Positions 1 to 64,000 of a stretch of DNA of 64,000 bases are shown here, piece after piece. Source of the stretch: Rhynchobatus australiae. Lineage: Eukaryota. Position numbers and translations under genes: made by a program. Under the pieces are notes generated by a model. That model did not search any database. It was not told where the DNA came from and was given only the letters and a program-made list of their open reading frames with translations. The stretch is from NCBI GenBank assembly GCA_034780895.1, contig JAUZTB010000001.1:46985925-47049924 (forward strand). The letters are read 5' to 3'. Numbering within the stretch: position 1 is the stretch's first letter; the number at the start of each line of letters is the position of its first letter.

Positions 1-204
1 CCTTTAAGCCACTATGTGTAAACATCCGATCTAACAATTTCTCTTTAGTAACTCTGATGAACTTCTCTTTACCAATTAGACGACACTCAAGAACATACAT
101 TGTAATATCTGAGCCACCATCATATTTAGGAGGTTTCCATTTCAAGCTAACTGATTGCTTTGTAACTGCTGTTACTTCAAGATCTTCAGGACGTTCAGGG
201 ACAG
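1..204 (-). CDS. ttn: Titin exon, FN3 A24 (runs off window)
   Basis: AG acceptor at 205-206; VPERPEDLEV...WKPPKYDGGSDITMY. Confidence 0.92.
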
Positions 205-304
205 CTACAAGTTAGAAAAATAGAAATATTTATGTATTTAGTGGATAAAATAGATTTATTTAANNNNNNNNNNNNNNNNNNNNNNNNNNNNNNNCATTAC
301 TTAC

Positions 305-607
305 ACATTGGCTCTTTAACTATAGTTTCTTGTCTTGTCTGCACCCATGGGCCCATGCCAATGATATTTTCAGCTGCAATTCTAAAGAAATAAGCATTTC
401 CTGGAATCAGACCCTGGACAACGGCATTCTGTCTAGTAACTGTGTATGTGACAGGTGACCAGCCACGACGTTCAACTTCACGCTTTTCAATTATATAGTT
501 GGTAATAGCAGAACCACCATCATCTTCTGGAATGAACCATGTTAATCTGCAAGAATCATTTGTCAGGTTTTCACAGCGGAAAGGTTCACATACTGGCCCA
601 GGAACAT
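305..607 (-). CDS. ttn: Titin exon, FN3 A23
   Basis: 303 nt, AG/GT; DVPGPVCEPFRCENLTNDSCRLTW. Confidence 0.95.
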
Positions 608-702
608 CTGTAATTAAGAAACAAATAATTTTACTTGTTCTTGAGAAAAACTGATTGCAAAAATTGTGAAAAAATTGTGCAAAATCAGAAAATAATATTT
701 AC

Positions 703-981
703 CTAAAACTTCAACAATAATAGTCTTTCTTCTTTCACCTCCTACATTCTTGGCAATAAGGTTGTATACTCCTTGATGCTTTCGCTGACAATTCTTTATA
801 ACCAGAGCAGAACTGATCACAGTGGTTTCAATTGCAGCTTCTTTTGGTACTGGCTTATCATTCTTTTCCCATGAGATCTCTGGAGCTGGTTTACCCGATA
901 CATATGCCAAGATACGAATTACACCACCAGCATGTACCACAATTCTGTCTCTCACACTGGCATCCAAGTTAATATCTGGAA
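703..981 (-). CDS. ttn: Titin exon, Ig A22 (acceptor in N gap)
   Basis: PDINLDASVRDRIVVHAGG...IIVEVL; GT donor. Confidence 0.92.
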
Positions 982-1071
982 NNNNNNNNNNNNNNNNNNN
1001 NNNNNNNNNNTATTTATTATTGCCAAAGTAATGCATTGAAATAAAACAAAAGAACATTCTTTTTTTGTCAC

Positions 1072-1222
1072 CTGTTCTATCCTTGACCTCAATGGCATCA
1101 GAAACCTCTCCTGGATCACCAACTCCAGCAGCATTTACTGCCCTTACCCTGAATCTGTATACATTTCCCTCAATCAATCCTGGAACAACAAACTTGGTGC
1201 CTCTAATTTCTTTGTCTTTAAC
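1072..1222 (-). CDS. ttn: Titin exon, FN3 A21 second half
   Basis: 151 nt; VKDKEIRGTKF...YRFRVRAVN; 151+149=300. Confidence 0.95.
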
Positions 1223-1548
1223 CTGTGAATAACCAACAGAAAAGGTGAATATATAAATCAAAATAGAGAAATATTTCAATTTGGATGAAAATATGCGAGC
1301 GCCGTTCTTCCACAGTAGATAAGTGGCAGATGGGAGGTAAAATCTAACATCTCCGAGCCCTTTTCACATTGCTCTGACATTTCTGATTTTGTCTAAAGGG
1401 TTAATAAGGCCAGAGGCTATAATAGGTGCAGACTAAACATGACAATAAGAATGAAATCTCGATACATATGCCAAGATACGAATTACACCACCAGCATGGT
1501 GGTGTACACACATGTGTAAAAAGTATAAATCATTACTTTTGAATTTAC

Positions 1549-1697
1549 CTTCTCCCACTCTTCCTTTCCTTCCTCCTTAAATTCAACAAAATAGCCAGTG
1601 ATTCTGGATCCACCATCTTTTGTTGGTGGAGCCCATTCAAGATCTACTGTTGACTTTGTCCAGTCTGTTACCTTAGGAAATGGAGGACCAGGTGGTG
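1549..1697 (-). CDS. ttn: Titin exon, FN3 A21 first half
   Basis: 149 nt; PPGPPFPKVTDWTKSTVDLEW. Confidence 0.95.
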
Positions 1698-1811
1698 CTG
1701 TTTCAAAAAAANNNNNNNNNNNNNNNNNNNNNNNNNNNNNNNNNNNNNNNNNNNNNNNNNNNNNNNNNNNNNNNNNNNNNNNNNNNNNNNNNNNNNNNNN
1801 NNNNNNNNNNN

Positions 1812-1890
1812 CCTCATCGATGTGCTTAGTCACATCCTCAAAAAATTCGATCAGGTTCATAAGACAGGACCTGCCCTTGACAAAGCCAAG
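1812..1890 (-). mobile_element. CR1-type LINE RT fragment
   Basis: Translates NLIEFFEDVTKHIDE, a CR1 RT motif. Confidence 0.7.
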
Positions 1891-2102
1891 TGTTATGTAT
1901 TTATTGATGTGTTATTACTTCTGCTTTACATTAATAAAAAATCACTGCTTGCATTATAGCGATGCATCTCCAAAGGGCCGCTGACATTACAAAAAGTTAG
2001 AATGCATAGAACTGTTTAAACAGCTGCCAAGTGTGCATCAATCTACAAGAGAAATTGTGCATGTACAAAAGTCTCAAAATTCCAACCATGCAAAATGCTC
2101 AC

Positions 2103-2417
2103 CTATGGGATCTCTTGCAACCACTGGGTCGGAAGGTATGCTTGGGGGTCCAACACCTGCTGCATTGATAGCAAGCACACGGAATTGATAAAATGAGCCT
2201 TCAATAAGGCCAGTTACATGATAGGATACTCCAAGTGGCATAATTCTAATTGGATCACGATTTATTCTGGTCCATCTCTTTGCTGAGGTGTCTTTACGCT
2301 CTAACCAGTAGCCAGTTACTGGAGAGCCACCATCATATTGTGGTTCTTCCCAGTTGACTACCATACTATCATGTTTCACACTACTTACAGTTGGTTTGTC
2401 ACAAGGTCCAGGTACAG
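2103..2417 (-). CDS. ttn: Titin exon, FN3 A20
   Basis: 315 nt; VPGPCDKPTVSSV...ARDPI. Confidence 0.95.
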
Positions 2418-2726
2418 CTGTAAAAAGAAAATTACCATTTTTAATAAACAAGGTATATTCTTACAGTAATTTTGAATTCAAAGTTTTAAAATTTAACATC
2501 CCAAGAAATCTTAAAGAAGTTGGTACAAAAATTCAAATTATTTTGTTATAAAATGCACAGAATTAAATACCCTATTTCAATTTTTTTAAAAAGTCAACAG
2601 AAATACCATTAAGTATGAACTGAGAACTTCAGATAAATAATTTTATCAGTCCCAGAAATTAGATATTGGATACACATATAATGTCAAAATAAAGAAAATG
2701 TGGGAGAAATTTATTTGAATACATAC

Positions 2727-3026
2727 AAAACAGATTTCTTGCTGTCTCTGGTTCACTGTCAAGAGGTTCACTAATGCCATATTTATTCTGAGCCATAACA
2801 CGGAATACATATTCGTGTCCTTCCAATAACTTGGGCACTTCACACATGCATTCTTTAACATCATTGGTAACTTGAATCCAAGTCTTCCTACTTGCTTCTC
2901 TCTTTTGAACAACATAGTTGGTGATCTTAGAGCCACCATCATCTTTTGGAGGTAGCCATGAAAGGGTCATTTTCTCAGCACTAATTCCTTCAAACTTAAT
3001 AGGACCCACTGGAGGACCAGGAGATC
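2727..3026 (-). CDS. ttn: Titin exon, FN3 A19
   Basis: 300 nt; SPGPPVGPIKFEGIS...ARNLF. Confidence 0.95.
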
Positions 3027-3120
3027 CTAATCAATAGAAAAAGAAAAACATATTTTAAATTATATTTTATAATATGCATTAACAAAACTAGACATTTAGA
3101 GAAATAATAAAAAAAGTTAC

Positions 3121-3417
3121 CAAGAACATTGAGTCGCATTTCCTTAGAATCAGTGCCCAAGTTGTTTGTTGCAGTGAGAGTGTAAAGACCAGTGTCCTTT
3201 CGGAGAGACTGATGAATGAGTAGAGTGCAACCATCCTCAGTCACAATTTTGTTGACATGCTGATCATATTCTACTTTAGATTTTTCTTCTGGTTTATGGA
3301 CAGGTGCTTTGTACCAAGTCAAAGTTGGGAATGGTGTGCCCTTCACTTTGGCAATAATGTTTATGTCTGTATGTTGTTCTGCCTCTAAGAATTCTTTAAG
3401 TTCAATTGCAGGTGCAC
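3121..3417 (-). CDS. ttn: Titin exon, Ig A18
   Basis: 297 nt; APAIELKEF...MRLNVL. Confidence 0.95.
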
Positions 3418-3515
3418 CTAGACGTGAAAATATTCATTGCATTTTAGGAACACTTAAATTTGGAGTTTATGATATTTACATTGGCTAGATATTAGGTAAT
3501 TGTGCAAATACTTAC

Positions 3516-3833
3516 ATGTTTGGTCTTTCACAACTATAGGCCCAACGGAGTTACAAGGTTTACTAGTGCCAGCTTCATTAACAGCTTTTACACGGAATTC
3601 ATATTCTCCACCCTCAATGAGATCTTCTACAGTAAATTTGGTTTCTTCCACATCGCGTCTATTGCACTGTGTCCAAGATTCCTTCCTTTGACCACTGGGA
3701 TCCAAGGCAAGTCTTTCAATAATGTAATGTGTTACTGGAGCCCCTCCATCATTCTTTGGTGGCTTCCAGGTAAGTGAAACAGTGTTCTTAGTAATCAAAG
3801 CAATTTTGAGTCTCGTTGGTGGCTCAGGAGGAT
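3516..3833 (-). CDS. ttn: Titin exon, FN3 A17
   Basis: 318 nt; DPPEPPTRLKIALIT...VKDQT. Confidence 0.95.
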
Positions 3834-3925
3834 CTGAAATGTAAAAGCACATTCATCAAAAAATGACAAACTGAAGTTGTATGGATATCTGAACTGGGTC
3901 AGTAGATTATGAATAAGAAACTTAC

Positions 3926-4225
3926 GAATTGGATCTCTAGCCCTAGTCCTCTGAATAGTTTCTACTGGTGGGCCAATGCCAAATCGATTTTCTGCCCGGA
4001 CACGGAAGAAGTACTCCTGCCCTTCAATAAGGTCAGGCACAATAAATGATGTGCCGACACAGGAAGCATTAACTTTTACCCAAGCCTTTCCTTCTACAGT
4101 CTTTTTCTCCACAACATAGCATTTAATTCTGTCTCCACCATCATTGTCTGGAGGCTTCCATGTAAGTCTGCAGGTACTCCTTGTAATGTCACTCACTTTA
4201 AGATCTTTTGGTGATCCTGGCATAT
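3926..4225 (-). CDS. ttn: Titin exon, FN3 A16
   Basis: 300 nt; DMPGSPKDLKVSDIT...ARDPI. Confidence 0.95.
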
Positions 4226-4314
4226 CTGTTAAATGTAAAAGATAATTTAAGAATCATATCAAACTACTGCAATTTGTTCTATTTCAAAATAAGTTCAAGG
4301 AAAAAACTACATAC

Positions 4315-4444
4315 CAAGAACATTTACTCTGATATGTAATGTCTTTTGACCGGCTTTGTTCTTAGCAGTAATATTGTATCGGCCAGAGTGGTTTCTATTG
4401 CATTCTGGAATAACCACAGCTGTCTTAGTTCCTGCACTTTCAAT
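4315..4444 (-). CDS. ttn: Titin exon, Ig A15 third part
   Basis: 130 nt; IESAGTKTAVVIPEC...ITAKNKAGQK. Confidence 0.93.
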
Positions 4445-4554
4445 CTATAAAAGGCAAAAGGAAGAATAATAATTAAGTAAATAAAATGCAAATTCTATTC
4501 CTGCAATTCCAAATTTAAAACACAAATAAAAAAAATCATAAACTACATTATTAC

Positions 4555-4587
4555 CTGAGCATCAGCTGGCACATTATGCACTTCATC
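4555..4587 (-). CDS. ttn: Titin 33-nt micro-exon, Ig A15 middle
   Basis: tag|GAT GAA GTG...GCT CAG|gtaat = DEVHNVPADAQ, phase 0-0. Confidence 0.88.
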
Positions 4588-5329
4588 CTATAAAGAATAA
4601 AATATCAATTGTTACATGTTTTATTCAATTCAAATTTGTTCAGAAGATTCCACCTTAAGCTCGGCCTTCATATTTTTCTGATTATGTCACACTGGATGAT
4701 GCTAAGTAATTTTTACCCATGGTTTATATGGCATTATTTCATATTGTCTTGAAGCTGATTTAAACCTAGCTTCAAACATGACACAACCTAACTAGATTTA
4801 AAAAGTAAGCCATGAATACCTAGGATGATAGACAAGGGAAATCATAGCTTGTGTAAAAAACTATGAATTACAGAACAATAACAAATCGCCTGCTAGTGAA
4901 AAATCTTCATAAACCAAACTAATTAGGAATCAACACAAATAGTAGTGACTGGAGATGAATAAGGAGTTCATGTGTTAACTGAATAGAGTAGTCAAAACAT
5001 TAGCTATGATGCAATTCTCACTCCTCAGCTAAACTGGGGCAGTCTATTCTCATAGTGACTTTATCCCAAAAAAAAGAATTTGCCAACAACTAAGTCAAAA
5101 GGTATTATTTCAAGGAAGGTTTTAAATATGGAAGGCCCAGAGATATTCAGAGATAATGACTATAGAGAAAAAATATTCTATTACTTGGACGTAGTTCTCT
5201 TTTGACAGACAACTCACTTGCTAGAAGTTTCCAACCATATGTTTATGCATATTGAGCTTCGTGAGCTGCTCAAGAAAAAATATTCATATTGTCTTTTCAG
5301 AATTTTGTACTGGGTTTTTCTAACCTGAC

Positions 5330-5535
5330 TGAAGTTACAACTGTGGTGAAGTCAGATACAATCTGTATGTTTAAGATACAGTTAAACAGGCCACTAAATA
5401 GGGATGGCATAGAAGGATTATGGACTTTATGTGGGCAAATGGAATTTGTGTAGATGGACAGAAAGTCTGGCATGGATGTGGTGGGCTGAAGGGGCCATGT
5501 TTCTGTGCTGTACATTTCTATGAATCTATCCATAA
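5330..5535 (+). mobile_element. CR1-type LINE 3' end
   Basis: ggcatggatgtggtgggctgaagggg...gtttctgtgctgta followed by a ctatga-type tail; same family as 18481-18815. Confidence 0.7.
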
Positions 5536-7392
5536 CAATTAAATTTCTTTTTAAGATCTATAAGAGAAAAACGCATGGTATTACTGAATGCTACGCACTC
5601 AAAAAATGAGTATTGAGGAGTTAAAAATGGATAGTGGACAAATTAGCTGTGCCATTGATACCCAAGACTCTTGTGATGCCATATTCATGTAAGGTTCTAA
5701 ATGAGTTAATGCTCTGGCTACCTAGAACAGGGTAAAGCCTGCTTTACTATGCAGACTGGGTTCTTACACCACCCAGCTTTACCAAATATTGAACACTCAA
5801 CCAAGGAACTGCAGAGACAATTTAAAAAAAATCAGCCACTGAAAATTATTGAAGTTATATTTTTTGTGAAGTGCTTTGCAAGATTACTGATGATAGCTGC
5901 GAGCCCAGATTTACTCATGTACCTTCATCTCCATTCCCTTTACCTTTCTCTTTGAATTAATATCATTGGAGCCACCTGGATTTCCTGAGCAGCAATGTGC
6001 CTTAAAATACTTGATGTAACACTGCATCACCTCATCTATTTAAGTGAAGCTGAATGTTGAATTTGGTTTGGGGTCTCAACCTAACAAAAATCATCCTAAT
6101 GATCTGGTTAGCAAGTCAAATTTTCTCCTTATGTTTAAGCAGAAAAGAAGCATTTTTGTTAATGTCTTAGGAGAAATGAGAGATATATATTTTACTCAAG
6201 GATACCATTTATTGTTAATTCTCTTTTAACTGCTCATTCATTCAGGCCTGAATCCTTATTTGGTAAGCTATAGATTTTAATATCCTTTTCAAAAAGTGGA
6301 AANNNNNNNNNNCACACAACATAACATATATTGCAATCATCCATGTTATGGTCAGTGGGTGTCATTATATGGATGTTGGGATACATGAAGTCTGATTGGG
6401 GAGATAGTTGGTGATGTTGAATCATAGAGACATTCTGAGAGACTTGAGCCAGCCAATCTATGACCTTTCTGGTCAGGAAGATTGTTAATTTAAGACCAAT
6501 ACTTTTCCCAGCCTAACATAAAGTACCCCTAAATAAACCACAATGACAGATCCACCCAGGAAGGAGTTAGGGAAGTTGGGGGGGGGGGGGGNNNNNNNNN
6601 NNNNNNNNNNNNNNNNNNNNNNNNNNNNNNNNNNNNNNNNNNNNNNNNNNNNNNNNNNNNNNNNNNNNNNNNNNNNNNNNNNNNNNNNNNNTAGGGAAGT
6701 GATATCCCAGAGGACAATGATCTGCTCTGACAGTAAGTAGATTCTATTGAACTGTGCAAATTGTTGTCTGGGAACCAGTTGGGATTATCCAGTTTGTGGG
6801 AAGTGAGAACTTAAAAGCTTTCTGGCTATCAGAATACCAGCTTGGGACCTTGATTAATTAGTCTTGCAAATACCAGAAATGGAGATTCTGCATCACTGTT
6901 AATTCTGCACCAGAAAGTGACATTTATGAATACTATGAGTTTTAATTAGGGCTAGAATTAAGCTGATACTTTGAACATTTAATCCACAATGTTCAAGTCA
7001 TGTCAAAATGCCATGTTAAAGTAAATATTTTTGACTTCTAACTAACTCATACCCATAAATGTTTGGATGAAATGACACAGGGTGATCAGATTGAAAGTTC
7101 TTTGTTCAGAAATGGGTTACTTGCAGAAGATTCCATATGGAGGGGAGGCTTAATTTCTTGAACACACTTACATAACTATGCAACTTACCTTTTGTTGATC
7201 ATTAATACCTTTAAATACTGTTGTTGGAAATTCCATAATATTTGGTGTTCTAGCATTAATCATCTAAGCTGGCAAATGAATTTCCCTATCATAATATCAC
7301 ATATATCCAAGGGATATTGAAATGGGATAACTATGAGTCTATCATGAAGATGTAAGTGATCGAACTAACATTTAATTCAGACATTTTTATAC

Positions 7393-7541
7393 CTTGATAA
7401 CTGTTTTAGCTGGTCCTTCAAACTCCCAATTGATCTTGGGAAAAGGACGGCCTGATACAATAGCTGGAATTCTCAAAGCTGTTCCTGCATGACAACTGAG
7501 GAAATCTTGTGCGCCAACCTCCAATGCAATATCTGGTTCCT
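7393..7541 (-). CDS. ttn: Titin exon, Ig A15 first part
   Basis: 149 nt; EEPDIALEVGAQDFLSCHAG...GPAKTVIK. Confidence 0.93.
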
Positions 7542-7628
7542 CTGCAAATCACAAAGAAAAACATGTTGGCTGTGATCTACAAAATGCAAATACTAGTACT
7601 CTTAAATACTGAATCTAGAAGTGTTTAC

Positions 7629-7937
7629 CTAGGGTTTCCTTCACAATTGTTTCTGAAGTGGATAAACTTGGTTCAGATTCCCCTGCAGCATTAACAGCTT
7701 TAATTCGGAACCTGTATTTCTTGAGTGCTTGTAAATTGGGTACCTCATATTCACATTTAGGAATTAATTTATCTGGCTCTGATGCTCTTTTCCAATCAGA
7801 TGAACCTTCTTCCTGCATCTCAACAATATAACCTTGGATTGGGCTATGACCATCCTTTTCTGGGCATTTCCATGCTAGCTTTATGGTATTCTTGGTTTTA
7901 TCAGTGACTTCAGGACAGGAAGGAGCACCTGGAGGAT
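7629..7937 (-). CDS. ttn: Titin exon, FN3 A14
   Basis: 309 nt; DPPGAPSCPEVTDKT. Confidence 0.94.
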
Positions 7938-8206
7938 CTTGTGGGGGAAAAAAGAACATTTAATTCATATGTCAATTTCTCACCATTTTATTGTAGTGGG
8001 AGTAAAAACTATGTGATAGCTTTAATCAGAGCAATTAAAAAAGTTGCATTACCATACACCTCACCTTGATTGTTAATTAAAATATCAGCACTGCATTTAT
8101 GAATGTGTGTGGATTACCTTAGCAATTTTTTATCTTATGAAAAGTTTTAATCAGCTAAAATTTTTACTTAGGAATTAGAAATGCATAACTGAAAAACACA
8201 GATTTA

Positions 8207-8749
<543 letters not shown>

Positions 8750-8852
8750 CTAAAATGGAGAAAATTTTGGTTATATATATAAAATTTGCTAGATTATTGG
8801 AAGAAGTGGTTAAAATATAAATATAATTCAGTAATTAAAAAAGAAACATTAC

Positions 8853-9043
8853 GCCATATCGTCTTTCAATAATATATTTTGTGATCTCTTCCCATTCGGA
8901 TTTCTTTGTGCTTGCATCACGCTTGTCAACAATATAATTAGTTATTTCACTCCCACCATTGTCTTCAGGGGCATCCCAAGTCAGATAACAGGATTCAGCT
9001 TTAACATCAGAAACTTTAAGGTTCCTTGGTGGTGAAGGTTTGT
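8853..9043 (-). CDS. ttn: Titin exon, FN3 A12 first half
   Basis: 191 nt; DKPSPPRNLKVSDVKAESCYLTW. Confidence 0.94.
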
Positions 9044-9141
9044 CTATAGTTAAGAAAAGGTAAAATAAATCAACACTTTAACAATTTTGGGAATTTTTTT
9101 ATGGAAGTCTCAAAACATTTTCTTGTGTTTTGTTTCCTTAC

Positions 9142-9450
9142 CTAGAATATTCACATTCACAGACTGGGATGCTGATCCCAGGCGGTTTGAAACAGTAATA
9201 GTGTAAGTATCTGTATCTTTTCTAATGGTTGTAGGAATACTAAACTTAGTTAATGCATTTGTTCTTGACACTACTTCAGTATCTATCTTCTGTCGATCAG
9301 TTGATTTTTCCACTATATTCTCTCCTTTGCTCCATTCGATTTTGGGAAAGGGGAGGCCTTCCACCTCAGCTGGAATTTCAACTGGTTCTCCAACTTTAAC
9401 AGCTATTACATCTTTCTTAACTTTTAGTAGCAGTTTCACAGTAGGAGGCA
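9142..9450 (-). CDS. ttn: Titin exon, Ig A11
   Basis: 309 nt; PPTVKLLL...VNVNIL. Confidence 0.95.
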
Positions 9451-9566
9451 CTATTGGAAAATAAATGAATCAAAGAACAAAAATGTTAATCAATTAAATT
9501 TGGAAAAAAATTAACATGAAAATTTTGTTACAGATCAATAGCAAAGGAAATAGTGAATGCATATAC

Positions 9567-9866
9567 CTTCATCATCTTGCACTATGACATTAAGAGTAAT
9601 TGATGGCTCACTTTCTCCAATTTCATTAACAGCTCTTACACGGAAGTCATACATGTTTAAGTCTTCGAGATTATCCACCACTAAGGTTGTGTTTGGACAG
9701 ATCTGTTTGTTAGCTCTTTCAAATTCATGCTGATCATGTCGTTTCTTTTCCACAAAATATCCTAAAACGGGACGACCACCATCATTTCTTGGAGGTTTCC
9801 AGATGAGTGTGACAGTTGACTTTGTTCTCTCAGAGTACCTAAACTTCTCAGGTGAAGTTGGTGGGC
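9567..9866 (-). CDS. ttn: Titin exon, FN3 A10
   Basis: 300 nt; GPPTSPEKFRYSERTKS...QDDE. Confidence 0.95.
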
Positions 9867-9950
9867 CTACAATTAAAGAATATGTTTAATTCAAACATGT
9901 AACAGAATGTCCAGAAATTATTTAATAGTCTTGTTTTTCATTTTTCATAC

Positions 9951-10244
9951 CTAATGGATCAACTGCAGCTATTGGTCCAAGTTCATCGGTGGGGCCACAC
10001 CCATACTTATTTTTAGCACAAATTCGGAACATATATTCCTGTCCTTCAAGAAGACCAACAATGTCACATTTGGATTTTTCTGTTTCAATAGGTTGTCTCC
10101 AGGAATGCATTTTAGCATCCTTTCTCTCAACAACATAACCGATTATATCACTACCACCATCATCTTCAGGTTCTGACCAGTTAAGTAATATCATCTTTCT
10201 CGTAACAACTACAGGTTTTAGATCCAGAATAGGCCCAGGAACAT
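9951..10244 (-). CDS. ttn: Titin exon, FN3 A9
   Basis: 294 nt; DVPGPILDLKPVVVTRK. Confidence 0.95.
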
Positions 10245-10346
10245 CTGAAAGAAAAGGTGGCACAAACCATTTAGATTTAATTAAGATTCCAATATAAAAC
10301 ACCAACCTTTTTTTTCAAACTTATAATTTTTTACTATGAGCCTTAC

Positions 10347-10634
10347 CCACAATATCCACTCGAGTCCATGCAGATTTGCTGCCACTGTTATTTGTAGCAG
10401 TAACTATGTATCTGCCAAAATCACTTCTTTTTGAATCCTTTATAATTAATTCTGATTTTGTACCAACTGTTTCAATAACAGCAAGTTTTTCATCAAATTT
10501 TCCTCCTTCTTCCTTGTTCCATTTAACTTCTGGAGTTGGTCGGCCTGTTATAATGGCAGGAAGTCTAATGATTTCTCCAGCCTGTTTTAGGATACCATTT
10601 CTTACACTTACATCAAATTCCACTGTTGGAGGTT
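10347..10634 (-). CDS. ttn: Titin exon, Ig A8
   Basis: 288 nt; EPPTVEFDVSVRNG. Confidence 0.95.
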
Positions 10635-10728
10635 CTGGAAAGCAAAATGTATTTTTTGTGAATAGTAATGAAAAGTACTGAACAAGATTGAAAAATATAG
10701 ATCTAAGAATTTGCAAGATTCTTAATAC

Positions 10729-11025
10729 CTTGCGGCTCCTTTACGGTTACAACTTCAGTCTGACCNNNNGCTCCTTCTCCAGCATTATTGACTGCCACCA
10801 CACGAATTATATAATCTGCATCTTCTCTAACTCCAAAGACTGTGTACTTGAGACCTTTAATTAATTTTTCTGTGCAGCGTGACCATTCCCTTGATCCTAT
10901 AAGCTGCTTGTCAACATGATAACCGGTAATGTCCCCTCCACCATTGTAGATTGGAGGCTCCCACACTACATCGATTGATGTTGCTGATGTATCATGGATA
11001 CTTGGTATAGGTGGCCCAGGTGGCA
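10729..11025 (-). CDS. ttn: Titin exon, FN3 A7
   Basis: 297 nt; PPGPPIPSIHDTS...KEPQ. Confidence 0.95.
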
Positions 11026-11124
11026 CTTAGACAGAAAAGAAAAAATAATTATAAAATGAGTAAGAGCCATATATAATTTTTTGTGATCTCCAAGTGTATC
11101 AACTATTGTTAAGCTAATACTTAC

Positions 11125-11424
11125 ATATTGGGTCCTGTGCTCTCTTGGGATCTGATGGCGGACTGAATTTTCCAGGACCAGCTGCATTTTCTGCACAAAC
11201 CCTGAATAGATATGTTAAACCCTCCATAAGGCCTTCAACTGTTACTTTTAGGGCATTTAATAAGTCTTTATTAACTCGAGTCCAGTGTGTGCTGTTAATT
11301 TCTCTTCTTTCAATCCAGTAGCCTAAAATAGGACTACCATTGTCTTTTGGTTCCTTCCATGTAACAACCATACTATTGCTAGTGGTATCCTCTACTTGAG
11401 GTTGATCAGGTGCTTCAGGGGGAT
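11125..11424 (-). CDS. ttn: Titin exon, FN3 A6
   Basis: 300 nt; DPPEAPDQPQVEDTT. Confidence 0.95.
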
Positions 11425-11622
11425 CTGAAAATTGAATGATGAGGATAAGTAAAGAGCAATACTGATAATAATAAACCAATATATGTCAAATAGCAATGAG
11501 AAAAATAAGAACATACATTGTATTAATAGGTAATTCTGCAAAGAATGTTATGACAGTTAATATTTTAATGTAATATTTCACTTTGTGTATGATAGTTTTG
11601 AGGAACAAAAGTAAACACTTAC

Positions 11623-11925
11623 CAAATGGATTTTTAGCAACAAGTGGTTTTGAAACAGCTGGTGGCCCAGGACCAAATTTATTTTCTGCTGCCACACGGA
11701 AAATATATTCTTTTCCTTCAATAAGTTTCAATACATGAAATTTGCAATGTCTAAGAGTTGTTGTTACAGTAATCCAGCTAATTCCAGGTTTGGAATTATC
11801 TTTCTTCTCCAAGATATAGTTAAGAATTTCACTGCCACCATTGTCCAAAGGAGGATCCCATTTACAGATGACAGAATCACTTCTAACTTCCTCAAATATG
11901 AAATTGACAGGTGGGCCAGGTGTGT
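11623..11925 (-). CDS. ttn: Titin exon, FN3 A5
   Basis: 303 nt; DTPGPPVNFIFEEVRS. Confidence 0.95.
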
Positions 11926-12048
11926 CTGGAATGCCAAATACGAATTGCTTAATTATGGTAAAGGAAACAACTCTAAATATTTACATTTTTTAGCAGCTTC
12001 TTCTAAAAATATTGTAACATCAATGAAAGAATTTGTATAACATCTCAC

Positions 12049-12426
12049 CTAAGACATTCACATCACAACTTGCACGAGCAACACCATGATCATTTTCTAC
12101 TTTGATAGTATATTTTCCATAGTCTTTTCTGATGGAATCCCGCACTATCATTTGAGACTCCCCTTTTTTGCTGTTGTCAAGAGTTAACCGTTCGGGTAGA
12201 CTGAGAGAGAAAGGCTCTTCCTCCTCCACGACTTCCTTCTTCCTAGCTGGTATTATTTTCTGCACTCTTTTTTTGATCTCTTCAGGTCTGATCACTTCAT
12301 CATTTCGATGCCATGTTATAGTTGGATAAGGAGAACCAGAAATACGAGCTAGAAGAGCTATCTCTTCACCTTTTCTGACATTTAATCCAGATGCAACATT
12401 CCCACTAAGGGACACCTTTGGTGGGT
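12049..12426 (-). CDS. ttn: Titin exon, Ig A4 with long charged loop
   Basis: 378 nt; DPPKVSLSG...RPEEIKKR...EEEEPFSL...CDVNVL. Confidence 0.95.
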
Positions 12427-12584
12427 CTACATAGAAAAACAGAATAACTATTACTGAACATAATTTCTTATTACCTAATTGTTTAACCTTAAATTGCTTC
12501 TTCATCTAAAAAAATTATAGAAATAAAGGCATCAAATTTTCTTGTATTTAATGATTATTTTGAGTGTTACAAAAAAAAACTCAC

Positions 12585-12887
12585 CAATGGGGTCCAAAGC
12601 TTTGACTCCTNNNNNNNNNNNNNNNNNNNNNNNNNNNNNNNNNNNNNNNNNNNNNNNNNNNNNNNNNNNNNNNNNNNNNNNNNNNNNNNNNNNNNNNNNN
12701 NNNTAAGATAGAACAGGAACCAAATACTCATTGCATCTCTCCCATTTGTCACTTCCTTTAGCTATCTTTTCTATGATATAGCCCATGATTTTACAACCAC
12801 CATCAAAAAGAGGTGGTTTCCACGTGAGTATTACAGATTTTGACGTTGGCTCATGGACCTCAAGATCAACTGGTGGATCAGGGCGCT
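12585..12887 (-). CDS. ttn: Titin exon, FN3 A3 (partly N)
   Basis: 303 nt; ERPDPPVDLEVHEPT...ALDPI. Confidence 0.93.
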
Positions 12888-12994
12888 CTGAAGGAAAATT
12901 ACAAACATAAGTTTAATAGTATTTTAAATGTTTTAAGAACGAAGAGTTAGGTCGACAATATCATTAACTAATATTCATTTTCTGAACTACTTAC

Positions 12995-13294
12995 GCTTTT
13001 GGTCTTCTGCAATAACTGGGTTGCGAATCTCAGTGTATTCACCACCACCAATTTTATTAACGGCTTTTACTCGGAAGTAGTATTCACTATTTGGAATAAG
13101 ATCCTTTACTTGCCAGGTCAGTTTATTCTCACCAGACATTACTGGTGTGTAGGTTCTTCTACCAGCCTCTCGACGTTGTAGAACATAATGTAAAATTGGG
13201 CTGCCACCATCGTAGTCTGGAGGATCCCAACTTATCTTGCAAGAACTCTTGGTAACGTCACTTGCTTTTATTTCCTTACACTGACCAGGTAATC
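12995..13294 (-). CDS. ttn: Titin exon, FN3 A2
   Basis: 300 nt; GLPGQCKEIKASDVTKSSC. Confidence 0.95.
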
Positions 13295-13409
13295 CTTAAT
13301 TAACACAAAGAAGATCATGTGGTCAAAATCATTTGATTTTATTCAGAACGTGTTTCCATACAAGAAAATAATATTGAAAAAAATCCCCCATCACATTTCA
13401 ATTTATTAC

Positions 13410-13688
13410 CTATGACTTTGACATTAATGGTGCCTGTCGTTGAACCCAGTTTATTCTCCAGTGTAATCGTGTAGACACCCGCGTCAGCATGAACACAGTT
13501 GATAATTTCAATGGATGCGCGGATATAATCACTCTGCTTTGTCATTCTGTCATCCACTTTGAGCTCTTTTCCATTCTTAAACCAGGAAATAGTTGGCACT
13601 GGCACAGCTCTAAAGGGTACAAGGATATTCAACTTCTCACCCTCCACAACAACTATATCTTGGGTCTGCACTTCAATACTTGGATTAC
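13410..13688 (-). CDS. ttn: Titin exon, Ig A1 (start of D-zone super-repeats)
   Basis: 279 nt; NPSIEVQTQDIVVVEGEKL; first Ig after six consecutive FN3. Confidence 0.94.
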
Positions 13689-13795
13689 CTATTAAAATAA
13701 ATATTTTAAACAATATATAAAAAGGTAATGTGTTTAATAGAATAATAATATAACTTCTGAATGAGATAGGAAATATTTCAGAAGATTGTTCTTAC

Positions 13796-14101
13796 AGTCA
13801 GAATCCTTAGCCACAACATTTTCTGAAATTTCTGACGGATCACTTGTTCCAATGGCATTAACAGCCTTAACTCTCAGGATATATTCTTTGTCAGGAATAA
13901 TGCCTTCTTCTGCTTTATATTTCAGATCTTTCACTGGACGAGAATTAATTCGCATCCACTTCTCAGTTCCTGCTTCACAAATTTCAACATGATAGCCAAT
14001 AATAGGGCTACCACCATTTTTCTCCGGTGCTTTCCATGCAATAGAAATGTGATCTCTATTTGCATCTGTTACATGTAACTCAAGAGGAGGAGATGGTGGA
14101 C
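13796..14101 (-). CDS. ttn: Titin exon, FN3 I118
   Basis: 306 nt; PPSPPLELHVTDANRD. Confidence 0.95.
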
Positions 14102-14195
14102 CTAGACACAAATAACATTAGAATACAACTAGTTCATTTCCAAAATTTTAAGAGAATTTCTGTTAATGACATGTTTACTTTCAATTTCTACTCAC

Positions 14196-14392
14196 TAGTT
14201 GGATCTTCAATACATAGCATATCAGTAGGTTCACTTGGATGCCCACAGCCAGCTTCATTTTCAGCACGGACTTGGAATTGTACTTCAGTGCCCTCAATCA
14301 CATCAGTAACTTTATAGTTGCATTCTGGTCCAGCAGTCTTGCCAGCTTTAACCCAGCGAGTTCCTAATTTCTCTTTCTTTTCAATGACATAT
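14196..14392 (-). CDS. ttn: Titin exon, FN3 I117 second part
   Basis: 197 nt; YVIEKKEKLGTRWVKAG; 197+106=303. Confidence 0.94.
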
Positions 14393-14522
14393 CTATGGAA
14401 TTATTCAGTATCATTTTAAGTAGTGAATATACATAAGAAGGAAAGAATCTCAATGAATGCAGAAGAAAATAGTCATTGTCTTAAAAAGAAAATGTATTAA
14501 ATAGAAAAGGGACTAAAATAAC

Positions 14523-14628
14523 CTCTGTATTGGTCTTCCGCCATCGTTCTTGGGAGCCTCCCATTTCAGTTCAACATGTCTTTTGGTTACATCGACAACT
14601 GTAAGGGCATAAGGTGGCCCAGGTGTTG
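14523..14628 (-). CDS. ttn: Titin exon, FN3 I117 first part
   Basis: 106 nt; TPGPPYALTVVDVTKRHVELKW. Confidence 0.94.
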
Positions 14629-14721
14629 CTGGAGAGAAACCATAATACATATGTAAGATAAAAAAATCCAAAGAAGAAATTAGTTATTCACTAGGACTAG
14701 TAACATAGCAAACAAGCTTAC

Positions 14722-15021
14722 TGAAGGTATCTTTTGCAAGAACCGAGTCTTCCAGTTCACAATATTCACTCTGACCAACCGCATTTTCTGCAGCAACTCG
14801 GAATACATATAGAGAACCTTCTGAAAGAGGAGAAACTGTGGATTTGATGTCTTTTACTGTTGTGTCAACAGTTTGCCAGCCCTTTCGCCTTACATCTCTT
14901 TTTTCTACAATATAATTTGTAATGGGAGAGCCACCATCTTTTTCTGGTGGTGTCCATTTAAGATCAGCAGCATTCTTTGTGATATTAACAACTTCAAGCC
15001 AACGTGGAGGTGAAGGAGGAT
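14722..15021 (-). CDS. ttn: Titin exon, FN3 I116
   Basis: 300 nt; PPSPPRWLEVVNITKN. Confidence 0.95.
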
Positions 15022-15113
15022 CTGTGGAGAAGAAAATGTTGCTCATATTTAAAAATGCATGACTTTTGGTATTGACTGTAATGGAAATAGTGTAAAAGAT
15101 GAGTATAACTTAC

Positions 15114-15413
15114 TCAATCTCTCTTTGCACAACACAGGATCACTGGGTTCACTAGGTTCACTTTCACCAGCTTTATTAACAGCTCGTATACGGAATGAAT
15201 ATTCTTGTTTTTCCATAAGTCCTTTCAGGAAATATTCAGTTATGGGAACACCTTCAGCTACTCTAACCCAGTCTTCTGTTCCACTTTTCAGCAATTCAAT
15301 AATATAAGATTCAATCTTTGCCCCTCCGTCATGTTCTGGTTTATTCCAATTTAAGAAAACAGAAGTCTTCATGACATCTTTAATGTTAGGCTTTCCAGGA
15401 GGCCATGGTGGGT
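15114..15413 (-). CDS. ttn: Titin exon, FN3 I115
   Basis: 300 nt; DPPWPPGKPNIKDV...LCKERL. Confidence 0.95.
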
Positions 15414-15655
15414 CTATAAATCAATTTGTATTAAAAATGGTCAAATCTTACATAACAATATAGTCAATCCTGTAAAACTCTACTGCACAGATATTGCCTT
15501 GCAAACAGNNNNNNNNNNTGCAGTGTTGATTTTTTTTAAAATATAGTTTCTGACCACATTCAAGAGTCCTCTGGTCATGCAGGGTCCAGCAATATTTCAG
15601 CCAAAAATATAAAAAGGTAAGAAGTTTCATTGGGTGCGCATAACTGTACACATAC

Positions 15656-15771
15656 CAATAGGATCTTTCACCAAGATTGGGTCTGTTTCTATGCTTGGTT
15701 TGCCAGGACCAGCTAAATTCTCTGCCAGCACTCGGAATTTGTACTTCTTCTTTGGAGTAAGTCCCTTTAAT
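15656..15771 (-). CDS. ttn: Titin exon, FN3 I114 second part
   Basis: 116 nt; LKGLTPKKKYKFRVLAEN; 116+187=303. Confidence 0.94.
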
Positions 15772-17847
15772 CTGTGTTTGAAAAAATATTAGGTACATGA
15801 TTATTTGTTGTCAATGAATTTAGCTAACTTTTTTCATCTGAAATGACTGAAACAACCAACTTACTTTTGTACATGATGTCTAGTTAACAATTTGCAGCTA
15901 TNNNNNNNNNNNNNNNNNNNNNNNNNNNNNNNNNNNNNNNNNNNNNNNNNNNNNNNNNNNNNNNNNNNNNNNNNNNNNNNNNNNNNNNNNNNNNNNNNNN
16001 NAATTTGCAGCTATCAACCATCACATTCTACCACTGTCTAAAATAGATTGATCCGTTATATTTTGCCTCTTTTTTCTTCCCTACCATACAGAACTAACTA
16101 ATCAGAAGTCACAATTCATACATTTAGCCATGAATCAGAAAATTACATTTCATACAAACAGTTCAATATAGATGTGGGAAAGTTTTTTTTAATTTGCTCC
16201 ACATTTTAGACATATGGTTTCCTATTCCCCCTATGCTTTCTCTCTGTATTAGCTCTCAAAGCAATTTCATCCCCCCTGCTGATTTGTTGATTTAGATTGG
16301 GAATAGTTCATGCCCAAGCACTAATACCTTCAGTACCTGACTGGTAACAAACTACCAATCTAAGAAGGATATGCTCGTTCCTACACTTGTTTTTTTTGGT
16401 AACTCTCAGTCAACACTAGAACATTAACCCAACCCTATGTGCTCTAATCTCACCATCCTCTTCTGTGTAGGATTTCACTGAAAACATTCTGAAAATCCAA
16501 ACACATCACATCCATTGGTTCACTCTGGTTTACTCCACTAGATACATTTTCAAAAAAAATTAAATAGATTAATTACATTTGCTTTCATAAATCCACAATG
16601 ACTCTGCTCAATTATATTATTTCAAGTATTGTGATACTACAGCTTTTGTTAGAAATTCCAGCATTTTCACAATTGCTGATATCAGACTAACAGGTTAGCA
16701 GTTCCCTGATTTGTCTCTCACTCCTTTCTTTAAATAGTGGGGTTACATTTGTTGCCTTGAATTCTGCAGGACCCATTCCAGAATCTACAAGTTTTTGGGA
16801 GATGGTAATCAGAGCATCAATTTTCAGTTTCACTAATAGTTTGCATTTTTTAACATTTTAATTTCTTTCAGTTCCTTATTGGACCCTTGGTTCTCCAGCA
16901 TTTCTGGCATGTGTTTTGCATCTTCCATAGAGGCAGAAACAATGTTTTAATTTGTTTCCTCTGCTATTTCTTTATTTCCCCCAAAAATTCTCTCTTCTCC
17001 ATCTGTAAGGGACCCAAATTCATCCTCACTGTATTTTTCCCTTTTTACATACCTACAGAAACATCTACAGTCTGTTTCCATGTTTCTTGCTAATTTACTC
17101 TTTAATACAAGTTGATAATATTTTAATACTCTTTAATACAATTTATACAATATAAAATACAATTTAATATTGTATTTCCCCTTTCTTTGTCAATATCTTG
17201 GTCATCCTTTGCTGAATTTCAAAACACTGCCAATCACCAGCCTTACTAGTTTTTCTAGCAATTTTCTAAGCCTTTTCCTTAGATTTAATGCTATCTTTAA
17301 TTTCTCTCGTAATCCACAGATGGTCCACTTTTCCTATTTTTTTGCACCTTAAAAGGAATGTGTATTTCTTGCAAATCATGTTAATCTTCAGTGATTTATG
17401 TGCAAAGGCATCAAGGTGCCCATGAGGACCGACCTTCTAAAATTCTCCACCATTAAAAAATATTTTCCTTTTTTAAAATTTTTTTTCTACCAAAGTGGGT
17501 GACTTCACATCTTTACCATGTTCTTGATCATTTACTTAGCATATCTATATACCCTTGAAAATTCTCTGCATCCTCCCAACAACTCCTACAACCACCCAGC
17601 CTCATATCATCAGCAGATCCCCTCATGTGATCTCCTCATTCAAATTATTGATATACATTGTAGATAACTGTGACCCCAGCACATGCCTGCAGCATGCTGC
17701 TAGTTACAGCCTACAATAGACAAAATGACCCATTTATTGCTACTACTTTTCTGTTCCTTAACCAACCCTCAATCCATGCAAGTGTATTATTTTCAATTGT
17801 TACAGACTAGGTTACTATTGGTGAATGCCCCTTTAAGAGAGCACAGT

Positions 17848-17848
<1 letters not shown>

Positions 17849-17900
<52 letters not shown>
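17849..17900. repeat. (GT)n microsatellite
   Basis: About 26 perfect GT units. Confidence 0.97.
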
Positions 17901-17902
<2 letters not shown>

Positions 17903-17974
17903 TGTGATCAATAGAAAATAAGAACATAGTGACGTTTTTGGAGCAGACAGTCAGAGTCAGTCAGAGGAGAGAAG

Positions 17975-17976
<2 letters not shown>

Positions 17977-18020
<44 letters not shown>
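17977..18020. repeat. (GA)n microsatellite
   Basis: About 22 perfect GA units. Confidence 0.97.
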
Positions 18021-18022
<2 letters not shown>

Positions 18023-18480
18023 AGCCTGCTAGTCTCTATCGATGGATGAAAAACAATGACGGTGTCTGTCACCACAATCCATGTATGGATTTTTGGAATA
18101 ATTCAGTGGAGTTCATTTTGTTGTTNNNNNNNNNNNNNNNNNNNNNNNNNNNNNNNNNNNNNNNNNNNNNNNNNNNNNNNNNNNNNNNNNNNNNNNNNNN
18201 NNNNNNNNNNNNNNNNNNNNNNNNNGAATTGGAGTTTGGGAGTTTGCCACACACACACACTACGAGTTTAGTTTTTGGGGTTAATGTTTAAGATTTAACA
18301 TTTGTACTTCTAACATTCTAACATTTTTACTTTCATTTTTCTTATTATCATAAGTAGTTACTAATAAAGTAGTTTTTAACACTCATACATGACTCGGTGT
18401 GTTTCTTTTGTTGCTGGTTCATAACACAATCCAATATGCTTTTGTGTAATAACTTCTTGTGTAGAATCATATCAAAAACC

Positions 18481-18815
18481 AAGATAGAGTAGATAGTCAG
18501 AATATTTTTCCCATGGTGGGGGTGTCAAAAGCTAGAGAGTATAGGTTTAAAGCCAAGGGGAGGAGTTTTAAAAGGGATCTGAGGGGTAAGCTTTTTCCAC
18601 ACACAGAGTGGCTATAACCAGAGCACACTGTCAGAGGTGGTGGTGAAGGCAGATACAATTACTACATTTGAGAGGCATTTAGATAGGTCATTGAATAGGC
18701 GAGACAGAGAAGGATATGGAATTAGTGTACGTGGGTAAACAGTTGGCATAGACATGGTGGGCCAAAGGGACTGTTTCAGAGCTATATGACTCCATAACTC
18801 TACGACTCTATGACC
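18481..18815 (+). mobile_element. CR1-type LINE 3' end
   Basis: gatagagtagatagtcag...catagacatggtgggccaaaggga...; ends in a degenerate 8-mer (gactctat) tail. Confidence 0.8.
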
Positions 18816-19738
18816 TACTGAAACTCCAAATACTCAAGGTATGTATTCTGCTGGTTACATCCTGAAAAAAACTGAACATTTGTGGGAAACATGAATTTTC
18901 TTTCTAATGGATCTGCCCAATCCTATTATGGGGTTGCCTAGGTTATGGAAAACCTGACTTAAGGAAATCCAACTTTACACAAATTATCCCACAAAAAATT
19001 TTAAAGAATTTTTCAAGACAGTTATTATAATACAATGTTTTATGGTATTAATACAACAGGATATAATATACAGTATGTTCCATTAGTTTAATTATGGGTA
19101 GTGTTCGGGTGAACATAGAAGATATTCAATGAAATGAAATTATAGGAAGTGTATGTAGAACGATTTGATTTGGGTGGCCACAGAAAACAAATGTTTCTGA
19201 TTTATAGAAAATTAGTTTATGGACAGTTCATAGGAATGGAAGAATTTACATAGCCCGGGGAGATTGTGGAGGCATTATTTTCCAAGTGCTACATTACCTT
19301 AGCAATAGATTCTGGTCTAAAAGCTTGACTTTAGATCCAGATTAAAACTTGACAGCAGAAAAGACAAATGCACTTGTGAAAACATTTTTATCCTGNNNNN
19401 NNNNNNNNNNNNNNNNNNNNNNNNNNNNNNNNNNNNNNNNNNNNNNNNNNNNNNNNNNNNNNNNNNNNNNNNNNNNNNNNNNNNNNNNNNNNNNNNNNNN
19501 NNNNNNNNNNNNNNNNNNNNNNNNNNNNNNNNNNNNNNNNNNNNNNNNNNNNNNNNNNNNNNNNNNNNNNNNNNNNNNNNNNNNNNNNNNNNNNNNNNNN
19601 NNNNNNNNNNNNNNNNNNNNNNNNNNNNNNNNNNNNNNNNNNNNNAGGAAGACTAGTCCTCAGAAAATAATTATGGCTGTCATAATAACCATGGCTTCAT
19701 CAAAGTTTTTGAAAATTAAGCTCATGCATCATAAGTAC

Positions 19739-19925
19739 CTGAAACTTGTATCTTTGATAGGTATCTTGTTACATCTTTGCCATTTATCAGTGTTGGGATC
19801 GTATCTTTCAACAAAATATCCAGTGATTGGACTGCCACCATCCTCTTCTGGTTCATACCATGTCAGTGTCAATGAATCTTTAGCAATATCTGAACCTTTC
19901 AGATTTGTTGGAGGACCAGGTGGAT
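19739..19925 (-). CDS. ttn: Titin exon, FN3 I114 first part
   Basis: 187 nt; DPPGPPTNLKGSDIAKDSLTLTW. Confidence 0.94.
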
Positions 19926-20040
19926 CTAATGTACAATTATATATTGATGGATTTTAAAAAATGTAATCATGTATAATGTATAAATAATGCGACAAATGTT
20001 TCAATTCTAATTTACATAATCATACTACATTTTTCCTTAC

Positions 20041-20337
20041 CGAAAGCATACTTTGCTATAATTGAAGGATGCTGGGATGGCTCTCCAATACCATACATGT
20101 TTTCAGCAAAAACTCTGAATGTATATTCTTTCAGTGGTTTAAGACTTGTTGTCTTGAATTTGGTTTCTTTGATTGTGGATGAAAGTTTGTTCCACAGTTC
20201 ACTGGTTCCAACCACATATTCCACAATATAATTAGTAATGCGTGAACCACCATCATCTCTGGGTGGATTCCATGTCAGATTACAGGATTCGTTTGTAATA
20301 TCAGTGATATCAAATGCAGCTGGTGGTCCAGGTTTGT
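20041..20337 (-). CDS. ttn: Titin exon, FN3 I113
   Basis: 297 nt; DKPGPPAAFDITDITNESCNLTW. Confidence 0.95.
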
Positions 20338-20429
20338 CTGCAAAACAAAAATTGTCGATACTTGTTTAGATTTTTTTCATACTAAGATTATAGATAGTGT
20401 TGCAAATAACAACTTAATAGTTGAATTAC

Positions 20430-20755
20430 CTAGAATATTCACTTCAACAACAGCAGTAGCACGACCACTAACATTTACTGCTTCAATAATATAGGGGCCA
20501 CTGTCACTCCTTGTGGTATCTGAGATTGTCACAATGGAATGACCAGGTTTGGTGTCAATATTTATTAATAACCTTCCAATGAAGCACCATGAGCAATATT
20601 TATTCTGTTGTCAGGCTTCAGAAGGTGTTCTGCCTTTGTCCAAGTAATTCTAGGATCAGGTTTGCCAGAGACCACAGCTGGGAGCTCAATCTTTGTGCCA
20701 GCCTTCACAGTAATGCCAGCAAGCAACTTAACATCAAGATGAATCTCTGGAGCCA
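20430..20755 (-). CDS. ttn: Titin exon, Ig I112, disrupted here by a 38-bp insertion
   Basis: 326 nt = 288+38; VAPEIHLDVKLLAG...RINI / DTKPGHSIVTI...VEVNIL lie in different frames. Confidence 0.9.
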
Positions 20756-21258
20756 CTGTTGAAAACAAAGGAAACATGAATAATTTGGTAAGAATTTTAA
20801 GAAAGAAAATTGTAGGTTAAATTCAGTATTGCCATCGCTAATTGTGGAGACTCACTTGAAAAAAATCATCAATTGGATAATTCCATGTAGGATTCATTGT
20901 CTTAATGAGCATTCAATCATTAACATGAATTAACTGGGAATTAGAAGCATCAATAAAGCTCTGTGCTAATTACATAGCCCACAAGTTTGTTGCATAGATC
21001 ATTAATTTATCAGTAATACTCAGATGTAACATCATTAATTTTAGTGAAACTTGATCAATATGGTTAACCATTATTCCTTTCATAAGAATTCTTTGACAAT
21101 AAATGAAAGAGCAATTGTGACTTCATTTATCACAATGTGAACATTTGTGAGATAAATCCATCAAAATTTAGTAAGTAATCGGGATGTATTATTAGGGGAT
21201 GGGTCAATTACAATTATGATTTGGAGAAATACTTTTATATTAGTTAGTAACAATGTAC

Positions 21259-21380
21259 CTTTTGGATCGACAGCTTGTATATCGTCTGTAGGTTTACTAG
21301 GTCTGCTGGCACCTTGTCTATTCAAAGCTTTAACCCGGTATGAGTACCATTCATTTTCTGTGAGGTTGGTCACTTCCATC
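21259..21380 (-). CDS. ttn: Titin exon, FN3 I111 second part
   Basis: 122 nt; MEVTNLTENEWYSYRVKALN; 122+178=300. Confidence 0.94.
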
Positions 21381-21464
21381 CTATTTAACATAATTATCGT
21401 ATTAGTGTTATTTTGTACTAACCAAAACAAAGCAAACATTAGAAAATTAGACGTATAACATTAC

Positions 21465-21642
21465 TTCAATTCGTGAACTGGTTCTCCACATGGATCCCAC
21501 TTTTCAGTACCACGTTGACACTTCTCTACTAAATAGCCTTTAATTCTTGAACCTCCATCATATTTTGGTGGTTCCCATGTAAGGAAGATTCCTCTGGCAG
21601 TTGAATCCCTCCATCTGACATTTTCTGGTGGATCTGGAACAG
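21465..21642 (-). CDS. ttn: Titin exon, FN3 I111 first part
   Basis: 178 nt; VPDPPENVRWRDSTARGIFLTW. Confidence 0.94.
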
Positions 21643-22420
21643 CTGAAAAATATGTGGAAGTAAATTAAAATCTTTTGTTCAAAAGTTTCACAAGGACAAT
21701 TATATAATGAAAATTAATTTTCATCATCAGATCTACATCAGTTNNNNNNNNNNNNNNNNNNNNNNNNNNNNNNNNNNNNNNNNNNNNNNNNNNNNNNNNN
21801 NNNNNNNNNNNNNNNNNNNNNNNNNNNNNNNNNNNNNNNNNNNNNNNNNNNNNNNNNNNNNNNNNNNNNNNNNNNNNNNNNNNNNNNNNNNNNNNNNNNN
21901 NNNNNNGGTTGACAGTGACATCAATTTCGTCCACCACTCTCAAATCAATTTCCCAATTCAGAGTATAGTAGAAAAACCATGGTAGAATTTCCATTGATAT
22001 TAAAGGAGCAAAAACATCTCAAAGGTTGGAATTCTGGAATCCTGGTAGACCTTGGCAGGTAACAATATAAGAATTTGCTGTGCAAATATATTGAATATTC
22101 AAAATTTGAAGTATATACTAATGAAACAGCAAGCATACATTACAGGAGTGATTTAAGAAACATTTTCAGTTTAAATTTTTTATTAACCATTGATCTTATC
22201 TATAAAATGCTTGCAAATCAGTCTTGAAAAGACTTTAGAATCTTATTTTGTTTCCTTGGATGCTCTTGACATGCAAATAGTAGAATGTAATGAAATATAT
22301 TTAAAAGGTGGACCTGTGCATTGATACATTTAACAAAAGTCAGAGTAGACCTATTTGACTGTGTTTAAAAACTAACATCCATACAATTTAATATATATGA
22401 TTGAAAAGCTAAATACTTAC

Positions 22421-22568
22421 TTGCTGGAGCAGTTACATTAACAGGTTCATCAATATATGCAGGTTCACTTGGGCCACATTTGTTACAGGCAGAAACTCTA
22501 AACAGGTAGTCTCGGCCTTGGAAGAGGTCAGTGATAGTAAATTCCAAGTCCTGCACTCTCTCAATAAC
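22421..22568 (-). CDS. ttn: Titin exon, FN3 I110 second part
   Basis: 148 nt; VIERVQDLEFTITDL; 148+152=300. Confidence 0.94.
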
Positions 22569-22718
22569 CTGGAAATGACAGAACGTGACAATGATAAAAC
22601 TGGAATCACTCACTCACANNNNNNNNNNNNNNNNNNNNNNNNNNNNNNNNNNNNNNNNNNNNNNNNNNNNNNNNNNNNNNNNNNNNNNNNNNNNNNNNNN
22701 NNNNNNNNNNNNNNNNNN

Positions 22719-23350
22719 GCTGTTTCTAAAACATTGAGTGTGGGTCTTCGGCCTCCTGTGCCGCCTCCCCCGATGGTAGTAATGAGAAGAGGGCATGTCC
22801 CGGATGGTGAGGGTCCTTAATGATGGATACCACCTTCCTGAGGCACCACGTCTTGCAGATGACCTCGATGGTGGGGAGGGTTGTGCCTGTGATGGAGCTG
22901 GCTGAGTCTACAACCCGCTGCAGCCTCTTTTGATCCTGCATATTGGAGCCTTCATAACAGGTGGTGATGCAACCAGTCAGAATGCTCTCCACTGTATATC
23001 TGTAGAAATTTGCAAGGGTATTTGGTTACATACCATATCTCCTCAAACTCATCAGGAAGTAGAGCTGCTGGCATACCTTCTTCATGATTGCATCAGTGTA
23101 TTGGGCCCAGGATAGATGCTCTGAGATGTTGATATCCAGCAACTTGAAGCTGCTCATCCTTTCCACCACTGACCCCTCAATGAGGACTAGTGTGTGCCCT
23201 CCCAACTTCGCCCTTCCTGAAGTCCAAAATCAATTCACTGGTCTTGCTGACATTGAGTGTGAGGTTGTTATTGCAGTAACACTCAACCAGCCGATCTATC
23301 TCACTCCTGTACAATACCTTGTTGCCATCTGCGATTCTGCCAACAACAGT
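22719..23350 (-). mobile_element. Rex1/Babar-type LINE 3' fragment
   Basis: ESILTGCIT...KRLQRVV...IIKDPHHPGHALFSLLPSG, the characteristic Rex1/Babar ORF C-terminus. Confidence 0.8.
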
Positions 23351-23981
23351 GCTAAACTCCTCCCTTTATAGGACAGCCCTTTCTTTCCAGGAATTAACTT
23401 GGTGAATCTCCTTTTACTGCATCCACCGCAACTATATCCTTTTTAGATAAGCAGACCAAAATAGTGCACAGTATTTCCAGGTGTGGCCTCACCAATACCT
23501 TGAATAATTGTCACAAAATCTCCATGCTAAATATCCACCGAGAAGCAAGAAAAGATCTGATCCTGTCTGATCCTATCAAACCTTTTAATTTGAGTGGGGA
23601 GCTCCATATTAGCATTTCAGGCAACTTTCACTCACATAGAAAAGAAAGTGACTCAAAAAAAACCTTTCCATCTTTATGCTGATCAAGTCCTGCATATGGT
23701 ATTAGATGTGTCTGAAGAACCCCTGAAATACCAAGACAAGTTTAACGGACCTAACAGAGTTGTTGTATTTTTTTTCTCAGTAGTGCTGTGAGTGTTACCC
23801 AACTGTTTTGAAGAGGATTTGAAATAAAACAAAGCATAAGATTTTATAAATAAAGCTGAAGATCCTGCATAAGAAAATCTGACAAAATAATTTATGCCTA
23901 TACTCAAAACCATTCAGAATGATAATGACATAAGATTGACTTCAGTATTTAATTGCATCTAGCCAACTTAATAACAATGGA

Positions 23982-24100
23982 GTTCTGATGAAAAGTTATG
24001 GACCTGAAATGTTAACTTTCTCTATCTACAGATACTGCCTGACTCATTAAATATCTCCAGCATTTTCTCTTTTGTTTCAGATTTCTGGCATCTGAATTTT
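23982..24100 (+). mobile_element. Penelope-derived short repeat with degenerate hammerhead core
   Basis: ctgatga-aaagttatggacct-gaaat, then cagatactgcctgac...ccagcatttt shared with other copies. Confidence 0.65.
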
Positions 24101-24334
24101 GTTGCTCTACAAATGATGGAGCTGGATTAACATCAGAATATTTCTATTTCTATTTGTTTCCTTCAGTATTACAGTCTGCATGGATAATTTACAAAAATTC
24201 ACTTGCTCAGGGACGCAGTAATTTCTTATGTTGCTAGTCTAAATGGGTAACTTCAATGATCACGGTGACAACCTTGAGTCACCAGTTTGAAAATAACAGA
24301 AATAAATTGAAGATCAATATGATTTATCACTTAC

Positions 24335-24486
24335 TTTGACCCAAGTTTTGCGGTTAACTTCACGCTTTTCAATGAGATATCCAGTCAATGGACTTCCACC
24401 ATCATTATCAGGCTGATCCCATATCAAATGCACTGTATTTCTACTAATTTCTGATACTTTGAGGTCTTTTGGTGCACTTGGCCTTG
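24335..24486 (-). CDS. ttn: Titin exon, FN3 I110 first part
   Basis: 152 nt; ARPSAPKDLKVSEISRNTVHLIW. Confidence 0.94.
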
Positions 24487-25457
24487 CTGAGAAGTTAAAA
24501 CAACAAAGGATTTAAAAAAATTAATAATTTTGCATTTCATTAATTATTTTCCTTGCTACTGATTTCTTCCATCTCCCAGATATTCATTAAGGCCATGCAA
24601 AGTCATGGTGCCCTGTCCGATCAGGAGCTAAGTGTCAAAATGTTTATGACATCATGATCATGAACTGCTACATCTTCAGTACTGCTCATCTTCATGCCAA
24701 CCTTGCTCCTGGTGAAATATTTTTGACAGTTCAACATTCCCTCTAATTCTATTATTACGCTTTTGTCAATTTGTCAATCAGTACCCTGTATAAAGTCTGA
24801 ATGTCAAATACTCCACTAGTTAATTCATCCATAGCCTCGTTGAGCTATATTGATTCCAAAACACATTGAATGATAAATAATGATTCCTTTTTTCAAATTT
24901 CTCCACAGTTTTGCACATGCAACTTTGCAACTATTACCAGGCTTACAGCACACCTTTCATCATTCTGATTTCTTATTCTCGACTTCTGGATTTTCCTTTC
25001 CCTTTGATTCACCATTGCTATTAACTTCGGATGGTTTGAGCCCACTCTTTTGAATGTTTACTTTCAATTTCTTTGACATTCTGCTTTATTCTCTATCTTT
25101 AAAAACCTCTCCAAAACCCATTCCTTCAATTAAGTTTTTAGTTGTTTCTAATTTTCATATTGAAAACTCAGCACTTGCCTCTGTAATGTACTCATTTTGC
25201 TCTACTCTTTAGAGTGTCTTGGCAGTTTTCACTGTTAAGAGGGTAGCANNNNNNNNNNNNNNNNNNNNNNNNNNNNNNNNNNNNNNNNNNNNNNNNNNNN
25301 NNNNNNNNNNNNNNNNNNNNNNNNNNNNNNNNNNNNNNNNNNNNNNNNTCTTTAGAGTGTCTTGGCAGTTTTCACTGTTATATATGTAGTATTAATATAA
25401 GTCATCTTGAACCGATTAAATAAAAATGCTGTTTTTTAAATATATCCAGATTCTTAC

Positions 25458-25742
25458 CAATTACATTCACGTCAATTTCGCCTGTGACAGTTGACACTGC
25501 ATTTTCTAGTGTCAGTTTATAGAGTCCCTTATCTGGACGCTCACTGGGAGAAATAACCAATTGTGTATATTTTGCAGTTGTTTCCATTTTCACACGCTCA
25601 TTGCTTTCGATAGGTTTTTCATCAACAGCCCATTTTGCCAAAGGTATAGGGTAGCCACTGATAGGAACACGAATTTTGAGTGGTTCTGGAACAATAACCT
25701 CAAGACCATCTTTGAACTCTCTCAGATCAAGAGAAGGAGCCA
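25458..25742 (-). CDS. ttn: Titin exon, Ig I109
   Basis: 285 nt; APSLDLREFKDGLEVIVP. Confidence 0.95.
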
Positions 25743-25854
25743 CTAGAAGAGAATACATAATTAGTTTTCAAATGATATACTAATTGTTGAAAAGAAAAAT
25801 ACCTCACTTTTACTGTTTTTAATATACTTTTGTTCACAAAGGTATATGCTTTAC

Positions 25855-25969
25855 CATGGGGGTCATCAGCCATCAGTGGGCCAAGAGCATCAGCTGGATC
25901 TGATAAGCCTGCTGCATTTTCAGCAGATACCCTGTAATAATACTTCTTTCCTTGTTCCAAACCAGATAC
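25855..25969 (-). CDS. ttn: Titin exon, FN3 I108 second part
   Basis: 115 nt; VSGLEQGKKYYYRVSAEN; 115+188=303. Confidence 0.94.
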
Positions 25970-26539
25970 CTGTCAGAACAAAAACAAAAGTGAATTAGCA
26001 TATTTTTCAAAAAAAGGAGTCAGTAGCAATTATGTCTCAAATATGGACTTAATGTAATATCTATCCATCAGTGTGATCTTAAAATCTATACTTGACTTTA
26101 CTGAAATTACTGCAGCATTTCCTGAATCCCATCCTTTCCCCGAAAGTTATCAATATTCAGAGATATGTTTCTCCATAGTTTTCTTCACAGTCTTCAAAAT
26201 ATTGTGATCTGCAGCCCATCTTTGCCAAAGTTCTTCAAAAACATCATTCCATTGAACTCCAGTTCCTAAGCAAATTGATTTCAAAATCTTAACTTCATCA
26301 AATATTGCTTCTCACTCCTCTTGCATCTGGGAAACTCTGAACCTTATCAGGTGTAGGGTACACATGAATCCAGTCCCCAACATTCAACATTGGTCATCAG
26401 CTCATAATTTGTTTGTGACTAGATGAGGGACTGCATGTGAATTTCTCTCTTAGTATTAACATCAGGAGAGCAACTGCTTCCGGATGCTTATAAATCAGCA
26501 CTAATGATTTTAACAAATAAACAAATTAAGGATAGCAAC

Positions 26540-26727
26540 CTTGAATTTTGTTTCAGGAACAAGTCTTATATTGCAGGGAATCCATTTATCTGTGCCTTCT
26601 TCACATAGCTCAATAATGTAGCCCAGAATTGGGCTTCCTCCATCCTTAAGAGGTGGTTCCCAATTCAGTTGCACGGATTCTTTAGTCTGGTTTGAAGCAG
26701 CTAGTTCAATGGGTGGACTCGGTTTAA
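26540..26727 (-). CDS. ttn: Titin exon, FN3 I108 first part
   Basis: 188 nt; KPSPPIELAASNQTKES. Confidence 0.94.
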
Positions 26728-26812
26728 CTAAAAAATGAGAAATCAAAATCAATTAGTGGAAGATCAATATTAAGAATGCAAAGCATTGAACATTTTTCTA
26801 ATAGATACTAAC

Positions 26813-27115
26813 ATATTGGGTCCATAATTTTCACAGGATGAGAAGCTGCACTGGGCTTTCCTACACCAGCTTTGTTTTCTGCTCTGACACGGAATATATA
26901 TTCTCTGTTTTCTACCACATCATTCATCTGAGCAGACAGTTCATCTGCTTCAGTGGTCATAGCTGGTTCCCATTTAACCGAGGTTCTGTCACGCAGCTCA
27001 ACAACGTAGTTAGTGATTTCTGCTCCGCCATCATATGCTGGTGGTTCCCATGTAATGGTGGCACCAAATTTGTTCACATCTTTCACTTGGACATTGAGTG
27101 GTGCATCAGGTACAT
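26813..27115 (-). CDS. ttn: Titin exon, FN3 I107
   Basis: 303 nt; DVPDAPLNVQVKDVNKFG. Confidence 0.95.
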
Positions 27116-27216
27116 CTGATAGAATAGATAATACAAATATTATTTTACAATTTCAATACATAGAAATCATTTGGGCAATATTTAAAGCTAGTAATTGAAC
27201 TGTCTCTGATACTTAC

Positions 27217-27516
27217 TAAACTTATTCTTAGCTTGAACAGGTTCATCAGTTTCCACAGGTTCACCTGTACCTACTCTGTTTCTTGCACTGACACGGAATA
27301 GATAATACACTCCTTTTTGGAGACCAGTTACTGTAAATTCAGTATTGTCAGCTCTATCAGTAGCTAAGGTCCAAGTTTTGCGCTTCACATCACGCCGTTC
27401 TACAACATATCCAAGAATTTTGCTACCTCCATCACTTTCGGGCTCATCCCAAGCAAGACTAACTTCACCATCAGAAGTTTCTATAACTTTCAAATTCTGG
27501 ATTGGGCCAGGCACAT
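27217..27516 (-). CDS. ttn: Titin exon, FN3 I106 (first FN3; start of I/A junction)
   Basis: 300 nt; DVPGPIQNLKVIETSDGEVSLAW. Confidence 0.95.
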
Positions 27517-27603
27517 CTGTAAATTGAGAGAAAAAGAAAATATTATTTCCAGAACAGCTTTTAGACCCAGCTATCGAATAAAAGTATAACAAAGAATACT
27601 TAC

Positions 27604-27891
27604 CAATAACATCCAAATTTATATATCCTTCACCCTTTCCATGTTTATTCTGAATCACAACCTTGTACCTTCCCTTGTCAGTTCTCTTTGGGTCAAAAAG
27701 TCGATAAGAAGTGACTTCTGCAGTTATGTCAATGTTTTGTTTGGGCAGACTGACATATTCAGAAGTAGTAGAGTCTTCCTTGAACCACTGAGCTTCAGCA
27801 CGTGGGTAAGCATCATATGGAAGTGTCATTGTGAATGGCTTTCCAGCATCAGTCACAAGATTCAAATCAGTCATCTTGATTCTCGGTATCG
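27604..27891 (-). CDS. ttn: Titin exon, Ig I105
   Basis: 288 nt; PRIKMTD...PYDAYPRAEAQW...NLDVI. Confidence 0.95.
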
Positions 27892-28010
27892 CTATAAAGC
27901 AAAGATTCATAAGTCAGGAAGATATAAATTCTGCAGAACCAATTCACTGTAGCCAGCAAGAGAAAAGATAATGGTGTTCACTAATATTCCTAAGATTTTA
28001 CATAACTCAC

Positions 28011-28277
28011 CTGCAAGCTCCAGTTTAGCTCTTGCATCTTTATCCTTGGCAATAAACCTATATTCCCCCTGATCACGTGGTCTTATGCTGCAGACCTGCA
28101 ATCGGTGAACCTTTCCTTCACTCATCATTTGATGTTTATCACCCTGAACAATTATCATATTATTTCTTAGCCATTTGACTTCAACTTTATCTTTGTTCAG
28201 TTCAGCTTCAAAAATAACATCTGATTCTGGAGCTTCAAAAATATCTTGTGGAGGTCTGATGATTTCAACTGGGATTT
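28011..28277 (-). CDS. ttn: Titin exon, Ig I104
   Basis: 267 nt; EIPVEIIRPPQDIFEAP. Confidence 0.95.
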
Positions 28278-28365
28278 CTGAAAGAATAAAAGTAATAATT
28301 AAAACTGCATTTTCTCAATTTTCTCAGTTGTTATAATAACTTGTTTTTTCCTCAATCATACTTGC

Positions 28366-28490
28366 CTTCAACAAATAATCTAGCCCTTGAACGTCTGTCT
28401 TCTACACCACAGGAGTATTCACATTCATCATCTGGTCTACATTCCCTTACAATAAGTCTATGCAAACTACCATCTTTTTCAAATTGATAC
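28366..28490 (-). CDS. ttn: Titin exon, Ig I103 second part (GC donor)
   Basis: 125 nt; YQFEKDGSLHRL...RLFVE; donor AAG|GCAAGT. Confidence 0.92.
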
Positions 28491-28580
28491 CTAGAAAAAG
28501 TCACAAAAACACATATGATACCATTTATAATCTTATGAAACAGTAATAAACACTTATTCAAACAAATGGATTAAGCATAC

Positions 28581-28989
28581 TTTTTGTTTTCTCTGAGTTC
28601 TCTGCCATTCCGATACCATTTTACAGTCGCTTTCTCTTTAGACAATTGACATGAAAAGATTGCATCTTCAAACTCAATGACGGTTTGATCTTGAATATGT
28701 TCTGTGAAATCTGTTGGTGCCTCTGTGATAATAAGTTCAGCAACTGATTTGTCTTGTCCAGCAATTACAGTATATTCTCCCTCATCTTTGAATACACATC
28801 CTCTTATTATAAGAGAGTGCTTTTTCTTGTCAATTTTATACAGAATTCGTTTGTCAAATGTAATTTCCTCTCCATTTTTCATCCATTGTAGAGTGACATT
28901 TTCACGGTTCACTTTGCAGCTGAAGGTAACAGATTTCTTTTCCATTGTTTCACAATCATCAAGAGGTTCAATGATTTTCAGTTCTTCCT
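28581..28989 (-). CDS. ttn: Titin exon, Ig I102 plus I103 first part
   Basis: 409 nt; 409+125=2x267. Confidence 0.95.
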
Positions 28990-29074
28990 CTGCATAAATT
29001 AAAAGGGGTTATGTAAAATACAAGCCATTTTATTTGCATTATGCCAGAATGTTTTGTGTGCTATAGTTATTTAC

Positions 29075-29345
29075 CTTGCACTTGTAATGATGCTGAACAT
29101 TGTGCATGTTCTCCCCTGTGATTTGTTAGTGCTATTGTGTACATTCCTTGATCCTCCATTTGTGAATCCCTGATTCTAAGGGTAAAGACTAAATCTTTCT
29201 GGATCATGACATATTTTGGACTATCAAAAATAGTTTCATCACTTTTTAGCCATTTCGGTCTGGCACCTTCAGTGTTAACTTCACAATTGAATACAATTTC
29301 TTGTCCTTCTCGAGCTATCTGGTCCTTGATGGGAGTTATTATCCT
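29075..29345 (-). CDS. ttn: Titin exon, Ig I101 (5' end in N gap)
   Basis: RIITPIKDQIAREGQEIVFNCEVN...LQVQ. Confidence 0.92.
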
Positions 29346-30007
29346 NNNNNNNNNNNNNNNNNNNNNNNNNNNNNNNNNNNNNNNNNNNNNNNNNNNNNNN
29401 NNNNNNNNNNNNNNNNNNNNNNNNNNNNNNNNNNNNNNNNNNNNNNNNNNNNNNNNNNNNNNNNNNNNNNNNNNNNNNNNNNNNNNNNNNNNNNNNNNNN
29501 NNNNNNNNNNNNNNNNNNNNNNNNNNNNNNNNNNNNNNNNNNNNNNNNNNNNNNNNNNNNNNNNNNNNNNNNNNNNNNNNNNNNNNNNNNNNNNNNNNNN
29601 NNNNNNNNNNNNNNNNNNNNNNNNNNNNNNNNNNNNNNNNNNNNNNNNNNNNNNNNNNNNNNNNNNNNNNNNNNNNNNNNNNNNNNNNNNNNNNNNNNNN
29701 NNNNNNNNNNNNNNNNNNNNNNNNNNNNNNNNNNNNNNNNNNNNNNNNNNNNNNNNNNNNNNNNNNNNNNNNNNNNNNNNNNNNNNNNNNNNNNNNNNNN
29801 NNNNNNNNNNNNNNNNNNNNNNNAGAAAAATGGTGCAAGAGATTACATTTGCTGATCCATCTGCATCTGTCCAAGTATCCACCGAGTGGAGGGAGTTAAA
29901 ATATCTTCCCCTATATATTTGACTTTCGTGACATAACTAAGTGTCACTATGAAAATGCAATTCTCTCATTACCTGAAAATTGCCAAAATGTAGTTTACAT
30001 GACTTAC

Positions 30008-30274
30008 CAATAACTGCAAGTTCTGCTGTTGCTCTTGAGGTACCAATCATAACAGCATAAGTTCCTTCATCTTTTGGGATGGAGTTATTGACAATCAGCA
30101 CTCGTTTATTGCCTTCAGATATAATTTCATATTTATCATTAGATTTAAGTTCTTCATCTCCTTTAAACCATTTCACTTCATAAGTGTCTTTTGATAATGA
30201 GCAGACAAACTCTGCCTTGGTTCCTTCTAAAACCTCCAGATTTCGTGGTTTAGAAACAAATTCTGCTGCCAGTT
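30008..30274 (-). CDS. ttn: Titin exon, Ig I100
   Basis: 267 nt; ELAAEFVSKPRNLEV. Confidence 0.95.
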
Positions 30275-30366
30275 CTATAATAAGAAATAACAAGACATAT
30301 TAGAGTGGGTAATTTTAAAAAGCAACTTGTATCAGAAAAGTAAACTCATATCAGAACAGTACATAC

Positions 30367-30636
30367 CATTAACTTTCAGTTGACAAGAAGTCTGAGCACC
30401 ATTTTGGAGCCTACAATTATATTCACCAGCATCACCTGGATTAGTGTTCTGAATTACTAAAATTCGCTTTCTGCCTTCTATACGTTGTTCATATCTGCCA
30501 ACTTCAGGTAACTCCATATCTCCCTTGTACCAAGTTACATCAGCATTTGGTTTGGAAACTTCACAAACCAGTTTGATTGTCTCTGTTTCAGTAACTTCAG
30601 CATTTGCAAGGTTCTTTGTAAAGGTAGCTTCCTCTT
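30367..30636 (-). CDS. ttn: Titin exon, Ig I99
   Basis: 270 nt; EEEATFTKNLANAEV. Confidence 0.95.
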
Positions 30637-30766
30637 CTGCAAAANNNNNNNNNNNNNNNNNNNNNNNNNNNNNNNNNNNNNNNNNNNNNNNNNNNNNNNN
30701 NNNNNNNNNNNNNNNNNNNNNNNNNNNNNNNNNNNNNNNNNNNNNNNNNNNNNNNNNNNNNNNNNN

Positions 30767-30893
30767 CGCATTCATATTCTGCTTCATCGTCAAAGCTACT
30801 TTTGTGGACAATAAGCATCCTCTCCACACCTTTAGCAACAATGTCATACTTCTTGCCTTTTCTTACTTCAACACCATCCTTAAACCAACGCAC
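30767..30893 (-). CDS. ttn: Titin exon, Ig I98 second part (3' end in N gap)
   Basis: VRWFKDGVEVRKGKKYDIV...EYEC. Confidence 0.92.
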
Positions 30894-31627
30894 CTGAAAT
30901 TTTAAGAAATCCATAGTGAGGTGTTGAGAATAATTTCATAAATAATTTCAGAATACAGTACAAAAAATTTATAAAATTCAAGGCACTATTCTCAAAACAC
31001 ACAAAAACAGATTCCTTTTTAGAGTTGTAGTAAATCTATCATTGATGAATTTTACTAATAATAACTTGGTGCCTAGCAGCCTGGTAACACCCAAGAGACA
31101 AATATTCAAAAAGATCAAAAGTGCCCATGTCCTTAGCATTTCTTTAAAAAATAGCAATTATCCTGTTATTAATTGGATGAGTACATATATAACATCCTCA
31201 GAGACAAATTTGACCAGGGACTCAGAACTTAACAATATCACAGACCGAAATGCATGTTGTAGGTAGTGTTCCTGTTAAAAAAACATATTCAACTGTAATT
31301 ATTGAAAGGATGTGAATTCAAATCACAAAATAGTGCTAGAATGGAAGTTCAGGAATTGAAAAGAAGAGGTTGGCCAAGTCTGTATTTCAAACTTCTAGTT
31401 TTTAAACTATTAACAAGATAAGAGATCTTTACATAATGCCTCAGCACCAGGACAAAAAAATAGTAGTCTTATTCACAACAGATGGTAAGCATACAAATAT
31501 ATATGTTTCTTCTCTTGCCTTAAAGGAATAAAAGTGCATGACAAGGTGAAAGCATAATAAACTCAGGATTACCAAATGAATGCGAATTGATCAGAAGAAT
31601 TTGTTTGGATATTCTTGAGAGAGTCAG

Positions 31628-31904
31628 TACAAGCAGTCCCCCGGTTATGAAAGGACTCCATTCCTGAGAACTGTCCAGATGCTGACTTTTCTGTAAGTCA
31701 GGAACAGCCATTTTCTATAGCTACCCATGTCATTGAACAATCATCCTAACACTTCCTATATTTAAACTGATGGAATATATACTAGAGTCAGTCATTAATG
31801 AATACCATTAAACATTTTATTATTATTACTACTAGTTTGAAAGAGAATTTGTGTAAAGTAGTATTTTAAGTCAGGTCATTTGCAACCCAGGGAGCACCAA
31901 TATA
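31628..31904. mobile_element. Possible Tigger/pogo-like MITE remnant
   Basis: Imperfect terminal inverted repeats (cagtcccccggtt / aacccagggagca) with TA flanks. Confidence 0.35.
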
Positions 31905-32480
31905 AAAGAAAAGGAGGTTTTTGTGGGGCAGGAATTTACAAAAGTAGTTGGAGAGCAAAGTCATCAGCTCTAAGAGCCAACTTGTAGGGAAGCAAAACAC
32001 AGTTAGGTAATCCAAGGAATATCTATCACATGTGTCAGGCATACTGAAGGGTAGAGAAGGCAAAGTTTCTGAGATTACTAAAACAATATTAAAAGGACGC
32101 TATGAGACATCCAAATAATGGTGAAAATTACTAAAATAAAGTGAAGGAGCCAGCAAAGGATAGTTGGTGGAACTAAGGAATGATGACAACTTCTGCTTAG
32201 TACTGTTCAGCTTAAGACAAATCAAAGGACTAATAAGCCCAGCTAGCTGTCTATCTGATCTGGTGCAGTTAATGGTATTTCTGTTTCAGATCATATTCTC
32301 ATTCATGTGTTATAGGTGACTTAGGAATAAAGCATTCAGTGGAAATTTCTCAAAATATTGTTTTCTGTTCAACACACTGGNNNNNNNNNNNNNNNNNNNN
32401 NNNNNNNNNNNNNNNNNNNNNNNNNNNNNNNNNNNNNNNNNNNNNNNNNNNNNNNNNNNNNNNNNNNNNNNNNNNNNNNN

Positions 32481-32608
32481 AAGAAGGGTCCTGCCCGAAA
32501 AGTTGACTGCCTGCTTTTCTCCACAGGTGCTGCCTGGCCTGCTGAGTTCTTCCAGCATCATAGTGTTTTCAATCTAGATTCCAGCATCTGCAGTCCTTTG
32601 TTTCTCTA
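32481..32608 (+). mobile_element. Penelope-derived short repeat, well-preserved copy
   Basis: aaga-agggtcctgccc-gaaa...tgctgcctggcctgctgagttcttccagca...ccagcatctgcagt; 5' end in gap. Confidence 0.65.
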
Positions 32609-33449
32609 ATACAATTTCTTGTTGAAGAATTTCCTCATACCAGAATTAATTACACTTTGAGCAATCTAACCAACAAGTTGGCCTCAAAAAATGTGATTTT
32701 TTTATTCACAGCTACATGGTCTCATCCATTTATTACATAAATAGAAGATCAAGCTAATCCCCACAAACCTAAAGGAAAGAAACTTAATACTTCTACCTAA
32801 TTACTCAGATAATGCTGAGTAAATACTGAAGTTGATATTGAATCTTAGTAGATACGAAGTTGCCTAGAAAACTCTCCATTTGCAAAATAATCATTGCAAA
32901 ACAAAATACGAGAAAATTAGTACAAAACTATTGTTGTAACTGATTCATCAGGTCAGAATTAGACACAGGCAAACTCTGTCGAATGAACAGTAAAAAAAAA
33001 TCCTCCTCTCTATCATCTGGGCACTGGTGCAAATAAAATGGTACTATGGAAACATCAAATTTCAGACTTGGGAAGGTCAGATCACTCTCTTGGAAAGTGT
33101 ACAGGATAATATATTCTCCATGAAAACTTATTACCTTAAACTGTGATAGAAATAAAAGTGACAACATACGAGTCTCATACCTGTAAAGACATGTGAATAG
33201 AAATTCATCTCTGGTTGATTGTACTGTAAATGTTAATGTGGCAGAGGCAGTATATTGCACTTGTGTCCAAAATTTTGTGCCAGGTCAATGGATCTGAATT
33301 TCAGATGTATAGTGCATTAAATGCTTCTGACCAGGGATGAGTTTCTATGCAATGTTATCTAGCCTTTTGCTGAAATTTAAATTAGTGTCTTCACTTATTA
33401 ACATTATGAAAAAATGTAAACAAATAAAATGATTTAAAAAAGGGCAAAC

Positions 33450-33547
33450 CTTTGCATTTTCACGGGAAACTTCACATACAAATTTTGCTACTTCCTTTTC
33501 TTTCACCTCAAGATCAGTCAGAGGTTTTGTGAATTCAACATGAGGAG
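33450..33547 (-). CDS. ttn: Titin exon, Ig I98 first part
   Basis: 98 nt; PHVEFTKPLTDLEVKEKEVAKFVCEVSRENAK. Confidence 0.93.
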
Positions 33548-35030
33548 CTATGAAAGAAACAGAATCTTTTTAGCAGATAAGACTGTAATTTATATTGGCA
33601 TCAGTGCAGAGCTAAAGAATGTAGCAAAATAGGACCCAAAGAACAGGAGAATGCCATATCGATCCTACTATTTTCCTGATATTTCCTGTAGTTCTTGTAA
33701 TATAATTGCTAGTTCTGACCATCCTACAACCATGTATAAATAAAGGTGCCACATTGAATTTGGGCCTGCATAATTTATGTGCTTATGTGGGCCATTAAAG
33801 CCAAAGCACTTTTATGCTCTAATATTTGAAATATACATCACTTATTTCTTCCTCCAGGTTCTATTACTTAACACCTTATAGTTTTCCCTTTCCTGTAGTG
33901 CCTGAGGGACAATTTCTGAAAATTAGGCAACTCCATTCCCCTTTGCTTGTTTTAAAATTATTATTACCTCTTTCCCTGAGTCTTCTCATTNNNNNNNNNN
34001 NNNNNNNNNNNNNNNNNNNNNNNNNNNNNNNNNNNNNNNNNNNNNNNNNNNNNNNNNNNNNNNNNNNNNNNNNNNNNNNNNNNNNNNNNNNNNNNNNNNN
34101 NNNNNNNNNNNNNNNNNNNNNNNNNNNNNNNNNNNNNNNNNNNNNNNNNNNNNNNNNNNNNNNNNNNNNNNNNNNNNNNNNNNNNNNNNNNNNNNNNNNN
34201 NNNNNNNNNNNNNNNNNNNNNNNNNNNNNNNNNNNNNNNNNNNNNNNNNNNNNNNNNNNNNNNNNNNNNNNNNNNNNNNNNNNNNNNNNNNNNNNNNNNN
34301 NNNNNNNNNNNNNNNNNNNNNNNNNNNNNNNNNNNNNNNNNNNNNNNNNNNNNNNNNNNNNNNNNNNNNNNNNNNNNNNNNNNNNNNNNNNNNNNNNNNN
34401 NNNNNNNNNNNNNNNNNNNNNNNNNNNNNNNNNNNNNNNNNNNNNNNNNNNNNNNNNNNNNNNNNNNNNNNNNNNNNNNNNNNNNNNNNNNNNNNNNNNN
34501 NNNNNNNNNNNNNNNNNNNNNNNNNNNNNNNNNNNNNNNNNNNNNNNNNNNNNNNNNNNNNNNNNNNNNNNNNNNNNNNNNNNNNNNNNNNNNNNNNGTA
34601 GTTCTAATAATTTAGCTTTTAGAAATATCCAAAAAGGACCTCTTCATTGTATATTGGTTAGTCTTCAACTCACAGTCCAACTCAATGGTTTTGAACTAAG
34701 CTTGGAGACGTGTACTGAAGATCTGCTCAAAAAATGGAATAGCTATCCACAAATTCCCACGTCCTGAAATTCAGAGACCCAATCTGTTCAGCCATTACTT
34801 TCTGTATAGTATTTATTTTTCTGGTCAGTAGGAACTTTTTTTCTTTCTTTACACACTAATTTTATTAAACACTAAAACACCAGGTACATTTTAAACTATT
34901 TACTCCTTCAAGCTTGCGTGAACCACTATATATGAACAGGAGGCAAGTGACAGCACCTTCTCTCCCCCTCTGTATTAAATTCTTCTCTAACCAAATTCTC
35001 CATTCTGAACATGGTACACTATAGACTTAC

Positions 35031-35297
35031 GTTCCACTGTGAGAAAACAAGAAGTCTTGAAGCCTTTTGCATCACAGGTATATGTTTTAGAATCTTCAGG
35101 TTTGCAGTCATGGATAATAAGCTTTCGGATTCTTCCATCAGCAATGATCTCATGCTTCTTGGTTTTATGAATTTCCTTTCCATCCTTAAACCAAGTAACC
35201 TCGGCATTCTCTCTAGACACCTCACACTCTAGTGTAGCTGTGGCTTCTTCTTCAACTGTTTGGTCCTCCAAAGGTTTTGTAAATTCAGCTGGAGGTT
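35031..35297 (-). CDS. ttn: Titin exon, Ig I97
   Basis: 267 nt; EPPAEFTKPLEDQTVEEEA. Confidence 0.95.
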
Positions 35298-35402
35298 CTG
35301 TGAAAGATTTAAGTGAAAATTCATTGCATAAAAGACATTACCAAATGTACTGTTGTGGAAAAACAATAGTTTGATATCTAGTTAAAGTGTTGCATCACTT
35401 AC

Positions 35403-35526
35403 CTTTAACAATGAGCCTGGCAGATGTTGTGAAGTCTTTAGCAGTGAGTTTAACGTCACCAGCCTCATTTAATTGAACGTCTCTTAGGGTGAAAGTGTGC
35501 CTTCTGCCTTCAGCACGAGTAACAAC
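35403..35526 (-). CDS. ttn: Titin exon, Ig I96 second part
   Basis: 124 nt; VVTRAEGRRHTFTLRDV; 124+143=267. Confidence 0.94.
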
Positions 35527-36596
35527 CTAATCCAAAATAAAAGTTTTAAACTGATAGCAACGTAACAATACAATTACTTACCATGTTAAAAATATCAAAA
35601 ATAACTCAAGGTAAACTCTATTTAACGCATTTCACTCTAAAACAAATTATCTAGTTCAAACTNNNNNNNNNNNNNNNNNNNNNNNNNNNNNNNNNNNNNN
35701 NNNNNNNNNNNNNNNNNNNNNNNNNNNNNNNNNNNNNNNNNNNNNNNNNNNNNNNNNNNNNNTTCTTCCTTTTTCAGATATGGGTTTAAAGGAAACATCT
35801 TTTATAGCTTTCAAAATGTGGGATTTATCAAACAATGCCACTAATAATTTTAACTGCTACAAGATATTAAGAAATTATATTAAATTTCCATACATTTTAT
35901 TTTCTAAATTTCTTAAATATTTGAGCTATCTGTAGTCTTCTGTTTATTACATGCTAATATTTTTCTAGATAACAAATGAATAATTGAAACCTTATTCAGT
36001 TAATTGTAGATTTTTTTTGTCATTCCACTTTACAATCTCAGTTTTTTAGTACTCCAAAATTAATATTTAGTATTCCAAATGATAACAAATGATCTATTGT
36101 TCATAGCAGCCAACCATGCACATGGAACTGAATGTGTTGTTACAAAGTTAGTGCACCATAGTGAAAACCTACTGCCAGTTCAAAATGTAGTATTAATCTT
36201 AATAATACTTTAAATGTTGTTGTTCTAAAGCATCACTAGTATTAAGATTAGGACAAGTAATGATGTCCTTGTCCTAGTGATGTATATATTTAATTTTGTT
36301 TGTTGTCAGACTATTTAAACATTTGCATTTCACTATTTCAGAAATTAATCTCTTGACTATCCTTTATTTTTCCTATGCCACATTAATGACATATTTTATT
36401 GTTTCACTGATAGTCAAATTTCAGATCAGTTCAAATGTAGTTCATTAGGACATGTAAACCTGAGCAGAATTCATAGATTGAACTGCTGTATATTAAATCA
36501 TTTATACAAAAATGGCAAACTAAATTAAGTAAATTTAGGGCATTCAATTTTACAATGATGGGTCTGTTGATGTTTCTGCAAATTATGGATACTTAC

Positions 36597-36650
36597 ATCC
36601 AGATAAACACAAATGGAGTTAAAATCATGATGTAAATTTTTCTTATGCAT
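36597..36650 (-). promoter_or_regulatory. Candidate alternative (Cronos-like) first coding exon
   Basis: ATG-open 18 codons (MHKKNLHHDFNSICVYLD) ending at a GTAAGT donor in phase 0, in frame with exon 35403-35526; position-based inference only. Confidence 0.3.
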
Positions 36651-37064
36651 TGTATAACATATCTCCTTTCATTGTTTTCAGTGAATGTAAAATCATCTTA
36701 AAAAACAAGGGGTAAAATTAAACATTCTATTTTGAAAAGGAGAACTGCAAATTCACTTTAACCCCAGAAAGAAATTGTACATATCTATGTACTGTTTCAA
36801 AGATAAGCATCTATTCTATTTGATGGAAGGACCTTGTTTTACAAAAGAAAGTAATGATTGTTTCTTCTTGAAAAAGTGAAAACATGTTGATGTTAAGAAA
36901 ATACATTTTTGCAAAATTATGTATAAGCTTCGTAATTGATAACAAAAGAGATTAGTACTTTTCATTGAAGTTTTTTGATTATTCCTTTTCACATCAAGCA
37001 ATCTTTAAAAGTATTTTAGAAGACATTGAGGCCTTATGTGCAAGACAAGAATGAGAGAACATTA

Positions 37065-37335
37065 TTGAAACATACAAAATTCTCTTTGGGCTTGACAGGG
37101 TAGATGAAGGATGATGTTTTCCTTGGCTGGGATGTTTGGAAGCACTATTCACAACCTCAAAATAAGATGTCAATCATTCAGGACAAAGATGAGAAGAAAT
37201 CTCTTCACCTGGATGGTAATTAATCTTTGGATTTCTCAAACCAAGAGGGCTGTGGAGGCTTAGTCACTGAGTATATGATATTACTGAACATAGGAAGTCT
37301 GAGGGGATGAATGAACTTCTACTGCTTCCATTTTC
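37065..37335 (+). mobile_element. Degenerate CR1-type LINE 3' end
   Basis: gaaacatacaaaatt...gggcttgacagggtagatg...gatgagaagaaat...agagggctgtggaggct. Confidence 0.65.
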
Positions 37336-37643
37336 TAATTTTTATGTTCTTAGTACATATTTTTACTGATTTTTAATCCAGTAGAACGTCAAAAAGTCAG
37401 CATTATATTTTAAACACATCAGCATTTAAGTGATTAAAAATAGCCACAGAGGAACATGGCTTATTACATTGAACCCCAGTCAATTGTCTGATGTAGAATT
37501 ACCATCCACCACAGCCCCTCAGTTCAGTGGATCTGTGGAGCCAGATCTCTTGAAAATGTAGACAAAATACCTCTCAAATACTGTTAAGATTCCCATGAAT
37601 TATAAGAGAATAAAGTAACAGCACAGAATACATATCAACATAC

Positions 37644-37786
37644 TCTTTCACTGGGCTCAAGTAACTTGTTCTTCAAGAACCATTGGACTTCAATTCCTTC
37701 ATAGGACAGTTCACAATCGAAAGAAGCCGAATGTCCAGCAGTTACTGTCACATCCTTAAGGGGCCGGAGTAAGCTGATCACTCGAG
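37644..37786 (-). CDS. ttn: Titin exon, Ig I96 first part
   Basis: 143 nt; RVISLLRPLKDVTVTAG. Confidence 0.94.
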
Positions 37787-38115
37787 CTTAAGACGAAAAA
37801 GACATTATATATCTTTTAGTTTCAGAAGAACTGTTCCTTTAATTTAAAGTTCTCAGGAGACTGCAACCCTTTAACTCTCTGCACTTAAATTTAAAAACTG
37901 TAATGCACATTCTATTTCTTCAAAAGCAATATGCCCAGCAGTAAATCTGAGACCTTTGGGGCATCATTTTAACTGCTGATCATAGTTATTCTCATCCCTA
38001 CTTGAGGCATTACTGCCTGCTTCTGTCCATCAGCCTTACTGGCATTTTCAAAAATTGCAGGTCTGGTAATATATTTGACATCTATATGCAAATTACTACT
38101 CCCAAGGGTAAAAAT

Positions 38116-38233
38116 AACAAAGCATTGATGAAGGGTCTCGACTCAAAAACTGACTGTCCATTTTCCTCCATAGATGCTGCCTGACCCGCTGAGTTCCTCC
38201 AAGGCCTTGTGTGCTGCTACAAACAAAGCATTG
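38116..38233 (+). mobile_element. Short Penelope-derived insertion with 12-bp target-site duplication
   Basis: aacaaagcattg at 38116-38127 and 38222-38233 flanks atgaagggtctcgac...gatgctgcctgacccgctgagttcctcca. Confidence 0.7.
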
Positions 38234-38398
38234 GTTGGTTTTAGGCGGGAAGCTTACAGCTGTTCAGTAAATTCATGCCGCTTTGGATATTCATTAGTCA
38301 AAGCCAAATAAAATGTTGGGAAATCTTAATGGCTTATCAAGTGCAGTTTTTCTTGACTAGTCACAGTTTTGGTAATGTAACATTAATCACATATCTAC

Positions 38399-38525
38399 CT
38401 TTGACCCTCAAATGAGCATTGGTTTTGGCGTTAGCAGCCTGGAAATCAACTTCACCAGCTTGATCCATTTGCACGTTGTACAATATAAGAAAATGTTTTG
38501 TGCCTTCCTTTTTGATCTCACAGTC
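38399..38525 (-). CDS. ttn: Titin exon, Ig I95 second part
   Basis: 127 nt; DCEIKKEGTKHFLILYNV. Confidence 0.94.
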
Positions 38526-38615
38526 CTGAATTGTAATTAATCAAAGATAAAAGTTTTAAGGAAGGAATAGAGAAAAAAGGTAAAATTTAACCAATTTGCT
38601 AATGTTAAAACTCAC

Positions 38616-38755
38616 TGCAGAGGGGCGCAATTTCTCTCCCTTCAGTTTCCAATTGCCATGTACATCATCTTCAGAAATTTCTGTCTCAAAACGAGCAGTT
38701 TCTGTTTCTGTGACTTCAACACTGTACAGTGGACGCAATATCTTAATGTCACGTT
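38616..38755 (-). CDS. ttn: Titin exon, Ig I95 first part
   Basis: 140 nt; RDIKILRPLYSVEVTETE. Confidence 0.94.
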
Positions 38756-38925
38756 CTGAAACAAAATAATAGAAAATACTATCCTTCAAGAAACATGCCT
38801 TAATTTGTTTAAAATACACTTAATTTACTAAAAATGCAAGTTCTGAGTCATCTCAGTAAACAACTCTATAAGACATAGAATAAACAGGCTTTACAGCTAA
38901 CAAGATGGCATGCATTTAGTTTTAC

Positions 38926-39192
38926 CTTCAATGTTTAGTTTGGCTGATGTGTTGTCAGAGCCACAGTCACAAGAATATTGCCCCTGGTCGTTCTTCATAG
39001 CTCGCTTAATGATCAATATTCGCTTCTTCCCATCTGCTTTAATCTGAATATTCTTTGAAAGAATCAGTTCTTTTCCATCCTTAAACCATCTAACTGGAGC
39101 AGCAGATTTACTGACTTCACACTGGAAGACAACTTCATCTTTTTCTACAGCTGTGTAGTCTTGTAGTTTACTGATAAAATATGGTTCACCCT
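38926..39192 (-). CDS. ttn: Titin exon, Ig I94
   Basis: 267 nt; GEPYFISKLQDYTAVEKD. Confidence 0.95.
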
Positions 39193-39299
39193 CTAAGAAA
39201 ATCAAAAGGTGAGTCAAGTTAGAAACACTTAAGATTAAATGCAGCACTTCAGTTCAAAGCTTGATTAGCAAATTAATTTATGCGTTTACATATATTTAC

Positions 39300-39566
39300 C
39301 AAGCACTGTAAGTTTAGCCTCTGAACTTTTGTCCATTGCTTCAATTTTGATGAGGGAAGTATCATCGATGGTCACATCCTTGAATGTAATGGTATGGATC
39401 TTATTCTCATCTTTCATAGTCACTGATCGACTTGGATGCAGTCGGATGTCATTTTTGTACCATACAACTGGAATGTTCTCGTGTGAAAGCTCAGTTACAA
39501 ATTCTGCAGTTTCACGTTCTTTTACAGTCTGGTCTTCAAGAGGTTTGGTGAATTCAAGTCTTATGC
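39300..39566 (-). CDS. ttn: Titin exon, Ig I93
   Basis: 267 nt; IRLEFTKPLEDQTVKERE. Confidence 0.95.
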
Positions 39567-39657
39567 CTGTGAAAAATGAATTTATGAACTTCATGCTACA
39601 TGAATAAGAAAACAGTTTTAACTGCTGATGAACTTATCCACTGCAATTTTTACTTGC

Positions 39658-39924
39658 CTTGGATTACTAGTTTGCCACTTGTCCTCTTATCCTCTGCTTC
39701 AAAAATGTATTTTGCTTCATCATCAAATGCAGCTTCTTTAACTGCCAATACATGTTTTGTCCCTTCTGCCAACATTTCAAATTTATTACTAGGTTTAATT
39801 TCATCACTTCCTTTTAACCAGCGGAAAGTCTTGGCCTCTCTGGATACTTCACATTCAAATTTTGCTTCATCTTTCTCATACACATTCACATCATTAAGTG
39901 GTACAATGAAAGTGAGTGGAATTT
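39658..39924 (-). CDS. ttn: Titin exon, Ig I92 (GC donor)
   Basis: 267 nt only with donor AAG|GCAAGT; IPLTFIVPLNDVNVYEKDEAKF. Confidence 0.92.
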
Positions 39925-40078
39925 CTGGAGGGGAATGCAGGAAATAAGAAATTTAGACTGATAATGTTAATTATAAAAATTGTTCATGCCTCTGTTACAA
40001 ATGTACAAGCCTAAACTATAATTATGAAAACTGCAGAATAAAAAATATTCACAGCTCTTTCAAGTGAATTCAAATTAC

Positions 40079-40205
40079 CTNNNNNNNNNNNNNNNNNNNN
40101 NNNNNNNNNNNNNNNNNNNNNNNNNNNNNNNNNNNNNNNNNNNNNNNNNNNNNNNNNNNNNNNNNNNNNNNNNNNNNNNNNNNNNNNNNNNNNNNNNNNN
40201 NNNNN
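40079..40205 (-). CDS. ttn: Titin exon, Ig I91 second part, inferred (almost entirely in N gap)
   Basis: Donor AG|GTAAT visible at 40074-40080; a 136-N gap fits the missing ~127-nt half-domain. Confidence 0.55.
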
Positions 40206-40452
40206 NNNNNNNNNNNAAGATAATCAAAGGTAAATGTGGGTGACATTTATTTATATTAAAAACTGTGCAATCTTTTTTACCCAAATATATTTAGTTTTCT
40301 ATGTATCACGGAGCATTCATTAAGATCATGATTTTGTCATGAAAGTGGCTGATTAACTAACATAATTCTGAGGTAAAATTATTTATCCCAGAATAATGCC
40401 AAAATCAAGAATGCAAAATTTAATTTCAAACCAAATTAAGAAAACAACATAC

Positions 40453-40592
40453 AGGTGACATGAGCAAAGTTTCGCCTTTCAGCTTCCACTGGAGATGAAC
40501 ATCAGTTTCTGAAATCTCCACTTCAAAACGGGCAGTTTCACCTTCAAAGATTTCTATGCCATGTAATGGGCGCACCACCTTGATGATGCGAG
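40453..40592 (-). CDS. ttn: Titin exon, Ig I91 ('I27') first part
   Basis: 140 nt; RIIKVVRPLHGIEIFEGETARFEVEISETDVHLQWKLKG. Confidence 0.93.
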
Positions 40593-40690
40593 CTGTAATC
40601 ACATTAGTATTAAAAATTGGAGTTTAAATTGCACATTTAGAAACTATAACTGATGAAAAATGCATACATACTTATTCATAAAGAATATAC

Positions 40691-40954
40691 CTTCAATATT
40701 CACAGAGGCTTTTGTCTTGTCAGTTCCACAGTCACATTCATATACACCCTTGTCTTTATCGTCAGCTTTTTTGATTGTCAGAATACAGCGTTTCCCAATA
40801 ACTTTCATTGAAACTCTTTTTGATGCTTTGATTTCATTGCCATCTTTTAGCCATTTAACTGGTACTTCTTTGCTGAGTTCACATTCAAGACTGATCTCAT
40901 CTCTCTCTACAGCAGTATAATCTTGTAGTTTCACAGTGAAATAAGGATCAGCCT
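40691..40954 (-). CDS. ttn: Titin exon, Ig I90
   Basis: 264 nt; ADPYFTVKLQDYTAVERD. Confidence 0.95.
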
Positions 40955-41150
40955 CTGTGGGTGAAAGAAAAACAGCTAATGTTCTGCTTGAAGAAAGGTT
41001 GCTTCTCTGACATACATTCTCAAAACTTCTCGTTAAATATCAATAATAATGTGGTTCTCTTTTTTAATACTTTATCAGTACCATTATGATATGAACTGCA
41101 CACAACACATGGTGCCATAATTCAAAACAATTGCATTACTCAATCCTCAC

Positions 41151-41414
41151 CTAGGACATTCAGATTACATTTTGTGGAGAGCTGGGCAACTTCTGCCCGT
41201 ATCTGACATGTATCATCAAGAGTTGCTTCTTTAATTTCTAATGTGTGCTTCTTCCCATCACTGACCAAAACAGTTCTGCTTGGATGAATTTTGTTTTCAT
41301 TTTTGTACCAATTCACTGGGAGATTTTCATGTGACAGCTCAATTTCGAAATGAGCTGTGTTACCTTCTTTGACTGTCTGATCTTTTAGTGGTGTAATGAA
41401 CTTCAATCGCATAC
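41151..41414 (-). CDS. ttn: Titin exon, Ig I89
   Basis: 264 nt; MRLKFITPLKDQTVKEG. Confidence 0.95.
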
Positions 41415-41539
41415 CTTGAAATATAAAGTCATACATGAGCAGTTAATACTACAGCAATTTAAGATCATGTAATTAATTATTCATTTCAAATCTAAATATT
41501 GAAAGGTGAAATAAATTGCTATTATTTGCCAATCAAATA

Positions 41540-42095
41540 AAATGCAGATGCTGAAAATATGAAATAGAAACAGAAAATGTTGAAAACACTCAGCAAGTAA
41601 GGCAATATCTATGGGAAGAGAAACCGAGCTAATAGTTTAGGTTAAATACCCTGCATCAGAATTGGGAAAAAGAGAATACCAGTTAGTTTTGTGCAGTAGA
41701 GAGTGCGTGGCAGGATCAAGATAGGATGCAACTCAAGTTGTTGTGAGAGACTAGAGCTCTGTGAAATAGATCAGATGTTATCTGAAGTTGCAGATTTCAA
41801 TTTTGAGTCCAGAAGGCTCCAACATGCCTATGTGGAAGAAGAGGTACTGTTCCTCATTAATCTATCAATTGTATAACTTCACCAACAGCCTATCCCCACA
41901 GTAACTGTGGTCTCACCCTAATACAGATATTCCTTTCAACCTATCCATCCATCTGTCACCTACTCTGTAACTTAAAACTAACTTGTTTTCCTTTCTTTTC
42001 CACTTCTGATGAAGGGTTTTCGATCTTAAATATTAATTAAGTTTCTCTTTCCACAGATGTTGCTGAACCTGCTAAGTGTTTCCACCATTTTTTGT
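41540..42095. mobile_element. Penelope-like element remnant with inverted pseudo-LTR pair
   Basis: 41781-41856 minus translates EEQYLFFHIGMLEPSGLKIEICNFR (GIY-YIG C-terminal motif); opposite-orientation repeat copies at about 41540-41661 and 42004-42095. Confidence 0.7.
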
Positions 42096-42779
42096 TACCA
42101 TTACTTGGCTCATTGCCCTTTCCTCTGAGCGCCACTCCAGTGATTTCACACATAATTTAAGCAGACACTTGAGTGCATATTTGAGGTACTACAGCTTTTC
42201 AGGAAAAATACTTAAATTGAGGTTCTATATTGCTCCTTAAATTAATTTGAAAGATGGGTTTATTTGAAATAGAGCAAGGGGATTTTTCCCTAGTCTCATG
42301 GGCCAACATTTATCATCATTAATGCAATATATTTGGTCATTAGTTCATAGCAGTTTGTGGGAAAATTGTGTTTGTTTTTTTTCTGTAATACTTCTATGGC
42401 TGTACTTCAATAAGTATTTCATTGCAGTCTGAGACATCCAGAGCTAGTGGAAGCAACTAAGAATCCAAACAACTATATGTTTTATAGATTGTTTTCTGGA
42501 TTTATGGTAAGGAGCACCAAAAGCCGATTTGGTTATTTAATATACTTGACATATTCAGAATAATGAGATTTGCATCTTTACTTTCCTTATATTTTCAAAA
42601 AACTTCCAAACAAGGATGGCTGCATAAAGCAATTAACTATTTCATATTTATTGGAATAGGAATTCACAAACATTCTGTTACACAGGCTCAATGTAGATAA
42701 AAGTGAAAATATTTTAATTAAGTGCTATAGGCACATTCAACCAATTGGTAGTTTAAATATAAATTAGAAAAAAACCTAC

Positions 42780-43046
42780 CAGTCACGGTCAGTTTTGCAG
42801 TTGATTTCTTGCCTTCAATTTCAGCAGTATNNNNNNNNNNNNNNNNNNNNNNNNNNNNNNNNNNNNNNNNNNNNNNNNNNNNNNNNNNNNNNNNNNNNNN
42901 NNNNNNNNNNNNNNNNNNNNNNNNNNNNGTGCCTTTCATCCACAAAATTTTGGGAACCTCCTTGTTAAGTAGACACTCAAATCGTGCCTGACGTTTCTCT
43001 GGAACAGTCATGTCTTTCAATGGTGTCGCAAAGTCAATTTCTAATT
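42780..43046 (-). CDS. ttn: Titin exon, Ig I88 (partly N)
   Basis: 267 nt; LEIDFATPLKDMTVPEKRQARFEC. Confidence 0.93.
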
Positions 43047-43170
43047 CTGTTAAACATATAACATGTTAGTGAAAGCTGAATTAAGAAAAACTGGACAGTC
43101 CAAATTTTGGGAAAATTCCTTTGTTATTACAAAGAAAACTTCTCTGCATTCATCAGGCATTGTTAATTAC

Positions 43171-43297
43171 CTTTAACTCTCAAATAAGCAATGGATGTGG
43201 CATTGCGTGCCTTGAAGACAACTTCACCAGCTTGATCTAATTTGACATCATGAAGGACCAAGAAACGCTTATTTCCTTCTGATTTTATTTCACAAGT
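43171..43297 (-). CDS. ttn: Titin exon, Ig I87 second part
   Basis: 127 nt; TCEIKSEGNKRFLVLHDV. Confidence 0.94.
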
Positions 43298-43399
43298 CTG
43301 TAAAATAAAGATCACAATTTATTGTTTCCATAAAAGAACAATGCCCTCAAATTCCACATTTTTCATAATAAAGTTTTAAAATCTGGAGAAAAAGCTTAC

Positions 43400-43536
43400 A
43401 CGTGATGGGCGCAGAATCTCTCCCTTGAGCTTCCACTCAACCGGAACATCTTGCGAGATCTCCGTTTCAAAGGTGGCTGTTTCTTTCTCATAAACTTCTA
43501 CACTTTGCAGTTCAGTAAGTATGTCTATCTCTCGTT
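43400..43536 (-). CDS. ttn: Titin exon, Ig I87 first part
   Basis: 137 nt; REIDILTELQSVEVYEKETATF. Confidence 0.93.
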
Positions 43537-44559
43537 CTATAAATACATTAAATACATTTTTTTCATTAAAATATACAGCTAATGACAGACCTGAAAAATC
43601 TAACGCATTTTCATGAGATCCTGACTTACAGAATCATCATCAAGCTGTAGAAGGGGAAATCAAAACAGATAACTAAATGCAGGAGACTCATCATACAGAG
43701 GTGAAGTCTAAATATTTGTGGTAACCACAGCTGAGTTAATGTTTGAAGCAAAGACGGTTTTAATATTTCAGAACATGTCAGCTTGTAGGCTGACAAAGTG
43801 AGAACTAATCAAGCACATTGATTAAGGACTATAATTCATGTGGAGAATAAACATTAGCACAGACTTAATACATTGAATGGCCTGTTTCCAGGTTGTAATT
43901 TCCAGAATTATTTTATTAATAGCAAGAATGATATTGATCGGCAAGAATATTCATATAGTTAATTCATTACTTCTGCAGAGAAGGTTGAACATTTTGGGTG
44001 GGATTGTGCTAGTATCACTGCCTGAGATCTCTACTGGCCCACATTCAATTGTTCCAGATGTGGAGGGACAACCTCACCAGCCAGCTACATCTTGGAGACA
44101 AGGTCTTAGCATAACTAAACCTCAGAAAATGCTAATCAGAGGTCCTGCCCCGGAACACCCTTATAGCTTTTGACAAAAGGCAAAGCAGGAGTGAAGCTTT
44201 GACATCTACCAGTCTATAAATGAACTTAACAGCTTTTAAGTACATTAGATTAATACTTTTTAAATGTTTTTCATTGTTTAAAGTTAAACAATTAAAGACA
44301 AATCTTAACTGCCCCAAACTGCAGGTCAATAATTCCCCAATTCCTGAAGTGAAAGGGTTTCAACAGGGTCCCCAGCATCAGGCTGAGGAATCACAGCAAG
44401 ATTGGGTTTGACTCCTGAAATCCCTTGGAGTGCAGTTATAGATGAAGTGGTGCACATTACACAGTACGTCTCAAAGGACTTACAGCAGATCTGAAGGACT
44501 AGCTTCACTTCAATCAGCTTACAAAGCAAAGACCAGTGCAGCCTTTAGTTCTGTCATCA

Positions 44560-45530
44560 GCCTATGACAGAGTTTGAATAGAGGCCTGTTGCTGAAACTC
44601 GCAAGGATCATCTCCAAACACTTTCTCTGATATAGATGATGATGGGTGATAGGCCGCTATGTGTCTGTCTGAGTGACAAAGTCAGCTCGTTCCAGTTGCT
44701 CAACAATGGACTCCCACAGGGTTCTATACTTGCATCAACATTTTTCAACATCTCAACAAGAGACATGCTACCGATAGAGTTATGCAAATTTGTATATGTG
44801 AATAATCTTGTTTTAGCCACACAAGCACCTATCAAAAATGACACAGGGTCCACTCTGAATAGGGACTTAAAGATCATAAAGGATTATTAATGGAATTAGA
44901 TATTCAAGTCAAAATCCAAGGAAACAATAGTCATTTTGATTACTATCCGACCAATCAAATCTTGAATTCTACAAAAATATGAAAGTTACCCCACTCTAAT
45001 TTGTCAGAGAATGATTCTAGAATCTGGGCTAACTTTCAAATTAAGTAGCTGGGGTGATGAAGACCACCTGGCCCTAGCATATTCAGTAGCTGTACTGTAC
45101 ATTAGTCTGGACCAGATGCTGTCATAACTGCTTTGCCAGTGTCCACACAACAATGTAACGTGGGACATCACTGGAACACTTAAGTCTACTCTAATACCAT
45201 AGCTGCCTGATGGGCAACATTACTCTTCCATTCATATGCATGACACTGCATGCCTCTGATAATTAGTGACTTGAGAAAAATGAAGACTTGCCCTCATACA
45301 AGTTCCTCACCAATGCCACTTACTNNNNNNNNNNNNNNNNNNNNNNNNNNNNNNNNNNNNNNNNNNNNNNNNNNNNNNNNNNGATGAAGTTTGGAAAGTC
45401 ATATGGAACTCATCAGAAATCACAGACACATCTTGTGATCTCCTCTATAGGTTATGGCCATTTCTAAATTGTATTTGGACAGATCATTGCAAATCAATTG
45501 ATATATAAATGGAAATTGAGAACTTCTGCA
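44560..45530 (+). mobile_element. Degenerate Vingi/Ingi-like non-LTR retrotransposon fragment
   Basis: NNGLPQGSILASTFFNI...KFVYVNNLVLATQ (decayed PQG/YADD), then SSWG, LALAYSVA, ITGTLKST motifs. Confidence 0.6.
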
Positions 45531-47949
45531 ATATCTGACCTACATACAAATAAAAATATATTAAAAAATACAGAAATCGGCTATCTGGCCCTTTGAGCTA
45601 GCTCTGCCATTTAGTAAGATCATTGCCTAAACTGTACTTTTCTGCCCAATCGTCATAATTCTTAACTTTCCTGTGGACCACGTCAATTGGAAGCAGACAA
45701 TGGTACACCAAGCTATCCAACATACAATTCATGAATATAAAAAAAACATTTACGTTCTGCTCCCTCGGGTGCTGTATTCTAGCTTCAATGTCAGAGTATA
45801 AAATTATAGTTGTTGCTCTTGGCCACATAAGGGCACTATTAGGACAAATGACCAATTATTAGGTCAAAGGTAGTTTAAAGGAGTGTATTAAGGAATAATG
45901 CAAAGTTTTAAGGAAACAATTCCAGAGCTGAAACTAAAAGCAGTTGTAGAATGCAGAGCATAAAGAAGATCAGAATTGCAAAAGCATAGAGATCTCAGAG
46001 AACTAAAGAATGAAGTGGATTATTATAGAGATAAGGAGGGGAATGACCATGGAAGCATTTGAGAGTAAGGATCAAAACAAAGATCTTGCCATTGCAGAAG
46101 TCTGTGCAGGCCTCCGCATAATGTGTGATAATTGAATTGATTTGGTGCAAGTTAGATTAAAAGCAAAATAGTTTAGAAGAGCTCAATTTTAAGAAAGGTG
46201 TAAGAAAGGATATGACCCAGAAGAGTACAGGAATAGTAAAGTCTAAAAGCTTAGACTTAGATTTCAGCAGCATATGGATGAAACAGGGGTAGAACTGGCT
46301 GATGACAAATGACCAATTAGCCAGCTCCACCCCTGTCTCATCCATCTGCTGCTGAATTCCTCATTCATGCTTTTAAACTTTACTATTCCTGTACTATTCA
46401 AGATTAGGAGGAAAATTTGTTAATTCTGTTGATTATTGAGGCACTATCTGGAGAACATAAGTTTAAGAACAAAGGAAAGTACTGAGGTAATTTCATTTCT
46501 GGGGTTGTTAAAAAAGGAATGCTCACCAAAGTGGCAGGTGGAACCATTGTACTTTTGAAACAAAAAGTAGATAAATTTTGAAAAATGTAATTGGTTATGA
46601 AGGAAGGAAAGAAATTGGTCCTAAAAAAAATGGGACTTATGCCTCACCTCCTTATGTAAACTTGTTTAATTCTAAGTGGGAATATATTGAAATATTCTGC
46701 TAAACTTTCCACTTTATGTTGTTAGACAGCACAGAAATTTTTATATTAAATCAGTGACTTGCCTTTGTTGTTGGCCACAAATAATTTGATGAATATACAT
46801 ATTACTTACATATATCTGCATATAAAAATTATATACATAATATTTATATTTTGTAAATAGATAATATAGATCATAGATAATTAGATAGATAATAAATAAT
46901 TAGGTAAAGATTTTTGAATCAAGCCTCAAAAAGCCTCTTGTGGCCTGAGCCTGCGTGTACATTCCTTTAGCCCATATAGTGAAAACGACTTGAACTGCTG
47001 TTAGAATTGATGTAGGCACTAGATTATATTTGGCAAGTTTGCCTCCAACCCTGCTGCCTTTGCATTGCCTTCATCCTGAACGACGGATGGTTCTGAACAT
47101 CTGGTGACTGGCACACAGACCAGTTAAGCAACAGTTCAATCTTGTATTGAGTCTTGCCCCTACTCTTGACTTTAAGTTAGACCTCCCCCTTGCCCCCATT
47201 AACATGCTGGGGCTCACCATTCATCTAAAATGTAACTGTATCAGACACGTAACTACTGTGTCTACAAGAACAATCCAGAAGCAAAACATCCTACAGCTGG
47301 GTATCCTCATTTCCTGACTCCAGACATGAATTAGGAGTGCATTGAAACACACTCCACTTGTCTGGATGAGTTCTAACGACAATTCCAACNNNNNNNNNNN
47401 NNNNNNNNNNNNNNNNNNNNNNNNNNNNNNNNNNNNNNNNNNNNNNNNNNNNNNNNNNNNNNNNNNNNNNNNNNNNNNNNNNNNNNNNNNNNNNNNNNNN
47501 NNNNNNNNNNNNNNNNNNNNNNNNNNNNNNNNNNNNNNNNNNNNNNNNNNNNNNNNNNNNNNNNNNNNNNNNNNNNNNNNNNNNNNNNNNNNNNNNNNNN
47601 NNNNNNNNNNNNNNNNNNNNNNNNNNNNNNNNNNNNNNNNNNNNNNNNNNNNNNNNNNNNNNNNNNNNNNNNNNNNNNNNNNNNNNNNNNNNNNNNNNNN
47701 NNNNNNNNNNNNNNNNNNNNNNNNNNNNNNNNNNNNNNNNNNNNNNNNNNNNNNNNNNNNNNNNNNNNNNNNNNNNNNNNNNNNNNNNNTCTATTAGCAT
47801 CTAGGAAAGAAATGCAATTTACAATGTTGACCAAAAACTACAGCAAAATGAATTAAAATTTGTGAACCTACAATTATTATTAATATAAGCATAACCAGTA
47901 CTGGAAGAACAAGTGAGATACACATTTCTGCAAGTAACAGAAGACTTAC

Positions 47950-48225
47950 CATCAACTATCAGATTGGCTGTAGAGGCCTGTCCTTCCACTTCCACTGTGT
48001 ATTCACCAATATCTTCTGGAGTTGCATTCTTCACTGTGAGAGTAAGAATTTTGCCCACTTTCTTAATTTCAGTTTTTGCAGTGGGTTCCATTGGAATTTC
48101 TTCTTCACCTTTGAACCATTTGATATTTGGTGTGTCTTTAGCAATTTCACATTCAAAGACAGCAGTTTCTTTTTGTTTGACCCGTTGGTCCCGAACAGGT
48201 TTAACAAACCATTTCCTGACAATCT
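47950..48225 (-). CDS. ttn: Titin exon, Ig I86
   Basis: 276 nt; IVRKWFVKPVRDQRVKQKETAVFECEIAKDTPNIKW. Confidence 0.95.
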
Positions 48226-48364
48226 CTGGAAGATAAAAAGATACAAACTAAAATCAGTCCTCAAATGCTCATTTCTTGTTGCTTAAGTTATATCAAAACA
48301 CCCATCTGGTTGGGTTTTCCAGCATTTCTGCTCTTGTTTCATTCATCTATACATCTTTACTAAC

Positions 48365-48634
48365 CTTGTACATTAACTTTTCCTTCACATCTTATATTTG
48401 CAGTCTCAACAGAAAACACTCCGGCATCTTCAAACTCAGCACTTGTGATAGTAATGGAACGCTGCAACCCAATGACACTAATTGCATATCTGCTGTGTGT
48501 TTCATCAATTGGTTCACCATCCTTCTTCCAAATCACAGGCTTGTCTTTTGTCAGTTCACAGGTCAGATATAGGGGCTGTCCTTTGAAGACAGTGATTTCC
48601 TCATCCAATGTTTTAAAGAAGGCCACTGGTAATT
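48365..48634 (-). CDS. ttn: Titin exon, Ig I85
   Basis: 270 nt; LPVAFFKTLDEEITVFKGQPLYLTCEL. Confidence 0.95.
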
Positions 48635-48888
48635 CTAAAATAGTTCAGGAAAATAGTAATTTACCAAAAAAATTTGCAAAATCTTCAAAAGCCTTTCATA
48701 ATGTCTGGTACTTTAAATCTAGTGATTTATATTATATTGGCTGTTAAAATGAAACTAATGGAGAAAGTATGTAACTGACTAGATTAGTTTAATAACCATC
48801 CTAGTTTCACAGGATTCCTAATTTGCACCTATTATAACATAATGAACAGTCTTGTTTTTGTTTTGCTTCAGACAGGAATGCAAAGTAC

Positions 48889-49284
48889 CTCTGACAATGA
48901 GCTTTGCTGTGGACATCTTTTCTTGCTTGCCGAGGCGGCCTACACAGGTATATTCACCCGTATCTGAAAGCTGCACATCAATGATATTCAACTTTCTATC
49001 CTTGCCATCGGCGGTGAATTTGTATTTTGGACCTTCTCTTATAGTACTCCCGTCCTTCATCCAAGATGTTAATGCCGTAGATGGGGAAATCAAGCATTCG
49101 AATATAGCAGAAGAACCTATTGACTCCGCTTCTTCCAAAACAACATCTTGTAACTCTCTGACAAATTTCAGCTGGACTGCTTTAAGTTGGAACCCTGCAA
49201 ATGGTGGTTCCTCTGAAGGTGGCCTCCCTCCACCTGGTTTAAGTGGCTTCTTGTCTCCTTCTCCAGGTGATGGTGTCTTTCTCG
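48889..49284 (-). CDS. ttn: Titin exon, end of PEVK plus Ig I84
   Basis: 396 nt; RKTPSPGEGDKKPLKPGGGRPPSEEPP...FQLKAV...GSSAIFECLISPS. Confidence 0.94.
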
Positions 49285-50381
49285 CTAGAATTCAGAGATG
49301 AACATAAATAGATTATATTTTATTGGTTTTATTGCATGCTTCTGAAGAGGATTTTATGTGAACCANNNNNNNNNNNNNNNNNNNNNNNNNNNNNNNNNNN
49401 NNNNNNNNNNNNNNNNNNNNNNNNNNNNNNNNNNNNNNNNNNNNNNNNNNNNNNNNNNNNNNNNNGTTCACATAATTTATGTGAACCAATTATTTAGATG
49501 CCATGTGTCAGTTTCAGTCGATAAAATTCAATGATGACATATATAGAGCACTGAAATTGACTACCCAAGAAGAAACCAAACTCTGAAAATTTGGTTTTGG
49601 TCCTTCTCTAAGGTAAATTGATGCATGGAAGCCCACCATTGAAAGTCTATGCATTCCATCATGCGATAATGATTGCAGACGGCAAGATTTGCACCACATT
49701 CAGCCATTATAATTTCAGCTTGAGTAGATTTGCAATCTTAGTCTTCAGATATAACCAAGTAATTTTGAGCAGCAACAGTTCTGTATAGCCCAAAACATTG
49801 CATTTTGCACATAAACAGAGGAAGACACATGCATTAAAGTATCAAATCTAATATTGTGATCACAATCTGATTATGTACATGGAACATAGTAGGAATTTCT
49901 CTGCTCACTTTTACAGCAAGTCTTCCTTAGCAACATTAATTGCAGAAAATATACAGCAGCAGTATACAAATAGATCACTCATGATCAAGTAAATTGGGTT
50001 AATTGAACTCCACATGTTGCTTTATGAAGCTGCAGGATGTGAAGGACAGCAATACATGCAAAATTAAACAACAGATTGTTATCCAGTCTCTGCAGCCATT
50101 TTGTAACTGGGAGGCCATACAAATTGATTTGACATTACAACTTAAAATAACTGAAGTATAGTAGAGCATTTAATTTTGTTTGCTCTAATGTGCATGATAT
50201 TTGAATAGGATACTTTAGAAAGCAATATAATTTATCCATTTAAATAGACGTAGTACATTGAGAAAGTATTGCATACTGTTTGTGTGCATTTTACGTTCCT
50301 TGGTGCGTGAGGATAAAATATAAATGTTTACAATCAAGCATGGATTTTTACTGTGATTATGTGCATGATAGCCCTTCTCAC

Positions 50382-50432
50382 CTCTTAATAAGCCTCTACC
50401 TTTGCCGGCTTCATCAGCTGGTGCCTTAGCAT
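50382..50432 (-). CDS. ttn: Titin 51-nt PEVK exon
   Basis: cag|AT GCT AAG GCA CCA...AGA G|gtgag = DAKAPADEAGKGRGLLR, phase 1-1. Confidence 0.85.
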
Positions 50433-51084
50433 CTGCAGTGAGATAGTAACATAATCATAAGCACATCATTACTATCCTGTAAGTCAATAAATGTTATAAA
50501 GTTTCTGTAACAACCAGTGGGAAAAAAATGATGAGGCTATAAAGTGTAATTTAAATGAAAAAATATATTTATGTCTCATACATAATATGTATAATGTATA
50601 TTATGTATGAAAATATGTACAAAAATGATGAAAATGGTACCTTAATTACTTTGATATACTAAACAAAGGTTTATTCATGCGACCAAAGGAAAATTAACAT
50701 GAAAAAAGGTGTATTAGGTTAGAATGAGTAAAATATATAACCATACAATTTGAATAGTTTATAGAAGTCCTTGCCTTATGAAATATAATGAAAAATGATT
50801 TTAATTCATTCATAGTTCTGTTAATAGCAACATTAAAGCAATTTAAGACAATTTTTCTTTGGAAGTCATTGGACTACATGGACCAAACACAAGCAACAAA
50901 CATGAATTTTAGACTTCACACTGTTGACTACAATACTTCATGCACACAAATATAACTTGCATTGCCAGGTGAGACAAGTACACTTAACAAAGATGAACAC
51001 ATACAACATCAAGGAACATTGATCCATTTTCCAAAGCACAAGATATGAACAATCAGTTTGGCAGATGTGCAGCAGTCCTCTCAC

Positions 51085-53324
51085 CTCGTCGTTTGAAAGG
51101 CTTTGAAGGAGTTTCAACTGCACCTTCATACAGTTCGTCATCATCTTCACACTCCCAATCAACCGATGAGCCACCTTCCTCTTCAGTTAGTTCTGATTCC
51201 CAATCTTCTTTGTCCCGTAATTCTTCTATTGATATTTCTTCTGATTCCACTTCATAGTCTTCTGATGATGATACTATTTCAGAAGGAACTTTCTTCATGC
51301 GCACCATTTCTTGCTCTTTTTCTGCTATACTCTCTTTGCCAGCTTTAAGGTGTGCAACATCCTTAGGAGTGAGTACTTTCTTTACAGGCATTTTCTGTGG
51401 CTTTTCTTCTACTACAACTTCCTTTGAGGGAACCTTCTTCAATTCTATGTGATCCTTTTGATCTTCCAAAACAGGAATTTTTCCCTTCCCAGTTTTATGA
51501 TGTACTGTATCAGTCAAATCTCTAGGAGTCAGTACTTTCTTTATTGGTATTTTCTGTAGCTTTTCTTCCACAGCAACACCTTTTGAAGAGACCTTCTTCA
51601 ATTCTACATGATCTTTTACTGTTTCTGACACTGGGCCTTTTCCATTTTCAGTTTTAAGGTGTGGAACATCAGGTAAATCTCTTGGGGTCAGTACTTTCTT
51701 CACNNNNNNNNNNNNNNNNNNNNNNNNNNNNNNNNNNNNNNNNNNNNNNNNNNNNNNNNNNNNNNNNNNNNNNNNNNNNNNNNNNNNNNNNNNNNNNNNN
51801 NNNCAGTACTTTCTTCACGGGTATTTTCTGTATCTTTTCTTCTACCACTATGTCTCTTGATGGGACTTTCTTCAGCTCCAAATGATCTTTTTGTTCCTCC
51901 TGTTCCTGTAAAACTGTGGATTTCTTTTTGTCAATTTTAGTACCTGCAATTGGTTTTTCTTCTTTAGAAACTGCCGTAAGCTTTTCAGACAGTTTGTCAA
52001 TCTTTTGTGGTTCTTTTTCACCTAATGCTTCTCCTTTTAAAGGAATATTTTTCGGGAGGACTATTTCTTGTTCTTCTTTTGGAACAGGAACTTTCCCTTT
52101 ACTAATCTTTAAAGGAATTTCATCTTTTTTTTCTTTAGAGGGAACCATTTTTTTTTCAGGTAATACCTTAGGAACACCAATCTCTCCTGCAGTGAATTCA
52201 GGAACTCTTTTTGATGGAGTTGTTTCTGAAACAATCTCCCTGGGTACTCCCTCAATTGGAAAAACTTCTATAACTTTGGATTTTCCTTCTTCAGGAGATA
52301 GTTCACTTCTTGGTTTGTGAATAATTTTGGGAAGGTCAGTTTTTGTGAGATAAGNNNNNNNNNNNNNNNNNNNNNNNNNNNNNNNNNNNNNNNNNNNNNN
52401 NNNNNNNNNNNNNNNNNNNNNNNNNNNNNNNNNNNNNNNNNNNNNNNNNNNNNNGGTCAGTTTTTGTGAGATAAGGATGTTCTGTTTTCTCCCCAACAGG
52501 CTGAGGAAGTGTACTACTTTTTCTCAATGTCACATGCTTTTCTTCTTCTTCCTGTTCTACAGGTAATTTATCAGGCTTTGTCAGTGGAAAGGTGTTCTCC
52601 TCCTCTGCACCAGGAACCTTAGCCTGCTTTATTGACTTTTTTTCCTTATCACCTATCTTCATAGGAACTGCTTTTGATTTGGTTACAAACACAGGCTTCT
52701 CCTTACTTTTGTCAGTTTTAGGAACAAGATCAACCTTTTCCACTGTTATTTGTTTCTCTATAACTTTTTCATCAACGTGCATTTCATTAAGTTTCTTTGA
52801 CACACTGTGTTTTTCTTCTAAAGCTTCTTTTTTAGGAATTATCTCAAGCTTTTTGAATTGCACTTTATCTGCTTCTTCCTCTTGTTTGGGGATGTAATCG
52901 AGTTTCTTTAGTGCAACTGGCTCTTTATCCACTTCCTTGGGTGGTACCCTACTATCTATTTTTGGTAATATTTTGCATGTTTCATCCTTTTCAAGGGAGA
53001 TTTTCTCTTTGTCTACTTTAGGAATCTCATCAACCAACTGTAAAACTATATCTCTTTTTGTTTCTATCTCTTCTAATATTATACCTGGTTTCTTTGGCAA
53101 TGTGTAATATTCATCAGTTTCAATTTCTTTAGGGCTTTCAGTAGATTTCCTGAGTTTTAACCCTATTTCTTTGTCATCTTCTTTATGGGATCTCGCTTCT
53201 TCATCTTTCACTTTCTCAGGAACCTTACTACGTTTCTTCAATATTGAAATTTCTCTATCTTCTATTTCTTTTGGAATTTGGACTGTAGGTTTTAGTTTCA
53301 AAGATGGCTTGGATTGTTCTGCAG
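51085..53324 (-). CDS. ttn: Giant PEVK-like titin exon (about 2004 nt after closing two overlapping gaps)
   Basis: tag acceptor at 53325-53327, GTGAGA donor at 51079-51084; K/E/P/V-rich open frame; phase 1-1. Confidence 0.85.
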
Positions 53325-53716
53325 CTATAAAGGTTTCATATTCAATTTAGTGACACATCAACAAAGACTTTTGCAATCCCCTAAAAGAACAGTCTAACAT
53401 CAAAACAAAACAAGTTATAGTCTCCAAACCACATTGGTGTTCACCAAATAAAAGCACACAGTGAAACTTTTCCATAGTCAACATAATTTTAAAATAAACA
53501 CATTAACAGAAAGAATCACAAGACAAGTTACATGACTTGTAACTATTTTAGTAGACTGAAGAGACAAATTGATACAACTAGAACACAACATTTAGGATCT
53601 AGTGGAAATCTATAAATTTAAATTTAGTGCACAAATCTGAACAGAGAATGTACATTAATATATTACAGAGTTAAATACTTTAAAATTTAAGCACAATAGG
53701 ATATGAGAAATTGTAC

Positions 53717-53794
53717 CTTTAACAGGTTTCTTGACTGGCCCTGGTGTAGTGATGGGAAGTGTAGTAATAGGCACTTCTTCAGCTTCTGGCTCTT
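53717..53794 (-). CDS. ttn: Titin PEVK exon (5' end in N gap)
   Basis: EPEAEEVPITTLPITTPGPVKKPVK; AAG|GTAC donor. Confidence 0.8.
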
Positions 53795-54473
53795 NNNNNN
53801 NNNNNNNNNNNNNNNNNNNNNNNNNNNNNNNNNNNNNNNNNNNNNNNNNNNNNNNNNNNNNNNNNNNNNNNNNNNNNNNNNNNNNNNNNNNNNNNNNNNN
53901 NNNNNNNNNNNNNNNNNNNNNNNNNNNNNNNNNTCTCAGAACTATTTTGACTTGCACTTCCCTTCTATCATTCCATTATTAGGAATTTAAACATATTGCA
54001 TGGTAGGTCAATTAAAAAGTAACCTTTTAAAAAAATATCCTTGGTTAATTAGAATACTTAACTATTTTCTGCTGTGGAGAAAGAATGACTTTCATTGAGG
54101 CCAGACAGCACAAATAAAAAAATAAAATTGGAAAAGTAAATCAAATTAAAGTCATATAGCTTATTAAATGTCTCCAATAACTAACTACCCCAAATTTTCA
54201 AAGTAGTAATCAAAGAGATTAGGAATTGAATTCCAATTTCAAAGCTATTATATAACATTTCCATTTATTATAAAATTTAATTACAAATTAGACTATAAAA
54301 ATGACTCCTGATGGTAAAATGAAAATGAGGTACAGTTGAGTTAATGAATAACATAAAATGAAAAGCAAGCATTGTTAACTGAGCAATGAAATGAGGAAAT
54401 GCGATGAAATGTAGAAAGTTGCATGGATTTTGCACCAGTGACACAAGATGATGGGTGACACTCATTTGTGTAC

Positions 54474-54554
54474 CTTCCTCTGATTCCAAATCTTGTTTCA
54501 CTGGAGCAGTGACTAGATCACCTGTAGGTTCAATCTTCTCAGCAACTGTAGTAA
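54474..54554 (-). CDS. ttn: Titin 81-nt PEVK repeat exon
   Basis: ttgaag|TT ACT ACA...GAA G|gtac; TTVAEKIEPTGDLVTAPVKQDLESEE. Confidence 0.78.
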
Positions 54555-55494
54555 CTTCAAAAAATATTTTTGTTCAAATGTTTAGTTTTTGTACAAATGA
54601 TCTAAATCACNNNNNNNNNNACTCAGTTATTAACAATGTTCCAAAAGTATTTTTGGTGCTTTTGGAACATTATTAATAAAGGTCATTTGAATGGCCTTTT
54701 CTTAATTTTCCTTTAAAGATTTAATAAGCAACATTTGAGTGTTAATTATTTATATATTTTAAATATTCATACACAAGTAAAGATAATAGTTTAAATAATG
54801 ACAAAGATATAACAACAAAAATTGAAAAATCATCCAAAAGATGACATTAATGTTCAATCTGATCTTAGTTGGGCAAGAAATAAGAAGCTTTCTGTACAGT
54901 CTTACCTCCTATGCAATCTTATCTAATCTCCAGTCTTGGCCTATGTAAACCAATGTTTAAATTATATTCTGGTAGCTGGTAGTATATCTTTACTGAGAGA
55001 GACTCTTCACCTAACAATCAGCAACAATTAGATAACTTCTATTTAGATAGTATGGGTTTTGTGAAATATTCCAAAAAATACTCCAAAAATTTGTAAACTT
55101 TTGTACTCCATAACAAATGTCAATAACATGATGCAAACCAAGACAAGAAAGAAGAGAACTAGTNNNNNNNNNNNNNNNNNNNNNNNNNNNNNNNNNNNNN
55201 NNNNNNNNNNNNNNNNNNNNNNNNNNNNNNNNNNNNNNNNNNNNNNNNNNNNNNNNNNNNNNNNNNNNNNNNNNNNNNNNNNNNNNNNNNNNNNNNNNNN
55301 NNNNNNNNNNNNNNNNNNNNNNNNNNNNNNNNNNNNNNNNNNNNNNNNNNNNNNNNNNNNNNNNNNNNNNNNNNNNNNNNNNNNNNNNNNNNNNNNNNNN
55401 NNNNNNNNNNNNNNNNNNNNNNNNNNNNNNNNNNNNNNNNNNNNNNNNNNNNNNNNNNNNNNNNNNNNNNNNNNNNNNNNNNNNNNNNNNNNNN

Positions 55495-55821
55495 CATCAG
55501 CTTCAACAGTTTCATATAAAAGCTCCTCATCAGTTTCAACTATTTCTTCAGGTGAAATTATCTTTTCCATCTGAACAGTTTCTTCAAGTAATATCACCTC
55601 ATCAGGCTCTGCAGTTTCTTCATGTAAAATGGATTCATCAACTGTGACAATTTCTTCAGTTAAAATGTTCTCATCAGTCTCAACAACCTCCTTGGTTAAA
55701 ATAGTGTCATCAACTTGATCAGTTCCTTTGTATGGAATCCCCTCATCAGACTCAATAATCTCTTCACCATAAATTATTTTTTCAACTTCTGCAGTTTCTC
55801 CATGTAAAACCTTCTTGAAAG
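55495..55821 (-). CDS. ttn: Titin E-rich PEVK exon (3' end in N gap)
   Basis: ctgaag acceptor; FKKVLHGETAEVEK...12-aa acidic repeats. Confidence 0.8.
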
Positions 55822-56162
55822 CTTCAGAGTTTGAAGAAAACATTTCATAATTTTAGTTCAAAGTTTAAAAGAATATTGTTAAGATGAAAAGAGTATGAAG
55901 CAAACAAACCTTACCACATTAAATGAAGCAATATTTTTTACAAAAATGGTTACAAATATCAAGACACAAAAATAGACAAGACTGTCACAAGACGAATAAG
56001 AAGACAATAAGAAAGCAAGAAACAGAGAAGATCATGATATAAAAGGTTACAGCATGTAAATGGAACACACTGATTAATGGATGAAGTCCATGGCACATTG
56101 AGATTATCAACAGTAATACATGTTGTAAGATTATGTAGACGAAGAAACTGTTACTTCAGTAC

Positions 56163-56243
56163 CTTTTACTGCAATAACCTTGGTTTCTGCAAAGGTGATT
56201 GGAGCAACCTTTTCAGGCATGTGTTTTCTGGCAACTTCAGACA
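56163..56243 (-). CDS. ttn: Titin 81-nt PEVK repeat exon
   Basis: tttaaag|TG TCT GAA...AAA G|gtac; SEVARKHMPEKVAPITFAETKVIAVK. Confidence 0.82.
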
Positions 56244-59200
56244 CTTTAAAGACATTATTAGAACTGTTGTAAGCTACACTCAAGAATTTTCTTTTAACAG
56301 GAAAACATAACAGTAAAAAATATGCCTTCTGAAATTATATATGAGTCTCAAAGCCAAAAGAGGCACTTGGCCCAACACTGCTATTCTGATCCTTACACCA
56401 CACACAAGCCTCTCCCTTCCCTAGTTCATCTAATTCCATCTGCATATAAATCAATTCCTTTCTCCCTTTACTTAAATAGCTATCCAAAATACAACATGAT
56501 TTGTTTCAACCTCTCAATTCAGTAGCAAGTTCTGTATTATGTAACTAAAGATTTTTTTCTTTTGAATATTTTAGTGGATTCATTTGTGACTATCTCATAT
56601 TTGTATCCTATAGGTTTTAATTCTCTTACTATTGTAAATATATTCTCTATGTCAGTCCTATCAAACCTTTAGAAATACCATAAAATTTAATTAGGTTACC
56701 CATCATTTTTCTCTTCTCTAAAGTCCTTCCCAACAGTTGGAACTCCTCAGTTCTATTTTCATCCTCCTAAACCTTTTTTGAAACTTTGGTACCTCCTTTT
56801 CTAGTGGAATTATGGACTGTATTCCAAAGGGCAGTCTACCAAAGTTTTTATATAAGCTTAACAACACATATCAGATTTTCAATTTAATTCCACTAAAATA
56901 AAAAATTGTGTTTGTTTGCATTTTTGAGGCAATGTTCTGCATTCCTACATAACTGAACTGTGTACCACCAACAATAAGTAATTGTTTCTCTTACAAGTAG
57001 CCACATATTTTGTGTGCTAACAGAGATATTATCTTGGATAATTAATATAAACAGTTGGATTTGATCAAAAATGGAATTGACTGTAATGTAGTGACTATTT
57101 CTTAGTAAAAGACGTATTTAGTAGATGTTCACACTGATTGCAGTTTGATGCTGAGTTGAGTTTCAGGCACATATCTTCTCAATTATAACTCAAATTAACT
57201 CAATCCACAAAACACTGCCAGTCTCCAACCCAATGTTACACCATCTCTTGTGTATATCTGCACCACCTTCAGACCCATCTATTCTAAGGCTGTCATTTTT
57301 GTCCTCCCATCTTACATCCTCTGCCTTGGATAATTGCGCTACATGTTTTCTGCTCATACAAAGCCTTATGTAACCAGCATTTCTTTCCCTGTTGATTTGT
57401 ATTAATTGGACATTCCAATGCTTTGAACTTAAAATCTAAGCTGTTGAATTTCTCCAAAGCTTCACCAGTTCTTTACTATAACATTGATAGAAACTTCACT
57501 CATTCACACAATGAACAATTTTCCATTATAGTTAAAGCCCTGGCTCATAGAATGGTCTGAGAAAATTCACCATATACAGTATATTCCCTCAAAGTGCCAT
57601 AACCAATATTTCTAATTCATTTCAGCTCCATAGTCTCCCAACTGAAGAATAACTTTTTCTTGCATGATTCCTTCAGTTATCTAGAGCCTACTCCTGGGAA
57701 TTGACCCCATAAGCTCTCAAACTCCACCTCTTCTAATCACTTTTTCCAACCATCTTTGCTCACTACTTTCCCTTATGGGTCAATGTCTATACTTAATCCA
57801 AAATGAAATGCGGCTTAGGATATCTCCTATTTTAAATCTGTTTACAAATGTATGTTAATGCTCACACCTACACATTTATATTCATTCAATGTTGCACATA
57901 CATTTACAATGCATGAAGATATTTCCTGAAACACAACACTATAATAGTAATAGACAGGATAAGACATAAAGTACATAACTATAAATATAACAGATAAAGT
58001 CAAACAAATAAACCAGCATAACACTGGTACTACTAAAAGAACTAAAAGAATATTAATCCAAAGGTGTGAAGTTCCCAGGCAGATCATGAAGAGGATTTCT
58101 CTCTACAAGAGATAAGTTGTTGCCCTTACTTTAACTGTCTCTCAATCCAATTTTTGGCAGAAATACGAGGTAAAAATTTTCCCGGGTTAATAGTTAATAT
58201 AATTCACACCAGCCTTTGTTGACAGAATAAGGTAGTTGTAACTTGATGTCCATATAAAAAGTTGGCAAATTTGGTCATATCATTTTCAATCACTTTAAAG
58301 AATATCAGGCAGAAATTCATTCTCCACTGTTTGTGCTAAAGGGAGAATGTAGTAGGGGTTGCTCATTTAACTGCTTCTCAAAATTTGGCTCCACTGAAGT
58401 CAATGGAAATGAATTTCATAATTGAAATACAATGCACACCTGGATGAATTTGTACCCCGATTTCATTCTCAATCCATACTTCCCATAATCAGAAAATAGG
58501 TTACACCAAATAACAGGCAAACAATTAGCACAACATATATAAAGCTGCTTTTTCAACCACCATTATATCTTATGGTAAATAATATTATGATGGCATTTAA
58601 AAAGATTGTATAATGCTTTGTAAAGAAAATCTTATTCAGAATTAATTAAGAAGTGATCAATCAAAAAATTAAATGAATAACTAGTAAACATCAGAAAAAT
58701 AACTATAACTTTTAAAATGAGATAGTTTAGCATACTGCAATAATATTTAATAATGCATAATGTTTAAAGAATGCAATGTAGTATTATTGTTTGCTATTGT
58801 GAACCTATGTAACTAAATATCACTACATTTCTGAAAAATGCCAGAATATTCCATAGGAATAGGAGAAGGCCCCATTAATTCCTTAAATCTGTTCTGCCAA
58901 TCAATAAATTTGTGCTGTCTGATTTCAGACCTAACTTCATATTTTTGTTGTCCATAAACTCTAATGAACAAAATCACAATTGGCTTTGATCAATTACTAT
59001 TTGCAGACTTTTATCAAGCTCTATGTGTGGAAATGTTCCTGTGTTGAATTTTTTTGTCCCTCGTTTCTTTTCATACAATATTTTGTAGCTCTTACTATCA
59101 TTTTCATCTTTTATTGTTTTTGTATCTTTCCCTGTCATTGGCATCTCTGCCTAATTTTGTAATTTTTATGCTTTTTCTTTTATATCTATGTGATTCTATG

Positions 59201-59789
59201 TCCTTTAGAAATCAATTCCTGACATTGTGATATTAACTGGATCAGTATCACATTAAATTATTATCGGAATATCAATTACTCATCTTCTGTTATTTTAGCC
59301 ATTATCACTTAAAACTACTTATTCAGCAATATGGTCCTGTTCTGCAACTTAGATCTGCTCATTTTGCTGGCTATGGCATCCATTCAACTTTGATGGAAAC
59401 TTATACAACTCATCACTTCATTACACTAATTGAACCCTGATTGGATTTTATTTCAAGCTTGAGTGGAAAACATTTTAGCCTGTTGTTAGCAGCCTGTAAA
59501 ATAAAATGTCTCTCAAAGGCAAGTAGAATTCTTTCTTTTGGAGGATCAGACTTCCTCCACTCCACCCAAGTGCCTCTAAATTAAAAACTGACCTGCTATT
59601 TTGTTATTGTTTCACTTTTATGAACGTTAATATAATGGGGTTGTCAGGCAACTGCAGGGATGCATTTTTCAACTTTTAGTTTTCAGAATACATTTAAAAT
59701 TTACATTGTTGAAGAGAATAGCTCTGCTTATATTTAAGCACAAAGCTCTCCCTTGGTGAGATTCATAGCCAATCAGTATAAACTAGATT

Positions 59790-60800
59790 GAAAAGCAAAA
59801 AACACCATATGCTGGAAATCAGAATTGAAAACAAAAACACAAGTAATACTCAGCAAGTCAGGCAGCAGTTATCGAGAGAGAAACAAAGTTAATGTTTCAG
59901 GTGGATGATCTTTCATCAGAACAAGGGAAAGCCATAAATGCTCTAAATTGCAGAAAAAGAGGTTGCTTTAAGTTTTCATTCCACTCTGACCTACACTGTT
60001 CCAAGGAAGCCCAATGTATGTTCAATGAACAGCATCTGATCCTCCCAACAGATACATTAAAGCTATCAAGACTCAACAATAAATTCAACCATTTCAAATA
60101 TATGCCTTGAAATATATGGATGAAAGATCGTTAACCTGTATTGTTATCTCAAGCTTTCTCTCTCCACGGATGCTGTCAGATCTGCTGGATATTTCCAATA
60201 CTTTCATTTATTTCACAGCAGTGTTCTGTATTTCACAGCTCCAGCAGTGCTTTTTTTCCCCAGTCTCCTCTATCCTTTTTCATCTCCTTCTATTTATATC
60301 AGGGAGATCATTTGCAATTAACAAACTTTCTTCACATTGTTTCAGCCAGCAGCACTACATATTCTCTCTTGGTCTCCAGCCTTTCACAAACATGCCCTTT
60401 GTTCTCTCCACCTTCCCTCTTTCTCTGAAACTTGTTCAATTTCTATCCTTTCCTAATTCAGATGATAAGACAACATAAACCATTACCTCAGTTTCTTTCT
60501 CTACAAATGCTGTCTGACCTGCTGAGTATTTCCAACATTTTCTGTATTGATCTGAGATTTTCAGATACAAGATCTTTCAATCTTAGACAAATATTTTATG
60601 CCCAGTATGTTGTCATCATAATATATGCTTTTTTCAATGTAAATAGAGATTTTAATACTGAAATATTGAGTTACTTTTAGTCTTGATGAAAGGTTGTTGA
60701 CCTGAAGAAAATAACCTTCACTTTTCACAGATGCTGTCTGACCTGGTGGGTGTTTTCAGCAATTTCTGTTTTTCATCTGAGATTTGCATATCTGCAATAT
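59790..60800. mobile_element. Cluster of Penelope-like remnants (inverted pLTR, GIY-YIG tail, further pLTR copies)
   Basis: 59973-60100 plus translates HSDLHCSKEAQCMFNEQHLIL...LNNKFNHF; minus copy at about 59790-59922; plus copies at about 60118, 60460 and 60683. Confidence 0.7.
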
Positions 60801-61184
60801 CTTATTTGTGTATATTTCATGATAATCATTTTCTTAATGATTCTAGATTAATTAGTTAATAGATTAATATGATTAACTTGATTATAGATCAATTCCATTC
60901 TTGGTAAATTTTCGTTTCTCAGGCCTTCATATTCAAATACATTTCTTGTGTTCTCTGAGATGAAATTAAGGTAATCAAAAAATATATTCTGAACATTTTC
61001 TCAAAGCAGCTATTATATAGTTTGTGACAAGCGATAAAGGTTTTAAACATTTTAAGACAACATAAGTAATAGCAATTACACATTACTAACATGTAAACAA
61101 AAGAATTCAAACCAGCCAAGCACTGGTGGAGTTCAGAGGGAAAAAGAGTGTTTATATTAGCACATTTATGTGCTGTTTCTGTAC

Positions 61185-61268
61185 CTTTTCTATCCTTTTC
61201 CGGAATGGGTAGGACTGTTTTAGAAACAGTGATAAGTGCAGGTTCAGCCTTCTTGACAACTTCAGGTA
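61185..61268 (-). CDS. ttn: Titin 84-nt PEVK repeat exon
   Basis: ttgaag|TA CCT GAA GTT...AAA G|gtac; PEVVKKAEPALITVSKTVLPIPEKDRK. Confidence 0.85.
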
Positions 61269-61922
61269 CTTCAAATATTATTTTTCAGACAAATTTTAAC
61301 ATTGAATATTCAGTAAGACAAACAGAAGTAGTCAAACAAAGCACAGACAACAGAATAAACAAACAGACAGAAAAAGAAATTGTTTAGCATGACCTGAAAA
61401 GTTAACTTCTAGATTTGAGGGAACATTATATTTATCTATATTCAGAGATGTTTTTAAAATTTGCTAAGTAAAACAAACAAAGATTGCTTTATAATTTAAT
61501 AAAATTTAGACAATCCAACAAGCAAATCTGAAGGGTTGGATAAATAGATATTTTCCCTTCATTTCTGGAACCTTATTTCAAATGGAAAATGGACTCAATG
61601 AATGGAAAACTGATATTCCTCTCAGATCGAACATCAAACAAGGTTGGAACAGTTTTAATCCACTTCTTCATAATTATTGTACCTGAGTGCAGAACTCCCA
61701 TTTATTAGCTCTAAGTTGTTAATCTGATCCAGAGTTTAAAATATATTTATAGTGATATTAATTTTAAAACTCCAAGGTCATTGCTGAGTGAACATATAGC
61801 AACACTGGAAGCTGATTATAAATGCAACAAATGGTGTATAATTGGTGATGAATAACCCAACACTAGTCTTGTGTGCTTGCCGTGGTTCAGTTTTGCCCCA
61901 CTTTGCAGGTATGTTGTTTTAC

Positions 61923-61968
61923 CTTCTTCCGGTGCAGGTTTCTCAACTTTTCTTGGAACAGACACTGG
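61923..61968 (-). CDS. ttn: Titin PEVK exon, 3' part (rest in N gap)
   Basis: PVSVPRKVEKPAPEE; AAG|GTAAA donor. Confidence 0.75.
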
Positions 61969-63378
61969 NNNNNNNNNNNNNNNNNNNNNNNNNNNNNNNN
62001 NNNNNNNNNNNNNNNNNNNNNNNNNNNNNNNNNNNNNNNNNNNNNNNNNNNNNNNNNNNNNNNNNNNNNNNNNNNNNNNNNNNNNNNNNNNNNNNNNNNN
62101 NNNNNNNNNNNNNNNNNNNNNNNNNNNNNNNNNNNNNNNNNNNNNNNNNNNNNNNNNNNNNNNNNNNNNNNNNNNNNNNNNNNNNNNNNNNNNNNNNNNN
62201 NNNNNNNNNNNNNNNNNNNNNNNNNNNNNNNNNNNNNNNNNNNNNNNNNNNNNNNNNNNNNNNNNNNNNNNNNNNNNNNNNNNNNNNNNNNNNNNNNNNN
62301 NNNNNNNNNNNNNNNNNNNNNNNNNNNNNNNNNNNNNNNNNNNNNNNNNNNNNNNNNNNNNNNNNNNNNNNNNNNNNNNNNNNNNNNNNNNNNNNNNNNN
62401 NNNNNNNNNNNNNNNNNNNNNNNNNNCTTTTCAAATGAAAATGCAGCCATTCTGTTTTACAGGACTGTTGCAGGTTCATCTAGTAATTGATGTGCATTTT
62501 TTGCACATAATTTTAATAATGGGAATACTATTAAATAATAGTACATTTATTTATTTCATTTATTTGTTATCAACTTCACATCACAGAAATGGATCACAAC
62601 CAGACATTCTGCACAGTTTTGCAAATTACTTTAGACTCACCACAATGTGATCATTTGATCATTATGACAATTATTATTGTATAAAATCATTTTGTTATGA
62701 AGTGATAAATGTGTGCTTTTGTCTGTTATTATTTCGAGCTTAAATTGATTCATTATATTTTATGAAGGAAGAAAATGTTTTACTGGGCTAAAATAACTTA
62801 CAAAGTTGTGATTGGAGGTCATAATTACTTCTTTTATTAACAAAGTTTGGGTTATTTGTCAAAAACAGTTGTTTAGTGCTCAAAACCTGACATGGTACCT
62901 AAAGTTAAAGTTATTTTTAGAAAAAAATAAGAATAAATGGCCTCTTTCATTTGTTGTAATAAACTTCTCACATATCAGCACTGAACAAGAATCAGCTCCA
63001 GAAACCATCTGGTTGAATTATCAATCCTCAAAATATTACTATTTGTGTTTTATACTGATATTGAATAACATGTCAACTATTGCAAAGAAATTATTGAAGA
63101 CTTGGTTATTGGCAACTAATTCTAAGCAAATTTTATTTGTTCTCCATTGTCAGCAAAACTTATAATTCAACCAACAGAATAATCCAAACATTTATTTCCC
63201 TACGGAATCTCCACCCCATCTAAAGATATGTTAGATCCTCGACTATGCAACTGATTTCACAGCAAAAATAATCCATGAATATATCAAATATAAAAAGGAA
63301 TAGATTAAATTAAACTGTTGCAAGTTAATTATTTCACACAAATATTTCAAGCATTTAAAACTACAAAAAGATACATAC

Positions 63379-63390
63379 CTTTTTCTGGAG
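63379..63390 (-). CDS. ttn: Probable 3' tip of a PEVK exon hidden in N gap
   Basis: CCA GAA AAA G|GTATGT next to the gap. Confidence 0.45.
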
Positions 63391-63649
63391 NNNNNNNNNN
63401 NNNNNNNNNNNNNNNNNNNNNNNNNNNNNNNNNNNNNNNNNNNNNNNNNNNNNNNNNNNNNNNNNNNNNNNNNNNNNNNNNNNNNNNNNNNNNNNNNNNN
63501 NNNNNNNNNNNNNNNNNNNNNNNNNNNNNNNNNNNNNNNNNNNNNNNNNNNNNNNNNNNNNNNNNNNNNNNNNNNNNNNNNNNNNNNNNNNNNNNNNNNN
63601 NNNNNNNNNNNNNNNNCATAGTACATGATTACTTTGCAAATAACAGGTT

Positions 63650-63905
63650 ACACAGGTCTAGAAACAGAAAAAGATGGGAATACTTAGCAGGTCAGGCAGC
63701 ATCTGTGAATAGAGAAAGTGTGGAGCTTTCAGGTTAATGAACTTTCATCAAAACTAATTAAATGAAATTTCACCAATTCTAATGCAAGTTCATCAACCTG
63801 AAATATCAGCACTTTTTCTCTCTACAAATGCTGTCAGGCTTACTGAGGTTTTGTAGTATTTTCTGGTTTAATTTCAGATTCCAAGTATCAGTAGTTTTTT
63901 GCTTT
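63650..63905. mobile_element. Inverted pair of Penelope-derived repeats
   Basis: Minus copy at about 63650-63755 and plus copy at about 63780-63905 of the same family. Confidence 0.65.
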
Positions 63906-64000
63906 TCAATTACTGCTATTATTTTGTTTAATGGCTGCAACTTTTGGTAGGGGCCCTAACAACAGTATGGCAAGACGCTTTAGAGGCAACTTGTGAATGG

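Follow-up and report, generated by a model that had tools for sequence, protein, structure and literature searches.

Titin exons and intron identity

The stretch of DNA analyzed here (the window, 64,000 nt, from a genome of 2.23 Gb) carries a titin gene on the minus strand, which extends from PEVK exons across the distal I-band and into the A-band. In tblastn searches with a named bird titin (P0001), Ig exons were collinear from the end of the PEVK region through I97, as expected of the distal I-band of a vertebrate titin. The exon at ~40593 matched the PDB titin domain I27, which we take to be I91; counting on from it identifies 37786-37644 and 35526-35403 as the two halves of I96. These two exons had 77% and 88% identity to Callorhinchus proteins, a level that fits a cartilaginous fish. 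A genome search recovered the exon for the first half of I96 as a single copy, with no second copy found, and a PDB search with the I96 exon returned paralogous Ig domains only. Elsewhere in the window, a single open frame spans two apparent Ig segments with no intron between them (~29000-28580), possibly reflecting intron loss or exon fusion, and degenerate retroelement-like (reverse-transcriptase/LINE-type) intronic fragments, judged by eye from translations, lie at ~44900-44600 and 23230-22730.

In the accessible text of Zou et al. 2015 (PMC4720518), Cronos begins with zebrafish exon 116 or human exon 240, lengthened at its 5′ end without splicing; neither a separate first exon nor a new donor is involved. 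According to the same text, its start site lies 110 nt upstream of e116 in zebrafish and 256 to 257 nt upstream of e240 and e223 in human and mouse, and its initiator Met is in frame, 7 or 12 residues before that exon. Further marks of Cronos are an H3K4me3/DNase peak and a protein of ~2.3 MDa. We compared nine oligonucleotides (guides and primers) from the supplement of that paper (PMC4720518) with the window. The zebrafish e113, e114, e115, and e116 guides had their best window matches at 39161, 38739, 38525, and 37718, in consecutive exons, and the zebrafish e117 and mouse e224 primers had theirs at 35514 and 35505, in the same exon and in the expected order; the zebrafish exon 113 to 117 oligonucleotides matched at 15 to 17 of 20 nt. 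For three of the nine (two e116/e223 primers and the zebrafish Cronos primer), the best window match was not where expected. The order of the matches along the window identifies 38398-37787 as the Cronos intron and places 37643-35527 one intron downstream, at e116-e117 (Table 1). The original prediction had assigned the Cronos site to the downstream intron or else to its neighbor, and it is this second choice that the mapping bears out.

Table 1. Features of the I95-to-I96 region, in window coordinates
Feature	Position	Strand	Description	Basis or remark
Exon, second half of I95	38399..38525	-	127 nt; orthologue of zebrafish e115	Oligonucleotide mapping, exon boundaries
Cronos-orthologous intron	37787..38398	-	612 nt, phase 1; zebrafish e115-e116, human e239-e240	Primer/guide mapping, exon boundaries
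Length difference	38013		46 extra bases in organisms B and C relative to the window; 226 nt upstream of the exon	Contig alignment coordinates
MEF2-consensus match in Cronos intron	37885..37894	-	~100 nt upstream of the exon	No difference listed in B or C
Putative Cronos leader remnant	37787..37808	-	ATA 37808-37806, in-frame ATG 37805-37803, four sense codons, TAA 37790-37788, split codon into the exon	
Exon, first half of Ig I96	37644..37786	-	143 nt; orthologue of zebrafish e116 and human e240, the exon extended by Cronos	
Intron of the original prediction	35527..37643	-	2117 nt including 100 N, phase 0, splits I96; e116-e117 orthologue	Oligonucleotide mapping, exon boundaries
MEF2-consensus motif	37434..37443	+		Chance level
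Old dispersed repeat	37080..37276		~195 nt	74 to 83% identical to other copies (40 scored of 1801 candidates)
GATA motif	36801..36806	+	AGATAA	Chance level
18-codon ORF with donor-like motif	36591..36650	-	ORF 36650-36597, GTAAGT at 36596	Likely chance
ATG plus GTAAGT	35576..35584	-	Strong donor-like 9-mer, candidate Met-only exon; 55 nt from the acceptor	
Exon, second half of I96	35403..35526	-	124 nt; orthologue of zebrafish e117 and mouse e224	

A Cronos-like leader closed by a stop codon

The 3′ end of the upstream intron shares two properties with Cronos: the intron is the orthologous one, and an in-frame ATG (37805) lies within 6 to 12 codons upstream of the exon. It differs in a third, as the frame from this ATG is not open into the exon but is closed by a TAA in the window and in the contigs of two organisms. 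The comparison with zebrafish ttna (ttn.2) Cronos, which starts in the e115-e116 intron (PMC4720518), runs along the same lines. Primer mapping places both in the same intron, and in both an in-frame ATG precedes the I96 exon by a few codons, but here the TAA falls one codon before the exon, and the position at −7, where zebrafish has ATG, reads ATA.

Contigs of four runs were aligned to positions 37420-38100, with X1 representing organism A (the window species), X2 organism B, and X3 and X4 organism C. Since X3, X4, and X5 are one individual, C counts as one sample; B is represented by a single contig, and X1 possibly comes from the sample that was assembled. The five runs behave as DNA contigs. 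X1 showed no differences over its three covered pieces, the leader included, and X2 carried both the TAA and the ATA at 37808-37806 as in the window. Organism C, which is ~96% like the window, differs at both places: at 37790 it has AAA (Lys) where the window has TAA, and at 37806 it has ATG, seven codons before the exon, where the window has ATA. Its leader, read by hand from the aligned contigs, is open over 7 codons. We also considered assembly error as the source of the TAA and rejected it, given that no difference was seen at 37790 in X1 (depth of 4.8) or in X2 (depth of 7.9, ~220 nt from the contig end).

A total of 28 substitutions were listed over 37420-38100, with 8 private to A, 3 private to B, and 17 separating A and B from C. 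This last class, the majority (17/28), indicates that B is the closer relative of A, and the distribution of the stop among A, B, and C, together with the outgroups, places it by parsimony on the stem of A and B. The 46-nt length difference at 38013 is likely a deletion in A that came later than the stop, and it falls within the known range of Cronos start sites (110 to 257 nt upstream of the exon).

The acceptor of the first I96 exon (37789-37787) reads AAG and follows a poor pyrimidine tract, as it does in the teleost-like locus L006. The Lys codon of the Cronos leader overlaps this acceptor and has likely left its mark on it.

A short repeat of very high copy number (depth of >160,000) is present at ~38220-38140 and ~32570-32530. 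The copy in the Cronos intron, ~350 to 430 nt upstream of the exon, appears to be older than the split among A, B, and C. This repeat (~38150-38200) was set aside as a cause of the loss discussed below, as the contigs of organism C also break there and include its flank. A further candidate within the intron, an in-frame ATG followed by a weak phase-1 donor (38276 to 38257; 38276-38252, minus strand) that would splice in frame to 37786, was dropped with a donor score of 2.0.

Conservation of the leader in other vertebrates

Among 234 retrieved proteins, 93 match the pattern with which the I96 exon starts, and 3 of these 93 are spliced to the upstream exon. The other 90 have nonexonic sequence before the exon, with a Met 6 or 7 residues upstream in 84/90, at 12 in three, at 13 in one, and none within 13 in the remaining two; these proteins are ORF calls, in which a start codon is obligatory, and most are unnamed and redundant, which makes them a record of a shared leader and not of its universality. 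Most hits of a search among representative proteins were multi-Ig proteins, and further ORFs with a leader were also recovered. No shark or ray ORF for the I96 exon was apparent among the retrieved proteins, a blank that is uninformative, since the ORF expected of organism C was likewise absent. With blastn, neither intron had a real match in the teleost-like loci L006 and L007 (best E value of 0.12).

A close counterpart in another cartilaginous fish is a Callorhinchus milii model (UniRef100_A0A4W3IPV7; P0015), a database gene model and not a sequenced transcript, whose record name does not call it Cronos. It has an open, Met-led leader of 7 residues that ends in Lys and is spliced on through both I96 exons. 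At the DNA level, the teleost-like locus L006 likewise has an ATG 7 codons upstream and a Lys codon before the junction. The leader of organism C has the same length as these two and is identical to both at positions 1, 3, 6, and 7. Considering that it is as long as the leaders of the Callorhinchus model and of teleosts, the 7-codon leader is likely ancestral and was likely broken in the lineage of A and B, which would amount to a natural loss of the Cronos protein.

In human and mouse, Cronos (TTN intron 239) extends the orthologous exon, starting ~256 nt before exon 240 with its Met 12 residues upstream in the accessible text of the two reports (PMC4720518, PMC7478974). The mammalian leader thus has 12 residues, compared with 7 codons in the fishes examined, closed in the window species; the three retrieved proteins with a Met at 12 carry a leader of mammalian length on this same exon.

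The changes in the leader may also be read as slow decay. Cronos would then never have been functional in this group of cartilaginous fish, or would long have been silent, with the leaders of C and Callorhinchus eroding gradually and the stop arising by neutral drift. The last 30 nt of the Cronos intron differ between A and C by four substitutions and one insertion, which does not look like tight constraint. However, C, Callorhinchus, and teleosts, whose divergence from one another is very long, all have an open frame of equal length, and we regard this reading as unlikely.

The candidate first exon in the I96 intron

The original prediction had proposed a separate first exon, spliced by a new donor, in the downstream intron. 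Its description of that intron as 2.1 kb long, in phase 0, and located within I96 was accurate, and the motifs that it listed (ORF, donors, GATA, and MEF2) are all present where it had located them. Its description of the intron as mostly unique holds with qualifications, as it contains 100 Ns (35762-35663) and the dispersed repeat listed in Table 1. The gap is probably too long, since organism C crosses 35659-35797 with ~26 bases.

MEF2 and the other motifs were scored by their consensus definitions, with chance levels taken from 2000 dinucleotide shuffles of this intron. GATA motifs (4 observed versus 2.65 expected; P = 0.28) and MEF2 consensus matches (1 versus 1.05; P = 0.66) were present at counts expected by chance, and GTAAGT was borderline (2 versus 0.50; P = 0.08). 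Neither B nor C differs from the window at the MEF2 motif (37434-37443), but at 2 to 4% divergence this carries no information. GTAAGT with an in-frame upstream ATG was found twice versus 0.11 expected (P = 0.0055 for at least two and 0.11 for at least one), an excess that is real at face value for a pattern that was picked post hoc, after looking. Comparable combinations of ATG and GTAAGT occur at 62801, 46809, and 7188, all intronic by eye, and ATGGTAAGT occurs twice in the window versus 0.69 expected, a count reached by 14 of 100 shuffles. The donor at 35581 scored 11.0, among the best values (training sites, 1.5 to 11.9) in a crude and partly circular matrix built on 28 hand-placed sites, several of them mislocated and many picked for reading GTAAGT. 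A text search of Zou et al. 2015 (PMC4720518) gave 0 mentions of MEF2 and GATA4 in the portion of the paper covered.

The architecture of the candidate also departs from that of Cronos. The intron is the orthologue of e116-e117 and closes with an in-frame TAG before 35526, and the proposed exon needs a new donor, while published Cronos, in the accessible part of its description, is an unspliced extension (PMC4720518), and zebrafish Cronos has no counterpart of a spliced first exon. A start in this intron would supply the second half of I96 only, beginning in mid-domain. The candidate first exon is likely not a real feature but chance sequence in an ordinary intron.

The same motifs would take on another meaning if the start had moved. 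With the ancestral start dead, a new promoter in the I96 intron could drive a first exon (Met-only, 35584-35582, or the 18-codon ORF) spliced onto 35526, giving a Cronos-like protein that begins halfway through I96. The broken ancestral start supplies a motive for such a move, and both ATGs are in frame. The ATG with GTAAGT repeats the sequence of the real donor at 47949 letter for letter, with the A at −3 and G at +4 of the Kozak rule; the intron also has a TATA-like site (35806) along with GATA sites (35830 and 35652). The strong score of the 35581 donor and the presence of two ATG-plus-donor motifs in one intron point the same way. However, none of the 10 distal I-band introns measured is as short as the proposed 55 nt (range, 89 to 2117 nt), the protein would have half an Ig domain at its N-terminus, and the GATA and MEF2 counts are those of chance. 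In addition, a search with the 35526 exon returned 2 proteins among 60 candidates, both from Callorhinchus and without a Met leader (73 to 2000 amino acids searched, a weak test), and there is no GTRAG near the acceptor in the teleost-like locus L007. We therefore consider such a move highly improbable; if true, it would represent turnover of an internal promoter in a living group of cartilaginous fish, with a short titin that starts with half an Ig domain.

Around the 18-codon ORF, a pseudo-exon-like unit is apparent at 36720-36591 (minus strand), with a pyrimidine tract and AG ending at 36697, a body of 100 nt, and the donor at 36596. Its inclusion would shift the frame and add a stop, the shape of a poison exon, but its origin is probably chance.

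Proposed loss of the ancestral start

From the sequence comparisons, we think it probable that the 2.1-kb intron is ordinary, that the start homologous to Cronos sits at the 3′ end of the upstream intron, where a TAA has broken it, and that this lineage likely cannot make Cronos protein from the ancestral start. Such a loss presupposes that Cronos once had a function. In ancestral jawed vertebrates, a transcript would have begun in this intron, and its 7-codon leader would have been read into an intact I96. The stop would then have arisen on the stem of A and B, when the Lys codon underwent a single A-to-T change. Any surviving transcript is predicted to encode an upstream peptide of 5 residues. 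In an ATG scan of this hypothetical transcript, the ATGs beyond that peptide and through I97 number 10, all of them out of frame, and little or no Cronos protein would be expected. As the acceptor keeps its final AAG, full-length titin would be spliced as before.

Some Cronos protein might nevertheless be made if the ancestral promoter still fires, by readthrough of the TAA, by a near-cognate start (GTG at 37781), or by reinitiation. Such expression would be in keeping with the in-frame ATG at 37805, which is kept and has an A at −3, with in-frame GTG, ATC, and CTG codons within the first 30 codons of the exon, and with the MEF2-like site of the intron, unchanged in B and C. However, UAA is the least leaky of the stop codons, the ATG at 37805 and three out-of-frame ATGs in the exon would capture scanning ribosomes, and organism A is without 46 nt in the presumed start region. 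On balance, continued production of Cronos protein by these routes appears distinctly unlikely, and we return to loss of the ancestral start as the preferred reading.

The interest of a natural knockout lies in the unsettled normal role of Cronos. In the accessible text of the reports, Cronos is offered as the reason that titin truncations toward the C-terminus do more harm than those toward the N-terminus (PMC4720518, PMC5068190), and truncations distal to Cronos had greater severity both in human cohorts (PMC5068190) and in the skeletal muscle of zebrafish (PMC12854356). Adult mouse sarcomeres, by a partly accessible account, are not maintained by Cronos on its own (PMC7478974), and a 2026 review, in the part available, leaves the role of Cronos as suggested (PMC13031707). 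If the loss is real, a lineage with a fixed nonsense codon and a relative ~96% alike with an intact leader would form a natural knockout and control pair and would show that Cronos can be dispensable.

The intact leaders support an origin of Cronos before the split between bony and cartilaginous fishes. An early origin had also been put forward in the original prediction; it stands at the sequence level, through the Callorhinchus model and organism C, and not by way of the motifs on which it had been based. The word Cronos has 0 occurrences in the accessible text of the elephant shark connectin paper (PMC12241362) and of a paper on connectin evolution (PMC12198301), and a literature search, with most subscription journals outside its range, found nothing on Cronos and titin in sharks or other elasmobranchs or on the evolution of Cronos in vertebrates.

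A second teleost-like class of the first I96 exon, also with short, Ser-rich Met leaders, was observed in the teleost-like locus L007 (~95-117) and in nine of the retrieved proteins (P0031 to P0036, P0046, P0048, and P0049). This class is perhaps the other titin copy (ttn.1/ttnb), a guessed assignment, and its leaders suggest that both teleost titins may have Cronos-like starts.

What the first reader, a model, noticed from the sequence alone, without database searches (positions are those of the whole stretch)
51085..53324. Giant (~668-codon) symmetric PEVK-like exon just before the last PEVK exons
Seen: an acceptor at 53325 and a GTGAGA donor at 51084 bound a K/E/P/V-rich open frame. Both internal 100-N gaps have identical flanks (15 nt and 21 nt). 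Collapsing them gives 2004 nt, one frame, phase 1-1, so the exon is skippable in frame. The fully visible neighbouring PEVK exons are 51-84 nt. From memory, mammalian titin has only small exons at this position. Inference: a lineage-specific cassette that could switch in about 70 kDa of extra spring in one splicing event.
Basis: partly seen in the sequence, partly recalled or inferred. Interest (0 to 1): 0.75.

Follow-up and report, generated by a model that had tools for sequence, protein, structure and literature searches.

The report
Ancient giant spring exon in titin
The muscle gene titin, here likely from a shark or ray, has one unusually long open coding stretch of 668 codons at the end of its elastic segment; a similar stretch sits at the same place in bony fishes, so it is likely an old optional exon, probably lost in mammals, that would add a predicted floppy spring in one splicing step.

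Summary
Observation confirmed. On the minus strand AG|53324…51085|GTGAGA bounds 2004 nt once two assembly gaps are collapsed: phase 1-1, no stop in 667 full codons, 52% PEVK, 76 kDa. Contigs of two other organisms show exactly these joins. 'Lineage-specific' is not supported. Three teleost titin models carry a similar acidic/Trp tail directly before the same next exon. A profile search found 104 more proteins, mostly 450–950-residue open frames with that tail, and 93 read through what looks like the same donor. All 10 named hits are teleosts. A teleost-only tail profile ranks this exon first of 5160 frames (E 0.0012). Six other models, including chimaera and a primate, go without it. Homology is weak outside the tail. 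Inclusion in mRNA was not tested. One relative shows two 1-nt deletions in A-runs, likely errors. Best reading: an ancestral jawed-vertebrate cassette, predicted disordered, with a conserved tail that may bind a partner; not WH2. The scan earlier noted a similar 846-codon exon in another genome (e1-8587100, unreviewed). I found no paper describing it in 10 searches, but full-length fish titin annotations could not be seen.

The parts
51085..53324 (-). Giant PEVK-like titin exon, 2004 nt after gap collapse, phase 1-1, 667 full codons plus one split codon
   Evidence: joints
53325..53350 (-). 3' splice acceptor (TTTATAG|CT), weak pyrimidine tract like the other PEVK acceptors of this gene
   Evidence: 26 of 104 teleost frames show a like read-through near their start
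51079..51084 (-). 5' splice donor GTGAGA (reads through as R-R-G-E)
   Evidence: unchanged in organism B (0 other letters in 51060-51112); 93 of 104 teleost frames read R/K-G-E at this point
52334..52475 (.). Assembly gap 1 (100 N) with 21-nt duplicated flank; real sequence is contiguous
   Evidence: joint 'skips 121' in X2-X5
51689..51818 (.). Assembly gap 2 (100 N) with 15-nt duplicated flank; real sequence is contiguous
   Evidence: joint 'skips 115' in X2-X5
51296..51887 (-). Three tandem 53-codon (159-nt) repeats, each with an ELKKV motif; 73-77% DNA identity, pS 0.46-0.76 against pN 0.11
51085..51307 (-). Conserved tail: MKKVP, acidic stretch with two Trp, GAVETP, basic end; homologous to the teleost tail
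53717..53794 (-). Upstream small PEVK exon (acceptor hidden in a gap), counterpart of the chimaera TAPITTPIGGKRPVK and primate PIAAPVTVPVVGKK exon
50382..50432 (-). Downstream 51-nt PEVK exon (DAKAPADEAGK...), counterpart of chimaera DAKAPGEEAGR and teleost GKP.EE exons
48884..49284 (-). Exon holding the PEVK end and first distal Ig domain; anchors the position in titin (86% to Callorhinchus)
50939..50944 (-). TGCATG (RBFOX-type site, name recalled) 140 nt downstream of the donor; single site, weak
   Evidence: background 0.25 per kb

Best explanation
This is a real, single-copy 2004-nt in-frame titin coding stretch at the end of the PEVK segment, likely an optional (cassette) exon inherited from the common ancestor of cartilaginous and bony fishes and probably lost on the way to mammals; when included it would add a predicted disordered chain of about 668 residues to titin's I-band spring. 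Shown: boundaries, frame, gap joins, position between orthologous small exons, long-term coding constraint on its internal repeats, and a teleost counterpart with a similar tail and size. Inferred: that it is spliced in and out (phase 1-1; gene models with and without it); that it acts mainly as an entropic spring, adding about 240-254 nm of contour length, about as many codons as the 25 small upstream PEVK exons I could pick (628), and so lowering passive stiffness; and that its conserved acidic/Trp tail and repeated hydrophobic-x-LKK motifs are short binding sites, most likely for the thin filament, while the rest drifts almost freely.
For: Frame and joins. Single match in G000 for the 5' 865 nt. 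Repeat constraint pS 0.46-0.76 against pN 0.11, Fisher p 5e-4 to 1e-8 for 3 of 3 pairs. Teleost models found independently through the next Ig exon carry the tail just before the same small exon: P0010, P0002, P0018; the carp model P0018 enters and leaves the segment at the matching ends. Profile search: 106 hits, 10 of 10 named ones teleost. 100 of 104 new hits match the tail pattern, 93 read R/K-G-E, 95 of 100 have at least 450 residues before that point; 26 with both ends give a median of 597 residues (476-950). A tail profile built from 99 hits without the window ranks this exon first of 5160 six-frame fragments in 184 kb, E 0.0012, next 3.5 (90-residue version E 0.0054). Composition matches (median PEVK 50%). 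Models without the segment: P0003, P0005, P0006, P0009, P0012, P0019. No fold predicted: mean pLDDT 47.5 and 39.9 with 40- and 58-row alignments. [LM][KR]K[VTIL] occurs 5 times against 0.57 in shuffles here, median 4 against 0.32 in 95 teleost frames, and 0 in 450 residues of primate PEVK. Contour length: (0.36-0.38 nm per residue is recalled). Upstream exon sum: (lower bound; gaps hide more).
Against: Organism C has two 1-nt deletions (52125, 52148) in runs X3 and X4 of one sample; if real they give a stop at codon 360. Recent substitutions show no clear constraint: 16 synonymous, 31 non-synonymous, 0 nonsense among the 47 listed sites (one search listed 40 of 81; 7 more), against 14.1 synonymous expected; omega about 0.83, p 0.32. 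Homology to teleosts is weak outside the tail: a head profile from 26 hits did not find the window; the whole-exon profile scored the window at -19.9 bits, above all 300 shuffles (max -32.9) but below two unrelated teleost PEVK stretches; teleost P0037 found no match in G000; phmmer of the 5' piece found 0 hits; the 3' piece alone found none. Only 1 of the 104 new hits (P0037) is modelled as spliced onward; the rest run into intron. Teleost donors are inferred from protein read-through, not seen as DNA. Elephant-shark heart PEVK clones are only 372-424 residues (PMC12241362), too short to hold such an exon. Loss in mammals rests on one gene model, published mean exon lengths and recall.
Confidence: 0.72

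Rival explanations
1. The exon was once coding but is now decaying or rarely used in this lineage (relaxed selection, broken in organism C), so it no longer works as a spring switch.
For: Omega about 0.83 on 47 listed sites; two 1-nt deletions in organism C in 2 of 3 runs; chimaera model P0006 skips the position.
Against: Both deletions lie in the two longest A-runs (8 and 9). The same X3 contig is also one base short in two intronic 7-base runs (50522, 54116) where organism B matches the window, and X5's contigs end on either side of the site: a pattern expected of homopolymer under-calling (the indel table hid 18 rows, so this tally is partial). Organism B shows 0 gaps in the exon pieces against 6 and 28 gap letters in two flanking intron pieces. 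0 stops in 667 codons in the window. Fast drift is usual for disordered linkers (general knowledge).
Confidence: 0.1
2. It is an alternative last exon or a retained-intron unit: transcripts read through the donor, stop soon after and end, making a short Novex-like titin or a separate small product.
For: 103 of 104 new hits are frames that run on past the donor point, and public annotations file several as separate genes ('unc-89-like', 'myb-like protein X', 'neurofilament-like', 'uncharacterized'). A stop follows 9 codons after the donor and an AATAAA lies at 50675.
Against: Read-through is what an intron-blind gene caller gives on genomic contigs. The residues after the donor point are variable in length and sequence while the donor point itself is kept. 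Four models splice onward (P0002, P0010, P0018, P0037). One AATAAA in 653 AT-rich bases is unremarkable. No conserved start upstream.
Confidence: 0.08
3. Shark and teleost giant exons arose independently at the same intron, and the likeness is compositional.
For: Head profile and single-protein searches fail; the window is a long branch (2.1) outside all teleost groups.
Against: Same position, same inferred phase and donor, similar length, and ordered tail motifs (MKKVP, acidic W, DWE, GA[VL]ETP, KR) scoring E 0.0012 in a window-free profile; the GKGKIP…KKVP unit of the shark repeats aligns with the teleost pre-tail (weak, 2.9 bits).
Confidence: 0.07
4. It is a tandem array of WH2 or thymosin-type actin-monomer-binding domains rather than a spring.
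For: Repeated LKKV/LKKT-like motifs, enriched over shuffles, followed by an acidic Trp tail; mammalian PEVK binds F-actin (PMC12295887, abstract).
Against: No WH2 or thymosin Pfam match in 4 window pieces or 12 teleost proteins. 381 of 456 teleost motifs have a proline where the WH2 helix should be and 0 of 456 have all three hydrophobic helix positions; in the window 3 of 5 have such a proline (WH2 spacing recalled). No helix predicted there.
Confidence: 0.03

Closest known systems
Vertebrate titin PEVK segment (PPAK-type and polyE exons; PEVK-CB = last exons)
   Same: Position between N2A/PEVK and the distal Ig domains; phase 1-1 symmetric exon; K/E/P/V-rich; predicted disordered; alternative use in gene models.
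   Different: 2004 nt against a mean of 76 nt for mammalian PEVK-C exons; PEVK 52% against 0.84 (PMC6469411, passages); no PPAK Pfam match; own 53-residue repeats and a conserved acidic/Trp tail.
Titin N2B unique sequence (large single-exon, tissue-specific spring)
   Same: One large exon that adds several hundred disordered residues in one splicing step, with length varying between species (N2B element 876 residues in rat, 1302 in turtle; PMC11033294, passages).
   Different: Lies at the PEVK end, has no flanking Ig domains inside the exon, and tissue pattern and partners are unknown; no sequence comparison with N2B was made.
Elephant-shark connectin (Hanashima et al. 2025, PMC12241362)
   Same: Same gene and clade; PEVK splicing differs between heart and skeletal muscle; next exon 86% identical.
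   Different: The text read mentions no giant PEVK exon; cloned PEVK segments are 372-424 (heart) and 634-774 residues (skeletal). Figures 1 and 2d, which draw the exons, were not visible.
Teleost single-exon models misnamed unc-89-like, myb-like X, neurofilament-like (P0151, P0167, P0037, P0063)
   Same: They are the teleost counterpart of this exon by tail sequence.
   Different: Filed as separate genes rather than as a titin exon.

Membership tests
Titin PEVK exon | Lies in the titin gene between N2A and the distal Ig domains | tested here: met
   Exon map of window plus 120 kb upstream; next Ig exon matches titins
Titin PEVK exon | Symmetric phase 1-1, frame-preserving | tested here: met
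   2004 nt, AG|CT…G|GT
Titin PEVK exon | High P/E/V/K content (about 70% of the segment per PMC12241362; 0.54 per-exon threshold in PMC6469411) | tested here: not met
   52% here, median 50% in the teleost hits: PEVK-like, just under the published threshold
Titin PEVK exon | PPAK or polyE repeat structure | tested here: not met
   No PPAK match in Pfam scan; only the last 60 residues are acidic
Titin PEVK exon | Intrinsically disordered | tested here: inconclusive
   pLDDT 47.5 and 39.9, at most one 9-residue helix: consistent with disorder, but low confidence is not proof
Titin PEVK exon | Included in muscle mRNA and alternatively spliced | not testable with these tools
   Only gene models with and without it
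WH2 / beta-thymosin actin-binding motif | LKK[TV]-type motif | tested here: met
   5 in the window, enriched over shuffles
WH2 / beta-thymosin actin-binding motif | Amphipathic helix before the motif and a family profile match | tested here: not met
WH2 / beta-thymosin actin-binding motif | Binds actin | not tested
Lineage-specific (cartilaginous-fish-only) exon | No counterpart in bony vertebrates | tested here: not met
   Teleost counterpart

The most novel reading that the evidence does not exclude
Fish titin has a third, overlooked 'unique sequence' beside N2B and N2A: a 600-residue single-exon module, kept for some 450 million years in sharks, rays and probably both teleost titin genes, whose conserved acidic/Trp tail docks a specific partner and whose repeated LKK motifs grip the thin filament, so that one splicing choice switches both spring length and thin-filament drag; mammals lost it.
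Probability: 0.25. Interest if true: 0.72.

Novelty: new variant of a known kind. Interest (0 to 1): 0.45.

Why it matters
Titin spring length sets passive muscle and heart stiffness. Mammals tune it with dozens of small exons; this exon would let fishes add as much again in one step, which bears on why fish hearts are compliant. Because the counterpart exists in teleosts, it can be tested directly in zebrafish (exon deletion, PSI by tissue), and it matters for reading zebrafish titin disease models, whose I-band a review calls relatively unannotated (PMC7912658, passages). It also explains a set of misnamed single-exon fish genes in public annotation. It is a variation on a known mechanism, not a new kind of system.

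Tried and rejected
Expression: no RNA holder listed; this says nothing for or against expression. X6 (24 Mb) looked like a possible RNA run, but its contigs cross exon-intron borders and show no splice joints, so I treated it as DNA; its uncovered parts were not used. Searches that found nothing: 3' piece among proteins of 362-2000 residues; phmmer of the 5' piece against 1.84 billion representatives; ESM Atlas (no usable hit); teleost P0037 against G000; head profile. Full-length titins exceed the 2000-residue limit, so whether full-length fish models already include the exon could not be seen; one search scored only the 7975 candidates sharing most words. Pfam matches of the window pieces were all below cut-off. 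WH2 reading rejected. A LIR-like W-x-x-V in the teleost tail (motif recalled) is not kept in the window, so it was dropped. Intron motif counts gave nothing beyond one TGCATG. The tree (98 teleost-type rows plus window; hits under 300 residues or without the tail pattern left out) leaves the window as an unplaced long branch and does not cleanly separate two paralogues; the two tail endings (72 and 21 of 99 rows) only suggest both teleost genes. One search counts included 66 cluster members; I recounted on the 104 new hits. No complex prediction was run. Papers not held: Seeley 2007 and Steffen 2007; Hanashima 2017 on zebrafish was seen only as cited. Earlier-findings look-ups by sequence and by the long word list returned nothing.

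Full report
Setting. The window is part of a titin gene on the minus strand: PEVK end, distal Ig domains and the start of the A-band. It lies at G000:C1:46985925-47049924 in a 2.23-Gb genome. The exon after the PEVK end is closest to Callorhinchus milii (86%) among 32 hits, so the host is likely a cartilaginous fish; shark or ray is my inference. With 120 kb of upstream sequence the N2A region, the middle Ig exons and at least 25 small PEVK exons of 63-84 nt could be mapped.

The observation. The product would be 667 full codons, 52% PEVK, net charge -6, 75.9 kDa. The other frames hold 52 and 71 stops. Contigs of two other organisms show the exact joins (skips 115 and 121), and one contig spans the whole exon. 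The 5' 865 nt have one match in the genome. Three 53-codon repeats near the 3' end keep their 159-nt period across the second gap and differ far more at silent sites (pS 0.46-0.76) than at replacement sites (pN 0.11), which shows long coding constraint.

Results against. Organism C has two 1-nt deletions in runs X3 and X4, which would stop the frame at codon 360. Both lie in the longest A-runs. The same contig is one base short in two intronic 7-base runs, and the third run of that sample breaks at the site, so sequencing error is likelier, but it is not proven; the library type is not on record. Among 47 listed substitutions (one search showed 40 of 81; 7 more came) 16 are silent against 14.1 expected, so recent amino-acid constraint is not detectable.

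Not lineage-specific. Among the 32 titin fragments found through the next Ig exon, nine show what lies just upstream. Three teleost models (Lates P0010, Lucifuga P0002, Cyprinus P0018) carry an acidic, Trp-containing tail ending GA[VL]E[TA]P…KR/RR/KK that aligns with the end of this exon. Six go without it: Pangasius, Takifugu, Etheostoma, Arctogadus, Callorhinchus and the primate Otolemur. A profile of the four tails found 106 proteins; the 10 with names are all teleosts, and two cluster members add Oreochromis and Megalobrama. Of the 104 new ones, 100 match the tail pattern and 93 continue R/K-G-E, as the window does when read through its donor; 95 of the 100 have at least 450 residues upstream; the 26 that also show an acceptor-like read-through give 476-950 residues, median 597. 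The window's tail was one of four rows of the search profile, so I rebuilt a profile from 99 hits alone: it ranks this exon first among 5160 six-frame fragments of the 184 kb, E 0.0012 against 3.5 for the next. Outside the tail the likeness is weak: the head profile, the whole-exon profile and single-sequence searches do not give a clear match. Position, inferred phase, size, composition and the tail together make common descent the best reading. No hit could be assigned to a tetrapod, but most hits are unnamed and the profile leans to teleosts, so the loss is not dated. Several public annotations file the teleost exon as a separate gene under misleading names.

How it likely works. Shown: an in-frame symmetric exon between two small orthologous exons. 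Predicted: no stable fold (pLDDT 47.5 and 39.9). Inferred: inclusion lengthens the I-band spring by about 240-254 nm (length per residue recalled), about as many codons as the 25 small upstream exons picked (628), and longer PEVK goes with lower passive tension (PMC11033294, passages). Published elephant-shark heart PEVK clones are too short to contain such an exon (PMC12241362), so use in skeletal muscle or at particular stages is likelier than in adult heart; this is a guess. The tail is the most conserved part (W668, G669, W670, E671 at 90% or more in 58 rows), and hydrophobic-x-LKK motifs are enriched. A pure spring would not need that, so short binding sites are likely. Mammalian PEVK binds F-actin without canonical motifs (PMC12295887, abstract), which makes the thin filament the first candidate. 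The motifs fail the WH2 test.

Literature. Ten searches found no description of a giant exon at this place. Seen: PMC12241362, main text parts 1-3 of 5 and four supplement passages, no figures; passages of PMC9635730, PMC9575118, PMC7912658, PMC5278617, PMC6469411, PMC12198301, PMC4720518 and PMC11033294; abstract and outline of PMC12295887. Not seen: Seeley 2007 and Hanashima 2017, which map zebrafish titin exons and may draw this exon, their supplements, and full-length database models. Novelty is therefore provisional.

Verdict. Real feature; PEVK-like rather than a typical PEVK exon; likely ancient and shared by cartilaginous and bony fishes, not lineage-specific; splicing and function untested. 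New variant of a known kind, interest 0.45.

Noticed in passing
window 55821-55495 (-), running into the gap 55164-55494: A second large exon, very E-rich (at least 327 nt, short E/D/I/V repeats), four exons from the PEVK end; its donor is hidden in the gap.
   Followed up: no
window 50382-50432 (-): The 51-nt exon has a possible internal donor (GTAGAG at 50399) 18 nt before GTGAGA, which would give a 33-nt in-frame form.
   Followed up: no
L002-L003 (about 65,100-76,300 counted on from the window start): At least four near-identical 69-nt PEVK exons, a recent tandem amplification.
   Followed up: no
window 51262-51300: A 39-nt piece of the tail also matches another contig in organisms B and C (5-6 differences), with shared flanks; not identified.
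   Followed up: no
proteins P0037, P0038, P0063, P0064, P0124, P0151, P0167: Public fish annotations name this titin segment neurofilament-like, unc-89-like, myb-like X or uncharacterized.
   Followed up: partly
window 15902-16001 and 49366-49465: Two more 100-N gaps that look like false gaps: a 13-nt duplicated flank and a 'skips 123' joint in organisms B and C.
   Followed up: no
L009-L013: Many tandem middle-Ig super-repeats upstream of N2A, as described for cartilaginous fishes (PMC12241362); not counted.
   Followed up: no
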